64,000 nucleotides of DNA from Acidobacteriota bacterium (lineage in GTDB: Bacteria; Acidobacteriota; UBA6911), in assembly GCA_012719455.1 (NCBI GenBank), contig JAAYAJ010000019.1:273-64272 (forward strand). The letters are read 5' to 3'. Position numbers and translations under genes: made by a program. Below, one piece after another: positions 1 through 64,000 of the stretch (its first letter is position 1; every line of letters starts with the position of its first letter). The notes under the pieces are model-generated. The model was not told where the DNA came from, made no database searches, and was given only the letters and a program-made list of their open reading frames with translations.

Positions 1-624
1 GGACTTTATGAATTTGCTGGGTGCTCGGGAACGGATAGCCAGTGCAATAGTTGGCGTGAACTCTTTGATAAGGGGATTGCTGACGCGAGGAAGGGGCTGG
101 CATCAGGAAAACTTTCGAAAGCAGAAAAGAATAAACTTGAGGCCATTCTGGATTATCTCGGTACTTCCGGAGATGGTAATGACGTACGAATAGCCTTCGG
201 ACCAATTGATGGCGATGCTACGGGAATATCGCCGGGGAAAGATAAAATAAAACTTGATATGGCGAAGATTGAGTCTGATTTTCAGAGGCCCGAAATGGCA
301 AAGTTTGATTTGGCCGTTCACGTAGGAGCTATCGGCGTTCACGAGGCCACCCACAGTCGTGATATGGTTAAGGGGATATTCAATTTCTCTATAAGAAGAG
401 GCTCGCATTTGAACGAAGATTGGGCTGCTTTCAAAGCTGCCGAATTACGTGCCTATGAAATCCAAAGCTATGTATTCAAAGGTCTAAACATTTCCTCTCG
501 AGACGGTCTGTGGAACACTTCTTGGGATGCGGCATACCGAGAAACTCTGCGCAGCATAGGAGTCCAGCAAGGGGCGCAAAGAAGTCTTCATGCGATCAAA
601 AAGAAAATCAATCGCAAGGAGTAA
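1..624 (+). CDS. 3' end of a larger ORF (5' truncated by the window edge). Candidate polymorphic-toxin C-terminal tip with an HExxH zinc-metallopeptidase-like motif.
   Basis: Frame 1 is open from nt 1 to TAA 622-624. HEATH motif at 340-354 in the context AIGVHEATHSRD. AT-rich sequence. Followed 4 nt later by a small exported ORF. Rhs core-end remnants lie downstream in the same locus. Confidence 0.6.
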   Translation, partial: GLYEFAGCSGTDSQCNSWRELFDKGIADARKGLASGKLSKAEKNKLEAILDYLGTSGDGNDVRIAFGPIDGDATGISPGKDKIKLDMAKIESDFQRPEMAKFDLAVHVGAIGVHEATHSRDMVKGIFNFSIRRGSHLNEDWAAFKAAELRAYEIQSYVFKGLNISSRDGLWNTSWDAAYRETLRSIGVQQGAQRSLHAIKKKINRKE

Positions 625-628
625 TGCT

Positions 629-1090
629 ATGCCACACAAACGATCTGCTCCGATTCTTGCCGTGATTGTTTTGCTCGCCGCTATTCCGACTCTAAGCTGC
701 CATCAGGCGGCTGTTTCGGCGAGTATTTCTGACCTCAAATCGTATCCCTTGAATTATGACGGCAAAATTGTTCGAGTCAGTGGTTGGCTAACATCGGAAC
801 ACTTGGGAGTTTTTGTTGAGAGCGAAAATCGCCAAGATGCAATTCGCCTAAGATCGCCGGATGTGGTCGCCACTCGATTACCCGTGCAAAGAGATTACCT
901 TTTCGATAAATTTTGGAAAATGGTGGAAACGAAAATAGACGATTCAGGCTCAAGAGGGATACATGTTGAATTAGATGGATTATTCAGAGTGTTGAAGAAA
1001 GATGGGAAGCCGGCTGAGGAATTTTTTGTCTTTGGTCAATGGCCCGAAGAAATCATCACGCTCCGCATTAGGAAAATCATTAATAAGTAG
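629..1090 (+). CDS. Small exported protein (signal peptide, possible lipoprotein). Candidate immunity protein for the upstream tip.
   Basis: ATG 629 is preceded by AAGGAG (616-621) and lies 4 nt after the upstream stop. N-terminus is MPHKRSAPILAVIVLLAAIPTLSC. No family recognised. Confidence 0.5.
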   Translation: MPHKRSAPILAVIVLLAAIPTLSCHQAAVSASISDLKSYPLNYDGKIVRVSGWLTSEHLGVFVESENRQDAIRLRSPDVVATRLPVQRDYLFDKFWKMVETKIDDSGSRGIHVELDGLFRVLKKDGKPAEEFFVFGQWPEEIITLRIRKIINK

Positions 1091-1128
1091 TTTTAAAAAT
1101 GGGTAGCATGAGCCTTAGGTGAAAAACT

Positions 1129-1692
1129 ATGGCGCTCACTCTCTTACTGGCGTTTCTTCTCATACAGGCGCCAGGACTTGGGGCAATGAACTCATGCCGA
1201 TTAGTAGTCGAGGCTGAAGAAGATGGTTTGCTCGGCAAAGAAGGCAAGCCCTTAGGCCCGGCGGTGTTGTTTAGCGATCCGGTTACGATTCCGGCTTTCC
1301 GGATGCGTTTTGTTGACAGTAAATCGGGGCAGCTTGTAGTTCCCTCAACGATCACCATCGCGTACGTCTGGAAGTGGCTTAAATATCCTTATCCCGAACA
1401 CTCCTGGGGGGTTTGGTCTTCAGCTAGTGATGTCGTTGAATGTTTTGAACCCAGTGCTGAAATACAGGTCCCCGAATTTAAAGTACGTCCACGCGGCTGG
1501 TACGACGGCAAGTATGTTAAGTTTCCATTCTGGAGACGCCCGTCATTTGAGGGGATACACATTGTTCTGACGCTTAACGGCAGTACTGCCCGCTCTACCA
1601 TTTCGCCTAAGCAATCTATGAGGTTGAAGAACAAAACTGCAGTGTTCAGAGTTAACTGCACTGGAGACTCGACCATTGTTGTAGGAAAGTAG
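1129..1692 (+). CDS. Hypothetical secreted protein
   Basis: 187-aa ORF with an AGGTGA Shine-Dalgarno upstream and a hydrophobic N-terminus (MALTLLLAFLLIQAPGLGA). AT-rich like its neighbours. No family recognised. Confidence 0.45.
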   Translation: MALTLLLAFLLIQAPGLGAMNSCRLVVEAEEDGLLGKEGKPLGPAVLFSDPVTIPAFRMRFVDSKSGQLVVPSTITIAYVWKWLKYPYPEHSWGVWSSASDVVECFEPSAEIQVPEFKVRPRGWYDGKYVKFPFWRRPSFEGIHIVLTLNGSTARSTISPKQSMRLKNKTAVFRVNCTGDSTIVVGK

Positions 1693-1717
1693 TGGGGGGG
1701 CCCTTTGTCCGGGGTCG

Positions 1718-2566
1718 ATGCCAGCTAAGTCGAATACCGCGTCGGGGATGCCGGTATGTTTGTGGCGGGAAGGCACAGGATCCCGTAGTTCCGGCAAAGA
1801 ACGGGATGCCGATACGGGGTTGGATTACTTCGGGACGAGGTACTACGGCGGCGCACAGGGGAGATTTCTGACCGTAGATCCCGGTCCGTTTGCAATCGCT
1901 GATCCGCAAAGCTGGAATCGATATTCATACGTTCAAAACAATCCCCTTAAATTTATTGATCCTACTGGCAAGATGTTGGTTCTAAATGGAACTGATGCGG
2001 AGGATCTTGTTGACGAGCTAGAGTTAAAGACAGGCTATAAGCTAAAAAGAAATAAGAAAGGAAAAATCGAGATTGATTCTAGTGTAAAACGGCAAACAAA
2101 GGGAACCTCGAAGGAATTGGCGAATGAATTGAAAGAAGTAATTGATGATAAAAATACGATATCTATTGATGTCGGACATGATCAGGCAAATGTATTTTTC
2201 GACAACTACTCTACCCAAGAGCTCGATATGTCTGATTACAAAGCTGTAAATAATCAATATCCTAGCCTGGCATCTTCCCTGTTGGGCCATGTTCTTGAAG
2301 AATATCAAACAGCGGCTTCTTTGGGAGGTTTTACGTAAACTAATTTTGCCGCTGCGCATAAAGCTGCATTGGCGGTAGAGGGCAAGATAATGTCTGATTA
2401 CACTCGACAAACTGAACAGCCTCGACAAAATCTTCCCGTGGTCAATTCTCATGTGCAATTCAATTACTCCTCAGTACTGTTTGATGTCCTAGTGAAATCA
2501 AAACCTCCTCAGTGGTCTATTGGGCCAATTATCAAATCACAACCTGCCACGAAGGGAAAACCATGA
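1718..2566 (+). pseudogene. Orphan Rhs core-end plus C-terminal toxin-tip cassette, interrupted by an in-frame TAA at 2336-2338
   Basis: GKERDADTGLDYFGTRYYGGAQGRFLTVDP ... NRYSYVQNNPLKFIDPTGK is the Rhs-associated core end with the DPxG demarcation (DPTGK at 1958-1972). The same frame continues past TAA 2336 to TGA 2564-2566. That TGA overlaps the ATG of the next ORF (ATGA). Confidence 0.6.
1791..1846 (+). repeat. Rhs core-end homology block, copy A (direct repeat of 3155-3210)
   Basis: ccggcaaagaacgggatgccgatacggggttggattacttcgggacgaggtac... aligns with 3155-3210 with about 6 mismatches over ~56 nt. It is a local GC-rich patch inside AT-rich DNA. Confidence 0.75.
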
Positions 2567-2976
2567 ATAAACTGGGCGGTTTAGCAGTGATATTGGTGAT
2601 TGTGCTCTGCATCTCTTCATATGGTGGAAACGATAATGATATTTGCTTTGAGGGAAAAATCGAAAAGATGGCTCCTCCCACATTCGCTAGTGGAGTAGTG
2701 CCAGCATATCGTCTTGTGCGCTACCAAGTTATTCGCGTTTTAAAGGGTACATATAGAGAAAGAGAAATTGTTGTTGATCACCTGGTGATGGATGTGGACG
2801 AGCTAGAGAAGTATCATCCCGGCGATATAGTATGCTTGTGTGTCGAAAAGGTACGGCAGCCACTGCAGAGATGGAATGCAAAAGGCATTCGCGATCCCGA
2901 TGAAAGAGTGCAATGGTACTTTATTGATAAGGATCTACACAAAGGCAATTGTAAAGGGCCCAATATTGAAAAATAG
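2563..2976 (+). CDS. Small exported protein. Candidate immunity protein for the orphan tip.
   Basis: ATG 2563 follows GAAGGG (2551-2556) and overlaps the stop of the toxin frame (ATGA). N-terminus is MNKLGGLAVILVIVLCISS. No family recognised. Confidence 0.5.
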   Translation: MNKLGGLAVILVIVLCISSYGGNDNDICFEGKIEKMAPPTFASGVVPAYRLVRYQVIRVLKGTYREREIVVDHLVMDVDELEKYHPGDIVCLCVEKVRQPLQRWNAKGIRDPDERVQWYFIDKDLHKGNCKGPNIEK

Positions 2977-3154
2977 CATGTGATAGATCGATTTGCTCAG
3001 CTCAAGATTAGCTCTTCGAACCGAGTATTGATCTTGATATGGGTATTCGGGGACAGGCTGCGCAATCGCCGAATCCATCTATGATGGGAAGCATATGAGT
3101 ATGATTGATTCAGGCTCATGCTCATCAACAATTCTTTATTAACCTCCCGGTTTA

Positions 3155-3245
3155 CCGGCAAAGAACGGGATGCCGAAACGGGGCTGGATTACTTCAGGGA
3201 GAGGTACCACTCGGGGCACAGGGAAGGTTCATGACGCCGGATTGG
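3155..3245 (+). pseudogene. Frameshifted Rhs core-end remnant (copy B of the repeat)
   Basis: GKERDAETGLDYFRERYH reads in one frame and GAQGRFMTPDW in another. There is no DPxG motif or tip after it. Confidence 0.6.
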
Positions 3246-3289
3246 TCGTTCATGGTCCACGAGGGCGGCAAGCGCCGGGGGATAAGGCC

Positions 3290-3612
3290 TGGGGGCCCTA
3301 TAAAAGCTTTAGAACGGCCTTTCAAAGCGCCTGTCGACGTGCTAACCTTTCGGGCGTTGCGCCGCAAATCCTCCGGCACTGGCTCGCAAGCCGGTTGGTT
3401 ATGCGGGGGCCGATCTTCGGACGGTTCAGGAATTGGGAGGCTGGAAGAGCTTGAATATGGTTCGGCGATATGCGCACCTCAGCCAGGAGCACAAGCGCCA
3501 GGCCATAGAACCGCTTGCCAAGAATTCCCCTGCAGTTTTCACTAATGCAGGGGAATCGGCCAGCGCCCCAGAAACCCGTAACATCAAGGCTGTAAATAGT
3601 TTGGGCCGTTAG
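3290..3612 (+). pseudogene. Decayed tyrosine recombinase (phage integrase family) C-terminal fragment
   Basis: KSFRTAFQSACRRANL...LRHWLASRLVMRG reads in frame 2. After a 1-nt shift near 3406, ADLRTVQELGGWKSLNMVRRYAHLSQEHKRQAIEPL reads in frame 1 (R-H...Y catalytic C-terminus). The N-terminal part is missing. Stop TAG 3610-3612 lies inside tRNA-Lys. Confidence 0.7.
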
Positions 3613-3678
3613 CTCAGTCGGCAGAGCATCTGCCTTTTAAGCAGAGGGTCGCTGGTTCGAGTCCAGCACGGCTCACCA
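3603..3678 (+). tRNA. tRNA-Lys (anticodon UUU), CCA encoded
   Basis: Cloverleaf folded by hand: acceptor GGGCCGT/ACGGCTC, D arm GCTC/GAGC, anticodon stem TCTGC/GCAGA with loop CTTTTAA, T arm GCTGG-TTCGAGT-CCAGC. Confidence 0.93.
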
Positions 3679-3700
3679 ACATCCCCCGGTTTTTCCCGCG

Positions 3701-4393
3701 CTAATTGGAAAGATTCTTCGGCGACTTCCGGTTGAGGATGTCGACCAGGGCCTTCGCCGCGGGTGGCATGCGCACCGCCCCCTTCAGGATGATGTCTTCG
3801 GCATCGAGCTTTTTGCCATAGAGGTTCTTGTTGGCCCCCCCGTCGGAGCGCAGGGTGGAGCCTTCGAGCGAGACGCCCGCAAACAGCCCACGCGAACGGG
3901 AGTAGCTGAGGATTTCGGCATTGAGCACGACATCGGTGGCGGCGCTCGCGGTGCGCCCCTTGGGGCCGGCGGCGGCCGCGGCATCGGCGCCCAGCTTGAC
4001 CTTGCTCTTCAGCACGGACTTGGCCCCCCTGTCGTTCATGATCAGCAGCACGAAATCGGTGGCCTGTCCGCCCAGCTGGAAGCCGATATTCGCCCCCTCG
4101 AGCGCATACATGGCCGGGACCCCCCAGGGGCCGCGGTAGTCGGCGCCGCCGCGACAGATCATGGCGCCCCTGCCGTAGCTGCCGCCCAGGCCGATGGCGA
4201 ATTTCTTCACCGAGGGGAAGACCACCACGCATTCGGCCTTGTCAAGAAGCTCGGCCGGAATGGCATCGGGCACATCGAGAATCTCCTTCATGACGATGCC
4301 GCATTGTTCCAGGCGCTCGCGCTCCTTGCTCTGCGCGGGCAGGAGGGGAACGGTGAACAGGAGCATGAGCACTGCCATCCATGATCGTTTCAT
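3701..4393 (-). CDS. SYLF (Ysc84/DUF500) lipid-binding domain protein, secreted
   Basis: Signal peptide followed by FAIGLGGSYGRG...GFQLGG...LGADAAAAAGPKGR...SYSRSRGLFAGVSLEGS, which is typical of the SYLF domain. Confidence 0.75.
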   Translation of the reverse strand: MKRSWMAVLMLLFTVPLLPAQSKERERLEQCGIVMKEILDVPDAIPAELLDKAECVVVFPSVKKFAIGLGGSYGRGAMICRGGADYRGPWGVPAMYALEGANIGFQLGGQATDFVLLIMNDRGAKSVLKSKVKLGADAAAAAGPKGRTASAATDVVLNAEILSYSRSRGLFAGVSLEGSTLRSDGGANKNLYGKKLDAEDIILKGAVRMPPAAKALVDILNRKSPKNLSN

Positions 4394-4546
4394 TGGTGTT
4401 TCCTCCGGAAAAGATTCAGCGTTTCATTTTCGGAGCCATTATACGCGCCCGGCGGGCGAATGACAAAGAAGAGGACGGCCGGGTGTGCGCGCAGCGGGCA
4501 CGACCGGGGAAAACAGGAGTAAGCAAGATTTTGGCGCTTCCCGACC

Positions 4547-4575
4547 TTGAAATGCGGTGGGAAACATGCCAAAAT
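4547..4575 (+). promoter_or_regulatory. Sigma70-like promoter candidate for tRNA-Glu
   Basis: TTGAAA (4547-4552), a 17-nt spacer, then CAAAAT (4570-4575). The tRNA starts at 4594. Confidence 0.35.
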
Positions 4576-4593
4576 GTCTCGATTTTGGGTCGC

Positions 4594-4670
4594 GTCCCTA
4601 TCGTCTAGTCGGCCTAGGACACCGCGCTTTCAATGCGGCAACACGGGTTCGAATCCCGTTGGGGACGCCA
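4594..4670 (+). tRNA. tRNA-Glu (anticodon UUC), CCA encoded
   Basis: GTCCCTA...TGGGGAC acceptor stem, anticodon stem CCGCG/TGCGG with loop CTTTCAA, T loop GGGTTCGAATCCC. Confidence 0.9.
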
Positions 4671-4745
4671 ACCTCTTTTTTTTCCTTCATGGCGAGTAAG
4701 AAGCCCCGGTGCGCCGCAGGCTCGATCAGCGGGCCATTTCCCGCC

Positions 4746-4775
4746 TTGAGTCATCCTTTGCAAAAGGTTTATAAT
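4746..4775 (+). promoter_or_regulatory. Sigma70-like promoter candidate upstream of the SDR gene
   Basis: TTGAGT (4746-4751), an 18-nt spacer, then TATAAT (4770-4775), followed by a ~100-nt leader to ATG 4874. Confidence 0.35.
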
Positions 4776-4873
4776 CGCCTGCGGGCATGGTGAGCCGCTG
4801 CTGTCGCTGGACGCCGCGGGCTCTGCCGCACGGAAGACTCCATCAAAGGAACAATCATTAGGAGATAATATTC

Positions 4874-5683
4874 ATGAGACTTGACGGTAAAGTGGCACTG
4901 ATCACGGGAGGTGCCAGGGGTATCGGCGCCGCGATTGCAAAACGGTTTGTGGACGACGGGGCCAAGATCGTCATCAGCGACATACAGGCCGACCTCCTCG
5001 ACGAGGGGGTCAAGAACCTGAAGAGCGGCATGGCGATGGCTTGCCCGGGCGATGTCACCAAATGGGAAGATGTACAGAAGATGGTGGACGCCACGGTGAG
5101 CTTCGGCGGCAAGATCGACATCCTGGTCAACAACGCGGGGATCGATCCCGGCGGGAGCATCGTGGACATCGATATCGCGCTCTGGAAGAAGATCCTGGAC
5201 GTCAACCTGAACGGCCCCTTCTACTGCATGCGGGCGGCCATCCCCCACATGATCAAGCAGGGCGGGGGATCGATCGTGAGTATCGCCTCGCTGGCGGGCG
5301 TGCGTTGCCTCCCCTCGATGCCGGCCTATTGCTCCTCGAAGGGGGGCCTGATGCAGCTGGCACGGCAGGCGGCTCTCGAATACGGGCCGAAGGGGATCCG
5401 GAGCAACATCGTGGCTCCCGGCGCCACCCGGACGGAAATGCTGGTCAACGCGATGGCGGGGCTGTCGAAGGTCATCCAGAAGGACGCCTTCGAGGTACTG
5501 ACCGGGGACGTGCCGTTGCGCCGCGCCGCGACGCCGGATGAAATCACGGGAGCGGTCTCCTTCCTCGCGAGCGACGACGCCTCCTTCATTAACGGCGCGT
5601 TCCTGCTCGTAGACGGCGGCGCCGCCATCGTGGATGTCTCGGGCGCCGCCGTGGCCAAGGCCGGAGCGGGCTGGGGAGTGTAG
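4874..5683 (+). CDS. Short-chain dehydrogenase/reductase (SDR) family oxidoreductase
   Basis: TGGARGIGAAIA Rossmann motif, NNAG, and S...YxxxK (YCSSK). RBS AGGAGA upstream. Confidence 0.85.
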   Translation: MRLDGKVALITGGARGIGAAIAKRFVDDGAKIVISDIQADLLDEGVKNLKSGMAMACPGDVTKWEDVQKMVDATVSFGGKIDILVNNAGIDPGGSIVDIDIALWKKILDVNLNGPFYCMRAAIPHMIKQGGGSIVSIASLAGVRCLPSMPAYCSSKGGLMQLARQAALEYGPKGIRSNIVAPGATRTEMLVNAMAGLSKVIQKDAFEVLTGDVPLRRAATPDEITGAVSFLASDDASFINGAFLLVDGGAAIVDVSGAAVAKAGAGWGV

Positions 5684-5729
5684 GTTTTCGGGATTGCGGA
5701 TCCACTGGATCCCGGAAAGGCAAGCCAAG

Positions 5730-5756
5730 GGGGGCGGGAATCGGATTCCCGCCCCC
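5730..5756. terminator. Bidirectional hairpin between convergent genes
   Basis: GGGGGCGGGAATC-g-GATTCCCGCCCCC is a perfect 13-bp inverted repeat, followed by TTCGTGTTT. Confidence 0.55.
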
Positions 5757-5772
5757 TTCGTGTTTCAGGAAG

Positions 5773-6216
5773 TCAGTTGCTCGCCACCATGGGGTGGCCA
5801 AGTTCCACCCACCGCAGCGAACCGCCGCTCAACACCTTGATCTTGTCGCGCTCGTAGCCGAGGATGTACAGTTCGTCGGCGATCATGGCGCTGCTGGCGT
5901 CGTCGGTGCAGTCGCAGTAGGTGACGACCAGCTTGTCCATCGGCAAGGCCATCAGCATCATCTGCCGCTCCATGGGGTCGCCGGTGGAATCGTAGTAGAT
6001 GTTGATCGCGCCCTTGATGTGACCGGCCGTGTAGCTGCCGGCGTCCCGTACGTCCACCACGATGAAGTCCCCTCCGTCGTCGACCATCTTCTTCAACTCT
6101 TCCACCGAGATCCGGGGGATTTCCGGAAGCACCACGTTTTCCTCCGCCGCCGCGACCCCGATCGCGGGGAGAAGTAACAGCGTCATCATCAGGGTAGCCA
6201 AACCGTTTATCTTCAT
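5773..6216 (-). CDS. Rhodanese-like domain protein with signal peptide
   Basis: MKINGLATLMMTLLLLPAIGVAAA, then VVDVRD..Y..GHIKGAINI and the VTYCDC active-site region. Start chosen at 6216 after GAGAGGA. Confidence 0.75.
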   Translation of the reverse strand: MKINGLATLMMTLLLLPAIGVAAAEENVVLPEIPRISVEELKKMVDDGGDFIVVDVRDAGSYTAGHIKGAINIYYDSTGDPMERQMMLMALPMDKLVVTYCDCTDDASSAMIADELYILGYERDKIKVLSGGSLRWVELGHPMVASN

Positions 6217-6437
6217 TTTTCCTCTCTTTGCGGTCGCTGCAAAATCTTGCAGAATTCGTTGGTATCGCCTTCGCTTTAAGTTTAACCGGCCCGCCGCTCG
6301 TGTCAATCTAATGCTTGTGTCTCCCGGCGGAATGACTTATAAGTAAATTGCTGCAAGCACAGTGCTCCGGTCTTGATAACCGCCGGGTTCCAGATTCGGG
6401 TGGCAGTCAAAAAAAAGATACTTTTGGGAGGATTACG

Positions 6438-7532
6438 ATGAAGATCAAAGCAGCCGTAGTGCGCGAAAAGGGGGGACCGTTCCTCCTCGAAGAGATCGAG
6501 TTGGACGAACCGAGGGCCGACGAGATCCTGGTGCGCATCGTCAGTTCCGGACTCTGTCACACGGACCTGGTGGCGCGCATGCAGTACCTGCCCATACCGC
6601 TTCCCGGCGTATTCGGGCACGAGGGCGCGGGCGTCGTGGAAAAGGTGGGGTCCCAGGTGACCGCGGTGAAGCCGGGCGACCACGTGGCGACGAGCTACAT
6701 GTCTTGCGGCGTTTGCCCCGCGTGCAAGACGGCCCGGCCGGCCTGGTGCGCCGAGTTCCGCCGCCTGAACTTCGGCGGGCGGCGTAACGACGGGACCGCG
6801 ACCATGAAAAAGGGAACGGAGACCATTTACGGCTCCTTCTTCGGGCAGTCCACCTTCGCCACGCACGCCCTGGTGACCGAGCGCAACGTCGTCAAGGTGC
6901 GCCAGGACGTGCCGCTGGAGATTCTCAGCCCCATGGGTTGCGGCATCCAGACCGGCGCCGGCGGAGTCTTCAATTCGCTCAAGCCGGAACCCGGGTCGAA
7001 CATCGTCATCTTCGGGATCGGCCCCGTGGGCATCAGCGCCATCATGGCGGCCGTGATCAACGGGTGCACGAGCATCATCGCGGTCGATATCCAGGAGGAA
7101 CGCCTCAAGCTGGCCAAGGAGTTCGGCGCCACCGACGTCATCAATTCGTCCCAGGCGGACGCGGTGGAGGAAATCCGCAAGCTGACGGACGGGGGGGCGC
7201 AGTACACCCTGGAATGCACGGGAATCCCCGCCGTCTTCCGCCAGTCGGTCGACTGCCTCCGGATGGGAGGGGTCTGCGGGCTGATCGGGGTGGCCCCGGT
7301 CGGAATGGAGGCGAAGCTGGAGATGCAGACCATTCTCGACGGGCGCACGATCAAGGGGGTCGTCGAGGGGGACAGCGTCAGCGAACTCTTTATCCCGCAG
7401 CTGATCGAGTTTTACCGCCTCGGCCGTTTCCCCTTCGACCGGCTCCTGACCTTCTACCCGCTTGACAAGATCAACGAGGCGGTCGAGGACGCCGAAAAGG
7501 GAAGGGTGATGAAGGCGATCCTGAAACCCTAA
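6438..7532 (+). CDS. Zinc-type NAD(P)-dependent alcohol dehydrogenase (aryl-alcohol dehydrogenase-like)
   Basis: GLCHTD, GHEGAGVVEKVG, and GIGPVGISAI nucleotide-binding motifs. RBS GGGAGG lies before ATG 6438. Confidence 0.85.
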   Translation: MKIKAAVVREKGGPFLLEEIELDEPRADEILVRIVSSGLCHTDLVARMQYLPIPLPGVFGHEGAGVVEKVGSQVTAVKPGDHVATSYMSCGVCPACKTARPAWCAEFRRLNFGGRRNDGTATMKKGTETIYGSFFGQSTFATHALVTERNVVKVRQDVPLEILSPMGCGIQTGAGGVFNSLKPEPGSNIVIFGIGPVGISAIMAAVINGCTSIIAVDIQEERLKLAKEFGATDVINSSQADAVEEIRKLTDGGAQYTLECTGIPAVFRQSVDCLRMGGVCGLIGVAPVGMEAKLEMQTILDGRTIKGVVEGDSVSELFIPQLIEFYRLGRFPFDRLLTFYPLDKINEAVEDAEKGRVMKAILKP

Positions 7533-8371
7533 TCGTTCCCCTCGAACCGGAACAGGCTTTTCTGCACCACTTCGCCCCCGAGCGCCGCGCGCACGGGGGC
7601 GAAGCTTTTTCTGTGGACCGGCAGGGGGCCGAGGCGCCGGAGCGCCCCGAGGTGCTCGGGGGTCGGGTATCCCTTGTGGGAGGCGAACCCGTACCCCGGG
7701 TACACCCGGTCCATCTCCTCCATCTCGCTGTCGCGCGTGGTCTTGGCGATTACGCTGGCCGCGGCGATACTGAGCGAGAGCGCATCGCCGTGAATGATCC
7801 CCCGCTGGGGGCACCGGATGCCCGGGATGGTGCGCGCGTCCACCAGGACGAAATCGGGTGGGATCCCGAGTCCCTCGAGCGCCCGCCGCATGGCCAGGAG
7901 CCCCGCGCGATAGATGTTGAGCGCGTCGATCTCCCCCGGTTCGGCACGGCCGACACTCCAGCAGACGGCTTCCGACCGGATCCGGTCGGCCAGCGCGCCC
8001 CGGCGGCGCGGACCCTGGATCTTCTTCGAATCGTCGAGCCCCTCGAGCAGGTACCCCTCGGGAAGAATCACGGCCGCCGCCACCACCGGCCCGGCCAGCG
8101 GCGCCATCCCCGCTTCGTCCACCCCGGCGACGAGGCGGTAGCCCTCGAGCCGGAGTTCGGTCTCCAGGCGCCGCATCGCGTGCAACCGTTCGAGCTCCCT
8201 GGCTTTCGCCAGGGCACGCGCGCGGGCGCGTGTGGCCAGGCGTCGCGCCCCCGCCCTGGGGTCGCGCTCAAGCGCCGACAACACCCCGTCGAGCCCGGAG
8301 GGGTCGAGCCCCTCGAGCAGCGGGCCGATTTCACGCAGTGGCACTGTCGCCCATTCCCCGCGTCGTTTCAT
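7529..8371 (-). CDS. rnhB: Ribonuclease HII
   Basis: AGVDEAGMAPLAGPVVAAAVIL, DDSKK and ASVIAK motifs. About 70-aa N-terminal extension. The 3' end overlaps the convergent ADH gene by 4 nt. Confidence 0.85.
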   Translation of the reverse strand: MKRRGEWATVPLREIGPLLEGLDPSGLDGVLSALERDPRAGARRLATRARARALAKARELERLHAMRRLETELRLEGYRLVAGVDEAGMAPLAGPVVAAAVILPEGYLLEGLDDSKKIQGPRRRGALADRIRSEAVCWSVGRAEPGEIDALNIYRAGLLAMRRALEGLGIPPDFVLVDARTIPGIRCPQRGIIHGDALSLSIAAASVIAKTTRDSEMEEMDRVYPGYGFASHKGYPTPEHLGALRRLGPLPVHRKSFAPVRAALGGEVVQKSLFRFEGND

Positions 8372-8383
8372 GCGTCCTCGCCG

Positions 8384-9643
8384 TCACGGGTTCCTGCGAG
8401 CGAGGGCGGCGGCCTTTCTCCGGGCTACCACCAGCGGCGCCGATTCCCGGTAAAACAGGCCGATGAAAAAGCAGACGCCGATACAGGCGGCACAGATGTA
8501 CATGACCGCCGTGAGCCCGTACCTGTCGGCCACCATGCCGCACAGGATCGCGCCCAGCGTGGCTCCGAGCAACTCGCCCGTCAACTGGTTGGAACCGATG
8601 ATGGTGGAAACGAAGCGCGGGTCGCCCGATTCGGCCGGGATGGTGGACTGCATCAGGGCGTTGACGCCCGTGCCGCCCCAGCCGACGAATGCAATGAACA
8701 TGAGCAGCGGAACGCTGGCGGGGGCGGCGACCATGCCAAGGGGGGCGATTATGCCCATCAGCGCGGCGATCGAAACCAACGGCTTGCGACCGTACTTGTC
8801 GGATAAGCGCGGGATCAGCACTCCCCAGAGAATGGCTCCGACCCCGAAGCTGGACATCACCCAGCTCATCTGGGAGTCGGTGAGGCCTTTGACCTTCGTC
8901 AGGTAGCCGGGCCCGTAGGTGAGAACGCAGAAATACCAGCAGAGCAGAAAGAGTGTCCCGACAAGCGACAGGATCACGTTCCTGTTCTTGAAGAGTTCGA
9001 GATAGTTGATCTTCTCCCTGGGTTTTTCCGCTCCGGTTTCACCGGCGTTGACGGCCGTATCCGGATTCACCAGGAACTTCCAGATCAGGAAGGAAATGAT
9101 GATCCCGGGAATGATGGTGACGACGAAGGCGGCTCTCCAGCCGATCGATTCGGCCAGGGCGACCTGGATGAGCGGGCCGAGCATCGACGATATCAACCCG
9201 ACCGCCGAGACCTGCATCAGCCCCATGTTCATTCCCCTCCGGTGGGGAGACGACTGGGGGATGATGAAGCTCTGGGAAACGGGCATGACCGGCCCCTCGA
9301 ACGCACCCATCAGCAGGCGCACCACCAGGAGCATGGCAAAGCCCGTCACCATGCCCGTAAGCATGGAACAGACCGAAAAGCAGAAGACCAGGGCCGCCAG
9401 CAGTTTCTTGCGCGACACCCGGGTATCGGCGATGTAGCTGCCGAACAGGCCGACGATGGACCAGGAAAACGAGAACACCGAAGTCGCCAGCCCAAGTTGG
9501 GTGTAGGTGATGCCCAGGTCCTCCATGACGAAGGTCTGCAGATTGGCGATGGCTAAACGGTCGAACATGACGAAGCCGAATGCCAGGGAGAGAATGATCA
9601 CCATCCGGTTTTCATACCCCTTGCTCAATACTTGCTGCTGCAC
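8384..9643 (-). CDS. MFS transporter
   Basis: About 12 hydrophobic segments with an MFS-type loop (ADTRVSRKK). 419 aa. Confidence 0.8.
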   Translation of the reverse strand: MQQQVLSKGYENRMVIILSLAFGFVMFDRLAIANLQTFVMEDLGITYTQLGLATSVFSFSWSIVGLFGSYIADTRVSRKKLLAALVFCFSVCSMLTGMVTGFAMLLVVRLLMGAFEGPVMPVSQSFIIPQSSPHRRGMNMGLMQVSAVGLISSMLGPLIQVALAESIGWRAAFVVTIIPGIIISFLIWKFLVNPDTAVNAGETGAEKPREKINYLELFKNRNVILSLVGTLFLLCWYFCVLTYGPGYLTKVKGLTDSQMSWVMSSFGVGAILWGVLIPRLSDKYGRKPLVSIAALMGIIAPLGMVAAPASVPLLMFIAFVGWGGTGVNALMQSTIPAESGDPRFVSTIIGSNQLTGELLGATLGAILCGMVADRYGLTAVMYICAACIGVCFFIGLFYRESAPLVVARRKAAALARRNP

Positions 9644-9971
9644 AGCATCACCTCGCTTTCATCCGTAAGAAATTGGTATGGCCGTCGGGCCAACAGGGTT
9701 TCGGCAATGGCTCGGCAAGATACTACTATAGATCCCGGGCATGGATGAAGCAATTTGCGGAGATCGGCGCGCCGGTGATGCCGCGGCCCGATCGGGCCTT
9801 CCCACCCGTATTCCGGACCGCTCTTACGGCACTCCCGCCGGCGTGGTATTCTTCATCGGCCGGCCGCGGGCGGAAGGAAATGACCGGGCGCATTTGAAAC
9901 TCCCGGCGCCGCGGGGCATCTAAGGTTTCGTAGCGGATTGTGCGGCGGGCTATTTTCCAGCGGAGGAATCC

Positions 9972-10832
9972 ATGAGAAGCGTGAAAATGATATTTCTGGC
10001 GCTCGCACTGCTTGCGGCGGCGGGGTGCAGCAGGAACATGACAGAAAGCGCGCAGGAAGCGCCGCCCGAGCCCGTGGAGGCACCGGCCCCGGTACCGGCT
10101 CCCGAACCGGCGCCCGTAGCCGAACCAGCCTCAGTGGCCGCACCCGAGCCCAGGGCGCCGCAACCCGCCGCGGTCGCTCCCGCCCCGCAGAAGGCGGCGG
10201 TCAGGGATGCGGCGCCCGCGCCGGAGGAACCGGCGGCGGTTCCGGCCGAGCCGGAGCCGGAGCCGCCGGCGCGGCTCCGGGAAGCGCCACCGCCCCCCAG
10301 GGCGCCCGAGATCCGGTACGCCGTGATCCCGGCGGGAACCCCGATCCACGTGAGGCTCCAGGATCCGCTCGATTCCTCGATCAACCTCTCCGGTGACGGC
10401 TTTCGCGCCATCCTCGACCAGGATATCCTCGTGGACGGGAAGGTGGCCGTCCCCCGGGGAAGCGTGCTGGACGGGAAGGTGTCGCACGTGCAGCGCTCGG
10501 GCCGGGTCCAGGGGCGCGCCGTCATGTCCCTGCAGCTGGTGAACTTGTCGACGGGCGACAACAAGGTCGCCCTGCAGACGGATATCCGGACCTTCGAAGC
10601 CAAGGCCAGCACCAAGAAGGACGCGACGAAAGTGGGGATCGGTGCGGGCCTCGGCGCCGTGATCGGAGCCATCGCCGGCGGCGGCAAGGGGGCGGCGATC
10701 GGGGCCGCGGCCGGTGCGGGAGCCGGCGGCGCCACCGTGATGGCCACCCGGGGCGAAGAGGTCAAGCTCGAGGTGGAACAGGCCGTGGACTTCGAACTCG
10801 AGCGGGAGGTGCGCATCGCCCTGCCGCGGTAG
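9972..10832 (+). CDS. Lipoprotein with a Pro/Ala-rich linker and a C-terminal glycine-zipper segment
   Basis: Lipobox LLAAAGC. About 90 aa of PAPEPAPVAEP-type low complexity. GIGAGLGAVIGAIAGGGKGAAIGAAAGAGAGG near the C-terminus. Confidence 0.65.
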   Translation: MRSVKMIFLALALLAAAGCSRNMTESAQEAPPEPVEAPAPVPAPEPAPVAEPASVAAPEPRAPQPAAVAPAPQKAAVRDAAPAPEEPAAVPAEPEPEPPARLREAPPPPRAPEIRYAVIPAGTPIHVRLQDPLDSSINLSGDGFRAILDQDILVDGKVAVPRGSVLDGKVSHVQRSGRVQGRAVMSLQLVNLSTGDNKVALQTDIRTFEAKASTKKDATKVGIGAGLGAVIGAIAGGGKGAAIGAAAGAGAGGATVMATRGEEVKLEVEQAVDFELEREVRIALPR

Positions 10833-10880
10833 GCTCCCTGTCGGCGGCGGCCCGGATGAGCCGCCGCCGCACCGAGCGGC

Positions 10881-12005
10881 TCAGGCTGACTCGAGCACCT
10901 TGAGGTAGTGCGCTTCGTACATCGGGATGATGCGCGCGGCGCAGAAGCGCTCCAGCGCCTTCCGGCGGCCGTTTTGCGCCATCCGCTCGGCCAGCGTCTC
11001 CCGGGTGAGGATTTCCAGGGCGCGGCGCGCCATTCCGGGGATATCCCCGGGCTCCACCAGGAAACCCTCCTCGCCGTCCGTCACCACCTCCGGGAGCCCG
11101 CCCACCCGGCTGGCCACCACCGGGACGCCGCACGCCATCGCCTCGAGCGCCACCAGCCCGAAGGACTCCGTCAGGCTGGGGAGGAGCAACAGGTCGGACG
11201 TGCCGATCCACTGCCCGATGCTGTCCTGCTTCCCGAGAAAATGGACCTTCCGTTCCAGACCCGCCTCGCGCGCGGCCCATTCGGCCCGTCCCCGTTCGGG
11301 TCCGTCCCCGACCATCAGTAACTTCGCGGGAATCTCCCGTGCGACCTGTTCGAAAATCCTCACAACCTCCACCGGTCGCTTGACGGGACGGAAATTGGAC
11401 ACGTGGATCAGGAGCTTCTCCCCGCCGGGGGCGAAGTGGCTCCTCAGCGCCGGGAGCTCCGCGGGCGCGTACGCCGCGCAGTCCACGAAATTGGGGATGA
11501 CCTCGATCTCCCGGTCAGCCCCGATCATGCCGTGGGTGGCATCGGCGAGGTAGGCGCTGACAGCCGTGACCCCGTCCGACTGCTCGATCGAAAAGCGGGT
11601 GATCGGCAGGTAGGAGCGGTCCGCCCCAACCAGGGTGATGTCGGTCCCGTGCAGGGTGGTCACGGTTCTCAGCCTGCGCGGGAGGAGCATGGCCCGGGCC
11701 AGGTAGGCGCTGACGGAGTGGGGGATGGCGTAATGGCAGTGCAGCAGGTCCAAGTTGTGGCCGGCGGCGACCTCGGCCATCTTGGCGGCCAGCGCCAAGG
11801 CATAGGGGGCATGGTCGAACAACGGGTAGGTGGTCACCGCCACCTCGTGAAACTGGATATTGGCCCGCGCGGCATTGAGGCGCTGGGGAAGGGCATAGCT
11901 GATGAAATGGATGTCGTGCCCGCGGTCGGCCAGGCCCTGGCCGAGCTCGGTCGCGACGATGCCGCTTCCGCCGTAGGTGGGGTAGCAGGTGATGCCGATC
12001 TTCAC
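10881..12005 (-). CDS. bshA: GT4 glycosyltransferase resembling N-acetyl-alpha-D-glucosaminyl L-malate synthase BshA
   Basis: KIGITCYPTYGGSGIVATELG...HCHYAIPH...TLHGTDITL...HVSNFRPVKR...GDGPE...PSLTESFGLVALEAMACGVPV closely follows my recollection of B. subtilis BshA. GTG 12005 follows AAGGAGAGG. Confidence 0.65.
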   Translation of the reverse strand: MKIGITCYPTYGGSGIVATELGQGLADRGHDIHFISYALPQRLNAARANIQFHEVAVTTYPLFDHAPYALALAAKMAEVAAGHNLDLLHCHYAIPHSVSAYLARAMLLPRRLRTVTTLHGTDITLVGADRSYLPITRFSIEQSDGVTAVSAYLADATHGMIGADREIEVIPNFVDCAAYAPAELPALRSHFAPGGEKLLIHVSNFRPVKRPVEVVRIFEQVAREIPAKLLMVGDGPERGRAEWAAREAGLERKVHFLGKQDSIGQWIGTSDLLLLPSLTESFGLVALEAMACGVPVVASRVGGLPEVVTDGEEGFLVEPGDIPGMARRALEILTRETLAERMAQNGRRKALERFCAARIIPMYEAHYLKVLESA

Positions 12006-12109
12006 GCGTCCTCTCCTTGCCGCGCCCGCGGCCACGGCTCACCGGTCTATATAGCACAAAGCGGTAGGCGCGGACAGCTCGTGGTACCGATGGACGGCGG
12101 GCAGAACGA

Positions 12110-12138
12110 TTGACAAGGTTTTCGGCTCGGGGCATACT
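12110..12138 (+). promoter_or_regulatory. Sigma70-like promoter candidate
   Basis: TTGACA (12110-12115), a 17-nt spacer, then CATACT (12133-12138). A ~100-nt GC-rich leader precedes ATG 12238. Confidence 0.35.
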
Positions 12139-12237
12139 GCCGTGGAGGCCCGATCCGCCGGATGTTCCGGCGGGGGAAGAGCAACACAGGCCGGCCTGGG
12201 GGGCCCCCCCAAGCCCAGCTATAGCAAACGCCCGATT

Positions 12238-12777
12238 ATGACCGAACCCAGAACCCCTCATCGCGTCGGTAGCAACCGAAAGAAAAACCCGGTCCCCCTG
12301 TCCAGTCTGCGGGCGTCCGATGTCCTGAAAATGGTGCTGGAGGACCCGCGGCGGCTGGAGGAAATCGCCGGGATGCTCGAGGACCGCGACCGGGCCGTCC
12401 GGGACCGGGCGGCGGCGGTGCTGGGGCAGCTGGCCGACCGGCATCCCGAAAGGCTCCGGCACCTGATCGCCCGCCTCGCCCCCTCGCTCGAGGACGACTC
12501 TGCCTACGTGCGCTGGCACCTTGTCTACATCCTGGGAAGCCTGGGCTCCCGCTTCGACCTCGACACCGCCGATCTCATCGGCAGTTTGGCGGCGCGCCTC
12601 GACGATCCCAACCGCGTCGTACGCGTCACCGCGGTCAGGTCCCTGGCGCGCGTAGCCGGCAGCCGGCCGGGGGCGGTCGAGGCGTTTTTCGCCGGGCAGA
12701 AGAGAGAGATCCCCTCGGCCGTGGCGCGCTTCATCCGCGGCGCGCGCCGGGGCCGGTCCCGGAAGGACGGGCAATGA
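12238..12777 (+). CDS. HEAT-repeat protein
   Basis: Repeated D..VR..AA.ALG/VR..AV.SLA helical-repeat motifs. 179 aa. Confidence 0.55.
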   Translation: MTEPRTPHRVGSNRKKNPVPLSSLRASDVLKMVLEDPRRLEEIAGMLEDRDRAVRDRAAAVLGQLADRHPERLRHLIARLAPSLEDDSAYVRWHLVYILGSLGSRFDLDTADLIGSLAARLDDPNRVVRVTAVRSLARVAGSRPGAVEAFFAGQKREIPSAVARFIRGARRGRSRKDGQ

Positions 12778-12892
12778 TCACTTTCACCGCGCCGGAACCG
12801 GACAAACCGGGATCGATGGACAGTTGCGGCCGGGCGTACGGGGCCCGGGACGCGAGAGGTTGAGGGGCGCCTTGTTGGAAGAGCGGGACCGG

Positions 12893-13258
12893 ATGACGCT
12901 GGCCGATGTGCGGGTGTTCGCACGCATCGGGGTGACCGGGGAGGAACGGTCCGCCGCGCAGGAATGCCGGGTGGATCTGGACCTGTACGGCAGCCTCCGT
13001 GCCGCGGCCGACAGGGACGATCTCGAGCGCTCCATCGACTACTGCCGAATCCTGGACTGCCTCGAGGAGACGGCGGCGGAACGGGAATACCGGCTGGTGG
13101 AAACCCTCGCCTGCGCTCTCGTCCGCGGGGTTCTCCGGGATTTCCCCGTATTCCGGGCCCGTGTCAGGCTGAGAAAACGGCCGGCCGCGCTCGCGGGGCG
13201 GCTTGGATTCGTCGAGGTGGAGGTGGAGGAGCGACGCAGGGACGGGAGGAGTGCATGA
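12893..13258 (+). CDS. folB: Dihydroneopterin aldolase
   Basis: [11 protein letters not shown]...Q...VDLDL...DDLERSIDY...LVETLA...V.V.LRK follows the FolB pattern. Its stop overlaps the nuoB start (ATGA). Confidence 0.6.
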
Positions 13259-13734
13259 ACCCGCAGGCGGACGCCGAACCGGGACTGGTCGCCTCGGGAA
13301 TCGAACGGGTGGTGGCCTGGGCCCAGCAATACTCGCTTTTCATCTACCCTTTCGTCACCGCCTGCTGCGGCATGGAATACATGTCCACCGCCAGCGGACA
13401 CTACGACATGGACCGGTTCGGCGCGGGCCTGCCCCGTTTTTCCCCGAGGCAGGCGGACGTGCTGCTGGTGGTCGGCACCATCAGCCACAAGATCGCCCCC
13501 GTGCTGCGGCGCGTATACGACCAGATGTGCGAACCCAAGTGGGTGATCGCCTTCGGCGCCTGTACCTGCACGGGGGGGTTCTACGACAGCTACGCCACCG
13601 TCCAGGGGATCGACACCATCCTCCCCGTCGACGTCTATATCCCGGGTTGCCCTCCCCGACCCGAAGCGGTCCTGGAAGGGCTTATGAAACTTCAGACCAA
13701 GATCGGCCGCCAGCGGCCCGTCATCCTCAGGTAA
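13255..13734 (+). CDS. nuoB: NADH-quinone oxidoreductase subunit B
   Basis: [38 protein letters not shown] and [13 protein letters not shown]. All four N2-cluster Cys positions are present. Confidence 0.9.
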
Positions 13735-13738
13735 ACCC

Positions 13739-15079
13739 ATGTCCCCTTCCTCCGGCGGCGGCGAAACGCGCAGCATGCGGCTGAACATCGGCCCGTCCCA
13801 CCCGTCCATGCACGGGGTCATCCGCCTGATCACCGAACTGAAAGGGGAGACCGTCACCCGGGTGGAGGCTGAAATCGGCTATCTTCACCGCGCCTTTGAA
13901 AAGAAGTGCGAGGATTCCAGCTGGACCCAGGTGATCCCCTACACCGACCGCCTGAACTACGTGTCGCCGCTGATCAACAATTTCGGCTACTGCGCCGCCG
14001 TAGAGAAGCTGATGGGGATCGAAGCGCCCGAGCGCGCCCAGTACATCCGAGTTCTCATGAGCGAGATCTCGCGCATCACCGACCATCTCACCTGCGTCGG
14101 CGCCGCGGCCATGGAACTGGGCGCCATGACCGCCTTTCTCTACCTGATGAAGGCGCGCGAATACCTCTACGATGTCGTGGAGAGGGTCACGGGCGCCCGC
14201 CTGACGGTGTCCTACGGCAGGATCGGCGGCGTCAAGGCGGACCTTCCCGAGGGGCTGGAGGAAGACCTCCCGCGGATCCTGGACGCCGTCGCCCGGGAGA
14301 TCGGGGAAGTGGACCGGCTCCTGACGCGCAACCGGATCTTCGTCGACCGGGTGCGGGACGTGGGCGTGCTCTCCCGACAGGACGCCCTGAGCTACTCGGT
14401 CACCGGTCCCGTGGGGCGCGCATCGGGGGTCGATTACGACGTGCGCCGCGATTTCCCCTATTTCGTCTACGACCGGGTCGACTTCGAGGTGCCGCTGGGG
14501 GAGCGGGGGGACACCTACGACCGCTACCTCGTGCGCCTGGAGGAGATGCGCCAGAGCATGCGCATCATCCGGCAGTGCCTCGACCATCTGCCCACCGGCC
14601 CGGTCCGGGCCGGCGCGCCCGGGGGAGTCATCGAATCGTTCGACCTGGTGGACCGGGCAAAGCTGGGGAGCACGGAGGGGCTCGCCGGCGTCGAGTGCAC
14701 GGTGCCGCCGACCCTGGACGGGTCGGAGCGCCCCTTTTACGAACGGATCCTCGCCCGCGACAAGCGGGCGGCGCTTCCGGCCAAGGCCGACACCTATGCC
14801 AACATCGAGGGCCTGATAAACCATTTTATGCTCGTCATGGACGGGCACGGGGTACGTCCCCCGGCCGGGGAGTCCTACTTCGCGGTGGAGGGAGCCAACG
14901 GGGAGCTCGGTTTTTTCATCGTCAGCGACGGAACGGACCGGCCCTGCAGGGTGCGGGTCCGCCCCCCCTGCTTTTTCGCCATGGCCGCCCTGCACAAAAT
15001 GCTGGAAGGAGGGATGGTGGCGGACATCGTCGCCACTTTCGGTTCCATCAACATGATCGCGGGGGAACTGGACCGCTGA
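13739..15079 (+). CDS. nuoD: NADH-quinone oxidoreductase subunit D (with an internal insertion)
   Basis: NIGPSHPSMHGVIRL, EIGYLHR, TDRLNY, and a C-terminal FGSINMIAGELDR. No NiFe CxxC motifs. About 45 extra residues lie between GPV and EGLINHF. Confidence 0.9.
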   Translation: MSPSSGGGETRSMRLNIGPSHPSMHGVIRLITELKGETVTRVEAEIGYLHRAFEKKCEDSSWTQVIPYTDRLNYVSPLINNFGYCAAVEKLMGIEAPERAQYIRVLMSEISRITDHLTCVGAAAMELGAMTAFLYLMKAREYLYDVVERVTGARLTVSYGRIGGVKADLPEGLEEDLPRILDAVAREIGEVDRLLTRNRIFVDRVRDVGVLSRQDALSYSVTGPVGRASGVDYDVRRDFPYFVYDRVDFEVPLGERGDTYDRYLVRLEEMRQSMRIIRQCLDHLPTGPVRAGAPGGVIESFDLVDRAKLGSTEGLAGVECTVPPTLDGSERPFYERILARDKRAALPAKADTYANIEGLINHFMLVMDGHGVRPPAGESYFAVEGANGELGFFIVSDGTDRPCRVRVRPPCFFAMAALHKMLEGGMVADIVATFGSINMIAGELDR

Positions 15080-15107
15080 CGCCCCTTCACACACGGGAAC
15101 GGTACTG

Positions 15108-15860
15108 ATGATAGCGCTCAAATCGAAACGTGAAATCGAAATCATGCGCGACTGCGGACGCATCGTCGCGGAGGTGCTCGCCGAGGTCGGGCAAAAATGC
15201 CGGGCGGGCGTCACCACGCTCGAGCTCGACCGCGCGGCGGCGGCGGCGACCGCGAAGAAGGGGGCGGTTGCCGCCTTCAAGGGATACCGGGGGTACCCCG
15301 CTTCCCTCTGCACCTCGGTCAACCATCAGGTGGTGCACGGCATCCCCGGTGACTACGTGGTGAAGGAGGGGGATATCGTTTCGATCGACTTCGGCGTACT
15401 GTACCGGGGATATTACGGCGACAGCGCCATCACCGTCGGCATTCCCCCCGTCGCCGCGGACACCGCCCGGCTGCTCGAGGTGACGGAGCAGTGCCTCTAC
15501 CGGGGCATTGCGGAGATGCTGCCGGGCAATCATCTCTCCGACATCGGCCGCGCTATCCAGACGCACGCGGAGTCGGCCGGTTTCAGCCTGGTCAGGGAGT
15601 TCGGGGGCCACGGGATCGGCCGCAAAATGCACGAGGACCCGATGGTGCTGAACTACGTCACGGGCGGACGGGGAATCCGGCTCAAGACGGGGCTGGTGCT
15701 GGCCGTCGAGCCGATGGTGAACCAGGGGGGGAAGGAGGTCGAAATCCTCGCCGACGGCTGGACGGTAGTGACCTGCGACCGCAGCCCATCCGCCCATTTC
15801 GAACACACGATCGCCGTTACCGACAACGGCCCCGAAATCCTCACGCAGACGGCCGGGTGA
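15108..15860 (+). CDS. map: Type I methionine aminopeptidase
   Basis: IALKSKREIEIMRD, VHGIP, DIVSIDFG, GHGIGRKMHE, LAVEPM and HFEHT metal-ligand motifs. Confidence 0.92.
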   Translation: MIALKSKREIEIMRDCGRIVAEVLAEVGQKCRAGVTTLELDRAAAAATAKKGAVAAFKGYRGYPASLCTSVNHQVVHGIPGDYVVKEGDIVSIDFGVLYRGYYGDSAITVGIPPVAADTARLLEVTEQCLYRGIAEMLPGNHLSDIGRAIQTHAESAGFSLVREFGGHGIGRKMHEDPMVLNYVTGGRGIRLKTGLVLAVEPMVNQGGKEVEILADGWTVVTCDRSPSAHFEHTIAVTDNGPEILTQTAG

Positions 15861-15865
15861 AACGG

Positions 15866-16675
15866 ATGCTTGAACGGATACTCCCCCACATGCGGTGCCC
15901 GCGTTGCGGCGCCGATCGGCTTGAACCCACGCCCGCAGGACTCCGCTGCCCCGCCTGTGGCGCCGCCTATGCCTCCAGGGAGGGGATCCTGGACATGATC
16001 GGGGATGATCCGGGAGAGGTGATCACCCCGTTCCAGCGGCTCATGCAGTCCCCGGCGATCGTTTCGATCTATGAGAATTCCTGGCGGCAGCTGGGCTATT
16101 ACCTGGCCAGCTCCCGCTCGTTCGCCCGGGAAATGGAGACCGTGCTCGAGTTCGGAAAAGGGGAAAAAGAGGGGCCGGCGCTCGATTTGGCCTGCGGTCC
16201 GGGGGTCTTCACGCGCCCCCTGGCGCGCCGGTCGAAAGGGTTCGTCGTCGGGCTCGACCTGTCCTTCCCAATGCTCCGGCAGGCCGCCCGGCGGATCAGG
16301 GCGGAGGGGATCGGCAATATCCAGCTGATCCGCGCTTCGGCCTTCGCTCTCCCCTTCTCGGACGCCGTCTTCCCCCACGTGAACTGCTGCGGCGCCCTGC
16401 ACCTGTTCGACCGGCCGGAAAAGGCCTTAGCCGAGATCGCGCGCGTGATCGGACCGGGAGGCGGATTCACGGTGCAGACGACGATTCGGCCCGGGCGATC
16501 GGCGGGACTGGCCTACATCCTGGAACGCTTCATCCGCTTCGGCTTCTTCAACGAACCTGAACTGCATCGCCTGCTCGGATCCCACGGCTTCGCCGTCGAG
16601 CGGGACGAGCGGCACCGCATCAGCTACACCTTCCTCGCCAGGCGGCTCCCGCCCGAAAACATGGTGGCTGTATAA
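15866..16675 (+). CDS. Class I SAM-dependent methyltransferase with an N-terminal Trm112-like zinc ribbon
   Basis: CPRCG...CPACG, then LDLACGPGVFT (motif I), followed by a methyltransferase fold. Confidence 0.75.
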   Translation: MLERILPHMRCPRCGADRLEPTPAGLRCPACGAAYASREGILDMIGDDPGEVITPFQRLMQSPAIVSIYENSWRQLGYYLASSRSFAREMETVLEFGKGEKEGPALDLACGPGVFTRPLARRSKGFVVGLDLSFPMLRQAARRIRAEGIGNIQLIRASAFALPFSDAVFPHVNCCGALHLFDRPEKALAEIARVIGPGGGFTVQTTIRPGRSAGLAYILERFIRFGFFNEPELHRLLGSHGFAVERDERHRISYTFLARRLPPENMVAV

Positions 16676-16765
16676 ATTGTAGATACGGCTTTTAGCCCTT
16701 TCTTGAAGACCATTTGCAGAGTTCGTGCTATGATGGGCGGGCGTAACCAGGGAGGGCCGTCCTAG

Positions 16766-17749
16766 ATGTCCGCGCGAAAACTCAAGGAAGAGACCGAGTT
16801 TTTTTACGCCTACCTGCGCCAGAATGGACTGAAAAAGACCTACCAGAAAGACCTGATTCTCGAGACCTTCCTCAACACCGAGGGGCACCTGAGCGTCGAG
16901 GATATCTACGCCCTGATCAAGAAGCGGGACCGCAAGGTCGGAGTGGTCACCGTTTTTCGCACGCTCAAATCGCTCGTCGCCTGCGGCATCGCCCGGGAGA
17001 TCACGCTGGGCGACGGACTGACCCGGTTCGAGCACCACTACCGCCACCCGTTCCACCACCATATCATCTGCACCGAGTGCCACCGCATCATCGAGTTCGT
17101 CTGCCCCGAACTCGAGCGGATCCAGGGGGAGATCCTCCGGAAATACAATTTCCAACCGGTCGACCACCAGTTCCAGTCCTACGGCTTGTGCGAGGATTGC
17201 CGCGAGCGGCGCACTCCCGTAAAGCGGCCCCAGCACGACACCGACAAGATCTTCGCCCGCGACGCCGTCAGGATGGCGCTCGAGGTGGCTGCGCATTTCC
17301 TTGAGTTCTACCGGTCGGCCGAGAGGCGGAACCAGGACCCGGAAGGAAAGAGGGTGTGGGCCTGCATGGCGGAGGAGGAGGAGCGCCAGATCGCCGGGCT
17401 CATCGACAGGCTCGATGAAATCATCCGCCAGGAGAAGGACCTGGAAAGCGCCCCGGTGTTCCTGCACCTGGAGCCCCGGCGCCTCGAGTCGCTCCTCCCC
17501 GACCTCGCGGACTACGAACGGGACGGGGAATTCCGGATGGATGCCCGGGCATCGCTCAGTCTCGCGCAGACGCTGGGCCGTGCTTCGGCCGAATTTTTCC
17601 GCGCCTTCGCGGAGCAGTTCGGCGACACCCAGGGAAAGCGGATCATGCTGGCCTTCGCCGGGTGGGAGGAATCCCATGTGGACGCCGTCCGCCAGGCGCT
17701 GGAACAGAACAGGGGCGGGCCCGGCAAAGCCGAGGCCGGCCGCCAGTAG
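16766..17749 (+). CDS. Fur-family transcriptional regulator fused to a ~170-aa C-terminal helical domain
   Basis: Residues 1-146 are Fur-like: a winged helix, the His-rich HHYRHPFHHH, then CTEC and CEDC. Residues ~160-327 are Glu/His-rich predicted helices (ALEVAAH, AEEEE, WEESH). Confidence 0.75.
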   Translation: MSARKLKEETEFFYAYLRQNGLKKTYQKDLILETFLNTEGHLSVEDIYALIKKRDRKVGVVTVFRTLKSLVACGIAREITLGDGLTRFEHHYRHPFHHHIICTECHRIIEFVCPELERIQGEILRKYNFQPVDHQFQSYGLCEDCRERRTPVKRPQHDTDKIFARDAVRMALEVAAHFLEFYRSAERRNQDPEGKRVWACMAEEEERQIAGLIDRLDEIIRQEKDLESAPVFLHLEPRRLESLLPDLADYERDGEFRMDARASLSLAQTLGRASAEFFRAFAEQFGDTQGKRIMLAFAGWEESHVDAVRQALEQNRGGPGKAEAGRQ

Positions 17750-17757
17750 GGGGGGAT

Positions 17758-18252
17758 ATGGATCGGCAGAAACCGCTCGGCATCTGGGAGAGGATGTACC
17801 TGGGGGAAGCGGCGCGCGGGCTGGCGCTGACCGCCCGTCATTTCCTCGTCAATTTCCCGCGCCACGTCGCCCGCGGCATCGGGATCGGGGTGGGGAAGGG
17901 GAACACGGTCACCATAGAATACCCCGAGGAGCGGCGCCCCTTTCCCCGCAGGCTGCGCACACGCCACCGGCTCATGCGGCGCTCCGACGGATCGCCCCGG
18001 TGCGTGGCCTGCATGATGTGCGCAACCATCTGCCCGGCCCGTTGCATCCATATCAGGGCCGGGGAACACCCCGACCCCAACATCGAAAAAAGGCCGCTCG
18101 AGTTCGACATCGACCTGGGGGTGTGTGTTTTTTGCGGGTTCTGCGTGGAGGCGTGCCCCGAGGACGCCATCCGGATGGACACCGGGGTGGTGGAGTTGTC
18201 GACCTACACCCGGGAAGGGATGATCTATCGCATGGATCAGCTGCTCGCCTGA
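17758..18252 (+). CDS. nuoI: NADH-quinone oxidoreductase subunit I (2x[4Fe-4S] ferredoxin type)
   Basis: CVACMMCATICP and CVFCGFCVEACP, with a NuoI-like N-terminus. Starts 8 nt after the Fur-fusion stop. Confidence 0.85.
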   Translation: MDRQKPLGIWERMYLGEAARGLALTARHFLVNFPRHVARGIGIGVGKGNTVTIEYPEERRPFPRRLRTRHRLMRRSDGSPRCVACMMCATICPARCIHIRAGEHPDPNIEKRPLEFDIDLGVCVFCGFCVEACPEDAIRMDTGVVELSTYTREGMIYRMDQLLA

Positions 18253-19079
18253 CCCCGCCCGGCGTTTTTCACCCCGCGCACCGCTTCCCGCATCCGGCGC
18301 ACGTCCAGGTTCTTCCTGGCCGCCACCAGCTCCGCGGCGACGCTGGCGGCGATCTCCTCCGGCGTTTCCGAATCGATGTCGAAGCCCGCCGGGATGCACA
18401 CCCGTTCCAATTCCCGCGGATCCACCCCCTCGCGCCGCATGGCGTCGAAGAGGATGTTCGTCTTTGCCAGGCTGCCCAGCATCCCGATATAACGGGCCGA
18501 AGCCCCGGAGGCGAAACGGAGACAGGCGCGGTCGGTCTTCGGCCGCTGGGTCGCGATGAAGAAATAGGAGGCCGCGGGCACCGCGAGAGCGGACAGGTCC
18601 GCCTCCCAATCCTGGACGAGCCGGACCACCGCGCCGGGAAAGCGCTCCGCGCGCGCGTATTCCGCGCGGTCGTCCAGCACCGTGATTCGGAACCCGAGCG
18701 GAGCGGCGGCCGCAGCCACGGCGCCTGCCACGTGTCCCGCCCCGAAAATGAATAGGGCGGGATCGGGGAGAACGGCTTCCAGGTAGATCTGCATCGAACC
18801 TCCGCACACGAGCGCACGCTCGTCATGATCGATACCGGATAGATCGAACGTCATCAGGCGCGACTTTCCACTCTCGATGAGACGGGCGGCCTCCCGGCAG
18901 ACTTCCTCCTCGACGAGCCCGCCCCCCACGCTCCCGATGCGCTCCCCGCCCTCGATCCAGATCATCTTGGCCGCGTCCTTGCGCGGGCTCGCTCCCTGGT
19001 GGGCGATCACGATGGCCAGAACCGAACGCCGTCCCTCGGCGCGCAGTGCCGCACTTTTCCCGAACAGATCCTCGCGCAT
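18237..19079 (-). CDS. XdhC/CoxI family accessory protein
   Basis: GSVGGG, CGGSMQIYLE and IFGAGHVAGA motifs. Overlaps the convergent nuoI 3' end by 16 nt. Confidence 0.75.
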   Translation of the reverse strand: MREDLFGKSAALRAEGRRSVLAIVIAHQGASPRKDAAKMIWIEGGERIGSVGGGLVEEEVCREAARLIESGKSRLMTFDLSGIDHDERALVCGGSMQIYLEAVLPDPALFIFGAGHVAGAVAAAAAPLGFRITVLDDRAEYARAERFPGAVVRLVQDWEADLSALAVPAASYFFIATQRPKTDRACLRFASGASARYIGMLGSLAKTNILFDAMRREGVDPRELERVCIPAGFDIDSETPEEIAASVAAELVAARKNLDVRRMREAVRGVKNAGRGQASS

Positions 19080-19176
19080 TTCATGAAGGTATCACACGCC
19101 GTGCGCGGGCCCAAGACGCGATCGGGGCATTGACTGCGGCCTTCGCCCCAATGTACTATCAACCCTTTGCCATCCC

Positions 19177-20649
19177 ATGGCTTATGGGGTCGCGGCCCGA
19201 TCGGGACCCTGCAGCCACTTCGACGCCACAGGGGGAGTCTTGAGCGATCCAGCAAACACGTTCGATGTTGCCGTCCTGGGAAGCGGGCCTGGAGGGTACG
19301 TGGCCGCGATCAGGGGGAGCCAGCTGGGGCTGCGTGTTGCCCTCGTCGAGCCCTATGCCCGTTTCGGCGGCACTTGCCTGCACCAGGGGTGTGTCCCCAC
19401 CAAGGCGCTGGCGGAGGCCGCCCGCCTCTACCGGCAGGCCTTGAAGGGAAAGGAATACGGCGTCCTCTGCGCCGACCTCCGGTTCGACCTCGCCCTGGCA
19501 CGGGCGCGCAAGGAGCGCCTGGTCAAGAAACTCTCCGCGGGGATCGAGTTTTTGCTGAAAAAAAACCGGGTCGATACGATCCGGGGGAGCGGCAGGCTGG
19601 GGGCCCCGGGGGTGGTGGAGGTACGGGGCGAGGAGGGGATGAGGGAGATCCGCGCCCGCCATATCGTCATCGCCACGGGGTCCGAGAACAAGAACCTTCC
19701 CGGCCTCGAGCCGGACGGCCGGAATATCATCTCCCACAAGGAGATCCTCGAACTGGACCGGGTGCCGGGGAGCCTCCTCGTCGTCGGGGCGGGCTCTATC
19801 GGCATCGAGTTCGCCTCCATCCTCTCCCTTTTCGGATCCCGGGTCACGGTGGTTGAAATGTTGCCGCGCATCCTTCCGCTCGAGGACCCGGAGATCTCCA
19901 GGGAGTTGCAGAAGATCCTCACCAGGCAGGGGATCCGTTTCCTGACCGGCGCCCGGGTCGAACGGCTCGAGGCGTGGGAGGAAGGGGTCCATGCGGAGAT
20001 CGTCGATGCGGAAGGGAAGCAGGAGAAGATCGAAGTGGACAAGGCGTTGATCGCCGTGGGACGATCGCCCTCGACCCGGGACCTTGGACTCGAACAGGCG
20101 GGTGTGGAGACCAAAGAAGGGTTTATCCCGGTCGACGGTGACATGCGGACCAATGTCGCGGGGATCTACGCCATCGGCGACGTCGTGCCGACTCCGGCTC
20201 TGGCGCACCTGGCGTCGCACGAAGGGATGGCCGCAGTGGAAGCCATCGCCCGCGGTCGGGCGACTCCCATCAACTACGACCTGGTTCCCGCCTGCACCTT
20301 CTGCCACCCCAAGGTAGCCAGCGTGGGGCTCACTGAACCGGAGGCGGCTCGGCGGGGGTTCGACGTGGTCGTGGGCCGCTTCCCGTTCGCCGCGGTGAGC
20401 CTGGCGACCATCCTGGGCGAAAACTCCGGCTTCGTCAAAATCGTCAGTGAAAAAGGGAACGGGCGGATCCTCGGAGTGCACATGATCGGCCCGCACGTCA
20501 CCGAACTGATATCTGAGGGGACCGCCATTATCGGCCTGAGGGGGAGTGCGGCCGACGTTTCCGCCCTGATCCACCCACACCCCACCCTTTCCGAGGGACT
20601 GATGGAGGCGGCCCGGGCGCTGTATGCCGGGGCCGCCATCCATATCTGA
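19177..20649 (+). CDS. lpdA: Dihydrolipoyl dehydrogenase
   Basis: FDVAVLGSGPGGYVAA, GGTCLHQGCVPTK redox disulfide, VVGAGSIGIEFA, and C-terminal HPHPTLSE. The start codon is uncertain and may lie downstream. Confidence 0.88.
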   Translation: MAYGVAARSGPCSHFDATGGVLSDPANTFDVAVLGSGPGGYVAAIRGSQLGLRVALVEPYARFGGTCLHQGCVPTKALAEAARLYRQALKGKEYGVLCADLRFDLALARARKERLVKKLSAGIEFLLKKNRVDTIRGSGRLGAPGVVEVRGEEGMREIRARHIVIATGSENKNLPGLEPDGRNIISHKEILELDRVPGSLLVVGAGSIGIEFASILSLFGSRVTVVEMLPRILPLEDPEISRELQKILTRQGIRFLTGARVERLEAWEEGVHAEIVDAEGKQEKIEVDKALIAVGRSPSTRDLGLEQAGVETKEGFIPVDGDMRTNVAGIYAIGDVVPTPALAHLASHEGMAAVEAIARGRATPINYDLVPACTFCHPKVASVGLTEPEAARRGFDVVVGRFPFAAVSLATILGENSGFVKIVSEKGNGRILGVHMIGPHVTELISEGTAIIGLRGSAADVSALIHPHPTLSEGLMEAARALYAGAAIHI

Positions 20650-20656
20650 GCGGCTT

Positions 20657-21370
20657 ATGCATCCGGTCGAATGCCTAGCCGTCTGGCTGGGGCGATTGCC
20701 GTTTTCCGAAGCCCTGGAGCTGCAGATGCGGATCTGCGGGCTCAAGAAACAGGGCGAAGGTCCCGACGTGCTCCTGCTGGTGGAGCACCCCCCCACGATC
20801 ACCCTGGGCCGAAACGGCGGGCGCGAGCACCTGCTCGTGGACGAGGAGACGCTCGGGCGCAGGGGGATCGAAATGCACCACGTCGATCGCGGCGGGGCGA
20901 TCACCTACCACGGTCCGGGGCAGCTGGTCGGCTACCCGCTCCTGATGCTGGGAAAGGGGGAGCGCAATGTGCGGGGCTACATGCGCAACCTGGAGCAATC
21001 GCTCATCGACCTGGTCGCCGCCTACGGGGTAGCCGCGGGACGGGAGGAGGGCTACACGGGAGTCTGGACCCCCGGCGGCAAGGTTGCGGCCATGGGTGTC
21101 CACATCAGCCGATGGGTGACACGCCACGGCTTCGCGCTGAACATCAACACCGACCTCACCTACTACGACCTGATCGTCCCGTGCGGGATCATCGGGAAGA
21201 GCGTCACTTCCCTGTGCGCGCTGCTGGGCCGTCCGCTGGACCTGGAGGAGGTGGCCGACCGGTACCTGCCCTGTTTCGGCGCGGTGTTCGGGCGCACCAT
21301 GACCGCGGTCGACCGGGGTTTTCTTGAAAGTATATTTGGAGGGTCCCCCGGGGTTCAGTCGGAAATGTAG
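20657..21370 (+). CDS. lipB: Lipoyl(octanoyl) transferase
   Basis: LLLVEHPPTITLGR, RGGAITYHGPGQLVGYP, KVAAMGV and VPCGI motifs. Confidence 0.88.
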   Translation: MHPVECLAVWLGRLPFSEALELQMRICGLKKQGEGPDVLLLVEHPPTITLGRNGGREHLLVDEETLGRRGIEMHHVDRGGAITYHGPGQLVGYPLLMLGKGERNVRGYMRNLEQSLIDLVAAYGVAAGREEGYTGVWTPGGKVAAMGVHISRWVTRHGFALNINTDLTYYDLIVPCGIIGKSVTSLCALLGRPLDLEEVADRYLPCFGAVFGRTMTAVDRGFLESIFGGSPGVQSEM

Positions 21371-22413
21371 CGACCGGTGTGGATGTAATTCATCACGATG
21401 GCGGTCCCGAGCGAGGCCAGGGAGGCCAGGTTGTGACTTTCCCTCCCGGGAACCTGGACGAGTTGGAGATCGCTGCAGCAGCGGGCTAACCAGCCGATGA
21501 CGGGGGCCACCACCCGGTCGCGCGCCCCGGTCCAGCGCGAAATCGTCTCCAGCAGGAAGCCCCGGTTCTTGTGGATCAGTTCGCTGGCCGGAATCGCCCG
21601 CTTGTATCCGTTGGTGGGCGAAGAGAAGATCCTGTGCAGTTCCTCGTCGTACACCCCCAGCGCCTTGGCCTTGAAGCGGGCGAGCGCGCGCCCGTAATAC
21701 TCGATCAGGGTGTAGGTTTTCGAATCATACGGGGAGTCGAGGTAGCCGGCGCCGACGACGGGTTTTTTCCGGGCGATCCTCTTCATGGTCCTGTCCATGT
21801 ATTCGAGCTTTCTAATGGCGGGCCAACGGCCGTAGACCTTCCTCCAGTTCGAACGGGGGGTCAACCAGACCGAAAAGGTTTCCGCGAAATCTTCGTCGGG
21901 GTGGGCCTGGGCGTAATATTTCGGATTGTTCAAGCTTTTTACGTAGGATTTGCTGTATGGATTAAACTTATACTTGAAGTTTATGGGGTATTTAGCGTTA
22001 AAATCACCAAATATTTCCTCCCACTCGGGGTCCTGGTACAATCGGTAGGCGTAGTTGACGGCGTGTCCCGCCTCGTGCCGGAGCAGGAGGAGAAGGTCCT
22101 TCCTGTCGTAGCGCATGTACCCCATCTCCTGCTCAATGCGCAACAGGCGCCGGTCGGCGAGATAGAAGGGGATACCGATGATGGGCACCCGGTCGGGGCA
22201 CCCCCACTCGTCCCCGGCGCAAGAGAAGTAATAGGGGGGCTTGAAGCGAAAGCCCTTGCGATCCATTTCATCGTAAAGCTTCTGGATACAACGATATAAA
22301 AGAGTTTCCTCCAGGCGCAATTCGAGGTCGCACACCCGCGTGTTGAGCAGGGCGTACCTTTCCGTCTCCCAGTTGTGCTTGAATGCAAGCGCCGTCGCCA
22401 TCAGGCCCGCCAT
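21355..22413 (-). CDS. Putative zinc-binding metallopeptidase (HExxH, Peptidase_Mx-like)
   Basis: LLLLRHEAGHAVNY (HEAGH) and HPDEDFAETF. The gene has AT-richer stretches than its surroundings. Family assignment is from memory only. Confidence 0.55.
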   Translation of the reverse strand: MAGLMATALAFKHNWETERYALLNTRVCDLELRLEETLLYRCIQKLYDEMDRKGFRFKPPYYFSCAGDEWGCPDRVPIIGIPFYLADRRLLRIEQEMGYMRYDRKDLLLLLRHEAGHAVNYAYRLYQDPEWEEIFGDFNAKYPINFKYKFNPYSKSYVKSLNNPKYYAQAHPDEDFAETFSVWLTPRSNWRKVYGRWPAIRKLEYMDRTMKRIARKKPVVGAGYLDSPYDSKTYTLIEYYGRALARFKAKALGVYDEELHRIFSSPTNGYKRAIPASELIHKNRGFLLETISRWTGARDRVVAPVIGWLARCCSDLQLVQVPGRESHNLASLASLGTAIVMNYIHTGRYISD

Positions 22414-22519
22414 CCTTGTTAATCCAGATTATATGCGACCGGGGTGCGGGGGACTAGCGAATTGTGACAAAACTTGCATTACTGTATGTTACTGAAATAT
22501 TTGAACTTGTTCTGCAGAG

Positions 22520-22876
22520 CTAGGGAGACGGCGACGGCGGGGAGATCCGGATTTCGGAAGCGACTCCGTCCAGGTCGACACCGCTTTTCTTCACTTTTTT
22601 CAGTTCCATTTCGACCTGGATCGCGGAAAACTGCTCCAGGCTTTCGAATTCAACCGGCTTTCCGTCCATCGTGATCTTGGCCGCGGAGGCGTCAAGAAGA
22701 TACTTTTTCTTATCAGCGATACTGGAGACCAGGATCAGTTTTTCCGAGCTGGAAATGGAAAGGAGGCGATAGGCGCCGGCTTCCAGCGCCGGCGCCCGGA
22801 CCACGAGCCCTGCCGAACCCTGCGCCAGCAGCAGGACAAAAAGGATCCGCGCCCATGATCTCCCGATTTTTCGCAT
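22520..22876 (-). CDS. Small secreted hypothetical protein
   Basis: Signal-peptide-like N-terminus (ILFVLLLAQGSAG). 118 aa. No family recognised. Confidence 0.45.
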   Translation of the reverse strand: MRKIGRSWARILFVLLLAQGSAGLVVRAPALEAGAYRLLSISSSEKLILVSSIADKKKYLLDASAAKITMDGKPVEFESLEQFSAIQVEMELKKVKKSGVDLDGVASEIRISPPSPSP

Positions 22877-22952
22877 TCCGACTCTCCTTGCGGCTGTATA
22901 GTATTATAGCCGAAAGCAGATTGACGATCGCCTTTTTTATGGAGCGAGAACC

Positions 22953-24170
22953 ATGGAGACCGCCGCCCGCCGCCTGGTTGTTTTATTGGTGCTGATGATT
23001 CTTTCCTGCGGCACCGCCCCGGGCCGGACCTTTCTGGTTTTCCCCTTCGATGAATCGTTTGCCGGGGACGCCCTCGATTGGGTGGGAGAAGGGATCGCCC
23101 AATCCCTCTCCGATCAGCTCGAGGAGATGGGCGTCGGCGTCATCGGCCGCGCCGCGCGCCTGGAACTGGTGGAAAGCAACGACCTCCCCCCATCGGCGCG
23201 TTTGAGCCGGGGGACCATGATCCGGGTGGCGCAGGCCTCCGGGGCCGACGTCCTGGTCTTCGGCCGCTGCGGTGGGGCGGAAGAGGGTCTCGAGATCTCG
23301 CTGCGCACCCTCGATGTGGCGTCGCTCCGGCTCGGCGGGGAGATCGCGGCCGCAGGTCCCCTGGCGGCGCTGCCGCAGCTCGAAAACGAGTTGGTCTGGA
23401 GAATGCTCCTGCACACCGGGCTTGACGGCGGCATCCCGCGGGAAAGGGTCGCAGCCCTGACCCGAAAGATCCCCAATCCCGCCTGGGCCAGTTACATCCG
23501 AAGTTTTTCAGCCCCGAGCGAAAAGGAACAGATGCGGCTCCTCTCGGCGGCCCTTGCGGACGGCGCCCCTTTTCCGGCGGCTCATTTTTACCTGGGGCGC
23601 CTCCACTATCAAAACCGGCAGTGGCCCCAAGCCGTTTCCCACCTGCTGCATGCGACCGGAACCGGATTGTCCCAATGGCAGCGGGACTTCTGGCTGGGCA
23701 ACAGCCTCATGCAGTCGGGGCGCTTCCTGGAGGCGATCCGCGCCCTGTCGCCGGCGGCCTTCCTGCGGCAGCACCCGCCGGCGCTCAACAATTTCGGCGT
23801 CACCTGTCTCCGGATCGGGGAAGACACCGCCGCCTCCTACGCCTTCGCCTTCGCCCATGCCCGTGCCCCGCACGACCCGACCATCGCCGGCAACCTGGCC
23901 CTGACGCGCAGCCTGCGGGGGGATTCCCGCACCGCGCTCGCGGAGCTCGAGAAGACGATCCCAACCTACCCGGAAAGCGGCATGCTCCACTTCATCCGGG
24001 GCTTCCTGTTGCGCGCCAACGGGGACGCCGGCCGGGCGGCCGACGCCTTCGACAGGGCGAAGAACCTGGGCGTTTCCCTGGAAAAACTGGAATCGCCCGA
24101 CCCGCGCAGTTGGAGCCGCCCGCTGCTGCAGGAGCAGCCGTCCGGCGGCGGCTGGGGAGCGGCAAAATAA
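22953..24170 (+). CDS. TPR-repeat lipoprotein
   Basis: LMILSC lipobox-like N-terminus. C-terminal half has TPR-like repeats (LGRLHYQNRQWPQA, LGNSLMQSGRFLEA). Confidence 0.6.
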   Translation: METAARRLVVLLVLMILSCGTAPGRTFLVFPFDESFAGDALDWVGEGIAQSLSDQLEEMGVGVIGRAARLELVESNDLPPSARLSRGTMIRVAQASGADVLVFGRCGGAEEGLEISLRTLDVASLRLGGEIAAAGPLAALPQLENELVWRMLLHTGLDGGIPRERVAALTRKIPNPAWASYIRSFSAPSEKEQMRLLSAALADGAPFPAAHFYLGRLHYQNRQWPQAVSHLLHATGTGLSQWQRDFWLGNSLMQSGRFLEAIRALSPAAFLRQHPPALNNFGVTCLRIGEDTAASYAFAFAHARAPHDPTIAGNLALTRSLRGDSRTALAELEKTIPTYPESGMLHFIRGFLLRANGDAGRAADAFDRAKNLGVSLEKLESPDPRSWSRPLLQEQPSGGGWGAAK

Positions 24171-24184
24171 GATCGCCCGGCATC

Positions 24185-24213
24185 TTGACAACCACCGCGC
24201 GCACCCATAAGAT
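24185..24213 (+). promoter_or_regulatory. Sigma70-like promoter candidate for tRNA-Leu
   Basis: TTGACA (24185-24190), a 17-nt spacer, then TAAGAT (24208-24213). The tRNA starts 14 nt later. Confidence 0.45.
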
Positions 24214-24227
24214 AGCGAATCTGAAAT

Positions 24228-24314
24228 GCCGAAGTGGCGGAATTGGCAGACGCGCTAGGTTCAGGGTCTAGTGGGCTTAAGCTCGTGGGGGTTCGACTCC
24301 CCCCTTCGGCACCA
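24228..24314 (+). tRNA. tRNA-Leu (anticodon CAG), class II long variable arm, CCA encoded
   Basis: Acceptor GCCGAAG/CTTCGGC, anticodon stem CTAGG/TCTAG with loop TTCAGGG, long variable arm, T arm GGGGG-TTCGACT-CCCCC. Confidence 0.92.
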
Positions 24315-24325
24315 TCCCTTGTCTA

Positions 24326-25276
24326 TCATCCATAAACCTCAACCGGCACCGGGATGAAGGAGAGCACCAGGATCGCCAGGACGACCAGGGCGAGCCAGTG
24401 CCGGGCGGCGCCCAGGGGTTCGCCGTCGTCGAGCGTCGCCGGGTGGTAAAAGCGCACCCGGAGCCCGATCACGAGCAGCATCGCGGCGAAGAGGAGATAG
24501 GAGGGAGTGGGCCAGCCGGCGAGCCCCACCCCCGCCAGGGCGCCCAGGGCTGCGATCGAAAGGCTTTTCTGCCGCTTGCGGCCCAGGATGGCATAGGCGA
24601 TGTGCCCTCCGTCGAGTTGCCAGATGGGCAGGAGATTCAAGCTGGTGACCAGGAGCCCGATCCAGGCCGCCATCACCACCGGGTGCGCCAGGAGATCCTG
24701 GCGTGCAGGCGCGTACCCCACGAGCAGCATCCCCGCCAGCCGGAACAGGAGCGGTTCGCCGAAACTCAGCCCCCCGCCGTCCAGCGCCCCCTTGGGTACC
24801 AGGGTGGACAGGCGGAAGCCGACGGCCATAACCGGCAGCGTGACCGCAAAGCCCGCGAGCGGACCGGCGATCCCGATGTCGAACAGCGCCCGCAAGCCCC
24901 GAAACGGGGATCGGATCCGGATGAAGGCGCCCAGGGTGCCGGTCAGGGGGAAGGGGGCGGGAATGAACCACGGGGGGCTGGCCTGCATCCGGTAGTAGCG
25001 GCAGGCGAGAAAATGGCCGAATTCGTGGGCAAGCAGGATGGCAAGGAGCGACAGGGAGAAGGGAAGCCCCAGCAGGAGGATCCCGGGGCGGGAGAGCGCG
25101 AGGCGGAGGAGGAAAAAGAGCTCCGGGCCACCCAGGGCATAGAAGAGGCCGGCGAGAGTGGTGGTGATGAATGTGACCCCCAGCAGTGCCCAGAAGGCGC
25201 CCCATTGCCGCCGGGTAGGCCCCGGATTTTCGTGGATTCCCGGAAGAATGGAGGTCACAATCGGGCTTTCTGGCAA
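24326..25276 (-). CDS. Site-2 protease family (M50) membrane metalloprotease
   Basis: LLAHEFGHFLA (HExxH) within a polytopic membrane protein, with the downstream LNLLPIWQLDGGH motif. Confidence 0.8.
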   Translation of the reverse strand: MPESPIVTSILPGIHENPGPTRRQWGAFWALLGVTFITTTLAGLFYALGGPELFFLLRLALSRPGILLLGLPFSLSLLAILLAHEFGHFLACRYYRMQASPPWFIPAPFPLTGTLGAFIRIRSPFRGLRALFDIGIAGPLAGFAVTLPVMAVGFRLSTLVPKGALDGGGLSFGEPLLFRLAGMLLVGYAPARQDLLAHPVVMAAWIGLLVTSLNLLPIWQLDGGHIAYAILGRKRQKSLSIAALGALAGVGLAGWPTPSYLLFAAMLLVIGLRVRFYHPATLDDGEPLGAARHWLALVVLAILVLSFIPVPVEVYG

Positions 25277-25291
25277 CTGCGGAGCGAGGCT

Positions 25292-25582
25292 CTACCCTTC
25301 GGCGTCGGGCGCGATCTTTTCGGCGCGGATCTCCTTGCCCGGCTTGAATCGGATGGTCTTTCCAGGGGGAATGGCCACTTCCTCCCCAGTGCGTGGATTG
25401 CGTCCGACGCCGCTTTTCCTGGGCTTTACGATAAAGACCCCAAACCCGCGCAGTTCAATTCTTTCGCCGCGCTTCAGCGCGTTCTTGAGCGAATTGAACA
25501 CAGATTCCACCGCAATTTCCGCCTTGACCTTGGTGATATTCAGCTGCTCCGCGACGCGGTTTACGATGTCCTGCTTTATCAC
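25292..25582 (-). CDS. HU/IHF family DNA-binding protein (IHF-beta-like)
   Basis: RGFGVFIVKPRKSGVGRNPRTGEEVAIPPGKTIRFKPG. GTG 25582 follows GGGAGG. Confidence 0.85.
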   Translation of the reverse strand: MIKQDIVNRVAEQLNITKVKAEIAVESVFNSLKNALKRGERIELRGFGVFIVKPRKSGVGRNPRTGEEVAIPPGKTIRFKPGKEIRAEKIAPDAEG

Positions 25583-25704
25583 GCTGAACCTCCCATAAAT
25601 TGGTGAGAGCATTTTACTTGTGGTCAAAAACGCTGTCAAGCCATTTCTATTTACATGATTTTGCGCGGATGATAGACTCGCTACCTTTCAAGGAGTCCGC
25701 GCAG

Positions 25705-26256
25705 ATGGTTCTACCCGATCACTGGATCCGCTCAATGGCCAAGACCAAACGCATGATTTCCCCCTATGCCGAGCAGGGGCGCCGCAAGGGCAGGATTTCC
25801 TACGGCGCTTCCTCCTACGGGTACGATTTCAGGCTCGCCGACGAATACAAGATCCCCGATTTCGGTGGAATGAAAATCTCCGACCCGAAAAAAATGGACC
25901 GGCTCCCCTTCGAAGATTTCAAGGGGCGCTCGTGCGTCATCCCCCCGAACTCGTTCGTCCTGGGGCGGTCGCTGGAATATTTCCGCATCCCGCGCGACAT
26001 CCTCGTTTTGTGCCAAGGCAAATCCACCTACGCGCGCTGTGGCGTCATCGTCAACGTCACCCCGCTGGAACCGGAATGGGAGGGGTATATCACAGTGTCG
26101 CTGGTCAATGCCTCCCCCGTACCGGCCCGGGTCTATTCGGGGGAGGGGATCGCCCAGTGCGTGTTCCTGCGCGCCGAGAGCGACTGCACGGTCTCCTACG
26201 CCGACCGCAAGGGGAAATATCAGGCGCAGCAGCAGATCCGCCTTGCCCGGGTCTAG
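25705..26256 (+). CDS. dcd: dCTP deaminase
   Basis: ISYGASSYGYDFRL, GKSTYARCG and PLEPEWEGYITV motifs. AAGGAG lies before ATG 25705. Confidence 0.88.
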   Translation: MVLPDHWIRSMAKTKRMISPYAEQGRRKGRISYGASSYGYDFRLADEYKIPDFGGMKISDPKKMDRLPFEDFKGRSCVIPPNSFVLGRSLEYFRIPRDILVLCQGKSTYARCGVIVNVTPLEPEWEGYITVSLVNASPVPARVYSGEGIAQCVFLRAESDCTVSYADRKGKYQAQQQIRLARV

Positions 26257-26265
26257 GGGGACGGG

Positions 26266-26826
26266 ATGGCCGCACCGCGAAACCTAACGATACCGGCGGG
26301 ACTGCTCCTGGCGCTGGCGCTTTGCGCGCCGATTGCCGGCTGCGGCTACCGCATTGCAGGCTCCATGGGGCGCCTGCCGGGGGGGGCGCAGTCGCTGGGA
26401 ATCCCCACCCTGCGCAACCTGACCAATCAGCACGGGATAGAGCAGACACTGACCGCAGCGCTGCTCGAGGAGTTTTCGCTCCGGACGCCGGGGCGGGTCG
26501 ATTCACGCCCGACAGGGACGGACGCCGTGCTGATGGGGGAGATCGTCGAGATCACCTCCACCCCGGTCACGTTCGGAACCGAACAGGCCGGCTCGCGCAC
26601 CTTCGGCACCTCCTTCGTAATCACGGTCCGGTCGAACTTGAGGCTGGTGCGCCCGGACGATTCCGCCGTGCTCTGGCAAAGCACCGACCTGGTCTTCCGG
26701 GAGCGATACGCGCTCAACGCCAGCATCGCCGACTTCTTCTCGGAGGAGAATCCAGCCCTCAAGCGGCTCGCGCGCGCCTTCGCCGCGAGCGTCGCCGGCG
26801 CCGTCCTGGAAAGGGCAAGCCCATGA
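26266..26826 (+). CDS. lptE: LPS-assembly lipoprotein LptE-like
   Basis: Lipobox PIAGCGY. Size and sequence pattern are LptE-like. It sits immediately upstream of holA and overlaps it, as in the E. coli lptE-holA arrangement. Confidence 0.65.
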   Translation: MAAPRNLTIPAGLLLALALCAPIAGCGYRIAGSMGRLPGGAQSLGIPTLRNLTNQHGIEQTLTAALLEEFSLRTPGRVDSRPTGTDAVLMGEIVEITSTPVTFGTEQAGSRTFGTSFVITVRSNLRLVRPDDSAVLWQSTDLVFRERYALNASIADFFSEENPALKRLARAFAASVAGAVLERASP

Positions 26827-27815
26827 TCATCAAGAACCTGGAAGCCCTGGAGGCCGACCTCCGCGCCCGGTTGAGGCCGGTGTACCTCCTGATGGGGCCG
26901 GAAGAACTCCTCTGCCGCGAGGCGTTCGAGATGCTCCGGGAAAAAGTGCTGACCCCGGGGTCCGCCGATTTCGACCTTTCGGAGTTCGAGGGGGGCGCCG
27001 CCACGGCGAGCGAGATCCTTGACGCGGCCAACACCTTTCCGATGATGTCCGCCCGCCGCCTCGTCGTCGTCCACAAAGCCGGCAAGATCCGGGAGGAAGA
27101 CCAGGAGGCGCTCCTTGCCGGGATCGAGACCCTCTCCCCCAAAACCGTCCTGGTCTTGTGGGCGGGGGAACTGGATCGCCGCCGGAAGTTCTACCGGACC
27201 TTCCAACAGCGGCACTGCGTGTGCGAATTCCAGGGCCTCAAGGAGGCGGCGCTGGAGCGCTGGGCGGCGGCACGGCTGCGCGCCGCGGGGTACAAGCTCT
27301 CCCCCGAGGGACTCAAACGGGTAACGGAAATGGTGGGGTCGGACCTGCAGACGCTGGCGGCGGAACTGGACAAGCTCATGCTCTACGCCGGCGGCGCGAA
27401 AACGATCCCGGCGGAGGCGATCGATGGGCTGGTACGCTCGAGCCGCCAGTACACCATCTTCGAACTCACCGACGCCGTGGCGGCCCGGGACCGCAACCGT
27501 GCACTCGTGCTGCTTGCCAGTCTGCTGGGGATGGGGGAGCACCCGCTGGTGGTCGTCACCATGCTGGCGCGCCACTGCCGCCAGATCCTGATCGCCAGGG
27601 AATGCCTCGCGCAACGGGTGCCTCGGCGCGAGATCGCCGCGGAGGCAGGCGTGCCGTTTTTTGTCCTGGACAAGTTCCTGGGGCAGGCGCAACGGGCGGA
27701 AAGGGCCGTCATCGATGAGATGATCCTGCGCCTGGCCGCCATCGACAAGCAACTGAAATCATCGGCCCTGGACGGGCGCATGCTGCTCGAAGGGCTGATC
27801 TGCGCGCTGGTGTGA
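26823..27815 (+). CDS. holA: DNA polymerase III subunit delta
   Basis: VYLLMGPEELL, and an N-terminal domain pattern plus length typical of HolA. Synteny with lptE. Confidence 0.8.
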   Translation: MIIKNLEALEADLRARLRPVYLLMGPEELLCREAFEMLREKVLTPGSADFDLSEFEGGAATASEILDAANTFPMMSARRLVVVHKAGKIREEDQEALLAGIETLSPKTVLVLWAGELDRRRKFYRTFQQRHCVCEFQGLKEAALERWAAARLRAAGYKLSPEGLKRVTEMVGSDLQTLAAELDKLMLYAGGAKTIPAEAIDGLVRSSRQYTIFELTDAVAARDRNRALVLLASLLGMGEHPLVVVTMLARHCRQILIARECLAQRVPRREIAAEAGVPFFVLDKFLGQAQRAERAVIDEMILRLAAIDKQLKSSALDGRMLLEGLICALV

Positions 27816-27832
27816 CTCCCCGCGGGGGGTCA
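27813..27832. terminator. Short hairpin spanning both stop codons of convergent holA and rpsT
   Basis: TGACTCCCCGCGGGGGGTCA is an imperfect palindrome. Confidence 0.3.
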
Positions 27833-28111
27833 GTCCTGGGCGGGGCGGGACATGGCCGCGTTCAGGCGCCGGGTCAGGCGCGATTTCTGGCGCGCCGCCG
27901 CGTTGCGGCTGATCACTTTTTTCTGCCGGGACTTGTCGATCGTGGAATAGAGATCGGACAGCGTTTTCCCCATATCCGCCGAAACTTCTCCTTCGAGCTC
28001 TTTGCCGAACTTTTTGAGGCAGGTGCGGAGGTTGCTGCGGTTGCTGCGGTTGTTTTCCCTGTGCTTCAGGTTCTGCCGGTGTGCCTTAAGGGCCGACGCA
28101 TGATTCGCCAT
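27830..28111 (-). CDS. rpsT: 30S ribosomal protein S20
   Basis: MANHASALKAHRQNLKHRENNRSNRS... is the typical S20 N-terminus and basic composition. Confidence 0.92.
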   Translation of the reverse strand: MANHASALKAHRQNLKHRENNRSNRSNLRTCLKKFGKELEGEVSADMGKTLSDLYSTIDKSRQKKVISRNAAARQKSRLTRRLNAAMSRPAQD

Positions 28112-28184
28112 TCGGACTCACTCCCATTGGATATTCCAGACCAGCGGAGAAGACGATGACTTCATCTCCTCCTAAAAACCCTTT

Positions 28185-28213
28185 ACGATACAATCAGTTA
28201 TGATCTATGTCAA
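28185..28213 (-). promoter_or_regulatory. Sigma70-like promoter candidate for rpsT
   Basis: On the minus strand: TTGACA (28213-28208), a 17-nt spacer, then TATCGT (28190-28185). Confidence 0.4.
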
Positions 28214-28227
28214 ATTCTTTTTTCCGA

Positions 28228-28256
28228 TTGACTTCGCCCGTGGGCGGTCCTAGAAT
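28228..28256 (+). promoter_or_regulatory. Sigma70-like promoter candidate for phoH
   Basis: TTGACT (28228-28233), a 17-nt spacer, then TAGAAT (28251-28256). Confidence 0.4.
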
Positions 28257-28359
28257 TCAGAGTGAACATGAAAGCGCGATCTTGTTTTGGAAGCATACTT
28301 TCCGGCAAATTCCCGAACCTTCCGACATTCCCCTATTCGAGGTTAAACCCAGTCCGTAG

Positions 28360-29337
28360 ATGAGAAAAGTCCTCCTGTCCGACCGCAGCCTGCAGCTTTT
28401 GTTCGGCCCTCTTGACGAAAACGCGAAGTTTCTCGAAACCCTGTTCGACGTTACGATCCAGACCCGTGACGGCGGGCTGACAATTGACGGCGAGGAGAAG
28501 GATGTCGCCGCACTCGAACGGATCATGCTTGATTTTTCCGTCCTTGCGGACCAGGGGCATGCCATTTCCAATGGCGACCTGAAATCGGCCTTCCGCCAGA
28601 TCGCGGAAAACGCCGCCCTTTCGCTTCACGATTTCTTCCCCAAGATGCAGCTGCTCACCGGCGGGAAGCGCCAGGTGTCCCCCAAGAGCCCCAACCAGCG
28701 GCGCTATATCGAGGCGATCCAAGACAACGACATCGTCTTCGGCATCGGGCCGGGAGGGACGGGGAAGACGTTCCTGGCCGTCGCGATGGCCCTCACCTGC
28801 CTCATCGAAAAGAATGTGTCCCGCATCATCCTCACCCGCCCGGCCGTCGAAGCGGGGGAACGGCTGGGATTCCTCCCCGGCGACATCGAGGAGAAGATCA
28901 ACCCCTACCTGAGACCGCTGTACGACGCCCTGCACACCCTGCTCGAGGCCGAGAAGATCCAGCGTTACATCGAGCAGCGGACGATCGAGATCGCGCCCCT
29001 GGCTTTCATGCGCGGCCGTACGCTGGGGGACGCCTTTATCATTCTGGACGAAGCGCAGAACACCACCTCGGAACAGATGAAAATGTTCCTGACCCGGATC
29101 GGCATGCGCTCCAAGGCGGTGATCACGGGTGATGTCACCCAGATCGACCTGCCCCTCGGGCGCGCCTCGGGGCTGGTGGAGGCCCGGAAGATCCTGGGAA
29201 ATGTCGAGGGGATCGCGTTCTGCGCCTTCAACGAAAACGACGTGGTGCGGCACCACCTGGTGCGGCTGATCATCAAGGCCTACCAGCGGCATGCCGAAAA
29301 GGAATCGGGGAACGGGGGCCATGAGCGCCATGAGTAA
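28360..29337 (+). CDS. phoH: PhoH family ATPase
   Basis: GPGGTGKTFLAVAMAL Walker A, ILDEAQN, and GDVTQIDLP. Confidence 0.9.
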   Translation: MRKVLLSDRSLQLLFGPLDENAKFLETLFDVTIQTRDGGLTIDGEEKDVAALERIMLDFSVLADQGHAISNGDLKSAFRQIAENAALSLHDFFPKMQLLTGGKRQVSPKSPNQRRYIEAIQDNDIVFGIGPGGTGKTFLAVAMALTCLIEKNVSRIILTRPAVEAGERLGFLPGDIEEKINPYLRPLYDALHTLLEAEKIQRYIEQRTIEIAPLAFMRGRTLGDAFIILDEAQNTTSEQMKMFLTRIGMRSKAVITGDVTQIDLPLGRASGLVEARKILGNVEGIAFCAFNENDVVRHHLVRLIIKAYQRHAEKESGNGGHERHE

Positions 29338-30460
29338 AGATCCCAGGATCAAGCTGGGCGTCCTCTTCGGCGGCCGATCGGGGGAGCACGAGGTTTCCCT
29401 CGCCTCCGCCGCCAGCGTGATCGCGGCCCTGGACCCCGGCGCCTACGAAATCTACGCCGTTGGTCTCACCCCTTCCGGCCGGATCGCGCGCCCCGACGAA
29501 CTGCGGCGCATGCTCCCCGGGGAACTCTGGGACCGGGTCCGGCCGCTTGCAGTCCTCGGTTCGGCCGCGTCCCTCCTGTCGGTCCGCTCAGACGCCGCGG
29601 GGGAGACGGAAGACGCCGGGGCTCCCGAGCCCGATATTTGGTTTCCCCTGCTGCACGGGCCGTACGGAGAAGACGGCACCCTGCAGGGGCTGCTGGAAAT
29701 GGCCGGCCTCCCATACATCGGGTGCGGGGTACTGGCTTCGGCCGTGGCCATGGACAAGGACATCGCCAAGCGGCTGCTCGCCCAGGCGGGGCTTCCGGTG
29801 ACCCCTTCCCTGACGGTCACGGCGCACGAGCTGGACACCGACCTGGAAGCGGTCCGACACACGGCCGAGCGCGCGTGGGGCTACCCGATGTTTTCCAAGC
29901 CGGCCAACCTCGGCTCCTCCGTCGGCGTGCACCGAATCGGCGCCCGGGACGAGTTCGCGGCCGCCGTACGCGACTCGGCCCGTTACGACCGGAAGATCTT
30001 GATCGAGAAGGGGATCGACGGCAGGGAACTGGAATGCGCCATCCTGGGAACCGCCGCTTCGGTGGTGGGGGAGGTGGTTTCCGCCGGCGAGTTTTACGAC
30101 TACGAGTCGAAATACGTCAGCACGGAAAGCCGGCTGGAAATTCCGGCGTCGATCGACCCGGCGACCTCCGACACCATCCGAGCGCTGGCCCTCAGGGCAT
30201 TTGCCGCGCTTGACGGCAGCGGCCTGGCCCGCGTGGACTTCTTCCTGGAGCGGGATTCGGGCACGATCTGGATCAACGAAATCAACACCATGCCGGGGTT
30301 CACCCCCATAAGCATGTACACCAAGCTCTGGGCGGCAACCGGCGTGCCCTTCGGGGACCTGGTCGCGGAATTGATCCGCCTGGGCCTGGAGCGCTTCGGG
30401 GAGAAGAACGGCAGGAGAATTTCCCCGCGGCAAGTGTGCGCCGGGTACGATCCCGCTTGA
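29321..30460 (+). CDS. ddl: D-alanine--D-alanine ligase
   Basis: KLGVLFGGRSGEHEVSL, HGPYGEDGTLQGLLE, and EINTMPGFT. The start is 29321 or 29330. Confidence 0.9.
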   Translation: MSAMSKDPRIKLGVLFGGRSGEHEVSLASAASVIAALDPGAYEIYAVGLTPSGRIARPDELRRMLPGELWDRVRPLAVLGSAASLLSVRSDAAGETEDAGAPEPDIWFPLLHGPYGEDGTLQGLLEMAGLPYIGCGVLASAVAMDKDIAKRLLAQAGLPVTPSLTVTAHELDTDLEAVRHTAERAWGYPMFSKPANLGSSVGVHRIGARDEFAAAVRDSARYDRKILIEKGIDGRELECAILGTAASVVGEVVSAGEFYDYESKYVSTESRLEIPASIDPATSDTIRALALRAFAALDGSGLARVDFFLERDSGTIWINEINTMPGFTPISMYTKLWAATGVPFGDLVAELIRLGLERFGEKNGRRISPRQVCAGYDPA

Positions 30461-30511
30461 ACCCCCGGCGGTGCTCACGCTACTATCGAGGAAACGGCAG
30501 GAGGATACGCC

Positions 30512-30760
30512 ATGAGCTCTTTTGAACCGGACGATGCGCTCCGCGACCGGCTGCTGCGCGAAAACGAGGAATACCGGATGCTGGCCACCGAGCACCAGGA
30601 ACACGAGCAGCGGATCGGGGACCTGACCCGCAAGCCCTTTCTCAGCGAAGAGGAGAAGGTCCTGGAGAAGACACTGAAGAAAAGGAAGCTGGCTCTCAAG
30701 GACCAGATGTACGCCCTGATGCAGCGGCACCGGAGAGAGACGGCGGGCGATCGCCGTTGA
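30512..30760 (+). CDS. DUF465 (YdcH-like) small protein
   Basis: LRENEEYRMLATEHQEHEQRI..L......SEEEKVLEKTLKKRKLALKDQM matches the DUF465 coiled-coil pattern. Confidence 0.7.
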   Translation: MSSFEPDDALRDRLLRENEEYRMLATEHQEHEQRIGDLTRKPFLSEEEKVLEKTLKKRKLALKDQMYALMQRHRRETAGDRR

Positions 30761-30834
30761 GCACCGGGTTCCGGCGGCGAAATCCGCCCCGGCCCGATTT
30801 TCCACAAACACCGACATCCCGGAAGGGCAGCCCC

Positions 30835-31437
30835 ATGGCAACCGACGCGTACCGATTCCTGCTCCCGCTCCTGGCCCTGGGCGGCCTCTCCCTCTTTTTC
30901 GGCCTCCCGGCCCTGGCCGTGGCGTTGCTGTTGCTCGCGGCGTTCACCGCCTTCTTCTTCCGCAACCCGGCCCGCCGCATCCCGGATGAACCGGGACTGG
31001 TGGTCTCCCCGGCCGACGGGAAGGTGGTGAAGATCTCCCGGGCCGATGACGGTACGCAGACCCTCAGCATCTTCCTCAGCATCTTCAACGTCCACGTCAA
31101 CCGTTCCCCCATCGACGGGATCCTGGAAGATCTCCGGTACCAACGGGGAAAATTCAAGGTCGCCTTCGACGAGGAGGCGTCGCGCGTCAACGAGCAGAAC
31201 ATCCTCACGATCGCCGGGGGGGACGTACGGCTCGTGGTCAAGCAGGTCGCGGGGCTGATCGCCCGCCGGGTCCTGTGCTGGAAGAAGCCGGGCGAGCCGG
31301 TCCGGCGGGGGGAGTTGATCGGCCTGATCCGGTTCGGTTCCAGGGTCGACGTCATCGTCCCGCAGGGTGTCCGGCTGCGCGTCGGGGTGGGCGACCGGGT
31401 CCGCGGCGGATCGAGCGTGATCGGAGAGTGCGTATGA
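30835..31437 (+). CDS. psd: Phosphatidylserine decarboxylase (short form)
   Basis: SPADGKV, FLSIFNVHVNRSP, and the FGSRVD self-cleavage region. Overlaps the pssA start. Confidence 0.85.
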   Translation: MATDAYRFLLPLLALGGLSLFFGLPALAVALLLLAAFTAFFFRNPARRIPDEPGLVVSPADGKVVKISRADDGTQTLSIFLSIFNVHVNRSPIDGILEDLRYQRGKFKVAFDEEASRVNEQNILTIAGGDVRLVVKQVAGLIARRVLCWKKPGEPVRRGELIGLIRFGSRVDVIVPQGVRLRVGVGDRVRGGSSVIGECV

Positions 31438-32210
31438 ACGAACGGGCGACGGAGGATGCCGGGACGGGGCGCCGGCGCCTGGGCCGGAGCATCCTCGTCC
31501 TTCCCACCCTTTTCACGGTCGGGAACATCTTCTGCGGGTACTATGCCATCCTGTCGACGATGAACGGGTTGTACGCCCACGCAGCCTATGCCATCGGGGT
31601 CGCCATCCTGCTCGACTCGATGGACGGGTTCATCGCCCGGCTCACCCATTCCACTTCCGCCTTCGGGCTGCAGCTCGATTCGCTCGCCGACGTCATCTCC
31701 TTCGGCATCGCCCCCTCGGTGCTCGCCCTGGTATGGGGGATGCAGCCGATCGACCAGCGGATTGCCTGGATCGCCGCCTTCACTTTCACCATCTGCGGGG
31801 CCATGCGCCTGGCCCGTTTCAACATCCAGGCGGGGAACCTGAAATACTTCGTTGGGCTCCCGATCCCCGCCGCCGGCGGGGCCGTCGCCGCCATCGTTCA
31901 TTTTTTCGGCGGGCGCGTGACCGGAACCGCGGCCGCAAGCCTGATGGCCGTCGTCGTGTTCACGCTGGCGCTCCTGATGATCAGCACGCTGCGCTTCAGC
32001 AGCCTGAAGCACGTGGCGCTGGGGAGGAAATCGCACCTGGCGGTCCTGGTCATGGCCCTCCTCGTGGCGCTCATTTTCTATCTCTCCCGGCCGACCCTCC
32101 TGGTCCTGGCCTGGGGCTACGTGCTGTCGGGGCCGGCGCTGAAACTCTACACGGTAGTGCGGCGCAAGAAGCCCGCGGACGAAGGGGCGCCCGCGGAGTC
32201 GCCGCGCTGA
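31434..32210 (+). CDS. pssA: CDP-diacylglycerol--serine O-phosphatidyltransferase
   Basis: CDP-alcohol phosphatidyltransferase motif DSMDGFIARLTHSTSAFGLQLDSLAD. Coupled to psd. Confidence 0.85.
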   Translation: MNERATEDAGTGRRRLGRSILVLPTLFTVGNIFCGYYAILSTMNGLYAHAAYAIGVAILLDSMDGFIARLTHSTSAFGLQLDSLADVISFGIAPSVLALVWGMQPIDQRIAWIAAFTFTICGAMRLARFNIQAGNLKYFVGLPIPAAGGAVAAIVHFFGGRVTGTAAASLMAVVVFTLALLMISTLRFSSLKHVALGRKSHLAVLVMALLVALIFYLSRPTLLVLAWGYVLSGPALKLYTVVRRKKPADEGAPAESPR

Positions 32211-32240
32211 GCGGACACGCCGCCCCGTCGAATCGCTCCC

Positions 32241-32993
32241 ATGCCCTTACACGAGCTTGAAGCCATCATCCTGCGACATTACCCATTGTCGGACGCCGAC
32301 CGCGTCATCGTGGCGCTCACGCGGGAGCAGGGGAAGGTGCGCGCCGCCGCCCAGGGGATCAGGAAGCCCAAAAGCCGCCTGGCCGGGTGCCTGGAACCCT
32401 CCAACCACGTGCGCCTCCAATTCTGGAGCCGGGAGGGAAGGGATCTCGGCCGGGTTCGCAGCGCGGAGGTGATCCACTCTTTCCTGGGGCGGGATCCCGA
32501 CTTCGGGCGGATGTGCGCCTTTTCCTATTTCGCCGAGCTGGTGAACGAACTGGTCCCGGAGGGGCAGGAGAGCCCGGCGATGTTCCGGCTCCTGCTGTCG
32601 TCGCTGCAGGCGGGGGCGGGGCGCCCCGTGAACCGGGCGCTGGTGTGTTATTTCGAAATCTGGTGCCTGAAGCTCGGCGGCCTGCTGCCGAATTATGCCT
32701 ATTGCTCCGGTTGTGGCAAGTGTGTTAAAGATAAGGGGTTTTTGGCATGGATAGAAGCCGGTCAAGCGCGCTGTCCGTCCTGCGCGGAGGGGCGTGGGTT
32801 GCCGGTGGGACCGGCGGCCGCCGCGGCCCTGGAAGCGATGATGGCGTCGCCCCCCGACCGGTTCGCGGCGCTGACATTCCCGGCGGGAGCCCTCGAGGAT
32901 CTTGAGCGTCTGTCGCGCAGGCTGCTCGGGATGCACCTGGACAAACAACTGAAATCCTACCGGATTTTACGCGAGGCGTTTCAAGGCGAATAG
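32241..32993 (+). CDS. recO: DNA repair protein RecO
   Basis: EAIILRHYPLSDADRVIVALTREQGKV (OB-fold N-terminus) and a CxxC...CxxC zinc motif. Confidence 0.85.
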   Translation: MPLHELEAIILRHYPLSDADRVIVALTREQGKVRAAAQGIRKPKSRLAGCLEPSNHVRLQFWSREGRDLGRVRSAEVIHSFLGRDPDFGRMCAFSYFAELVNELVPEGQESPAMFRLLLSSLQAGAGRPVNRALVCYFEIWCLKLGGLLPNYAYCSGCGKCVKDKGFLAWIEAGQARCPSCAEGRGLPVGPAAAAALEAMMASPPDRFAALTFPAGALEDLERLSRRLLGMHLDKQLKSYRILREAFQGE

Positions 32994-33902
<909 letters not shown>

Positions 33903-33911
33903 GACGGGGAT

Positions 33912-36008
33912 ATGAAAAAATCAGAGCTTGTCGTCGAATTGGGAATGGAGGAAATCCCGGCATCCATGATCGCCGACGCCGCGGAGCAGTTTGCCGGCCT
34001 GCTGGGCCGGGCGCTGGAGGAACATCGCCTCCCGGCGGGGGAGCGCACGCTGTGGTACACGCCGCGGCGCATCATCCTGGGCCTCGAGGACGTCCCGGTC
34101 CGCCAGGGCGATCTCGAAGAAACCATCATGGGCCCGCCCCGACGGGTGGCCTACGACGCCGCCGGCAACCCAACGCGCGCGGCGCTGGCCTTCGCCGAAA
34201 AGAACGGGGTGCCCTTGGCGAAGATCGGCGTCGTCGCGACGCCGAAGGGGGAGTATCTCTCGCTCGTGCGGCGGATGCGCGGGGAACCCGCGGTCCGGAT
34301 CCTCCAGCGCCTGATTCCGGACGCTATCGGCGCCATACAGTTTCCCAAGACCATGCATTGGAGCCCCGACCGCTTCCGCTTCGCGCGCCCGGTGCGCTGG
34401 ATCGTCGCCCTGTTCGGCGGCAGGGTGGTGAAGTTCCGCCTCGCGGACGTCGTCTCCTCCCGCATCACCTCAGGGCACCGGTTCCTGGGCCGGTCACGGA
34501 TCGCGGTGCATTCGCTCGCATCGCTCCGGGAGGAGCTCGAACGCAGCGCGGTGCTGGTGGATCCCGCCGAGCGGCGGGAGCGCATCGAATCGGAACTGGC
34601 CGCGCGCGCCGCGGAGGCGGGCGGCCGTTTGCTCGAAGACCGGGCGCTGCTCGAGACGGTGGTGAACCTCAACGAGGCCCCGTCGGTGGTCCGCGGGGAC
34701 TTCGAGGAGCGTTTTCTCTCGCTCCCCCAGGAAATCCTGATCACCGTCATGCGGGAGCACCAGAAATACTTCTCGGTCCTCGACGCCGAGGGACGCCTGC
34801 TCCCCTGCTTCCTGGCGGTGGTGAACCGGTTTTCTGACCCCGGGGGGGAGATTCGCTCCGGGCATGAACGCGTGCTCCGGGCCCGCCTGGCCGACGCGGC
34901 CTTCTTCTGGGAAACCGACCGCAGGCAGACGCTCGAGGAGCGCGCCCCCTCCCTGAAGAACGTGCTCTTCCAGGAAAAACTCGGCTCCTACGACGAAAAA
35001 ACCCGGCGCGTCCTCGAACTGCTCCCCCGCCTGGCGGAAGCGTTGGGTCGCGGGGAATGCCTCGCCGATCTCCGGGCGGCGGCCCGCATCTACAAATGCG
35101 ACCTCGTCACCGAAATGGTCAAGGAGTTCACCGACCTGCAGGGTGTCGTCGGAGGGTTGTACGCCCGCGCGGAAGGGTACCCGGAAACGGTGTGGCGCGC
35201 CGTGTACGAGCAGTACCTCCCGAAATCCACCGCTTCCCCCAGCCCGTCAACGGTGACCGGGGCGATCCTGGCGCTGGCCGACCGGCTCGACACCGTCACA
35301 GGGTGTTTCTCGATCGGCCTGGTCCCTTCCGGGTCGGGCGACCCGTTTGCCGTGCGCAGGCAGGGGAACGGGATCCTCAAGATCCTCTTCGACCACCGGC
35401 TGAGTCTCTCCCTCGGGCAAGCCATCGGCTGGAGCCTGGCTGCCCACGGCCGGGGAGCGGGGGACACGGCCGCGGAACTCGGGCGCTTTTTCGAGGGCCG
35501 CCTCCGTTTTCTCTTCGAGGAGATGGGCTTCGCCTATGACTGCGTCAACGCCGTGCTGGCGGCCGGGTGGGATGACCCGCTGGACGCCCTGGACCGGCTG
35601 CGCGCGCTGGAGGAGATGCGACGGGAGACCGATTTTCTCTCTTTGGCTTCCAATTTCAAGCGGGTGGCCAATATCCTGGCCAAGGCGGGTGACGAGGCCG
35701 GCGAGCCGGACTCCCCGGCGGAACCGGAGGAGTCCCTGCTGGCCGAGGGGGCCGAGCGCGACCTGTACCGGAGCCTTCTCGGCATCCGGCCCGAAGCGGA
35801 CGAGGCCCGGCGCCGGCATGATTACGTACGCGCCCTCCGGCTGTTCGCCTCCATGCGCGCGGCGGTCGATGCCTTCTTCACCGATGTCATGGTCATGACC
35901 GAGGATCGCGCGATCCGGCGCAACCGGATCGCCCTGCTCGCTTCCATTTCACGGCTCTTCAACAGCGTGGCGGACATTTCCAGGATCGTCGTGGAAAAGG
36001 GTACATGA
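33912..36008 (+). CDS. glyS: Glycine--tRNA ligase beta subunit
   Basis: ELGMEEIPA N-terminus, about 698 aa, immediately downstream of glyQ. Confidence 0.93.
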   Translation: MKKSELVVELGMEEIPASMIADAAEQFAGLLGRALEEHRLPAGERTLWYTPRRIILGLEDVPVRQGDLEETIMGPPRRVAYDAAGNPTRAALAFAEKNGVPLAKIGVVATPKGEYLSLVRRMRGEPAVRILQRLIPDAIGAIQFPKTMHWSPDRFRFARPVRWIVALFGGRVVKFRLADVVSSRITSGHRFLGRSRIAVHSLASLREELERSAVLVDPAERRERIESELAARAAEAGGRLLEDRALLETVVNLNEAPSVVRGDFEERFLSLPQEILITVMREHQKYFSVLDAEGRLLPCFLAVVNRFSDPGGEIRSGHERVLRARLADAAFFWETDRRQTLEERAPSLKNVLFQEKLGSYDEKTRRVLELLPRLAEALGRGECLADLRAAARIYKCDLVTEMVKEFTDLQGVVGGLYARAEGYPETVWRAVYEQYLPKSTASPSPSTVTGAILALADRLDTVTGCFSIGLVPSGSGDPFAVRRQGNGILKILFDHRLSLSLGQAIGWSLAAHGRGAGDTAAELGRFFEGRLRFLFEEMGFAYDCVNAVLAAGWDDPLDALDRLRALEEMRRETDFLSLASNFKRVANILAKAGDEAGEPDSPAEPEESLLAEGAERDLYRSLLGIRPEADEARRRHDYVRALRLFASMRAAVDAFFTDVMVMTEDRAIRRNRIALLASISRLFNSVADISRIVVEKGT

Positions 36009-36037
36009 CGCGGCGCGCGCTTTTGAGTGTGGCGGGC

Positions 36038-36089
36038 TTGGAATTGTTGAGCCCTTTGACGTCCGGTCGAAGGGCTGCAATAATTCCAA
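36038..36089 (+). other. Long imperfect hairpin in the glyS-ino1 intergenic region
   Basis: TTGGAATTGTTGAGCCCTT ... AAGGGCTGCAATAATTCCAA forms a ~17-bp stem around a 13-nt loop. Confidence 0.4.
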
Positions 36090-36103
36090 AGCTCTTTATG
36101 TTC

Positions 36104-36128
36104 CGGGGAAAACGGCGGGTTTTCCCCG
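36104..36128 (+). terminator. Hairpin downstream of glyS
   Basis: CGGGGAAAAC-ggcgg-GTTTTCCCCG. There is no T-run after it. Confidence 0.35.
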
Positions 36129-36215
36129 CGGTGGCTCTTATTAATCCGGATGGCGCAGGAGCGGACCGGGTAGGACGGCCCTCGCGGTGCACCATTCTAC
36201 TTGAGGAATTGAAAG

Positions 36216-37532
36216 ATGATCTCCAAAGGAATCAATATTGACCCCGCAGAGGGAAAGTTGGGCGTTGTCATCCCCGGCATGGGCGCGGTCACCTCGACCT
36301 TCATCGCCGGGGTGCTGGCCATCAGGAAAGGCCTGGCCAAGCCGATCGGTTCGCTGACCCAGATGGGCACCATCCGGCTCGGAAAGCGCACGGACAACCG
36401 TATCCCGATGATCAAGGATTTTCTCCCGCTCGCGGAGCTGGAGGACATCGTCTTCGGGGGATGGGACATCTTCTCCGACGACATGTACACCGCAAGCGTC
36501 AAGGCGGGCGTTCTGGAGAAGACCCTGCTCGATCAGATCCGACCCGAAATGGAAGCCATCAAGCCCTGGGCCGCGGCCTTCGACAAGGCCTACGTCAAGA
36601 AACTTGACGGGACGCACGTGAAAAAGGGCGCCAACAAGATGGAGCTGGCGGAACAGGTCATGGAGGATATCCGCAACTTCCAGAAGGTGAACAACCTCAA
36701 GCGCACCGTCATGGTGTGGATCGGCAGCACCGAGATCTTTCTGAAACCTTCGGCGGTTCACGCGACCCTCGAAAGTTTTGAAAAGGGGATGCGTGACAAC
36801 GACCCAGGGATCGCCCCGAGCATGATCTACGCCTACGCCGCCCTCAAGCTGGGGGTCCCGTATGCCAACGGCGCCCCCAACCTCACGGTCGACGTCCCCG
36901 CGCTGTTGGAGCTGGCCAAGAAGAACAACGTCCCGATCTGCGGCAAGGATTTCAAGACCGGGCAGACGCTCATGAAAACCATCCTGGCCCCCGGCCTGAA
37001 GGCGCGCATGCTGGGCCTGAACGGCTGGTTCTCCACCAACATCCTCGGGAACCGCGACGGCGAGGTGCTGGATGACCCCGAGTCGTTCAAGACCAAGGAG
37101 GAGAGCAAGCTGTCGGTGCTGGAGCACATCCTGCAGCCGCAGCTCTACCCCGAACTGTATTCGAACTACTCCCACCTGGTGCGCATCAACTACTACCCGC
37201 CGCGCGGAGACGCCAAAGAGGGCTGGGACAACATCGACCTCTTCGGCTGGCTCGGCTACCCCATGCAGATCAAGGTCGATTTCCTGTGCCGCGATTCCAT
37301 CCTGGCCGCGCCCCTCGTCCTCGACCTGGTGATCCTGCTCGACCTGGCGCAGCGTTGCGGCATGGGCGGGATCCAGGAATGGCTCTCCTTCTACTTCAAG
37401 AGCCCGATGGTCGCCGAGGGGCTCTACCCGGAGCACGACCTGTTCATCCAGCTCATCAAGCTGAAAAACACCATGCGCCACCTGAAGGGTGAGGAAATGA
37501 TCACCCACCTGGGCCTGGAGTATTACGACTAG
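36216..37532 (+). CDS. ino1: Inositol-3-phosphate synthase (myo-inositol-1-phosphate synthase)
   Basis: GVVIPGMGAVTST, YANGAPN, GKDFKTGQT, and STNILGNRDG motifs typical of bacterial and archaeal MIPS. Confidence 0.82.
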   Translation: MISKGINIDPAEGKLGVVIPGMGAVTSTFIAGVLAIRKGLAKPIGSLTQMGTIRLGKRTDNRIPMIKDFLPLAELEDIVFGGWDIFSDDMYTASVKAGVLEKTLLDQIRPEMEAIKPWAAAFDKAYVKKLDGTHVKKGANKMELAEQVMEDIRNFQKVNNLKRTVMVWIGSTEIFLKPSAVHATLESFEKGMRDNDPGIAPSMIYAYAALKLGVPYANGAPNLTVDVPALLELAKKNNVPICGKDFKTGQTLMKTILAPGLKARMLGLNGWFSTNILGNRDGEVLDDPESFKTKEESKLSVLEHILQPQLYPELYSNYSHLVRINYYPPRGDAKEGWDNIDLFGWLGYPMQIKVDFLCRDSILAAPLVLDLVILLDLAQRCGMGGIQEWLSFYFKSPMVAEGLYPEHDLFIQLIKLKNTMRHLKGEEMITHLGLEYYD

Positions 37533-37557
37533 GAAACGGGAATCGGGAGGGAAGGGA

Positions 37558-37586
37558 GGGGGGAGCCGCGGCTCCCCCCTTTTTTT
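37558..37586 (+). terminator. Rho-independent terminator of ino1
   Basis: GGGGGGAGCCGCGGCTCCCCCC followed by TTTTTTT. Confidence 0.75.
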
Positions 37587-37609
37587 GCGCCCGGCAGGGC
37601 GCCGCGGGC

Positions 37610-40381
37610 CTACTTGTTGCGGGACGCGGTCTCGGATTCCAGCGCCGCCTGGGCCGCGGCCAGCCGGGCGATCGGCACGCGGAAGGGGGAGCAGGACACG
37701 TAGTTCATACCCACCCGGTGGCAGAAGCGGACCGAGGAGGGTTCGCCCCCGTGTTCCCCGCAGATCCCCACCTTCAGGTCGGGGCGGGTCCGCCGCCCCC
37801 TCTCGGTTCCCATCATGACCAACTGTCCCACCCCTTCCTGGTCGAGCACCTGGAAGGGGTCTTCCGCCAGGATACGGTTTTCGATATAGAAGGGAAGGAA
37901 CTTGTTCGAATCGTCACGCGAGATGCCGAACGCTGTCTGGGTCAGGTCGTTGGTCCCGAAAGAGAAGAATTCGGCCACCTCCGCGATGCGTCCGGCCGTC
38001 AGCGCCGCGCGCGGGAGCTCGATCATGGTGCCGACCAGGTACTCCACCTTCCGGCCCGCCTTGGCGAACACCTCGGCGGCCGCCCTCCGCACCACCTCGG
38101 CCTGAAGCCGGAGTTCGTTGACATCCCCCACGAGCGGGATCATGACTTCGGGGAACACCTCGCTCCCCTTCTTTTGTACGCTCACGGCCGCCTCGAAGAT
38201 GGCGCGCGCCTGCATTTCGGTGATCTCCGGGAACACGACACCCAGGCGGCACCCGCGATGGCCCAGCATCGGGTTGACCTCGTGCAACGCCTGGACCTTG
38301 TTCCACAACCCCTTGGCGCTGGTTTTGAGCTTGCGCGCCAGTTTGCGCGTCTCCTCCTCGCTGTGCGGCAAGAACTCGTGCAGCGGCGGGTCCAGAGTCC
38401 GGATCGTGACCGGCAGCCCGCTCATGGCCTTGAAGATCCCCTCGAAATCCCTGCGCTGCAATTTCTGCAATTCCTTGAGCCCGCCGAGGTAGAGGCGCTT
38501 GGGCTCGGCCATCTTCTTCCTGAGCTTCTGGCGGACGGCGGCGAGTTCCTTGCGCTTCTTGGGCGAGGAGGCATTGGCGATTTCGGTCGCGAGCGCCCCA
38601 AGGTCGCGCTCGAGCCGCTTGTATTCGAGCGACCCCAGGATCATCTGGCGCACGAAATCGATACGGTCCCCGGCAAAGAACATATGCTCGGTGCGGCACA
38701 GGCCGATCCCCTGGGCACCGTACTTGCGGGCGACCGCCGCGTCACTCGCCGTGTCGGCGTTGGTGCGCACCTTCATCTTGCGGACCTTGTCGGCCCATTC
38801 CATCAGCAGGTGGAAATGCTCCCCCGGCTCGGGGTCGATCAGGGGCGCCTGCCCAAGGATGACCTGGCCGCCGGTACCGTCCACCGTGATCCAGTCCCCC
38901 CTGCGCACCTTGACCCCGTCCACCGAGAACTCGTTTTTGACGTAGTCGATCGAGACGTTCCCGGCACCCACCACGCACGGCTTGCCCCAGCCTCGGGCCA
39001 CAACGGCCGCGTGGCTGGTGGGGCCGCCCGTCGAGGTAAGGATAGCCTGCGCCGCGTCCATCCCGCGTACATCCTCCGGCGAGGTCTCTTTTCGGACCAG
39101 TACGACCGGTTCCCCCTTTTCCTTCATCTGCTCGGCATCCTTCGGAGTGAACACGACCTTTCCCGCGGCGGCGCCGGGGCTGGCGTTGATCCCCCGGGTC
39201 AGGACGGTGAGCTTCGCATCGGGGTCGATCATCTTGTGCAGCAACTGGTCCAGGTCTCCGGCCGGTACGCGCATGACGGCCGTCTTTTCATCGATGATCC
39301 CCTCCCGGACCATGTCCACCGCGATGCGGACCGCGGCCAGCCCGGTGCGCTTGCCGTTGCGCGTCTGCAGCATCCAGAGCTTCCCGCGCTCCACCGTGAA
39401 CTCGAGGTCCTGCATGTCGCGGTAGTGGAGTTCCAGTTTGCGGGCCACATCCACGAACTGGCGGTAGATCTCGGGCATGTAGTCCTTCAGCTCGCTGATG
39501 CGCTTCGGGGTCCGGATGCCGGCGACCACGTCCTCCCCCTGGGCGTTGATCAGGTAATCCCCGAAAAGCCTCGCCTCACCGGTAGCCGGGTTGCGCGTGA
39601 ACGCCACCCCCGTGCCCGAATCCTCCCCCATGTTGCCGAACACCATGGTGACGATGCTCACTCCCGTACCCAGGTCGTCCGGGATCCGTTCGCGGCGTCG
39701 GTAGGCGATCGCGCGGGACCCGTTCCAGGAGCGGAAGACGGCCTTGATCGCTTCCTCCAGCTGCAGGTAGGGATCGGTGGGAAAGTCGGTCCCGGTTTCA
39801 GCGCGCACGATCTGCTTGAATGTGCGGCAGAGAGCCGAGAGGTTCTCGGCCTTGAGGTCGGTGTCGAGTTTTACCCGCAGCTTGCGTTTCATCTCGGCCA
39901 TGGCATGCTCGAACAACTCGTCGTCCACCCCGAGGACGATTTCGGCGAACATCTGGATGAAGCGGCGGTAGGCGTCCAGGGCGAACCTTTCGTTGGATGT
40001 CAGTTCGGCCAGGCCCCGCATCGTCTCGTCGTTCAAGCCGAGGTTCAGGATGGTGTCCATCATGCCGGGCATGGAAACCCTGGCTCCGGACCGGACGGAG
40101 ACCAGCAGGGGGTTGGTCGGGTCGCCGAATCTTTTTCCCGTGGCCCTCTCCACCTTTTTAAGCGCCGCCAGTACCTGGTTCCACATCCCGTCCGGGAACT
40201 TCTCCCCGGCGCCGAAGTAGGAATTGCAGGCCTCGGTGGTGATGGTGAATCCGGGAGGAACCGGCAGCCCCGCATTGGTCATCTCGGCGAGTCCGGCCCC
40301 CTTGCCGCCGAGCAGGTCCTTCATGCCGCCGTTTCCATCCGATTTCCCGTTTGCAAAAAGGTATACAAATTTGGTAGGCAT
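37610..40381 (-). CDS. ppdK: Pyruvate, phosphate dikinase
   Basis: LLGGKGAGLAEM, the TGGPTSHAAVVARG phosphohistidine region, the GLCRTEHMF PEP-utilising domain, and FFSFGTNDLTQ. Confidence 0.95.
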   Translation of the reverse strand: MPTKFVYLFANGKSDGNGGMKDLLGGKGAGLAEMTNAGLPVPPGFTITTEACNSYFGAGEKFPDGMWNQVLAALKKVERATGKRFGDPTNPLLVSVRSGARVSMPGMMDTILNLGLNDETMRGLAELTSNERFALDAYRRFIQMFAEIVLGVDDELFEHAMAEMKRKLRVKLDTDLKAENLSALCRTFKQIVRAETGTDFPTDPYLQLEEAIKAVFRSWNGSRAIAYRRRERIPDDLGTGVSIVTMVFGNMGEDSGTGVAFTRNPATGEARLFGDYLINAQGEDVVAGIRTPKRISELKDYMPEIYRQFVDVARKLELHYRDMQDLEFTVERGKLWMLQTRNGKRTGLAAVRIAVDMVREGIIDEKTAVMRVPAGDLDQLLHKMIDPDAKLTVLTRGINASPGAAAGKVVFTPKDAEQMKEKGEPVVLVRKETSPEDVRGMDAAQAILTSTGGPTSHAAVVARGWGKPCVVGAGNVSIDYVKNEFSVDGVKVRRGDWITVDGTGGQVILGQAPLIDPEPGEHFHLLMEWADKVRKMKVRTNADTASDAAVARKYGAQGIGLCRTEHMFFAGDRIDFVRQMILGSLEYKRLERDLGALATEIANASSPKKRKELAAVRQKLRKKMAEPKRLYLGGLKELQKLQRRDFEGIFKAMSGLPVTIRTLDPPLHEFLPHSEEETRKLARKLKTSAKGLWNKVQALHEVNPMLGHRGCRLGVVFPEITEMQARAIFEAAVSVQKKGSEVFPEVMIPLVGDVNELRLQAEVVRRAAAEVFAKAGRKVEYLVGTMIELPRAALTAGRIAEVAEFFSFGTNDLTQTAFGISRDDSNKFLPFYIENRILAEDPFQVLDQEGVGQLVMMGTERGRRTRPDLKVGICGEHGGEPSSVRFCHRVGMNYVSCSPFRVPIARLAAAQAALESETASRNK

Positions 40382-40504
40382 CCTGGTCTCCCGCGAAAAT
40401 GATTCTGTCAATGCGTGTTGTTATACAACACCGTACCTCAAAACGGGATGTCGATCAAAACAGAAAAGGGGGGGACTACGGGATTCGCATGAAAAGGAGG
40501 TTTT

Positions 40505-40570
40505 CCCAGCCTGCGACCGGATCCGGCGGCGGTCTCCCGGTCCCCGGTTGGCGCCCGATCGCAGGCTGGG
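40505..40570. other. 12-bp stem enclosing ~42 nt of GC-rich sequence, between lpxD and ppdK
   Basis: CCCAGCCTGCGA (40505-40516) pairs with TCGCAGGCTGGG (40559-40570). There is an inner CCGGATCCGG palindrome. Confidence 0.4.
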
Positions 40571-40631
40571 ATTAGCTTTCTCGAATAGCCTGACTTTCCT
40601 ATCGGCCGCTCGGCGTCCGGGCTTGAGCCCA

Positions 40632-41666
40632 TTATGATTTATTTTTTTCTCCCCCGCCGCCGAGGGCCCGGATTTCCTCTTCGAGCGCCCGCACTTTCCG
40701 CACCAGTTCCGGCAGCCGGGCGAAGGCGGCCGAGGCGCGCAGCCAGGCGGCGCTCCGAAAAGCGGGGGAGCCCGATACCGTGCTCCCGGCCGCCACGTCG
40801 TGGGAGGTGCCGCTCTGGGCGGTGATGACGGCGCCGTCCCCCACCTCCAGGTGCCCGGCGAATCCCGCCTGTCCGCCCACCATGACCCTCCTGCCCAGCC
40901 GGGTGGACCCCGCGAGCCCCGCCTGCGCGGCCAGCACCGAGTGCTCCCCCACCTCGGCCCCGTGCCCCACCTGCACGAGGTTGTCCAGCTTCGCCCCGCG
41001 GCGGATGGTCGTGTCCCCCACGGCGGCGCGGTCAATGGTGGAATTGGCCCCCACCTCGACGTCATCCTCGATCACCACCTTCCCCGCCTGCGGGATCTTG
41101 GTCCAGGAGCCGTCGCGGGTAGGGGCGAAACCGAACCCGTCCCCCCCGACGACCACCCCGTTCTGCAGCACCACCCGGTCGCCGATGCGGCACCCTTCGC
41201 GCACCGCGACCCCCGAATGGAGCACGCACTCCCGGCCGATCTCGACGCCGGGATAGAGAACCACGTGGGGGTGGATCACCGTGCCGGCGCCGATGCGGCA
41301 GCGCTCCCCGACCACGGCGTACGGGCCGACGGCGACGCCCGGGGCGAGCAGCGCGCAGCGGGCCACCACGGCCGTGGGGTGGACCCCCGGCTCGGGGACG
41401 CAGGGCTCGAAGAAGAGTTCCAAGGCGTGCGCGAAGGCGAGATAGGGGTCGTCCGTTCTCAGGCTGGGGATCTCCACCGCGGGGATATCCTCCCCGAGGA
41501 TGATGGCGGAAGCGCGCGTCCGCCCGATATGCCGGATATATTTCCGGTTGGAGACGAAGGTCAGGTCCCCCGCCTCCGCCTGTTCGATGCCGGCCACGCG
41601 CACGATCTCCACGTCCGCGCCGACCATCCGGCATCCGATTTTTTCAGCGATCAGGGAAAGCTTCAT
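40632..41666 (-). CDS. lpxD: UDP-3-O-acylglucosamine N-acyltransferase
   Basis: N-terminal LpxD domain (LTFVSNRKY) followed by left-handed beta-helix hexapeptide repeats. Confidence 0.88.
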   Translation of the reverse strand: MKLSLIAEKIGCRMVGADVEIVRVAGIEQAEAGDLTFVSNRKYIRHIGRTRASAIILGEDIPAVEIPSLRTDDPYLAFAHALELFFEPCVPEPGVHPTAVVARCALLAPGVAVGPYAVVGERCRIGAGTVIHPHVVLYPGVEIGRECVLHSGVAVREGCRIGDRVVLQNGVVVGGDGFGFAPTRDGSWTKIPQAGKVVIEDDVEVGANSTIDRAAVGDTTIRRGAKLDNLVQVGHGAEVGEHSVLAAQAGLAGSTRLGRRVMVGGQAGFAGHLEVGDGAVITAQSGTSHDVAAGSTVSGSPAFRSAAWLRASAAFARLPELVRKVRALEEEIRALGGGGEKNKS

Positions 41667-41775
41667 GGCGAAGGACTCCGCATGGTTTGAAGGGTAGCAC
41701 CGGTGGTCTCCGGCTGCCTGCGCATCGGCAGCTATGGTAGACTTAGGCGCCCGCATCCGTCAAGAAGAGGCCGAC

Positions 41776-43386
41776 GTGAACAGTGACCCGACACCCGCAC
41801 CCGAACCACCTGGCGGCATTCCGCGCCGGGCGCAGAGCGTCGGCGCCGCCATCGGCATCAGCCGGATCCTGGGCCTGGCGCGCGAGATGGTCCTGGCGCG
41901 CACTTTCGGCGCCGGTTCCTTCACCGACGCCTTTTACATCGCCTACCGGATTCCCAACATGCTGCGCGACCTCTTCGCCGAGGGAGCGCTTTCAGCCGCC
42001 CTGGTACCGACCCTTATCCGGCGCATGACGCAGGGGGGAAGGGAAGAGGGTTGGGTCCTGGTCAACCGTCTCGTCAGCACCCTGCTCCTCGTTCTCGGCG
42101 CCGTCACCCTCGGCATCTATTTCGGGTCCCGGGGCCTGGTCTGGATGCTGGCGGCGGGTTTCCGGGACAACCCCGCGAAATTCGAGCTGACGGCCCAGAT
42201 GACGCGCATCATGTCCCCCTTCCTCCTCTCGGTGTCGCTCGCCTCGGTGGGAATGGCCGCGCTCAACGCCTGCGGCCGGTTTTTTCTTCCGGCGCTGGCG
42301 TCCTCGCTCTTCAACATCTGCTGCATCCTTGCCGCTCTCCTGCTCAGCGACCTGATGCCGGGCTGGGGATTCGACCCCATCGTCTCGATGGCCGTGGGGG
42401 CCGTCCTGGGCGGCGCCGCCCAGTTCCTGGTGATGATCCCGCCCGCGGGCGCGCTCGGTTACCGCTTCCGCCTCGATTTCCGTTTTTCCGACCCGGATCT
42501 CCGTGCCATCGGGCGCCTGGCGCTTCCGGCGGTCCTCGGCCTTTCGGCGACCCAGATCAGCATCGTCGTCGACAGCCAGCTCGCCTCTCTTTACGGCGAC
42601 GGCCCCGTGTCGTGGCTCAGCTACGGCTTCCGGCTGATGCAGCTCCCGATCGGCCTCATCGGGGTGGCGGTGGCGACCGCCACCATGACGACGGTTTCGG
42701 AGTACGCCGCACTCGGCATGCGCGACCGCATCGGGCCCGCCCTCGGTTCCGGACTGAGGCTGTCGGCCTGCCTCATCTTTCCCGCCATGGTCGGCCTCCT
42801 CCTGTTCCGCGGCGAAATAGTCCAGCTCCTGTTCCAACGGGGGGCGTTCCTGGAAGCGGACACCCTGTGGACCGGCCGCATCGTCGGGCTGTACACGCTG
42901 GGCCTGTTTGCGTATTCAGCGGTGAAGATCCTCACGCCCGCCTTTTATGCGCTCAATAATACCAGGACGCCGCTCCGCGCGAGTCTCTCGGCGGTCGCGG
43001 CCAAGATCCTGCTGAGTTTCCTGCTCATCCAGCCGCTCGGCTTTTTGGGGCTGCCGCTGGCGACCTCGCTCTCCTCGTGGCTCCAGTTCGCGCTGCTGCG
43101 GCGCCCCCTGGCCCGCTCCCTGTCCCCGGCGACAGCCGCTCACGGCAAAGGCGCCTACCTCCGTATCGCCCTGGCCTCCCTGATGATGGGGGCGATCGCA
43201 CTGGCCGTCCACCGGGGGGCGGAAATGATGCTGCCCGGTCCGGGCGCCCTTTCTTTGCTTTTTCGCCTCGGGGCGGCCATAATGGCCGCACTGGCGGCGA
43301 TCGTGCCGCTGCTTTGGCTGTTCAGGGTGGAGGAGGCCCGGGAACTGGCCCGCCTGGCGGGCATTTTCAGGCGCAAGGGGCGATGA
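41776..43386 (+). CDS. murJ: Lipid II flippase MurJ
   Basis: [48 protein letters not shown]. The GTG 41776 start is a guess (an alternative upstream start is at 41734). Confidence 0.88.
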
Positions 43387-44270
43387 AGCGAAATTTGGCC
43401 GGCGAATTCGCGGCTTACCTGCGGGTGGAAAAGGGGCTGGCGGCCAACACCGTCGCCGCCTACGGGCGCGACCTCCGGAAGTTGTACGCCTTTGCCGCCG
43501 ATTGCGGCCGGGACCCGGAGGAGCTCGGGCCCGGAGACCTGGCGCGCTGGATGGAGCGCCTGCGGGACGGGGGGCTCGGCCCGCGCTCCATCGCCCGCGC
43601 GTGCAATGCCGTCCGCGGCTTTTACCGCTTCCTCCTGGGGGACAGGATCATCGACTCGGACCCCACCGAACACCTCGAAACCCCGCGAGCGCGCAAGCCC
43701 CTCCCCCGGTTCCTCAACCGCGCGGAGGTGGAGGCGTTGCTCGAGGCCCCGGATACCGGGACCCCCTCGGGAAGCCGCAACCGGGCGATGCTCGAAACCC
43801 TTTACGCCTCCGGCCTGCGCGTCAGTGAACTGGTCCGGCTCGAACTCGGCCGGATCGATTTCGACCTGGGCGTCGTCGGCTGCATGGGCAAAGGGAACAA
43901 GGAGCGGCTGGTCCCGATCGGGGCGGCGGCGCTCGGCCGGCTCCGGGAGTACGTGCGCCTCCATCGGCCCGTGATCCTCGGCGAGCGCCGCAGCCCCTAC
44001 GTCTTTGTCACCCGCCGCGGAGGCGCCATGACACGGCAGGGCTTCTGGAAGATCGTGCGGGAGTGCGGCCGGCGGGCCGGGATCCGAAAACCCCTCTCCC
44101 CCCACATGCTGCGGCATAGCTTCGCCACCCACCTGCTCGAAAACGGGGCCGATCTCCGTTCGGTCCAGATCATGCTGGGGCACGCGGACATTTCGACGAC
44201 GCAGATCTACACCCACATCACGCGCGAGCGCCTGAAACGGATTTACCGGCAATACCACCCAAGAGCCTGA
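43383..44270 (+). CDS. xerD: Site-specific tyrosine recombinase XerD (XerC/D family)
   Basis: [69 protein letters not shown]. Confidence 0.88.
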
Positions 44271-46592
44271 TCAGGTGCGCAACCTCAGGAAGAGGGCGCA
44301 TCCCGCGGCCCCGAAGAGAAGGTTGGGGGCCCATGCCGCGAGCGCGGGAATCAGGACCCCGTAGGCGCCCATGGCCTCAAACACCCCGGACACCCCCCAG
44401 TAGGCGATGGCGACGGCAACGCTCAAGCCGATGCCCAAGAAGGCCCCCTTCTTCCCCGTGGAGAAGGAAAACGGCACCCCCACGAACGCCATCACCAAAC
44501 AGCTCAGCGGAAAAGCCAACTTTTTGTGCAGTTCCACCTGCAGGTTCATGGCGTTGTAGCCCGCCCGCTTCAGGTAGCCGATGTACCGGGCCAGTTCGGA
44601 GTAGGTCAGTTTCGAGGACTCCCGGGGGGAGAAGATCTCCCTTTTGAAATAGGAGGCCCTTTCCGGGAAACGCATCGTCGCCGTCCGGATCGTCTCGAAG
44701 CCGGAGTCCCCGGCGTCGTAATCACGGCTCCAGCCGTCGGTCAGGGTCCAGAAGCCGTCGGGGCCGATCCGGGCGTTCGCCGCGTGGATCCGGCGCCGGA
44801 GGCGGATCGCGGCAAAATCCACATCGTAGACATTGAGGTCCACGAAGGCATTCTTGTTTTCGTCGAAGTACTCGTAGTTGTATATCCTCCCCCCCTGGCC
44901 GAGGATCCATTTCCGCTCCAGCCGCCGGGCGCTCCGCGCCGGCTTGTTCAGGATGATGTTCCTCAGCCCGTCCTGCCGCTCGTTGGCGTAGGGGAGGATG
45001 TAATCCTGCAGCACGAACAGGCCGGCCGACAGCGCGGCGGCGGCCGCAAGGATCGGCACCGCCAGCCGGTACAGGCTCCAGCCGCCGGCCTTGAGCGCGG
45101 TGATCTCCGAGTGCTTTTCCAGGATCCCGAAATGGATCAGGATCCCGAGCAGCACCGACACCGGGACGGCGAACATCAGGATCTGCGGCGTGAGAAAGAA
45201 AAGGTAATCGAGCAGCGAAAGGACCGGGATCCCGTTCTTGATGACGTCGTCGATCAGTTCGAACAGGGTCAGAAGGAGGAAGAGCGCGGTGCAGGAGACC
45301 AGGGACCAGAAGAAGAAGGCCCAAAAACCTCGAAGCATGTGCAGGTCCAGGATGCGCGGAAGGAGGCGGCGCAGCAAGCGGCCGCATCCCTGCAGGATCC
45401 CCAGGTCCATCTTCCCGAGCCGGTCGAGGAGGGATCCCGGACCGGGGCGCCGGAAGAGGGAAAACCGGGGAAGCCCCGCTCCCCAGTGGGTGAGCCCGAA
45501 CCTCTTTTCAACCCTGTCGAGCATCGCCCACCCGGCCAGGGTCAGGACGATGTTTGCTCCCCAGGCTCCCAGCCACGGTGGGATCCTGCCGACGCCGGCC
45601 AGCCGAAGCCCGTTGAAAAAGAGCATGTAAAAGAGGATCACCATCAGCAGGCTGAGGGCCAGACCGAAGGTGCGCCCCGATCTCGGGTTGCTGACCCCGA
45701 GTGCGAGACCCAAAAGAGCAAATGGTATTACCGTGAATGGAAGCGAAATTCGGCGATTTATCTCAAGTATTTCTTTAATATTTGTCGCCGTGCCTCCCGC
45801 CAGGCCGCGCCGCAGCAGGTCGAGGCTGCCCATCTCCTCGACCCGCGAGGGTCGGACCCCGGCCGGGGCGTGGCGCGCGATTTCCATAGATATATCTGTT
45901 GATTTAAAATAACTTACACTGTCCCTATCAGGGTGCTCATGGTCGGTCGCATAGCTGACACCCCGTTTGAGGTGCAGCTGCAGAGCATGCTTGTTGGAAT
46001 CGGGCATCCAGAGCACGCTCCTGGCGATGATGATACGCGGGGCCCGGGGATCGGAGCTGTCGGCCAGGAAAATGCCGCTCCCGCGCTTTCGATCCGCGCT
46101 CACGTCATCGAGGTAAATGACCAGTTTAGGGATCTCCTCGTTGAACACCCGGGGCTGGATCCGCATGACTCCGGCCGACAGCTCGATCTCCTCGACCACC
46201 TGGCGGCGCCAATCGTTGGTGCGCGGCATCACCCAGAGCGAAAGAACGGCGGTGGCGGCGCCCACCAGCCCGCCCAAGAGCAGGATGAAACCCAGCAGGC
46301 GGCGGAGCGGAACCCCGCAGGCGCGCAGCGCCAGGATTTGGTTTTCACCCGACAGGCCGCTCAAACCGACCAGCACCCCGACCAGAAAGGAAAGCGGGAG
46401 GGAAAAGATGAGAATGGCCGGCAGGATCGATGCCGCAATCCTGACGAGAACCCAGAGGGAGGCGCTACGCGCCAGCAGCAGTTGGGCCAGCGACCCGAAT
46501 TCGTTGGCGGTGACCACGAAGGTCAGAACTGCCAGTGCGATCACAAACGGCGGGGCAATTGCGTAAAAGAGCAGCTTGTGGATCCGGTTCAT
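44271..46592 (-). CDS. Fused LptF-LptG LPS export permease (single 773-aa ORF)
   Basis: Two tandem LptF/LptG-type halves. Each begins with an (I)LD.Y/H.LR.F-like segment and carries ENQILALRACGV or HSEITALKAGGW. Confidence 0.8.
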   Translation of the reverse strand: MNRIHKLLFYAIAPPFVIALAVLTFVVTANEFGSLAQLLLARSASLWVLVRIAASILPAILIFSLPLSFLVGVLVGLSGLSGENQILALRACGVPLRRLLGFILLLGGLVGAATAVLSLWVMPRTNDWRRQVVEEIELSAGVMRIQPRVFNEEIPKLVIYLDDVSADRKRGSGIFLADSSDPRAPRIIIARSVLWMPDSNKHALQLHLKRGVSYATDHEHPDRDSVSYFKSTDISMEIARHAPAGVRPSRVEEMGSLDLLRRGLAGGTATNIKEILEINRRISLPFTVIPFALLGLALGVSNPRSGRTFGLALSLLMVILFYMLFFNGLRLAGVGRIPPWLGAWGANIVLTLAGWAMLDRVEKRFGLTHWGAGLPRFSLFRRPGPGSLLDRLGKMDLGILQGCGRLLRRLLPRILDLHMLRGFWAFFFWSLVSCTALFLLLTLFELIDDVIKNGIPVLSLLDYLFFLTPQILMFAVPVSVLLGILIHFGILEKHSEITALKAGGWSLYRLAVPILAAAAALSAGLFVLQDYILPYANERQDGLRNIILNKPARSARRLERKWILGQGGRIYNYEYFDENKNAFVDLNVYDVDFAAIRLRRRIHAANARIGPDGFWTLTDGWSRDYDAGDSGFETIRTATMRFPERASYFKREIFSPRESSKLTYSELARYIGYLKRAGYNAMNLQVELHKKLAFPLSCLVMAFVGVPFSFSTGKKGAFLGIGLSVAVAIAYWGVSGVFEAMGAYGVLIPALAAWAPNLLFGAAGCALFLRLRT

Positions 46593-46735
46593 GGATTGAT
46601 TAAGGTATATTGCTGCAAAATCGCTACTTTACATGGATCGCGGGCGTGCCGCACCGCCCCTTTGTAACTTCTGATAAGATATCTTATGTCAACTAACCCC
46701 GATCGGTCCCCGGCGGCCGCGCGCCCGTCGACCCC

Positions 46736-47227
46736 CTACATCTTGTACTTCCCCAGATCGTCGGGATTGAGGTTTTCCAGCCATTTGCGGATATCCTCGG
46801 GAGTGCTCCGCTCGGATGATACCGCTGCGGCGCTCGTAGATTTCGCCAGCACCTCGTCGGTCACAAAAATTGGCGATCCGGTGCGCAGGGCCAGGGCGAT
46901 GGCGTCCGAGGGGCGCGAGTCGACGGAAATCACCCTCCCGCCGGCGTCGAGGAAAATCAGGGCGTAGAAGGTATTGTCCTTCAACTCCGTCACCACGATC
47001 TTGGTCACCTTGACGTCGAGGTGGCTGAGCAGCCCCTTTATCAGGTCGTGAGTCATGGGTCGCGGGGTATCGACCTTTTCGATCTCGAGGGCGATGGCAT
47101 TGGCCTCGAAAATACCTACCCATATGGGGAGCAGCGTGTCGCTCGACGCCTCCTGGAGCACGACGATGGGGGCGTTGGTCAGCGGATCCATCATCAGCCC
47201 CTTGATCTTGAATTCGATCTCCTTCAT
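46736..47227 (-). CDS. Bifunctional nuclease family protein (DUF151)
   Basis: PIVVLQE...LPIWVG..EA.AI......RPMTHDL and SRPSDAIALALR motifs. Confidence 0.8.
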   Translation of the reverse strand: MKEIEFKIKGLMMDPLTNAPIVVLQEASSDTLLPIWVGIFEANAIALEIEKVDTPRPMTHDLIKGLLSHLDVKVTKIVVTELKDNTFYALIFLDAGGRVISVDSRPSDAIALALRTGSPIFVTDEVLAKSTSAAAVSSERSTPEDIRKWLENLNPDDLGKYKM

Positions 47228-47285
47228 GTTCCCTCCAATCGGGCCGGGTGCGCCTGGCGGCGTGCGCCTCCGGCGCAGGCCGGGG

Positions 47286-48599
47286 TCAGGGGACCCGGAC
47301 CCCCTTCAGGCTGTTGGGGCCGAACCCGGTGATCTCCACCTCGGCGAAGGATCCGGGCGGGGTTTCGGGACCGTCGAAATTCACGATCCGGTTGTCCGGG
47401 GTGCGGCCGGCCAGCGCCATGCGGCTGCGGGCCTTCCCTTCGACAAGAACCTCCACGACCCGCGCCACCCAGCGGGAGTTCTTCTCGGTTTGAATCCTCC
47501 GCTGGCGCTCCTGCAACAGGCTGAGCCTCCTTCCCTTCTCTTCCTCCGGGACATCGTCCTCCAACAGGGCGGCCGCCGTGTCGGGCCGCGGGGAATATTT
47601 GAAGGAAAAGGCGCTGTCATATTGTACCTCATCGAGCAGGGTGAGGGTATCCTCAAAGTCCTGTTCGGTCTCGCCCGGGTACCCGACGATCAGGTCGGTG
47701 GAGACGGCGATGGGACGCGCGGCGGCGCGGATCTTCCGGATGATCTCCAGGTAGCTCTCGCGGGTATAGCCGCGCCTCATCGCCCTGAGGATGCGGGTGG
47801 AACCCGATTGCACCGGGAGATGGACATGGTTGCACACCACCGGGCATTCGACCATTGTCTCGAGCAGTTCGTCGGTGAAATCGCCCGGGTGGGGGGAGGT
47901 GAACCGGAGGCGCCGCACCCCGGGAACGGCGGCCGCCTCCCTCAGGAGACGGGCGAAACCCACCTGCACCTCCCGGTCCCGGTAGGAATTGACCGTCTGC
48001 CCAAGCAGCACGATCTCCACGTACCCTGCGGCCGCGAGCGCGCGTACCTCCTCGAGAATCCGCGCACTGGGGCGGGGCCGCTCCGGACCGCGCGCGAGCG
48101 GCACCACGCAGAAGGCGCAACGACGGCTGCACCCCTCGCTGATGGTGAGCCACGCGCTCCAGGAGCTGCGCCGCCGGATGTGGGGCGCCTCCTCCGGTTC
48201 GGGGACGTCGTCGCTCCTGCGGGCGATCACGGGCTTCCCCGAGCGGGAAGCGCGTTCGATCAGTTCCTCGAGCCGCGCCCCCTGCTGAGGCCCCGCCACC
48301 ACGTCGACGTGGGGCGCCCGGGCGAGAATGCGCTCCGGTTCGAGCTGAGCCATGCACCCGACGACACAGACCGAGAGCCCGGGCCGCTCCCGCTTCAGGC
48401 GCCGGAGCTCCCCGAGCCGCGCATAGACCTTCTGCACCGCCTTGTCGCGGACGCTGCACGTGTTGATCACGATCACGTCGGCCCCCTCGGCCCCGGCCGC
48501 CTCTTCCATGCCGGCGTGGTACAGACCGCCGGCGATTTTTTCCGAATCCAGTTCGTTCATCTGGCATCCGAAGGTCTCGATCAGGTATTTCCTTGTCAT
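47286..48599 (-). CDS. miaB: tRNA-2-methylthio-N6-dimethylallyladenosine synthase
   Basis: IETFGCQMN, INTCSVRDKA, radical-SAM CSRRCAFC, and a TRAM C-terminus. Confidence 0.9.
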   Translation of the reverse strand: MTRKYLIETFGCQMNELDSEKIAGGLYHAGMEEAAGAEGADVIVINTCSVRDKAVQKVYARLGELRRLKRERPGLSVCVVGCMAQLEPERILARAPHVDVVAGPQQGARLEELIERASRSGKPVIARRSDDVPEPEEAPHIRRRSSWSAWLTISEGCSRRCAFCVVPLARGPERPRPSARILEEVRALAAAGYVEIVLLGQTVNSYRDREVQVGFARLLREAAAVPGVRRLRFTSPHPGDFTDELLETMVECPVVCNHVHLPVQSGSTRILRAMRRGYTRESYLEIIRKIRAAARPIAVSTDLIVGYPGETEQDFEDTLTLLDEVQYDSAFSFKYSPRPDTAAALLEDDVPEEEKGRRLSLLQERQRRIQTEKNSRWVARVVEVLVEGKARSRMALAGRTPDNRIVNFDGPETPPGSFAEVEITGFGPNSLKGVRVP

Positions 48600-50326
48600 G
48601 GCGCTTGCGCAGGCGGCTCCTTCTTCCCCGGCCGGGAGCGTTCGAGCATCTCCAGGGCGTAATGCCTCGTCTTCTCCGTGATCGTCTCCCCACCCAGCAT
48701 CCGGGAGAGTTCCTCCACCCGTGTCCTCTCGTCGAGCGGAAGCACCGCGGTTTCGGTCCTCCCCGCGACGGTCTCCTTGCAGACGCGGTAATGGCGGTGC
48801 GCGAAAGCGGCGATGTGGGGCAGATGGGTGACGCACAGAACCTGGTTGGCGCCGGCGAGAGCGCGCAGGCGCCGTCCCACCGCTTCCGCCACCCGTCCCC
48901 CAATCCCCGCGTCCACCTCGTCGAACACCAGCGTCCGCCCCGGGCGTCCGCCGCCGCACAGCGACTGGACCGCGAGCATGATGCGGGACAGCTCTCCGCC
49001 CGAGGCGATCTTCGCGAGCGGCCGCATCTCCTCCCCCTCGTTGGGCGCTATCCAGAACTCTACCCGGTCCATGCCCCGCGGTCCATACCCGGCCGGGATC
49101 CTGCCGCGCTCTTCCCCCGCGGCGGCCGGGTGGAAGCGCACCTGGAGAGTCATGCGCTCCATCGCCAGCGCCGCGAATTCCGCCCGGATCTTCTGCTCGA
49201 GCCGGGCGGCGTCGCGCCGGCGCTTGTCCGAAAGCGCCTGGGCGTGCGCGCCGTAGGCGCCGAGCGCCGCGTCTAGTTCCCGCCGCAGCCGGCCCGCGGA
49301 ACCGGAGGCCGATTCGAGCGATTCCAGTTCCTCCTCGTACCGGTGTGCCGAATCCACGATCTGCTCGCAAGAAGCGCCGTATTTCTTGGCGAGGGCCTCG
49401 AGCGCCTGCAGCCGACGGTGGACCGCCTCCAGTCGTTCGGCGCTGAAATCGCTGCGCGTGCCGTAATCCCTGGCCGCGTAGGCCAGGTCTTCCAGCCGGT
49501 AGCGGATCCCCTCAAGCGGAGCTCGGTGCGCGGCCCAGGCGGGGTCGAGCCCCCCCAGTTCGTCCAGGAGCCGTTCGAGATGGGCCCACCCCGCCAGGAT
49601 CGGGGATTCCCCCTCGTACAGCAGCGAGTAGATCCTCGCCGCCCGCTCGAGGATCCGCTCACGATTGGAGAGGAGGTCGCGTTCGTTTTGCAGTTCCTCC
49701 CGTTCGCCGGGCCGGGGGTCGATACGGCGGATCTCCCCGATCTGAAAGCGGAGGATGTCGATGCGCCGCACCCGTTCCTCCTCCCCCGCCTCCACCCCGT
49801 CCAGGGCCCGGGCCGCATCCCGGAGAGCGCGGTAGAGCACGCCCGCCTGCCGGCGCGCTTCGACGTTCCCCCCGAAATCATCGAGCCACGCAAGGTGGGT
49901 TCCCAGGTCCAGGAGCGAACGCTGCTCCTGCTGCCCGCAGATGTCAGCCAGCGCGCCCCCCATCGTTTTCAGGAACCCGAGGGTGGCCAGGCCGTTGTTG
50001 ACGTGGATCCGGTTACGCCCCGTCGCCGAGATTTCCCGGCGGATCAGGACACTCTCATCCCCGGGTGTGTCAAACCCGGCCTCCCGCAGCAGCGAGAGGG
50101 GGCGCGGCCGGCCCCGGAGGTCGAATTCCCCCTCGACCACGGCGCTGGCGCACCCGCTCCGGACATAGTCGAGGGAGGAGCGGGAGCCGAGGAGCAATCC
50201 CAGTGCATCCACCAGGATCGATTTGCCCGACCCGGTCTCCCCCGTCAGCAGGTTGAGCCCGGCCCCGAACTCGATCTCGAGCTCCCGGATCAGCGCAAAA
50301 TTGCGGATTCTGAGCAGTCGCAGCAT
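48596..50326 (-). CDS. recN: DNA repair protein RecN
   Basis: LRIRNFALI..LEIEF..GLNLLTGETGSGKSI N-terminus and C-terminal LVFDEVDAGIGG. The stop overlaps the miaB start. Confidence 0.9.
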   Translation of the reverse strand: MLRLLRIRNFALIRELEIEFGAGLNLLTGETGSGKSILVDALGLLLGSRSSLDYVRSGCASAVVEGEFDLRGRPRPLSLLREAGFDTPGDESVLIRREISATGRNRIHVNNGLATLGFLKTMGGALADICGQQEQRSLLDLGTHLAWLDDFGGNVEARRQAGVLYRALRDAARALDGVEAGEEERVRRIDILRFQIGEIRRIDPRPGEREELQNERDLLSNRERILERAARIYSLLYEGESPILAGWAHLERLLDELGGLDPAWAAHRAPLEGIRYRLEDLAYAARDYGTRSDFSAERLEAVHRRLQALEALAKKYGASCEQIVDSAHRYEEELESLESASGSAGRLRRELDAALGAYGAHAQALSDKRRRDAARLEQKIRAEFAALAMERMTLQVRFHPAAAGEERGRIPAGYGPRGMDRVEFWIAPNEGEEMRPLAKIASGGELSRIMLAVQSLCGGGRPGRTLVFDEVDAGIGGRVAEAVGRRLRALAGANQVLCVTHLPHIAAFAHRHYRVCKETVAGRTETAVLPLDERTRVEELSRMLGGETITEKTRHYALEMLERSRPGKKEPPAQAP

Positions 50327-50500
50327 CGTACGGACCTTCCGAAAGAGGCTGGGGTCGTCCGGACGCCGACGGCGTCGGTCAGCCACGGCCCATTGTATTA
50401 AACGGCCCGGCGACAATCAAAACAACCTTTTTTCCGCAGGGGCGCCGCCGGCCCGGGCCCGGGGCCAAAGACATTGACTTGCTCGGCGGCCGTATGATAC

Positions 50501-51283
50501 TTGTGCGATCGGCAATCACACTTTCACGGAGGGATCGCCATCGACATCGCCACCGTCTTGCTGCTACAGGCCGCGCCGCCCGAAATCGTGACTACCGAAC
50601 CCGTTCCCGGTTCCATCTGGAGCGTTTTCGCCCATGCCAGCGGGTTCGCCATCGTGATCCTCCTGATCCTCGTGGCCTTTTCGCTCCTGTCCTGGACCAT
50701 CATCCTCCGCAAATGGCTGACTTTCCGGCAGATCGACCGACAGAACCACGCGTTCGTCTCCTTCTTCCGCAAGAGCGAGCGCCTGAGCGAGGTCCACGCC
50801 GCCTGCGAGCACTATCGCGGCTCCCCCCTGCCCGGGATCTTCAGTGCGGGGTACCAGGAACTCAATGCCCAGATTCAGACCCTGAAGGCGCCGCAGGCGG
50901 AATCGATCTCCCTCGGCGACCGCCCGATCGCGGGGATCCAGCGCGCGCTCGAGCGCGCCGCGGCTGCGGAACTGTCGGTGCTGGAACGGAGCATGAGCTG
51001 GCTGGCCACCACCGGCGCGGTGACCCCCTTTATCGGCCTGCTCGGCACGGTGATCGGCATCATCAATGCCTTCAACGGCTTGGGGATGGTCAAGACGGCG
51101 TCGATCCAGGCCGTGGCCCCGGGCATCGCCGAGGCTCTCATCGCCACCGCGGCCGGGTTGTTCGCGGCGATCCCGGCCGTCATCGCCTACAACCATTTCC
51201 TGGCCCGGCTGAAGAAGGCGGCCGCCGAAATGGACGATTTTTCCATGGAGTTCCTCAACCTGGTCGAACGGAGCTTCTGTTAA
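50501..51283 (+). CDS. tolQ: Tol-Pal system protein TolQ (MotA/TolQ/ExbB channel)
   Basis: LATTGAVTPFIGLLGTVIGII.AF and APGIAEALIATAAGLFAAIPAVIAYN. The start codon is uncertain. Confidence 0.85.
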   Translation: MCDRQSHFHGGIAIDIATVLLLQAAPPEIVTTEPVPGSIWSVFAHASGFAIVILLILVAFSLLSWTIILRKWLTFRQIDRQNHAFVSFFRKSERLSEVHAACEHYRGSPLPGIFSAGYQELNAQIQTLKAPQAESISLGDRPIAGIQRALERAAAAELSVLERSMSWLATTGAVTPFIGLLGTVIGIINAFNGLGMVKTASIQAVAPGIAEALIATAAGLFAAIPAVIAYNHFLARLKKAAAEMDDFSMEFLNLVERSFC

Positions 51284-51703
<420 letters not shown>

Positions 51704-51719
51704 GCCCGCGGAGACGCTT

Positions 51720-52517
51720 TTGGCCCCGATCATGAATCCATCGCGACACGCCGTCACCCTGCTGGACATCCCCCTGGTCCGGGAAACCTACGGCTGGTCG
51801 TGCCTCGCCTCCGTCGCGCTTCACGTCGCAGCCGTCCTCGTGGCCCTCTTCGGCGCGAGCTGGCTCCCCAAGGGGACGATCCAGCTCGGGAGCGGGCCCG
51901 GCGGAGGGATAGGGGGCGATATTCCCACAGTCGGCGTCGTGGAGACCCTTTCGGGAGGGGCCGGGATGGTCAAACCCTCCCTGGTGCCCCGGCCTCCTTC
52001 GCTGCCGAAGGAAGTCTCCACCAGGACCGAAAAGGCGATCCCCCTGCCCGGGACTACGGAGGCCCCGAAGCGCAAGCCGGAGGTGGCCACCCCGGCCCCC
52101 GCACCGGAGAAAATGGGGAATATCATCCCCACCGCCCCCGAGCCGGGCTCGGGCGGCATTGCGGGCGCCGGCGGGGGGAGTGGTGGGGGGAGCGGCGGGG
52201 GTACCGGCGTGTCCATCGGCACCGGCTCGGGGGGCTTCGGCGATTCCTACTACGCGCTCGGGGTGGAAAAACGGATCAGCGACCGCTGGATCCGCCCCCC
52301 GGAGGGGCTGCGGGTCCAGATCGTGTGCAGTTTTTTCATCGCCGCCAACGGCACGATCTACAACGTCAAACTGGACAAGTCATCGGGAAACCAGCAGATG
52401 GACCTGATGGCGCTGCGCGCCATCAACGCCGCCAACCCGCTGTCGCCCCCCCCGCCCGAATACCGGGGGAAGGCCATCCAGTTCATCGCCCAGTTCATCT
52501 ATCCACCTGTTCCATAG
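51720..52517 (+). CDS. TolA/TonB-family energy transducer
   Basis: N-terminal TM helix, a Pro-rich then Gly-rich (GGGSGGGSGGGTG) linker, and a C-terminal TonB_C-like domain. Position is between tolR and tolB. The start is 51720 (TTG) or ATG 51732. Confidence 0.7.
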   Translation: MAPIMNPSRHAVTLLDIPLVRETYGWSCLASVALHVAAVLVALFGASWLPKGTIQLGSGPGGGIGGDIPTVGVVETLSGGAGMVKPSLVPRPPSLPKEVSTRTEKAIPLPGTTEAPKRKPEVATPAPAPEKMGNIIPTAPEPGSGGIAGAGGGSGGGSGGGTGVSIGTGSGGFGDSYYALGVEKRISDRWIRPPEGLRVQIVCSFFIAANGTIYNVKLDKSSGNQQMDLMALRAINAANPLSPPPPEYRGKAIQFIAQFIYPPVP

Positions 52518-52539
52518 CAGATTCCGACAAAGGAGCGTC

Positions 52540-53868
52540 ATGCCGGCCAAAATCGCCTGTTTTCTTCTGCTGGTCTTCTTCAGCGCCCAGCCTTCCCTGC
52601 TCACGCAGGAATCCTCGCGGGTCACGCTGTTTCCGAAGCCCGCCGAGGATCTCATCCTCGCCGTCGCCGACGTGCAGCCCGCCCCGGGAAACGCCGGGGG
52701 GGAACTCGCGTCCGCGCTCGAAACATTCAACCGCGTCCTCTACGACGACCTCTCCTTCGCCGGTTTCTTCACCATCGCGGGGCGGGGGTTCTACCCTCCC
52801 AAGCCGATCGTGCGCCCCGAAACCGACATCGATTACGAGGCCTGGGACTCCATCCCCTTCAAGGTCAGCTTCGTGACCGTTGGGAGTGCGAGCCTCTCCC
52901 GCAACGTCCTGCGGGTGGAGACGAGCGTCTACGACATGAAGCAGCGCAAGCGCGCGTTCGGCAAAGCCTACACGGGTGACCCGGGACAGGTCCGGACCAT
53001 GGCCCATTACTGGGCGGACGAAATCGTGTACCAGCTCACCGCGGGGACGTCGCGCGGCATCGCCTCCACCCGGATCGCCTACGTATCCCGCAAGGGGGAT
53101 GCCAAGGAGATCCACACCATGGATTACGACGGCCAGAATTCCCGCGCCTTCACGCACGGCGGGGGCCTAAACCTCTTCCCCACCTGGGCGCCCGACAACT
53201 CCAAGCTGGCCTTCGTCAGCTACCGTCCCAATCCGGAAATCACCATCTATTCCTACCTCGACGGCTCCCGCCTCCCCTTCCCCATGTTCAACACTTTCGC
53301 CTCCTCCCCGGCGATTTCTCCCGACGGCAGCGAAGTGATTTTCGCGCTGCGCACCCCGCGGGGCGACCCCGACCTCTTCATCTCCCGGCTGGACGGTTCG
53401 AACCGGCGTAACATCACCAACAACCCCGCGATCGACAGTTCCCCCACCTGGTCCCCCTCCGGGCGCCAGATCGCCTACATTTCGGGAATGCCGGGCCAGA
53501 TTCACATCTGCGACGCGGACGGGTCCAACGTGCGCCGGGTCGTCAAGGAAGGGGGGGACGCCGACAACGTGGCCTGGTCCCCTGACGGAAGGTGGCTCGC
53601 CTTTCAATGGAAACCGCGGCTCAGCCCGCGCTACGAGATCTTCATCGCGGATGCCGCCAGCGGCGCCGTCCGCCAGCTGACCAGCGGCGCCGGCAGCAAC
53701 GAATCCCCCACCTGGGCCCCCGATGGACGTCACCTGGCGTTCCAATCCAACAGGTCCGGGAGCTGGCAGATCTACACCATGCTGCTCGAAGGAACGGAGC
53801 CCAGGCAAATCACCCACTCCGGGAACAACACCAGCCCCTCCTGGAGCGGCTATTTCCTTAGAGATTAG
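52540..53868 (+). CDS. tolB: Tol-Pal system beta-propeller protein TolB
   Basis: Signal peptide, a TolB N-domain, and repeated P.WSPDG propeller motifs. Confidence 0.9.
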   Translation: MPAKIACFLLLVFFSAQPSLLTQESSRVTLFPKPAEDLILAVADVQPAPGNAGGELASALETFNRVLYDDLSFAGFFTIAGRGFYPPKPIVRPETDIDYEAWDSIPFKVSFVTVGSASLSRNVLRVETSVYDMKQRKRAFGKAYTGDPGQVRTMAHYWADEIVYQLTAGTSRGIASTRIAYVSRKGDAKEIHTMDYDGQNSRAFTHGGGLNLFPTWAPDNSKLAFVSYRPNPEITIYSYLDGSRLPFPMFNTFASSPAISPDGSEVIFALRTPRGDPDLFISRLDGSNRRNITNNPAIDSSPTWSPSGRQIAYISGMPGQIHICDADGSNVRRVVKEGGDADNVAWSPDGRWLAFQWKPRLSPRYEIFIADAASGAVRQLTSGAGSNESPTWAPDGRHLAFQSNRSGSWQIYTMLLEGTEPRQITHSGNNTSPSWSGYFLRD

Positions 53869-53956
53869 TGTCGTCCCGGCCTGTTTCCCGCCGCCGGCGC
53901 ACGTGCTATACTCAGAGTCATCTAACCTGAACGCATTGACAAGGAGACATCGCCCC

Positions 53957-54724
53957 ATGAAGAGATCACCGGTTCTGCTCGCCTCGACGGCACTGCTGCT
54001 GGCCGTCATGCTGTCAGCCTCCGGCTGCGCCAAGAAAGTGTCGCCGGACCCCGCGGCCGTAGACCGGGCGGATGGCGCACGGGAAGCGTCCACTGCGCCG
54101 GCCCCGGCCCCGACCATCACGCTGACGGCTTCCCCGTCGGCGATCGAAAAGGGACAGTCCACGACCCTTTCCTGGCAATCGACGAACGCCACCGGCGTGA
54201 ACATCACGGGCGGAATCGGGACCGTCGAAGCCTCAGGGAGCCGGACTATCAGCCCGGGCGCATCCACGACCTACACGGCGCGGGCCACCGGGCGCGGGGG
54301 TGACGCCGTAGCCGAAGCGCGCGTCACCGTCTCCGCGCCGGTCGCCGTCACCCCGCCGCCGTCGGCGGCCGTGAGTGACGCCGCGTTTTTCGAGGCCGCC
54401 ATCAAGGACGTTTTCTTCGGCCTTGACGAGTACTCCATCAACGAGGACGCCCGGCGCGCCCTCATCGCCAATGCCCGCGCCCTGGCCGAGCGTCCCGGAA
54501 TCCGGGTGACGATCGAGGGGCACTGCGACGAGCGCGGTTCGGAAAAATACAACCTGGCGCTGGGCGACCGTCGCGCCAATTCCGCCAGGGATTTCCTGAT
54601 TTCCCAGGGGATCGACTCGGCGCGCATCGACACCATATCCTACGGCGAGGAACGCCCGTTCTGCGAGGAACAGAACGAGGAGTGCTGGCAGCTCAATCGC
54701 CGCGCGCACTTTGTCATGCGTTAG
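53957..54724 (+). CDS. pal: Peptidoglycan-associated lipoprotein Pal with an extra N-terminal Ig-like module
   Basis: Lipobox LSASGC. C-terminal OmpA-like region: IEGHCDERGSEKYNLALGDRRANSARDFL. AAGGAG lies before ATG 53957. Confidence 0.88.
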   Translation: MKRSPVLLASTALLLAVMLSASGCAKKVSPDPAAVDRADGAREASTAPAPAPTITLTASPSAIEKGQSTTLSWQSTNATGVNITGGIGTVEASGSRTISPGASTTYTARATGRGGDAVAEARVTVSAPVAVTPPPSAAVSDAAFFEAAIKDVFFGLDEYSINEDARRALIANARALAERPGIRVTIEGHCDERGSEKYNLALGDRRANSARDFLISQGIDSARIDTISYGEERPFCEEQNEECWQLNRRAHFVMR

Positions 54725-54732
54725 ACCCTGCG

Positions 54733-54754
54733 GGGGGAGGCAGCCGCCTCCCCC
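54733..54754 (+). terminator. Hairpin between pal and ybgF (possible attenuator)
   Basis: GGGGGAGGC-agcc-GCCTCCCCC. There is no clear T-run. Confidence 0.3.
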
Positions 54755-54790
54755 TTCATCCCTTCACCGCCTGACGCTTGGAGAAACCCG

Positions 54791-55615
54791 ATGAAGCGAA
54801 ACATTCCATTCTGTCTCCTGGCGGCGTTGCTTGCCGTCTGCCCGCTCGCCGAAGCCGGCACCAAGGAGGAACTGGTGCGGCTGCAAAGCGACGTCCTGGC
54901 CCTGCAGAACCAGATCCGCGAGTTCGACAAGGGATACGCGGAAAAACTGGACAGCCTCCGGAGCCTGGTGATCCAGCTGAACGACCAGGTGGCCCGATCC
55001 GGCCAGATTCTCGACAGGATTTCCACGGCCATGGAGAACAGCGAGAGCGGTAAGCGCACGGCCGACCAGAGCCTGCTCGAGGAGGTGCGCCGGTTGTCGG
55101 CCAAGGTCGACGAGGCCTCCACCCGCATCAGCGCCATGGCACTGCAGCTTGGGGAGCTGAAGGTGCAGTCGGCTTCGCTCGAGACGGCTGTTCCCTCGGG
55201 GCTCTCCCCGGAGGTCCTCTACAACCAGGCCTACGGCGATTTCGTGCAGGGGAATTTCGACCTGGCGATCGAAGGGTTCACCGCCTACGTTTCCACCTAC
55301 CCTGCCGGCGACCGGGTCCCCGACGCCCTCCTCAATATCGGCGACGCCTACGCCGCCAGCAACCGCCTGCCGCAGGCCGTGGGGGCGTTCACGCGCGTCA
55401 TCAACGATCACGCCGACTCGGACAAGGTCCCGAGCGCCCTTTACAAGCGGGCCCGGGTGGAACTGGCCATGCAGGAAAAGGAAAATGCCGTTGCGGACCT
55501 GCGCAACATCGTCGAAAAGTTCCCGCAGTCTCCCGAAGCCGTCCTGGCCCGGGGGGAACTGAACCGGATCACCGGCTCCAAGCCCGCGGCGCCCGCGCGC
55601 CGCAAGACCCGCTGA
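54791..55615 (+). CDS. ybgF: Tol-Pal system protein YbgF/CpoB
   Basis: Signal peptide, an N-terminal coiled coil, and C-terminal TPR (YNQAYGDFVQGNFDLAIEGF). It is the last gene of the tol-pal cluster. Confidence 0.82.
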   Translation: MKRNIPFCLLAALLAVCPLAEAGTKEELVRLQSDVLALQNQIREFDKGYAEKLDSLRSLVIQLNDQVARSGQILDRISTAMENSESGKRTADQSLLEEVRRLSAKVDEASTRISAMALQLGELKVQSASLETAVPSGLSPEVLYNQAYGDFVQGNFDLAIEGFTAYVSTYPAGDRVPDALLNIGDAYAASNRLPQAVGAFTRVINDHADSDKVPSALYKRARVELAMQEKENAVADLRNIVEKFPQSPEAVLARGELNRITGSKPAAPARRKTR

Positions 55616-55662
55616 GCGGGCGACTTCCAATCACATGATCAACGACTAGAGGATCAAACACA

Positions 55663-56100
55663 ATGAGTTCACTCAACAAGGTCATGCTCATCGGACACCT
55701 GGGGAGGGACCCCGAGGTCCGCTACACCCCCGATGGAACCCCGGTCGCCAACTTCAGCCTGGCGACCAGCGAAAACTGGACCGACAAGAACGGCACCCGG
55801 CAGGAACGCACGGAGTGGCACACGGTTGTGGTCTGGCGAAAACTGGCCGAGATCTGCAAGCGCTACCTCACCAAAGGGCGGCAGGTCTATATAGAGGGAC
55901 GCATCCAGAGCCGGGAATGGACCGACAAGGAAGGCATCAAGCGCCGCACGACCGAGATCATCGCTTCGCAGATGGTCATGCTGGGGAGCCGCCAGCAGGC
56001 CTCGGCGTCCGGGCCTTCCGAGGACAATTACGCGGGAGGGATGGACCAGGACCAGCCCTTCGGCGATGCAGGCATCACCGACAGCGATATTCCGTTCTAG
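55663..56100 (+). CDS. ssb: Single-stranded DNA-binding protein
   Basis: [30 protein letters not shown], and a C-terminal DIPF tail. Confidence 0.95.
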
Positions 56101-56106
56101 CTTCTC

Positions 56107-56826
56107 CTAGAAACGGTACTTGGCCTGCTTGATCTCGCGGCGGAAATCGTCCCCGCCGATTTCGACCAGGCGACACATCTCGTAGAGGCGGGAGCGCAGC
56201 CGCGCCCCGATGCGGTCGGTGAGGGTCTCCTCCCCCGCCCTTTTCGGGACGTCGAGATAGTTGGAGGTGAACACGGTGAGCTTTTTGTCGTTGTACCGGC
56301 AGTTGATGATGTAGGCGATGGTGTCGCGCACCCATTCGGTCGGCTTGTTGGCGCCAAGTTCGTCCAGCACAAGCACGCGGGCCTCCAGCACCGGGCGCAG
56401 GACCTCGAGTTCCGAGGTCTGCGAGACCGGGTTCCAGCTTCCCTGGATTTCGCGCAGCAGGTCGCGGAAATCGTAGAAAAGGCCCTTGTCTCCCTTGTCA
56501 TGGATCACGTGCTTCAGCAGCGAAACCGCCAAGTGGGTCTTCCCGACGCCGCAGGTTCCCACGAGCAGCAGGCCGACATCGATCCGGGGATATTTTTCCA
56601 GGAAGCGTTCGATGAACAGCTTCGCTTTCTTCTGGGATTCGTTGATCGGCTTGTAGGAATCTAGATCGCAGTGCTCGTAACGTCCGGGGATGCGCGCGGC
56701 TTCGATCAACCGCTCGAGGCGCACGGAATCGAGACAGCGGCAGCGCCGCACTCCTGACCCGGCCGGCTCCCAGCCCGAGCCACCGCAGTTTGGACATCGA
56801 TCTCCGCGGGGATTGTCTGCACTCAT
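56107..56826 (-). CDS. DnaC/IstB-like AAA+ ATPase with an N-terminal zinc ribbon (helicase-loader-like)
   Basis: CPNCGGSGW...CRC, Walker A GTCGVGKTHLA, Walker B LVLDELG, and FTSN. Confidence 0.65.
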   Translation of the reverse strand: MSADNPRGDRCPNCGGSGWEPAGSGVRRCRCLDSVRLERLIEAARIPGRYEHCDLDSYKPINESQKKAKLFIERFLEKYPRIDVGLLLVGTCGVGKTHLAVSLLKHVIHDKGDKGLFYDFRDLLREIQGSWNPVSQTSELEVLRPVLEARVLVLDELGANKPTEWVRDTIAYIINCRYNDKKLTVFTSNYLDVPKRAGEETLTDRIGARLRSRLYEMCRLVEIGGDDFRREIKQAKYRF

Positions 56827-56883
56827 GGCGCGACCAGAGTACCACAGTTCGAGGCCGGCAGGAATCCCTTCGATTGCAGGGAC

Positions 56884-57876
56884 CTAGCGCTTCGCGGGAG
56901 GCTCCGCTTCGGGCGGCACGGCCGCGGAGCGCTCCTTGAGTTCGATGTACATCTTCTGCACATTGGCCGGGAAGAAATTCTGGAAACGCCAAGCGGCGTA
57001 CGCCGCCGGGACCTCGATCGTACCGACAGCCTGTTGCAGGCTGTCCCCCCGATCCACCGCCGGCCGCACCAGCTCCTCGAGATCGTGCAGGTAGCGCCTG
57101 AAGGCACGCACGTCCTCCCGGGAGCCGACCGCGCCGTGCCCGGGGACGAAGGTGTCGGCGTCAAGCGCCAGGAGCGCGTCGACGGTGGCTCCCCATTCGA
57201 GCACGCGCGCGTCCTCGACGTTGGGGATCGCCCGGTTGAAAAAAAGGTCGCCCGCAAAGACGATCTTCTCCCCGGGGAGATGGAGGACGACGTCTCCTTG
57301 CGTGTGCCCCGCACCCAGGTAAAGCAGCCGGATCTCGCGTCCCCCCTCGCGGATTGCGAGCCCCCGCTCGAAGGTGACCTGCGGGGGTAGGATCCTGAGA
57401 CGGGAAAGAGTGTCCCGGTACTGCTGCTGCTGCCGCAGGCGCGTGCGCTCGTCGGCGGAACCGGGAAGCGCTGCGCCCAGCGCCCGGAGCTGACTCTCGG
57501 CGGAGGCCAGCGCTCGCTCCCAGGCGGGCAGGTCCACCTCGATCACGTCCCGCCGCGCACGGTCGCTCCCGACCAGGTGCGCCCCCGGGAACGCCTGGTT
57601 CCCGTGGGTGTGGTCGGTGTGCCCGTGGCTGTTCACCACGTAGCGTACCGGCCGATCGGTGACCGCGCGAATGGCGGTGCGCAGTTCCTCCCCCGCCTCG
57701 GGGGTGAAATGGGTGTCGAACACCACGACCGAGTGCTCCAGCACCACGAAACCCGAGTTGGCGACCGCGTTCCCATCGGGGCTGACTACCCGCGCGTATA
57801 CCCCTTCGGCGATCTGGGCGATCTCAGGAGGCTCCGCCGCCGGCAGGCCGAGCGCCAGCAGCAGCACAGCCAGCAC
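56884..57876 (-). CDS. MBL-fold metallo-hydrolase, exported
   Basis: VVNSHGHTDHTHGN (HxHxDH) and later GHG. The start is uncertain: a better signal peptide would begin upstream, but no canonical start codon is there. Confidence 0.8.
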   Translation of the reverse strand: MLAVLLLALGLPAAEPPEIAQIAEGVYARVVSPDGNAVANSGFVVLEHSVVVFDTHFTPEAGEELRTAIRAVTDRPVRYVVNSHGHTDHTHGNQAFPGAHLVGSDRARRDVIEVDLPAWERALASAESQLRALGAALPGSADERTRLRQQQQYRDTLSRLRILPPQVTFERGLAIREGGREIRLLYLGAGHTQGDVVLHLPGEKIVFAGDLFFNRAIPNVEDARVLEWGATVDALLALDADTFVPGHGAVGSREDVRAFRRYLHDLEELVRPAVDRGDSLQQAVGTIEVPAAYAAWRFQNFFPANVQKMYIELKERSAAVPPEAEPPAKR

Positions 57877-57927
57877 GGCAAACGGGAATGGGCGGGCGCG
57901 GGCTCTGTCTGAAATAACGCACCCCCC

Positions 57928-59091
<1,164 letters not shown>

Positions 59092-59137
59092 GCAGATTCC
59101 GGCTCCCGCCGGGCAGCCCCGGCGGGAGCCTCTCCCC

Positions 59138-60268
59138 TTACCGGAACCTTATGGTCGTGTCCCGGCCGATGTTCAGGTCCATGGTCAGCGACGTCTTGGG
59201 GTAATTGGGAACCGGCACCGTCGTCACCAGCCTCAGGATGCTGATATTGAGCCGGTATTCGCCCGGAGGCACCGGGCGCTCGAAGCGGCAGCTCCCGTGG
59301 TTCCCCTCCGTCAGGATCGGGGTCGATTCATACCGCCCCGAGGCCCCCTCGAGCACGAACTTGAACCCGTCGAGCCGGTCCATCTTCCAGTCCCCGGACA
59401 GCTTGTTGATGTTGACGTTGATGGTCTTGGGCGCCCTCTTGGCTTCATCCGTCTTCCGGTCCCCTTCAGCCCGCTTCCCCGCCTGCTCGCGGGCATCCCC
59501 CATCCACTGGGCCTCGAGCTCGGCCAGCCGCCCTGCGGATTTCATCCGCTCGATGGTGGCGTTGATTTTGGCGAGCAGCTCGGTTTCCGATTTCAGCACC
59601 GCCACCGCGTACGAGTACTTGTTGACGAGGGTGGGCAGCACGTTCGTGTTGGGATAGCTCTGGGCGCTGCTGTAGGTGATGAAGGGCTCGTCCCCGACCA
59701 CAGCGTCGACCTCCGTGCGGTTCAGCGCTCCCAGCGCGTCGTCGAGCGTCGGGTACGGCTTGATGGTAACCCCGGTCTGGGCCGCCATGAGGGCCTCCCC
59801 CGGGTGCCCTTCCGCAACGCCCACCGTCTTGCCCGACAGGCCGGCCAGGTCCGTGATGTCGAATTCGCTGCGCTGGTAGGCGATGACGTCGCCCGTCTCA
59901 TAGTAGGGGATCGAATAGGCGAACTCGGTCTCGCGGGCCGGATCGATCGCCACCGAGGAGAGGATGAGTTCGGCCTGCCCCTCCTTCATGACCTCGTACA
60001 TCCGGTTGACACCCGACAGCTTGATCCACCGGACTTCATAGCCCAAGTCCTTGGCGATCTCGTTGCCGATGTCGACGCCGAATCCCTGGACCCCCGTCCC
60101 GTCGCCGAACTCGAAAGGCGCGTTCACGGCAAAAGTCAGGATGCGCACCGCCTTGTTTTTCGCCATGCTTTCCGCGGCGGGCGGAATCAGGTCTTTCTTC
60201 TCGCCGCCGCAACCGACGACCGTACACACTACGATTGCCATCAAAATCAGGTATTTTACGCTTCGCAC
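59138..60268 (-). CDS. Amino-acid-type ABC substrate-binding lipoprotein (SBP_bac_3-like) with a ~95-aa C-terminal extension
   Basis: Lipobox TVVGC. FGVDIGNEIAKDLG...LILSSVAIDPAR...Y follows the SBP family 3 pattern. Residues ~281-376 are unrelated extra sequence. Confidence 0.7.
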   Translation of the reverse strand: MRSVKYLILMAIVVCTVVGCGGEKKDLIPPAAESMAKNKAVRILTFAVNAPFEFGDGTGVQGFGVDIGNEIAKDLGYEVRWIKLSGVNRMYEVMKEGQAELILSSVAIDPARETEFAYSIPYYETGDVIAYQRSEFDITDLAGLSGKTVGVAEGHPGEALMAAQTGVTIKPYPTLDDALGALNRTEVDAVVGDEPFITYSSAQSYPNTNVLPTLVNKYSYAVAVLKSETELLAKINATIERMKSAGRLAELEAQWMGDAREQAGKRAEGDRKTDEAKRAPKTINVNINKLSGDWKMDRLDGFKFVLEGASGRYESTPILTEGNHGSCRFERPVPPGEYRLNISILRLVTTVPVPNYPKTSLTMDLNIGRDTTIRFR

Positions 60269-60382
60269 ACCTACCTCCCAGAAACGATATACAGGAATCC
60301 TTCAAACCAGCGACCAGCTCGGCCGCACGTATTCTAGCCAATCTACTCCCGGGACTAAAGCTTTTTCAGCCGGGCGCGCAGG

Positions 60383-60880
60383 TTACAGGTCCCTTTCCAT
60401 CACCCAGGCGTCCTCGACCGGGTTGCTGTAATAGTTGGCCCGTGTCCCCGAAATCCCGAAACCATGGGCGCGGTAGAACTGAATGGCGCGCTGGTTCGAT
60501 TTTCTCACCTCGAGCAAGCAGCGCGTACAACATCGGCGCGTACCCTCGGCCCGACAGGCGTCCATCAGCCGCGTTCCGATACCCAAGCGCTGAAATTCCG
60601 GCAACACCCCCAGCTTGAGCAGCTCAAGATCACCATCGACGGCGCGCGCCAGGTAAAACCCGGCTAGGCGCACCGCCCCTCCATCGGGGAGCACCACCGC
60701 CTTGGCCCCGAAATATCCCGGGATCTCCTCGAGAAACCTCCGGTAGCTGTCCGCTCCCCAGAAGGTGAGGCTTGTCCGCTCCTCAAGCGGCCCGAGTTCC
60801 TCCAGGTCCTCCACACCCAGGCGGGCCAGGTAGCAGCAAGCGGCGGCGTCAATGTTAGCGGCGTTGATTTCGGACAGCAT
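60383..60880 (-). CDS. rimI: Ribosomal-protein-alanine N-acetyltransferase (GNAT)
   Basis: LGVLPEFQRLGIGTRLM acetyl-CoA motif, C-terminal YY...EDAWVM, and a position immediately after tsaB. Confidence 0.8.
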   Translation of the reverse strand: MLSEINAANIDAAACCYLARLGVEDLEELGPLEERTSLTFWGADSYRRFLEEIPGYFGAKAVVLPDGGAVRLAGFYLARAVDGDLELLKLGVLPEFQRLGIGTRLMDACRAEGTRRCCTRCLLEVRKSNQRAIQFYRAHGFGISGTRANYYSNPVEDAWVMERDL

Positions 60881-61562
60881 CGGGAGGCCTTATGTACAGG
60901 GGCTCCGCCGTCGGTGCATCCCCCGTTTGCCAATACCTTCGGCGCCGGAGCGCCAGACGGCCGACGCCGGCAGCCAGGAACAGGTCCGCGGGGACCCGGC
61001 GCGGCCATCCGTCCTCCCGGGGGATCCCTTCCCACCGGGCCGCGTCCAGATCGGCCACCACATGAGCGTGCCTCCGGGCGAGAGTGCGTTCAAGCTCCGG
61101 AAGGTCGAGCAGCACCGGCCGCCCCGATCGGACCGGCCAGCCGCTCGGGCAGGTGTAGGCGCCGTAATAGACCTGGTCGCGTTGCGCGTCGAGCACAACG
61201 CCGATCTCCCCCCCGAGCCAGGCGGCCTGCCAGGCCAGCACGTCGAGCCCCGGGACACCGGCAAACGGGATCGCGAGCGACTGGGAAAGCCCCAACGCCG
61301 TACTGATGCCGACCCGGATGCCCGTGAAGGACCCCGGCCCGGTACCGGCGGCGACCAGGCCCAGGTCCCCGAGTCTCCAGCCGGCGCGCTCGAGCAGGAA
61401 CTCGACCGAATGGAGGAGCGTGGCCGAGTGCCCCAGCGGGGAGCGCGTCCGGATCTCAGCCCGCACTTCGCTCCCCTCGAGCAGGGCGACGCTGCCGCAC
61501 ACCGACGAGGTGTCCAGAGCCAGCGTTTTCAGGGTATCGCTCATGGGCATCATCATTGACAA
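60855..61562 (-). CDS. tsaB: tRNA threonylcarbamoyladenosine biosynthesis protein TsaB
   Basis: LALDTSS..GSVALL and GTGPGSFTGIRVGI. Several in-frame ATGs lie between 61544 and 61562. Confidence 0.85.
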   Translation of the reverse strand: MSMMMPMSDTLKTLALDTSSVCGSVALLEGSEVRAEIRTRSPLGHSATLLHSVEFLLERAGWRLGDLGLVAAGTGPGSFTGIRVGISTALGLSQSLAIPFAGVPGLDVLAWQAAWLGGEIGVVLDAQRDQVYYGAYTCPSGWPVRSGRPVLLDLPELERTLARRHAHVVADLDAARWEGIPREDGWPRRVPADLFLAAGVGRLALRRRRYWQTGDAPTAEPLYIRPPDAVRNQRR

Positions 61563-61685
61563 CCGCAGGACTTGGATTATATACTGTAGCCTCTTTCAGC
61601 TCAAGGTTTTGTGCCCGAATTTCGCAGCCGGTTCCAGCTGCGGGCCAACGAAGTGACATCCCGGCGGATCGACAATCATAACAAA

Positions 61686-64000
61686 ATGAGCGCAAACAAA
61701 GACCTCACCCCGATGATGAAGCAGTACCACGAGGTCAAGCGGCGCTACCCCGACAAGCTGGTCTTTTTCCGCCTGGGCGATTTCTACGAGATGTTCTACG
61801 AGGACGCCGTCCAGGCGTCCCGCGACCTGGAAATCACCCTCACCTCGCGCAACCGGGACAAGAGCGGCGCTCCCATCCCCATGTGCGGGGTCCCCTACCA
61901 TTCCGTCGACGGCTACATCGCCCGGCTCATGAAAAAGGGGCACAAGATCGCCATCTGCGAACAGGTGGAAGACCCCCGCAACACCAAAAAGCTGATCCAG
62001 CGCGAGGTCACGCGGGTCCTGACCCCGGGAACGGTCGTGGAGGAGCTGCTCCTGGAGCCGAAGGACCACAATTACCTGTGCAGCTTCATCACGACGCCGC
62101 AGGGGGTGGGGCTCGCCTTCATGGACTTGTCTACCGCCGATTTCCTCGCCACCGAATTCCTAGGGGAGGATGCCTGGGCCCGGGCCCTCGACGAGTTGAC
62201 CCGATTCGGGCCGAAGGAAATTCTCCTGCCCGAAATATCGGGCGAGGAACTGGACCGAAAGCTCCGGGCGGAGTGGTCCGATCAATGGGTGGCAAGCCTT
62301 CTGGACGACTGGGCCTATAACCGCGATTATGCCGAGAGGATACTGCTCGAACACTTCGGCGTCGCCAGCCTGGACGGCTTCGGCGCCGCCGGCCGGTCGC
62401 TGGCGCTCGCCGCCGCCGGCGCACTGATCCATTACCTGCGCGACAGCCAGCTCGGGGCGCTCGGGAAGGTGGCGGAACTCCGCTTTTTCGAACCTTCCGA
62501 TTTCATGAAGCTCGACACCTCCACGGTCGTCAACCTGGAGCTGGTAGCCACCATGGACGGCTCGAGGAAGGGATCGCTCCTGTCCCTGCTCGACCGGACC
62601 CGCACGGGAATGGGCGCCCGGCTGCTCAAGAGCCGGCTGCTGCTCCCCCTCCTGGACGTGCCGGAACTCGAGCGGCGGCTCGACTGTGTCGCCGCCTTCT
62701 CTGAAGCCGGCGCCACGCTGGGGCGGCTCACCGAACTCCTGGGTGGGATCCTCGACCTGGAGCGGCTGATCAGCCGCGTCTGCGCCGGAATCGCCAACCC
62801 CCGCGAGCTGGTGGCGCTGGCCCAGTCCCTCCGGACGGCCGCCGCGCTGGAGCCGCTCCTGGCGGAGTTTCGCGCCGCCCGCCTCGAGGAAATCCGCGCC
62901 GAAATCGACCCGGTGGAGGACGCCTGCCGGCTGATCGAACAGGCGATCGCCGACGATCCTCCCTCCTCGGCCGCGGAACCGGGCATCATCCGCCCGGGCT
63001 ACTCGGCGGAAATCGATGAACTGCGCTCCATCCGCCATAGCGGCAAGGGCTACATCGCCGGCCTCGAGGCGCGTGAACGCCAGGGCACCGGGATCGCCTC
63101 CCTCAAGGTAAAGTTCAACCAGGTCTTCGGCTACTTCATCGAGGTCACCCGGCCGAACCTCCACCTCGTCCCGCCCCATTACATCCGCAAGCAGACCCTG
63201 GTCAACAGCGAGCGCTTCGTCACCGACGAACTCCAGGCCTACGAGGAAAAGGTCCTGGGGGCGGAGGAACGGATCGCCGTGATCGAAAAAGAGCTCTTTG
63301 CCGGGATCCGCAAGGCGGTCGCACTCGAGGGAGCGCGCGTCCAGGCCACCGCGCGCCTGGTCGGGGAACTGGACGTCTACGCGGCGCTGGCCCTGTCCGC
63401 GCTCGAAAACGATTACGTCCGCCCGACCCTCACAGACGGGGACGAAATCGAGATCCGCGGGGGGCGCCATCCAGTGGTGGAACTGGAGAGCCGTCCCTTC
63501 ATCCCCAACGACCTCCTCCTGAACTGCTCGACCGATCAGCTCGCGATCCTGACCGGCCCCAACATGGGGGGGAAGTCGACCTACCTCCGGCAGACGGCCC
63601 TGATCGTCATCATGGCGCAGATGGGCTCGTTCGTGCCCGCCCGGGAAGCGCGGATCGGGTGCGTGGACCGCATCTACACCCGCGTCGGGGCCTCCGACAA
63701 CCTGGCCCGCGGACGCTCCACCTTCATGGTCGAGATGATCGAGACGGCCAACATCCTGAACACCTCCACCCCGCGCAGCCTGATCCTGCTCGACGAGGTC
63801 GGCCGCGGCACCGCCACCTTCGACGGGCTTTCGCTGGCGTGGGCGATCGCCGAATACCTGATCCAGGACTCCGGGCACCGGCCCAAGACCCTGTTCGCCA
63901 CCCACTACCACGAACTGACCAAGCTGGCCGATGTGCACCCCGGGGTCAAGAACCTGTGCATGGCCATCGAGGAAGCGGGGCAATCGATCGTCTTTCTGCG
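61686..64000 (+). CDS. mutS: DNA mismatch repair protein MutS (3' truncated by the window end)
   Basis: TPMMKQYHEVKRRYPD.LVFFRLGDFYEMFYEDA, Walker A GPNMGGKSTYLRQ, STFMVEM, and DEVGRGT. The frame is open to nt 64000. Confidence 0.95.
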   Translation, partial: MSANKDLTPMMKQYHEVKRRYPDKLVFFRLGDFYEMFYEDAVQASRDLEITLTSRNRDKSGAPIPMCGVPYHSVDGYIARLMKKGHKIAICEQVEDPRNTKKLIQREVTRVLTPGTVVEELLLEPKDHNYLCSFITTPQGVGLAFMDLSTADFLATEFLGEDAWARALDELTRFGPKEILLPEISGEELDRKLRAEWSDQWVASLLDDWAYNRDYAERILLEHFGVASLDGFGAAGRSLALAAAGALIHYLRDSQLGALGKVAELRFFEPSDFMKLDTSTVVNLELVATMDGSRKGSLLSLLDRTRTGMGARLLKSRLLLPLLDVPELERRLDCVAAFSEAGATLGRLTELLGGILDLERLISRVCAGIANPRELVALAQSLRTAAALEPLLAEFRAARLEEIRAEIDPVEDACRLIEQAIADDPPSSAAEPGIIRPGYSAEIDELRSIRHSGKGYIAGLEARERQGTGIASLKVKFNQVFGYFIEVTRPNLHLVPPHYIRKQTLVNSERFVTDELQAYEEKVLGAEERIAVIEKELFAGIRKAVALEGARVQATARLVGELDVYAALALSALENDYVRPTLTDGDEIEIRGGRHPVVELESRPFIPNDLLLNCSTDQLAILTGPNMGGKSTYLRQTALIVIMAQMGSFVPAREARIGCVDRIYTRVGASDNLARGRSTFMVEMIETANILNTSTPRSLILLDEVGRGTATFDGLSLAWAIAEYLIQDSGHRPKTLFATHYHELTKLADVHPGVKNLCMAIEEAGQSIVFL

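Follow-up and report, generated by a model that had tools for sequence, protein, structure and literature searches.

The window, the whole 64,000-nt stretch of DNA that was analyzed, comes from an uncultured Acidobacteriota and opens with a low-GC islet that carries Rhs-type tips, genes for small, putatively exported proteins and integrase debris, and is bordered on its right by a tRNA-Lys gene (Table 1).

Table 1. Features of the islet at the start of the window.
Feature	Position (nt)	Strand	Remarks
Tip 1, Rhs C-terminal toxin domain	1-624	+	Upstream contig extension into Rhs core end
imm1, 153-aa exported protein, predicted tip-1 immunity	629-1090	+	Signal peptide; lipobox-like TLSC
Putative orphan immunity gene, 187-aa exported protein	1129-1692	+	Cognate toxin absent from window
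Orphan module 2	1718-2338	+	Leader, Rhs core end (~nt 1790-1969) to DPTG, 121 tip-2 codons, TAA
Tip 2, distal 75 codons	2339-2566	+	Frame of 1718-2338, cut off by TAA
imm2, 137-aa exported protein, intact	2563-2976	+	ATGA overlap with tip-2 frame
Orphan module 3 remnant, dead	3119-3242	+	Start codon, leader MLINNSLLTSRFT, ~30 core-end codons, 1-nt deletion
Tyrosine-recombinase (integrase) 3' debris	3243-3612	+	C-terminal third only, one frameshift, stop inside tRNA
tRNA-Lys (anticodon TTT), right border of low-GC islet	3603-3678	+	ARAGORN

Layout and composition of the islet

Computed GC was 45.7% (0.457) over nt 1-3100 vs. 65.0% (0.650) over nt 3679-64000, in agreement with an earlier note on this DNA that had judged the first ~3.1 kb at ~40-45% and the rest at ~65% by eye and had placed a step near 3.1 kb. 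A sliding GC profile of the whole window gave 0.613 or more for every remaining 3.1-kb window. The climb to backbone level occurs between ~nt 3150 and 3700 and takes place within ~500 nt of tRNA-Lys. As had been noticed by eye, the GC-richer patches of the islet are two copies of an Rhs core end (1693-1972 at 0.55 and 3119-3242 at 0.53); ORF 1129-1692 has a GC of 0.50. The core-end copies share a direct repeat of 66 nt (1781-1846 and 3145-3210; 85% identity), and the GKERDxxTGLDYF signature was found at nt 1793 and nt 3157 only when the whole window was searched. Both copies match the Rhs core profile TIGR03696 (Rhs_assc_core; cut-off, 32.5 bits), as their signature had suggested: copy 1 scores 63.8 bits (E 1.5e-17) and continues to NNPLKFIDPTGK, the expected DPxG boundary, and copy 2, with its 1-nt deletion corrected, reaches 36.2 bits along profile positions 16-50 of 76.

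The three small ORFs (629-1090, 1129-1692 and 2563-2976) all begin with a charged and then a hydrophobic segment, consistent with the signal-peptide-like N-termini described previously; these signal peptides were read by eye from the sequence. The window holds two tip domains rather than the three C-terminal domains counted before, the remnant at 3119-3242 being tipless. Pfam and NCBIfam searches matched no tip or immunity protein, so that the families were rightly called unrecognized, although tip 1 is nonetheless recognizable as a zincin-like HExxH...E domain.

Tip 1 and its predicted immunity partner

Metagenome contigs identical to the window prolong the tip-1 ORF upstream by up to 284 nt, and L001, L007 and L008 carry it into an Rhs core end. 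The extension reads ...FTGKERDAETGLDYFGARYYSGAQGRF...NNPLKFTDPTG/LYEF and scores 71.1 bits on TIGR03696, with the match ending exactly at window nt 1; nt 1-3 are the G codon of the DPTG/L boundary. Because the extension ends as an Rhs core at this point, ORF 1-624 encodes the C-terminal tip of an Rhs protein, directly after its DPTG/L autoproteolysis boundary. The earlier note had called it a terminal tip: that it is an Rhs tip is now established, and that it is the terminal one we infer. All 37 contigs examined (37/37) break off within 284 nt of window nt 1 on its upstream side, with no YD-repeat body reached, and tip 1 could therefore be a displaced orphan that kept more of the core, in which case the window would be a graveyard of orphan cassettes with no delivery-competent Rhs shell and no toxin deployed. 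Such an arrangement has precedents, as an 85%-identical tip 1 is the 318-aa orphan P0001 in L104, headed by the same leader as orphan 2, and another relative (P0003) sits in an orphan array 3' of a full-length Rhs gene. We nevertheless consider it unlikely here, since the extension can be read in frame over 94 codons, with neither a start codon nor an orphan leader, and its PFGRMLGSG...SCYPDPPD...APQKFTGKERD matches the cores of full-length relatives (LPFGRAL...QKFTGKERD in P0015 and L100) well upstream of where orphans 2 and 3 start. Contig breaks at this point are, moreover, an expected assembly effect of the repeated Rhs core.

Tip 1 contains a HEATH (HExxH) motif at nt 340-354 (H114, E115 and H118) and a glutamate, E148, at nt 442-444; the motif had not been mentioned in the earlier note. 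Among 124 tip-1 relatives, only the columns of these four residues reached 90% conservation or more, the conserved Glu of the family lying 30 residues downstream of HExxH. Structure prediction, previously proposed for this ORF, gave a confident AF2 model (pLDDT 96.1; pTM 0.92) in which residues 62-66, 75-79 and 82-85 form strands, HExxH sits on a helix spanning 104-123 and the Glu on one spanning 137-162. The model thus sets the conserved residues on successive helices behind a sheet of three strands, a predicted topology that is that of a zincin. An exhaustive profile search found 257 representative clusters in which the domain is invariably C-terminal; RHS repeats (RHS_repeat) were detected on five of the six long members scanned, and the region upstream of the tip matched solved Rhs, TcC and teneurin plugs in the PDB. 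Neither tip 1 nor any of the 124 relatives scored above threshold with any metallopeptidase or toxin model in Pfam, the best sub-threshold match being Peptidase_M91 (E 0.0031) in 5 of the 124. Likewise, Foldseek comparison of the tip-1 model with the PDB returned no significant match (best E 0.66); the weak matches include the zincins snapalysin, AsaP1 (TMq 0.41), selecase, ADAM22 and Zmp1. Tip 1 thus belongs to an uncatalogued family of ~257 clusters, and its motif and modeled topology suggest that it is a zinc metallopeptidase.

The imm1 gene starts 4 nt past the tip-1 stop codon, has a ribosome-binding site (AAGGAG) and matched no Pfam family. A homolog lies directly 3' of tip-1 relatives in five other diverged loci (L010, 67% identity; L015/L016, 48% and 41%; L009, 41%; L102, profile E 3e-11; and L104, where nucleotide identity across tip 1 and imm1 is 88%), and this recurrence marks imm1 as the predicted cognate immunity gene of tip 1. 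Since imm1 has a signal peptide and varies together with the tip in these five loci, the periplasm is the presumed site of tip-1 action, to the extent that the eye-read signal peptides are a guide; the lipoboxes of imm1 and imm2 are imperfect. Tip 1, once freed from the Rhs shell, might kill rivals by cleaving an envelope or periplasmic target, and imm1 would neutralize it by binding in the periplasm.

The domain might instead act other than as a protease, e.g., as another zinc-dependent hydrolase (of peptidoglycan or lipid), as a module for binding or as a eukaryote-directed effector, with the exported downstream protein serving as an accessory factor or chaperone and not as immunity. The confident tip-1 model has no significant Pfam or PDB neighbor, Rhs-like TcC tips, which are among the PDB matches, can target eukaryotes, and the VgrG2b metallopeptidase showed no peptidoglycan hydrolase activity and has an unresolved target (PMC6899460). 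On the other hand, no fewer than 90% of the 124 sequences in the alignment keep the catalytic Glu of HExxH, which argues for catalysis, and a small exported partner that is strictly adjacent and diverges in step with the tip, accompanied by orphan modules and orphan immunity genes, is the signature of bacterial toxin-immunity systems (PMC3150448; PMC3482391). Taken together, these departures from a metallopeptidase toxin with its immunity protein seem quite improbable.

Cassette turnover and origin of the islet

The 187-aa protein encoded at 1129-1692 has 39 homologs and no Pfam match. In L100, a 48%-identical homolog is located directly 3' of the gene for an Rhs protein of 1495 aa, whose tip is a different one that lacks HExxH; elsewhere, the gene is solitary or within a small-gene array beside an integrase. 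The gap between imm1 and nt 1129 is 38 nt, leaving no space for a toxin remnant. This ORF therefore has the features of an immunity gene whose toxin is missing from the window.

Orphan module 2 keeps just the last ~60 residues of the core (63.8 bits on TIGR03696 over residues 25-84), behind a leader, AKSNTASGMPVCL, that also heads the orphan tip-1 copies P0001 and P0004. Its tip is interrupted by a premature in-frame TAA at 2336-2338, so the orphan tip reported earlier stands as an orphan with a core end and falls as a functional tip, and the presumed ORF 1973-2566 is not open. The only tip-2 homolog found, P0009 (60% identity; 96% coverage), reads through the TAA position; orphan 2 (1718-2566) is therefore a dead toxin, a nonsense pseudogene. 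Downstream of the TAA, nt 2339-2566 still align with the C-terminal 75 residues of P0009, and this protein-like state points to a recent inactivation of tip 2. The imm2 protein is 41% identical (E 7e-36) to the product of a gene in L014 that overlaps the end of P0009 likewise and is the likely cognate immunity protein of tip 2. With tip 1 and imm1 paired in five other loci and tip 2 and imm2 paired in L014, the proposal that ORFs following tips are immunity partners is well founded. In L005 and L006, an insertion sequence lies within the orphan-2 core end.

The sister contig L001 is 99.5% identical to the window up to nt 3242 and then continues into an intact 263-aa orphan and a DUF4288 gene. 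Together with the frame-corrected core (36.2 bits), this counterpart supports the dead remnant recognized earlier, and nt 3119-3242 are a truncated third orphan, its tip and immunity gene deleted. The adjoining debris, stitched over its frameshift, matches PF00589 with 53.4 bits (profile positions 108-171 of 172) vs. 12.6 bits for the unstitched pieces, and its frame stops at nt 3612 within tRNA-Lys(TTT), confirming a tyrosine-recombinase C-terminus without its N-terminal half. In the stretch 3119-3612, the deletion that truncated orphan 3 also took away the 5' two-thirds of the integrase gene.

An integrative element, now decayed beside tRNA-Lys, probably introduced the islet. The horizontal acquisition proposed earlier is consistent with the 20-point GC step, the integrase debris at a tRNA and relatives on ICE-like or prophage-like elements. 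Alternatively, the locus could be native and its low GC no more than the inherent AT-richness of rapidly exchanged Rhs tips and immunity cassettes, the integrase fragment and tRNA being unrelated neighbors. As a rule, Rhs tips have a higher AT content than their cores; furthermore, a search of the window gave no att repeat, and the debris lies against the tRNA 5' end, an atypical geometry, as tRNA-targeting islands usually adjoin the 3' end. A native locus is still a doubtful explanation, given that cassette relatives in L015, L102 and L104 adjoin integrase, excisionase, relaxase or prophage genes, that GC regains backbone level so close to the tRNA, and that the orphan-3 deletion runs straight into the integrase gene, from which it follows that orphan 3 and the integrase were contiguous.

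Taken as a whole, nt 1-3678 are likely the distal end of a polymorphic-toxin array of the Rhs type on an uncultured Acidobacteriota chromosome. The array is a record of cassette turnover, with an orphan immunity gene, a nonsense-killed orphan tip and a deletion-truncated third orphan; the immunity genes that were kept would still shield the host from neighbors bearing the matching toxins. The locus is of an ordinary toxin-plus-immunity type, and its sole intact toxin (tip 1) comes from an undescribed family.

Delivery and comparison with known systems

Full-length relatives carry N-terminal Sec signal peptides and are preceded by a conserved set of genes, one encoding a BACON-domain protein and two encoding secreted proteins. 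PAAR, VgrG and T6SS markers were absent beside these relatives, and the delivery link to such genes raised earlier is thus unsupported.

The islet resembles the enterobacterial arrays of an Rhs main gene and orphan tip/immunity modules for which C-terminal displacement was modeled (Poole et al., 2011; PMC3150448) in its Rhs-associated core running to DPxG followed by a variable AT-rich tip, the immunity gene directly 3' of each tip, the downstream orphan modules with short core homology only, and the gain, loss and decay of cassettes at the population level (window vs. L001, L005 and L006). It differs in its uncultured Acidobacteriota host, in the Sec signal peptides of the full-length relatives, in the BACON-domain and two secreted-protein genes that replace PAAR, VgrG and T6SS genes, and in that the immunity proteins are all predicted to be exported.

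Zincin-like polymorphic-toxin tips, some on RHS proteins, include Tox-MPTase1-5, Tox-HopH1/NleD (M91) and the PVC-metallopeptidase with HExxH...E (Zhang et al., 2012; PMC3482391), and an Rhs-M91 effector, SED_RS06335, is known from Salmonella Dublin (PMC13556075). Tip 1 is similarly a ~200-aa domain at the C-terminus of RHS-repeat proteins with, in its model, an HExxH helix and a Glu on the following helix behind a three-stranded sheet; the assignment of some zincin-like tips to a Sec ("T2SS") route (PMC3482391) also recalls the Sec-signal relatives found here. In contrast to those tips, 0/124 tip-1 family members reach a Pfam threshold (best, Peptidase_M91, E 0.0031), and no PDB entry matches the tip-1 model at E <0.6. 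In addition, Zhang et al. give no immunity family for metallopeptidase tips (PMC3482391), whereas tip 1 has a conserved partner family, imm1.

The C-terminal metallopeptidase (DUF4157) of Pseudomonas aeruginosa VgrG2b is a periplasm-acting HExxH effector whose immunity protein, PA0261, requires its signal peptide (Wood et al., 2019; PMC6899460). As with this pair, tip 1 is a putative HExxH effector invariably followed by a small ORF, here predicted to encode a signal-peptide-bearing immunity protein and so implying periplasmic action, and recombination at the carrier gene's 3' end swaps the effector domain. Unlike VgrG2b, however, tip 1 has no DUF4157 match, and the tip 1/imm1 pair has no detectable sequence similarity to VgrG2b/PA0261 and is carried by Rhs and not by VgrG or PAAR.

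A low-GC block bordering tRNA-Lys

The first 3.1 kb of the window had a GC content of 45.7% versus 65.0% for nt 3679-64000, and every other 3.1-kb stretch had at least 61.3%, which bears out the AT-rich start and GC step that had been noticed by eye. GC-richer patches within this block corresponded to two copies of an Rhs core end, forming a 66-nt direct repeat with 85% identity (Table). As had been read from the sequence, both carry the GKERDxxTGLDYF signature; it occurred at just these two places in all six frames of the window, and both copies matched the Rhs core profile TIGR03696. The compositional break with a tRNA gene at its border is a feature of tRNA-linked genomic islands and integrative elements. 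The tyrosine-recombinase C-terminus described as ending in tRNA-Lys was recovered as well: once joined over one frameshift, the piece matched PF00589 with 53.4 bits over profile positions 108-171 of 172. This frameshifted C-terminal third was all that the window held of an integrase for an island. Att-like repeats of the tRNA-Lys sequence, sought in nt 1-4700, gave chance-length matches only, and the other end of the island lies off the window. With integrase debris lying against the tRNA-Lys gene at its 5′ end and no att repeat to be seen, the tRNA gene marks the border by position and is not established as a site of integration. A promoter and terminator scan was uninformative, its 7 promoter-like and 9 terminator-like sites lying at most ~2 SD above shuffle means.

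Taken as a whole, the earlier note's reading of nt 1-3678 as an Rhs-type islet was supported, subject to three corrections. The frame it listed as ORF 1973-2566 is interrupted by an in-frame TAA at 2336-2338. The window holds two tips, not three. Finally, its statement that the C-terminal domains were unrecognized stood insofar as there was no Pfam match, but tip 1, the domain encoded by the first ORF, has a plain HExxH motif.

The backbone includes glyS, lptF-lptG, murJ, holA, lpd, and nuoD; in a scan of GTDB species representatives, GlyS shared 94% identity with its counterpart in an uncultured Acidobacteriota MAG. The holA profile matched only residues 317-625 of its 627-aa ORF, indicating either a start called too far upstream or an N-terminal extension. 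A similarity between L104, a contig with an orphan copy of tip 1, and window nt 44134-44215 was considered as a link to the islet and rejected, as it is a weak nucleotide match of the L104 integrase to the housekeeping XerD gene.

Table. Coordinates of features in the window and in contigs carrying relatives
Feature	Sequence	Coordinates (strand)	Description
Tip 1	window	1-624	Rhs C-terminal tip
imm1	window	629-1090	153 aa
187-aa gene	window	1129-1692	putative orphan immunity gene
Orphan 2	window	1718-2338	core end and tip 2
Core-end direct repeat	window	1781-1846 and 3145-3210	66 nt
imm2	window	2563-2976	
Orphan 3 remnant	window	3119-3242	
Tyrosine recombinase, C-terminal third	window	between remnant and tRNA-Lys	PF00589; stop at nt 3612, inside the tRNA
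tRNA-Lys(TTT)	window	3603-3678	ARAGORN
Ysc84/SYLF-domain lipoprotein	window	3701-4393 (-)	between tRNA-Lys and tRNA-Glu
tRNA-Glu(TTC)	window	4594-4670 (+)	
holA ORF	window	25932-27815 (+)	627 aa
XerD-type tyrosine recombinase	window	43077-44270 (+)	housekeeping; TIGR02225, 361 bits
LptF-LptG	window	44271-46592 (-)	one 773-aa ORF, LptF over residues 4-358 and LptG over 414-770, indicating a fusion
Full-length Rhs gene with upstream set	L010	3-6644	tip-1-family toxin
Full-length Rhs gene with upstream set	L015	6488-15166	tip-1-family toxin
Full-length Rhs gene with upstream set	L102	7061-15046	tip-1-family toxin
imm1 homologue, 67% identity	L010		orphan array behind 1693-aa Rhs gene
imm1 homologues, 48% and 41% identity	L015/L016		after 1721-aa Rhs gene; NCBI assembly GCA_040961015.1
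imm1 homologue, 41% identity	L009		after 285-aa orphan tip-1 homologue P0006, in small-gene array
imm1 homologue, profile E 3e-11	L102		after 1681-aa Rhs protein P0042 (tip only ~28% identical), 6.9-Mb contig
Orphan tip 1 (85% identical) with imm1 homologue	L104 (GCA_016294925.1)	3-330 and 535-1957	88% nucleotide identity over tip 1 and imm1; same leader as orphan 2; ~200 nt downstream of integrase C-terminus
Small-gene array headed by distant 187-aa-gene homologue	L099	7156-12888	same-strand, unannotated genes; directly downstream of 206-aa integrase fragment
Intact orphan 3 and DUF4288 protein	L001	3401-4502	263-aa protein, tip without Pfam match
Mobile-element genes near Rhs/immunity cassette	L015 (GCA_040961015.1)	1-20700	TrwC relaxase, RepB primase, VirB11-like ATPase, HTH_17 excisionase-like genes, two integrases
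Phage genes adjoining Rhs/immunity cassette	L102	15900-25046	terminase, portal, HNH

Tip 1 and its putatively exported partner

Exact-protein look-ups with imm1, the gene behind tip 1, and with the 187-aa gene returned 37 metagenome contigs, one of them from a biogas fermenter; the eight that were fetched (L001-L008) were 98.8-100% identical to the window. All 37 end no more than 284 nt before window nt 1 and at about the same place, which we attribute to assemblers stopping at the repeated Rhs core. A scan of JGI metagenomes for exact matches to window nt 1-40 recovered only a 2.9-kb contig that was already known (L008) and gave no further upstream extension of the locus. The short extension in the identical contigs reads PFGRMLGSGVGGRGSCYPDPPDANYDSRAPQKFTGKERDAETGLDYFGARYYSGAQGRF...NNPLKFTDPTG and continues as LYEFAGCSG. 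It matched TIGR03696 with 71.1 bits, the last matched residue being encoded at window nt 1-3; ORF 1-624 is therefore an Rhs C-terminal tip and the window begins at the DPxG boundary. This autoproteolysis-type boundary between core and tip was found as DPTG before LYEF at window nt 1 and as DPTG before K at ~1961-1975. The in-frame core homology preceding tip 1 is longer than in the two orphans and resembles the core of full-length relatives, which favors tip 1 as the putative terminal tip of the main Rhs gene.

A word-indexed search found only 7 relatives of tip 1; when 1.84 billion representative proteins were searched exhaustively with a profile, 257 clusters emerged at E ≤ 1e-3, with the tip-1 domain always C-terminal. 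Pfam RHS_repeat was detected in five of six long members scanned (983-2281 aa), the sixth having TIG and BACON domains without RHS_repeat. The YD/RHS repeat shell was thus seen in relatives, RHS_repeat being present in P0015, P0042, P0147, P0032, and P0122 and in the Rhs gene of contig L010. In GTDB species representatives, 82 pattern matches were obtained and none was confirmed, the tip being absent from these representative genomes. When the family profile was searched against the PDB, matches were confined to its Rhs core end: the region just before the tip hit the plugs of solved Rhs proteins, YenC2, TccC3, and Tse5 among them, and the tip-1 part had no match.

In an alignment of 124 sequences, H114, E115, H118, and E148 were the sole columns with at least 90% conservation, and HE..H was present in nearly every family member covering the site. 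An AlphaFold2 model built on this alignment reached a pLDDT of 96.1 and a pTM of 0.92; it replaced a model from 8 sequences with a pLDDT of 59, for which Foldseek matches were meaningless. The model consists of an N-terminal helical hairpin, strands 62-66, 75-79, and 82-85, a short helix, the HExxH helix (104-123), the helix bearing the glutamate (137-162), and a final long helix. In this predicted order, with HExxH on one helix and Glu on the next, after strands 62-85, the layout is that of a zincin or gluzincin. Foldseek comparison of the model with the PDB gave nothing significant (best E 0.66), the weak matches including the zincins snapalysin, AsaP1 (TMq 0.41), selecase, ADAM22, and Zmp1. 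Pfam had no match to the window's tip at E up to 10, and the 124 relatives produced only sub-threshold hits to Peptidase_M91 (best E 0.0031), M13, and reprolysin; the gathering thresholds of Tox-MPTase2-5, Peptidase_M91, and DUF4157 were reached neither by the window's tip nor by the relatives. From the model and the conserved residues, we regard tip 1 as a toxin domain that is zincin-like and probably of the gluzincin type, from a family not yet catalogued, with catalysis and zinc binding as predicted properties.

The imm1 gene starts 4 nt past the tip-1 stop, and its product has a charged and then hydrophobic N-terminus ending in TLSC. In five further, diverged loci an imm1 homologue comes directly after a tip-1 relative (Table), and such co-divergence typically marks a cognate immunity protein. 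The proposal that the ORFs behind the tips encode immunity partners was thereby strengthened for both pairs, since a homologue of imm2, the gene behind the second tip, likewise follows the tip-2 homologue P0009; in each case the co-varying, putatively cognate immunity gene stands right behind its tip. The putative signal peptide of imm1 implies that the toxin would act outside the cytoplasmic membrane; reasoning of this kind has been borne out by experiment for the HExxH effector VgrG2b and PA0261 (PMC6899460). Tip 1 is best explained as a predicted periplasm-acting, zincin-like peptidase.

Orphan cassettes and their turnover

Orphan 2 opens with a short leader, followed by the final ~60 core residues and then a tip. 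Its ORF matched TIGR03696 (Rhs_assc_core) with 63.8 bits (cut-off 32.5), and the core closes with NNPLKFIDPTGK. The leader motif AKSNTASGMPVCL also heads the orphan tip-1 copies P0001 and P0004 in other assemblies, so that the same junction carries different tips. Among 5.8 billion proteins, tip 2 had a single homologue, P0009 (60% identity, 96% coverage). P0009 is unbroken at the position of the window's TAA, and similarity goes on for 75 codons past that stop, which marks the window's copy as a predicted toxin that was recently inactivated. The imm2 gene is intact, predicted to be exported, and joined to the tip-2 frame by an ATGA overlap; its product is 41% identical (E 7e-36) to that of the identically placed gene after P0009. 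Pfam, PDB, and tip-1 profile searches returned no match for tip 2, and P0009 likewise had none to a toxin domain in the PDB. A kinship of tip 2 with the HExxH tips of contigs L010 and L011 was considered and rejected as unproven (pairwise E 0.096, no match to the tip-1 HMM).

Only 38 nt separate imm1 from the 187-aa gene, for which 39 homologues were found. In contig L100, a 48%-identical copy lies directly after a 1495-aa Rhs protein that has an unrelated tip with no HExxH; in other contigs the gene is solitary or comes first in a small-gene array adjoining an integrase. From these contexts the window's copy is read as a putative orphan immunity gene, its cognate toxin being absent from the window. 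The array on contig L099 may resemble recombinase-associated arrays of orphan immunity genes.

The remnant of orphan 3 retains the start codon and leader (MLINNSLLTSRFT), and its core end, the second copy in the window, matched TIGR03696 with 36.2 bits once a 1-nt deletion was corrected. Up to nt 3242 the window and sister contig L001 share 99.5% identity; L001 then continues into an intact 263-aa orphan and a DUF4288 gene, at the place where the window has integrase debris. Because the DUF4288 gene comes right after the orphan-3 tip, DUF4288 is a candidate immunity family. Two other sister contigs, L005 and L006, carry an IS (DUF772 and DDE_Tnp_1) inserted at window nt 1846, in the core end of orphan 2. 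Given the intact orphan 3 and this insertion, the locus is visibly polymorphic within the population. The window and its sister contigs clearly preserve the natural history of cassette turnover in this population of uncultured Acidobacteriota: one orphan is intact, others have been killed by a nonsense codon, truncated by a deletion, or disrupted by an IS, and one immunity gene is itself an orphan.

Setting of the relatives and comparison with known Rhs systems

The full-length relatives P0015, P0042, P0147, and P0122 begin with Sec-type signal peptides. In contigs L010, L015/L016, and L102, the Rhs gene is preceded by a gene for a BACON-domain (repeat) protein and by one for a ~255-aa secreted protein that is conserved (46-52% identity from locus to locus), and a second conserved protein of 262-284 aa is common to L015/L016 and L102. 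A search for delivery genes such as PAAR, VgrG, or T6SS components had been suggested; none was present in the 10-kb flanks of L010, L015, and L102, so that, judged on these relatives, the T6SS-effector feature was absent and Sec signals were found instead. The flanks of relatives contain excisionase, integrase, relaxase, and primase genes, or prophage genes. Such neighbors, together with the lack of T6SS genes, support probable carriage of the Rhs cassette on a mobile element and leave a T6SS route unsupported. The BACON-preceded Rhs genes with Sec signals may constitute a distinct Rhs delivery module. A Sec ("T2SS") route was listed for RHS toxins by Zhang et al. (PMC3482391). Rhs proteins with Sec signal peptides and BACON neighbors on mobile elements raise the question of how delivery proceeds in a diderm phylum.

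A bolder reading, which we consider rather improbable, is that tip 1 is the founding member of a branch of zincin-like toxins with a distinct structure that act in the periplasm on an envelope target, are blocked by a new exported immunity fold, and are delivered by a Sec-dependent, T6SS-independent Rhs route with a conserved set of upstream genes (a BACON-domain gene and two secreted-protein genes), on integrative elements of Acidobacteriota. What suggests a distinct branch is a confident model (pLDDT 96) with neither a PDB neighbor at E < 0.6 nor a Pfam match. If true, diderm bacteria would have an Rhs delivery route, contact-dependent or secreted, that has yet to be described in them. The account of tip 1 as a predicted periplasmic, zincin-like peptidase is the one that we prefer.

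The locus provides a defined toxin-immunity pair, namely a toxin family of 257 clusters and a co-varying, putatively exported partner, with a confidently predicted structure and four residues that are candidates for catalysis. The families of its intact toxin and of the three immunity genes are not yet catalogued. The kind of locus is already well known: it is a textbook case of an Rhs main/orphan array with cassette turnover, for which there is precedent (PMC3150448), and it leaves the understanding of Rhs systems unchanged.
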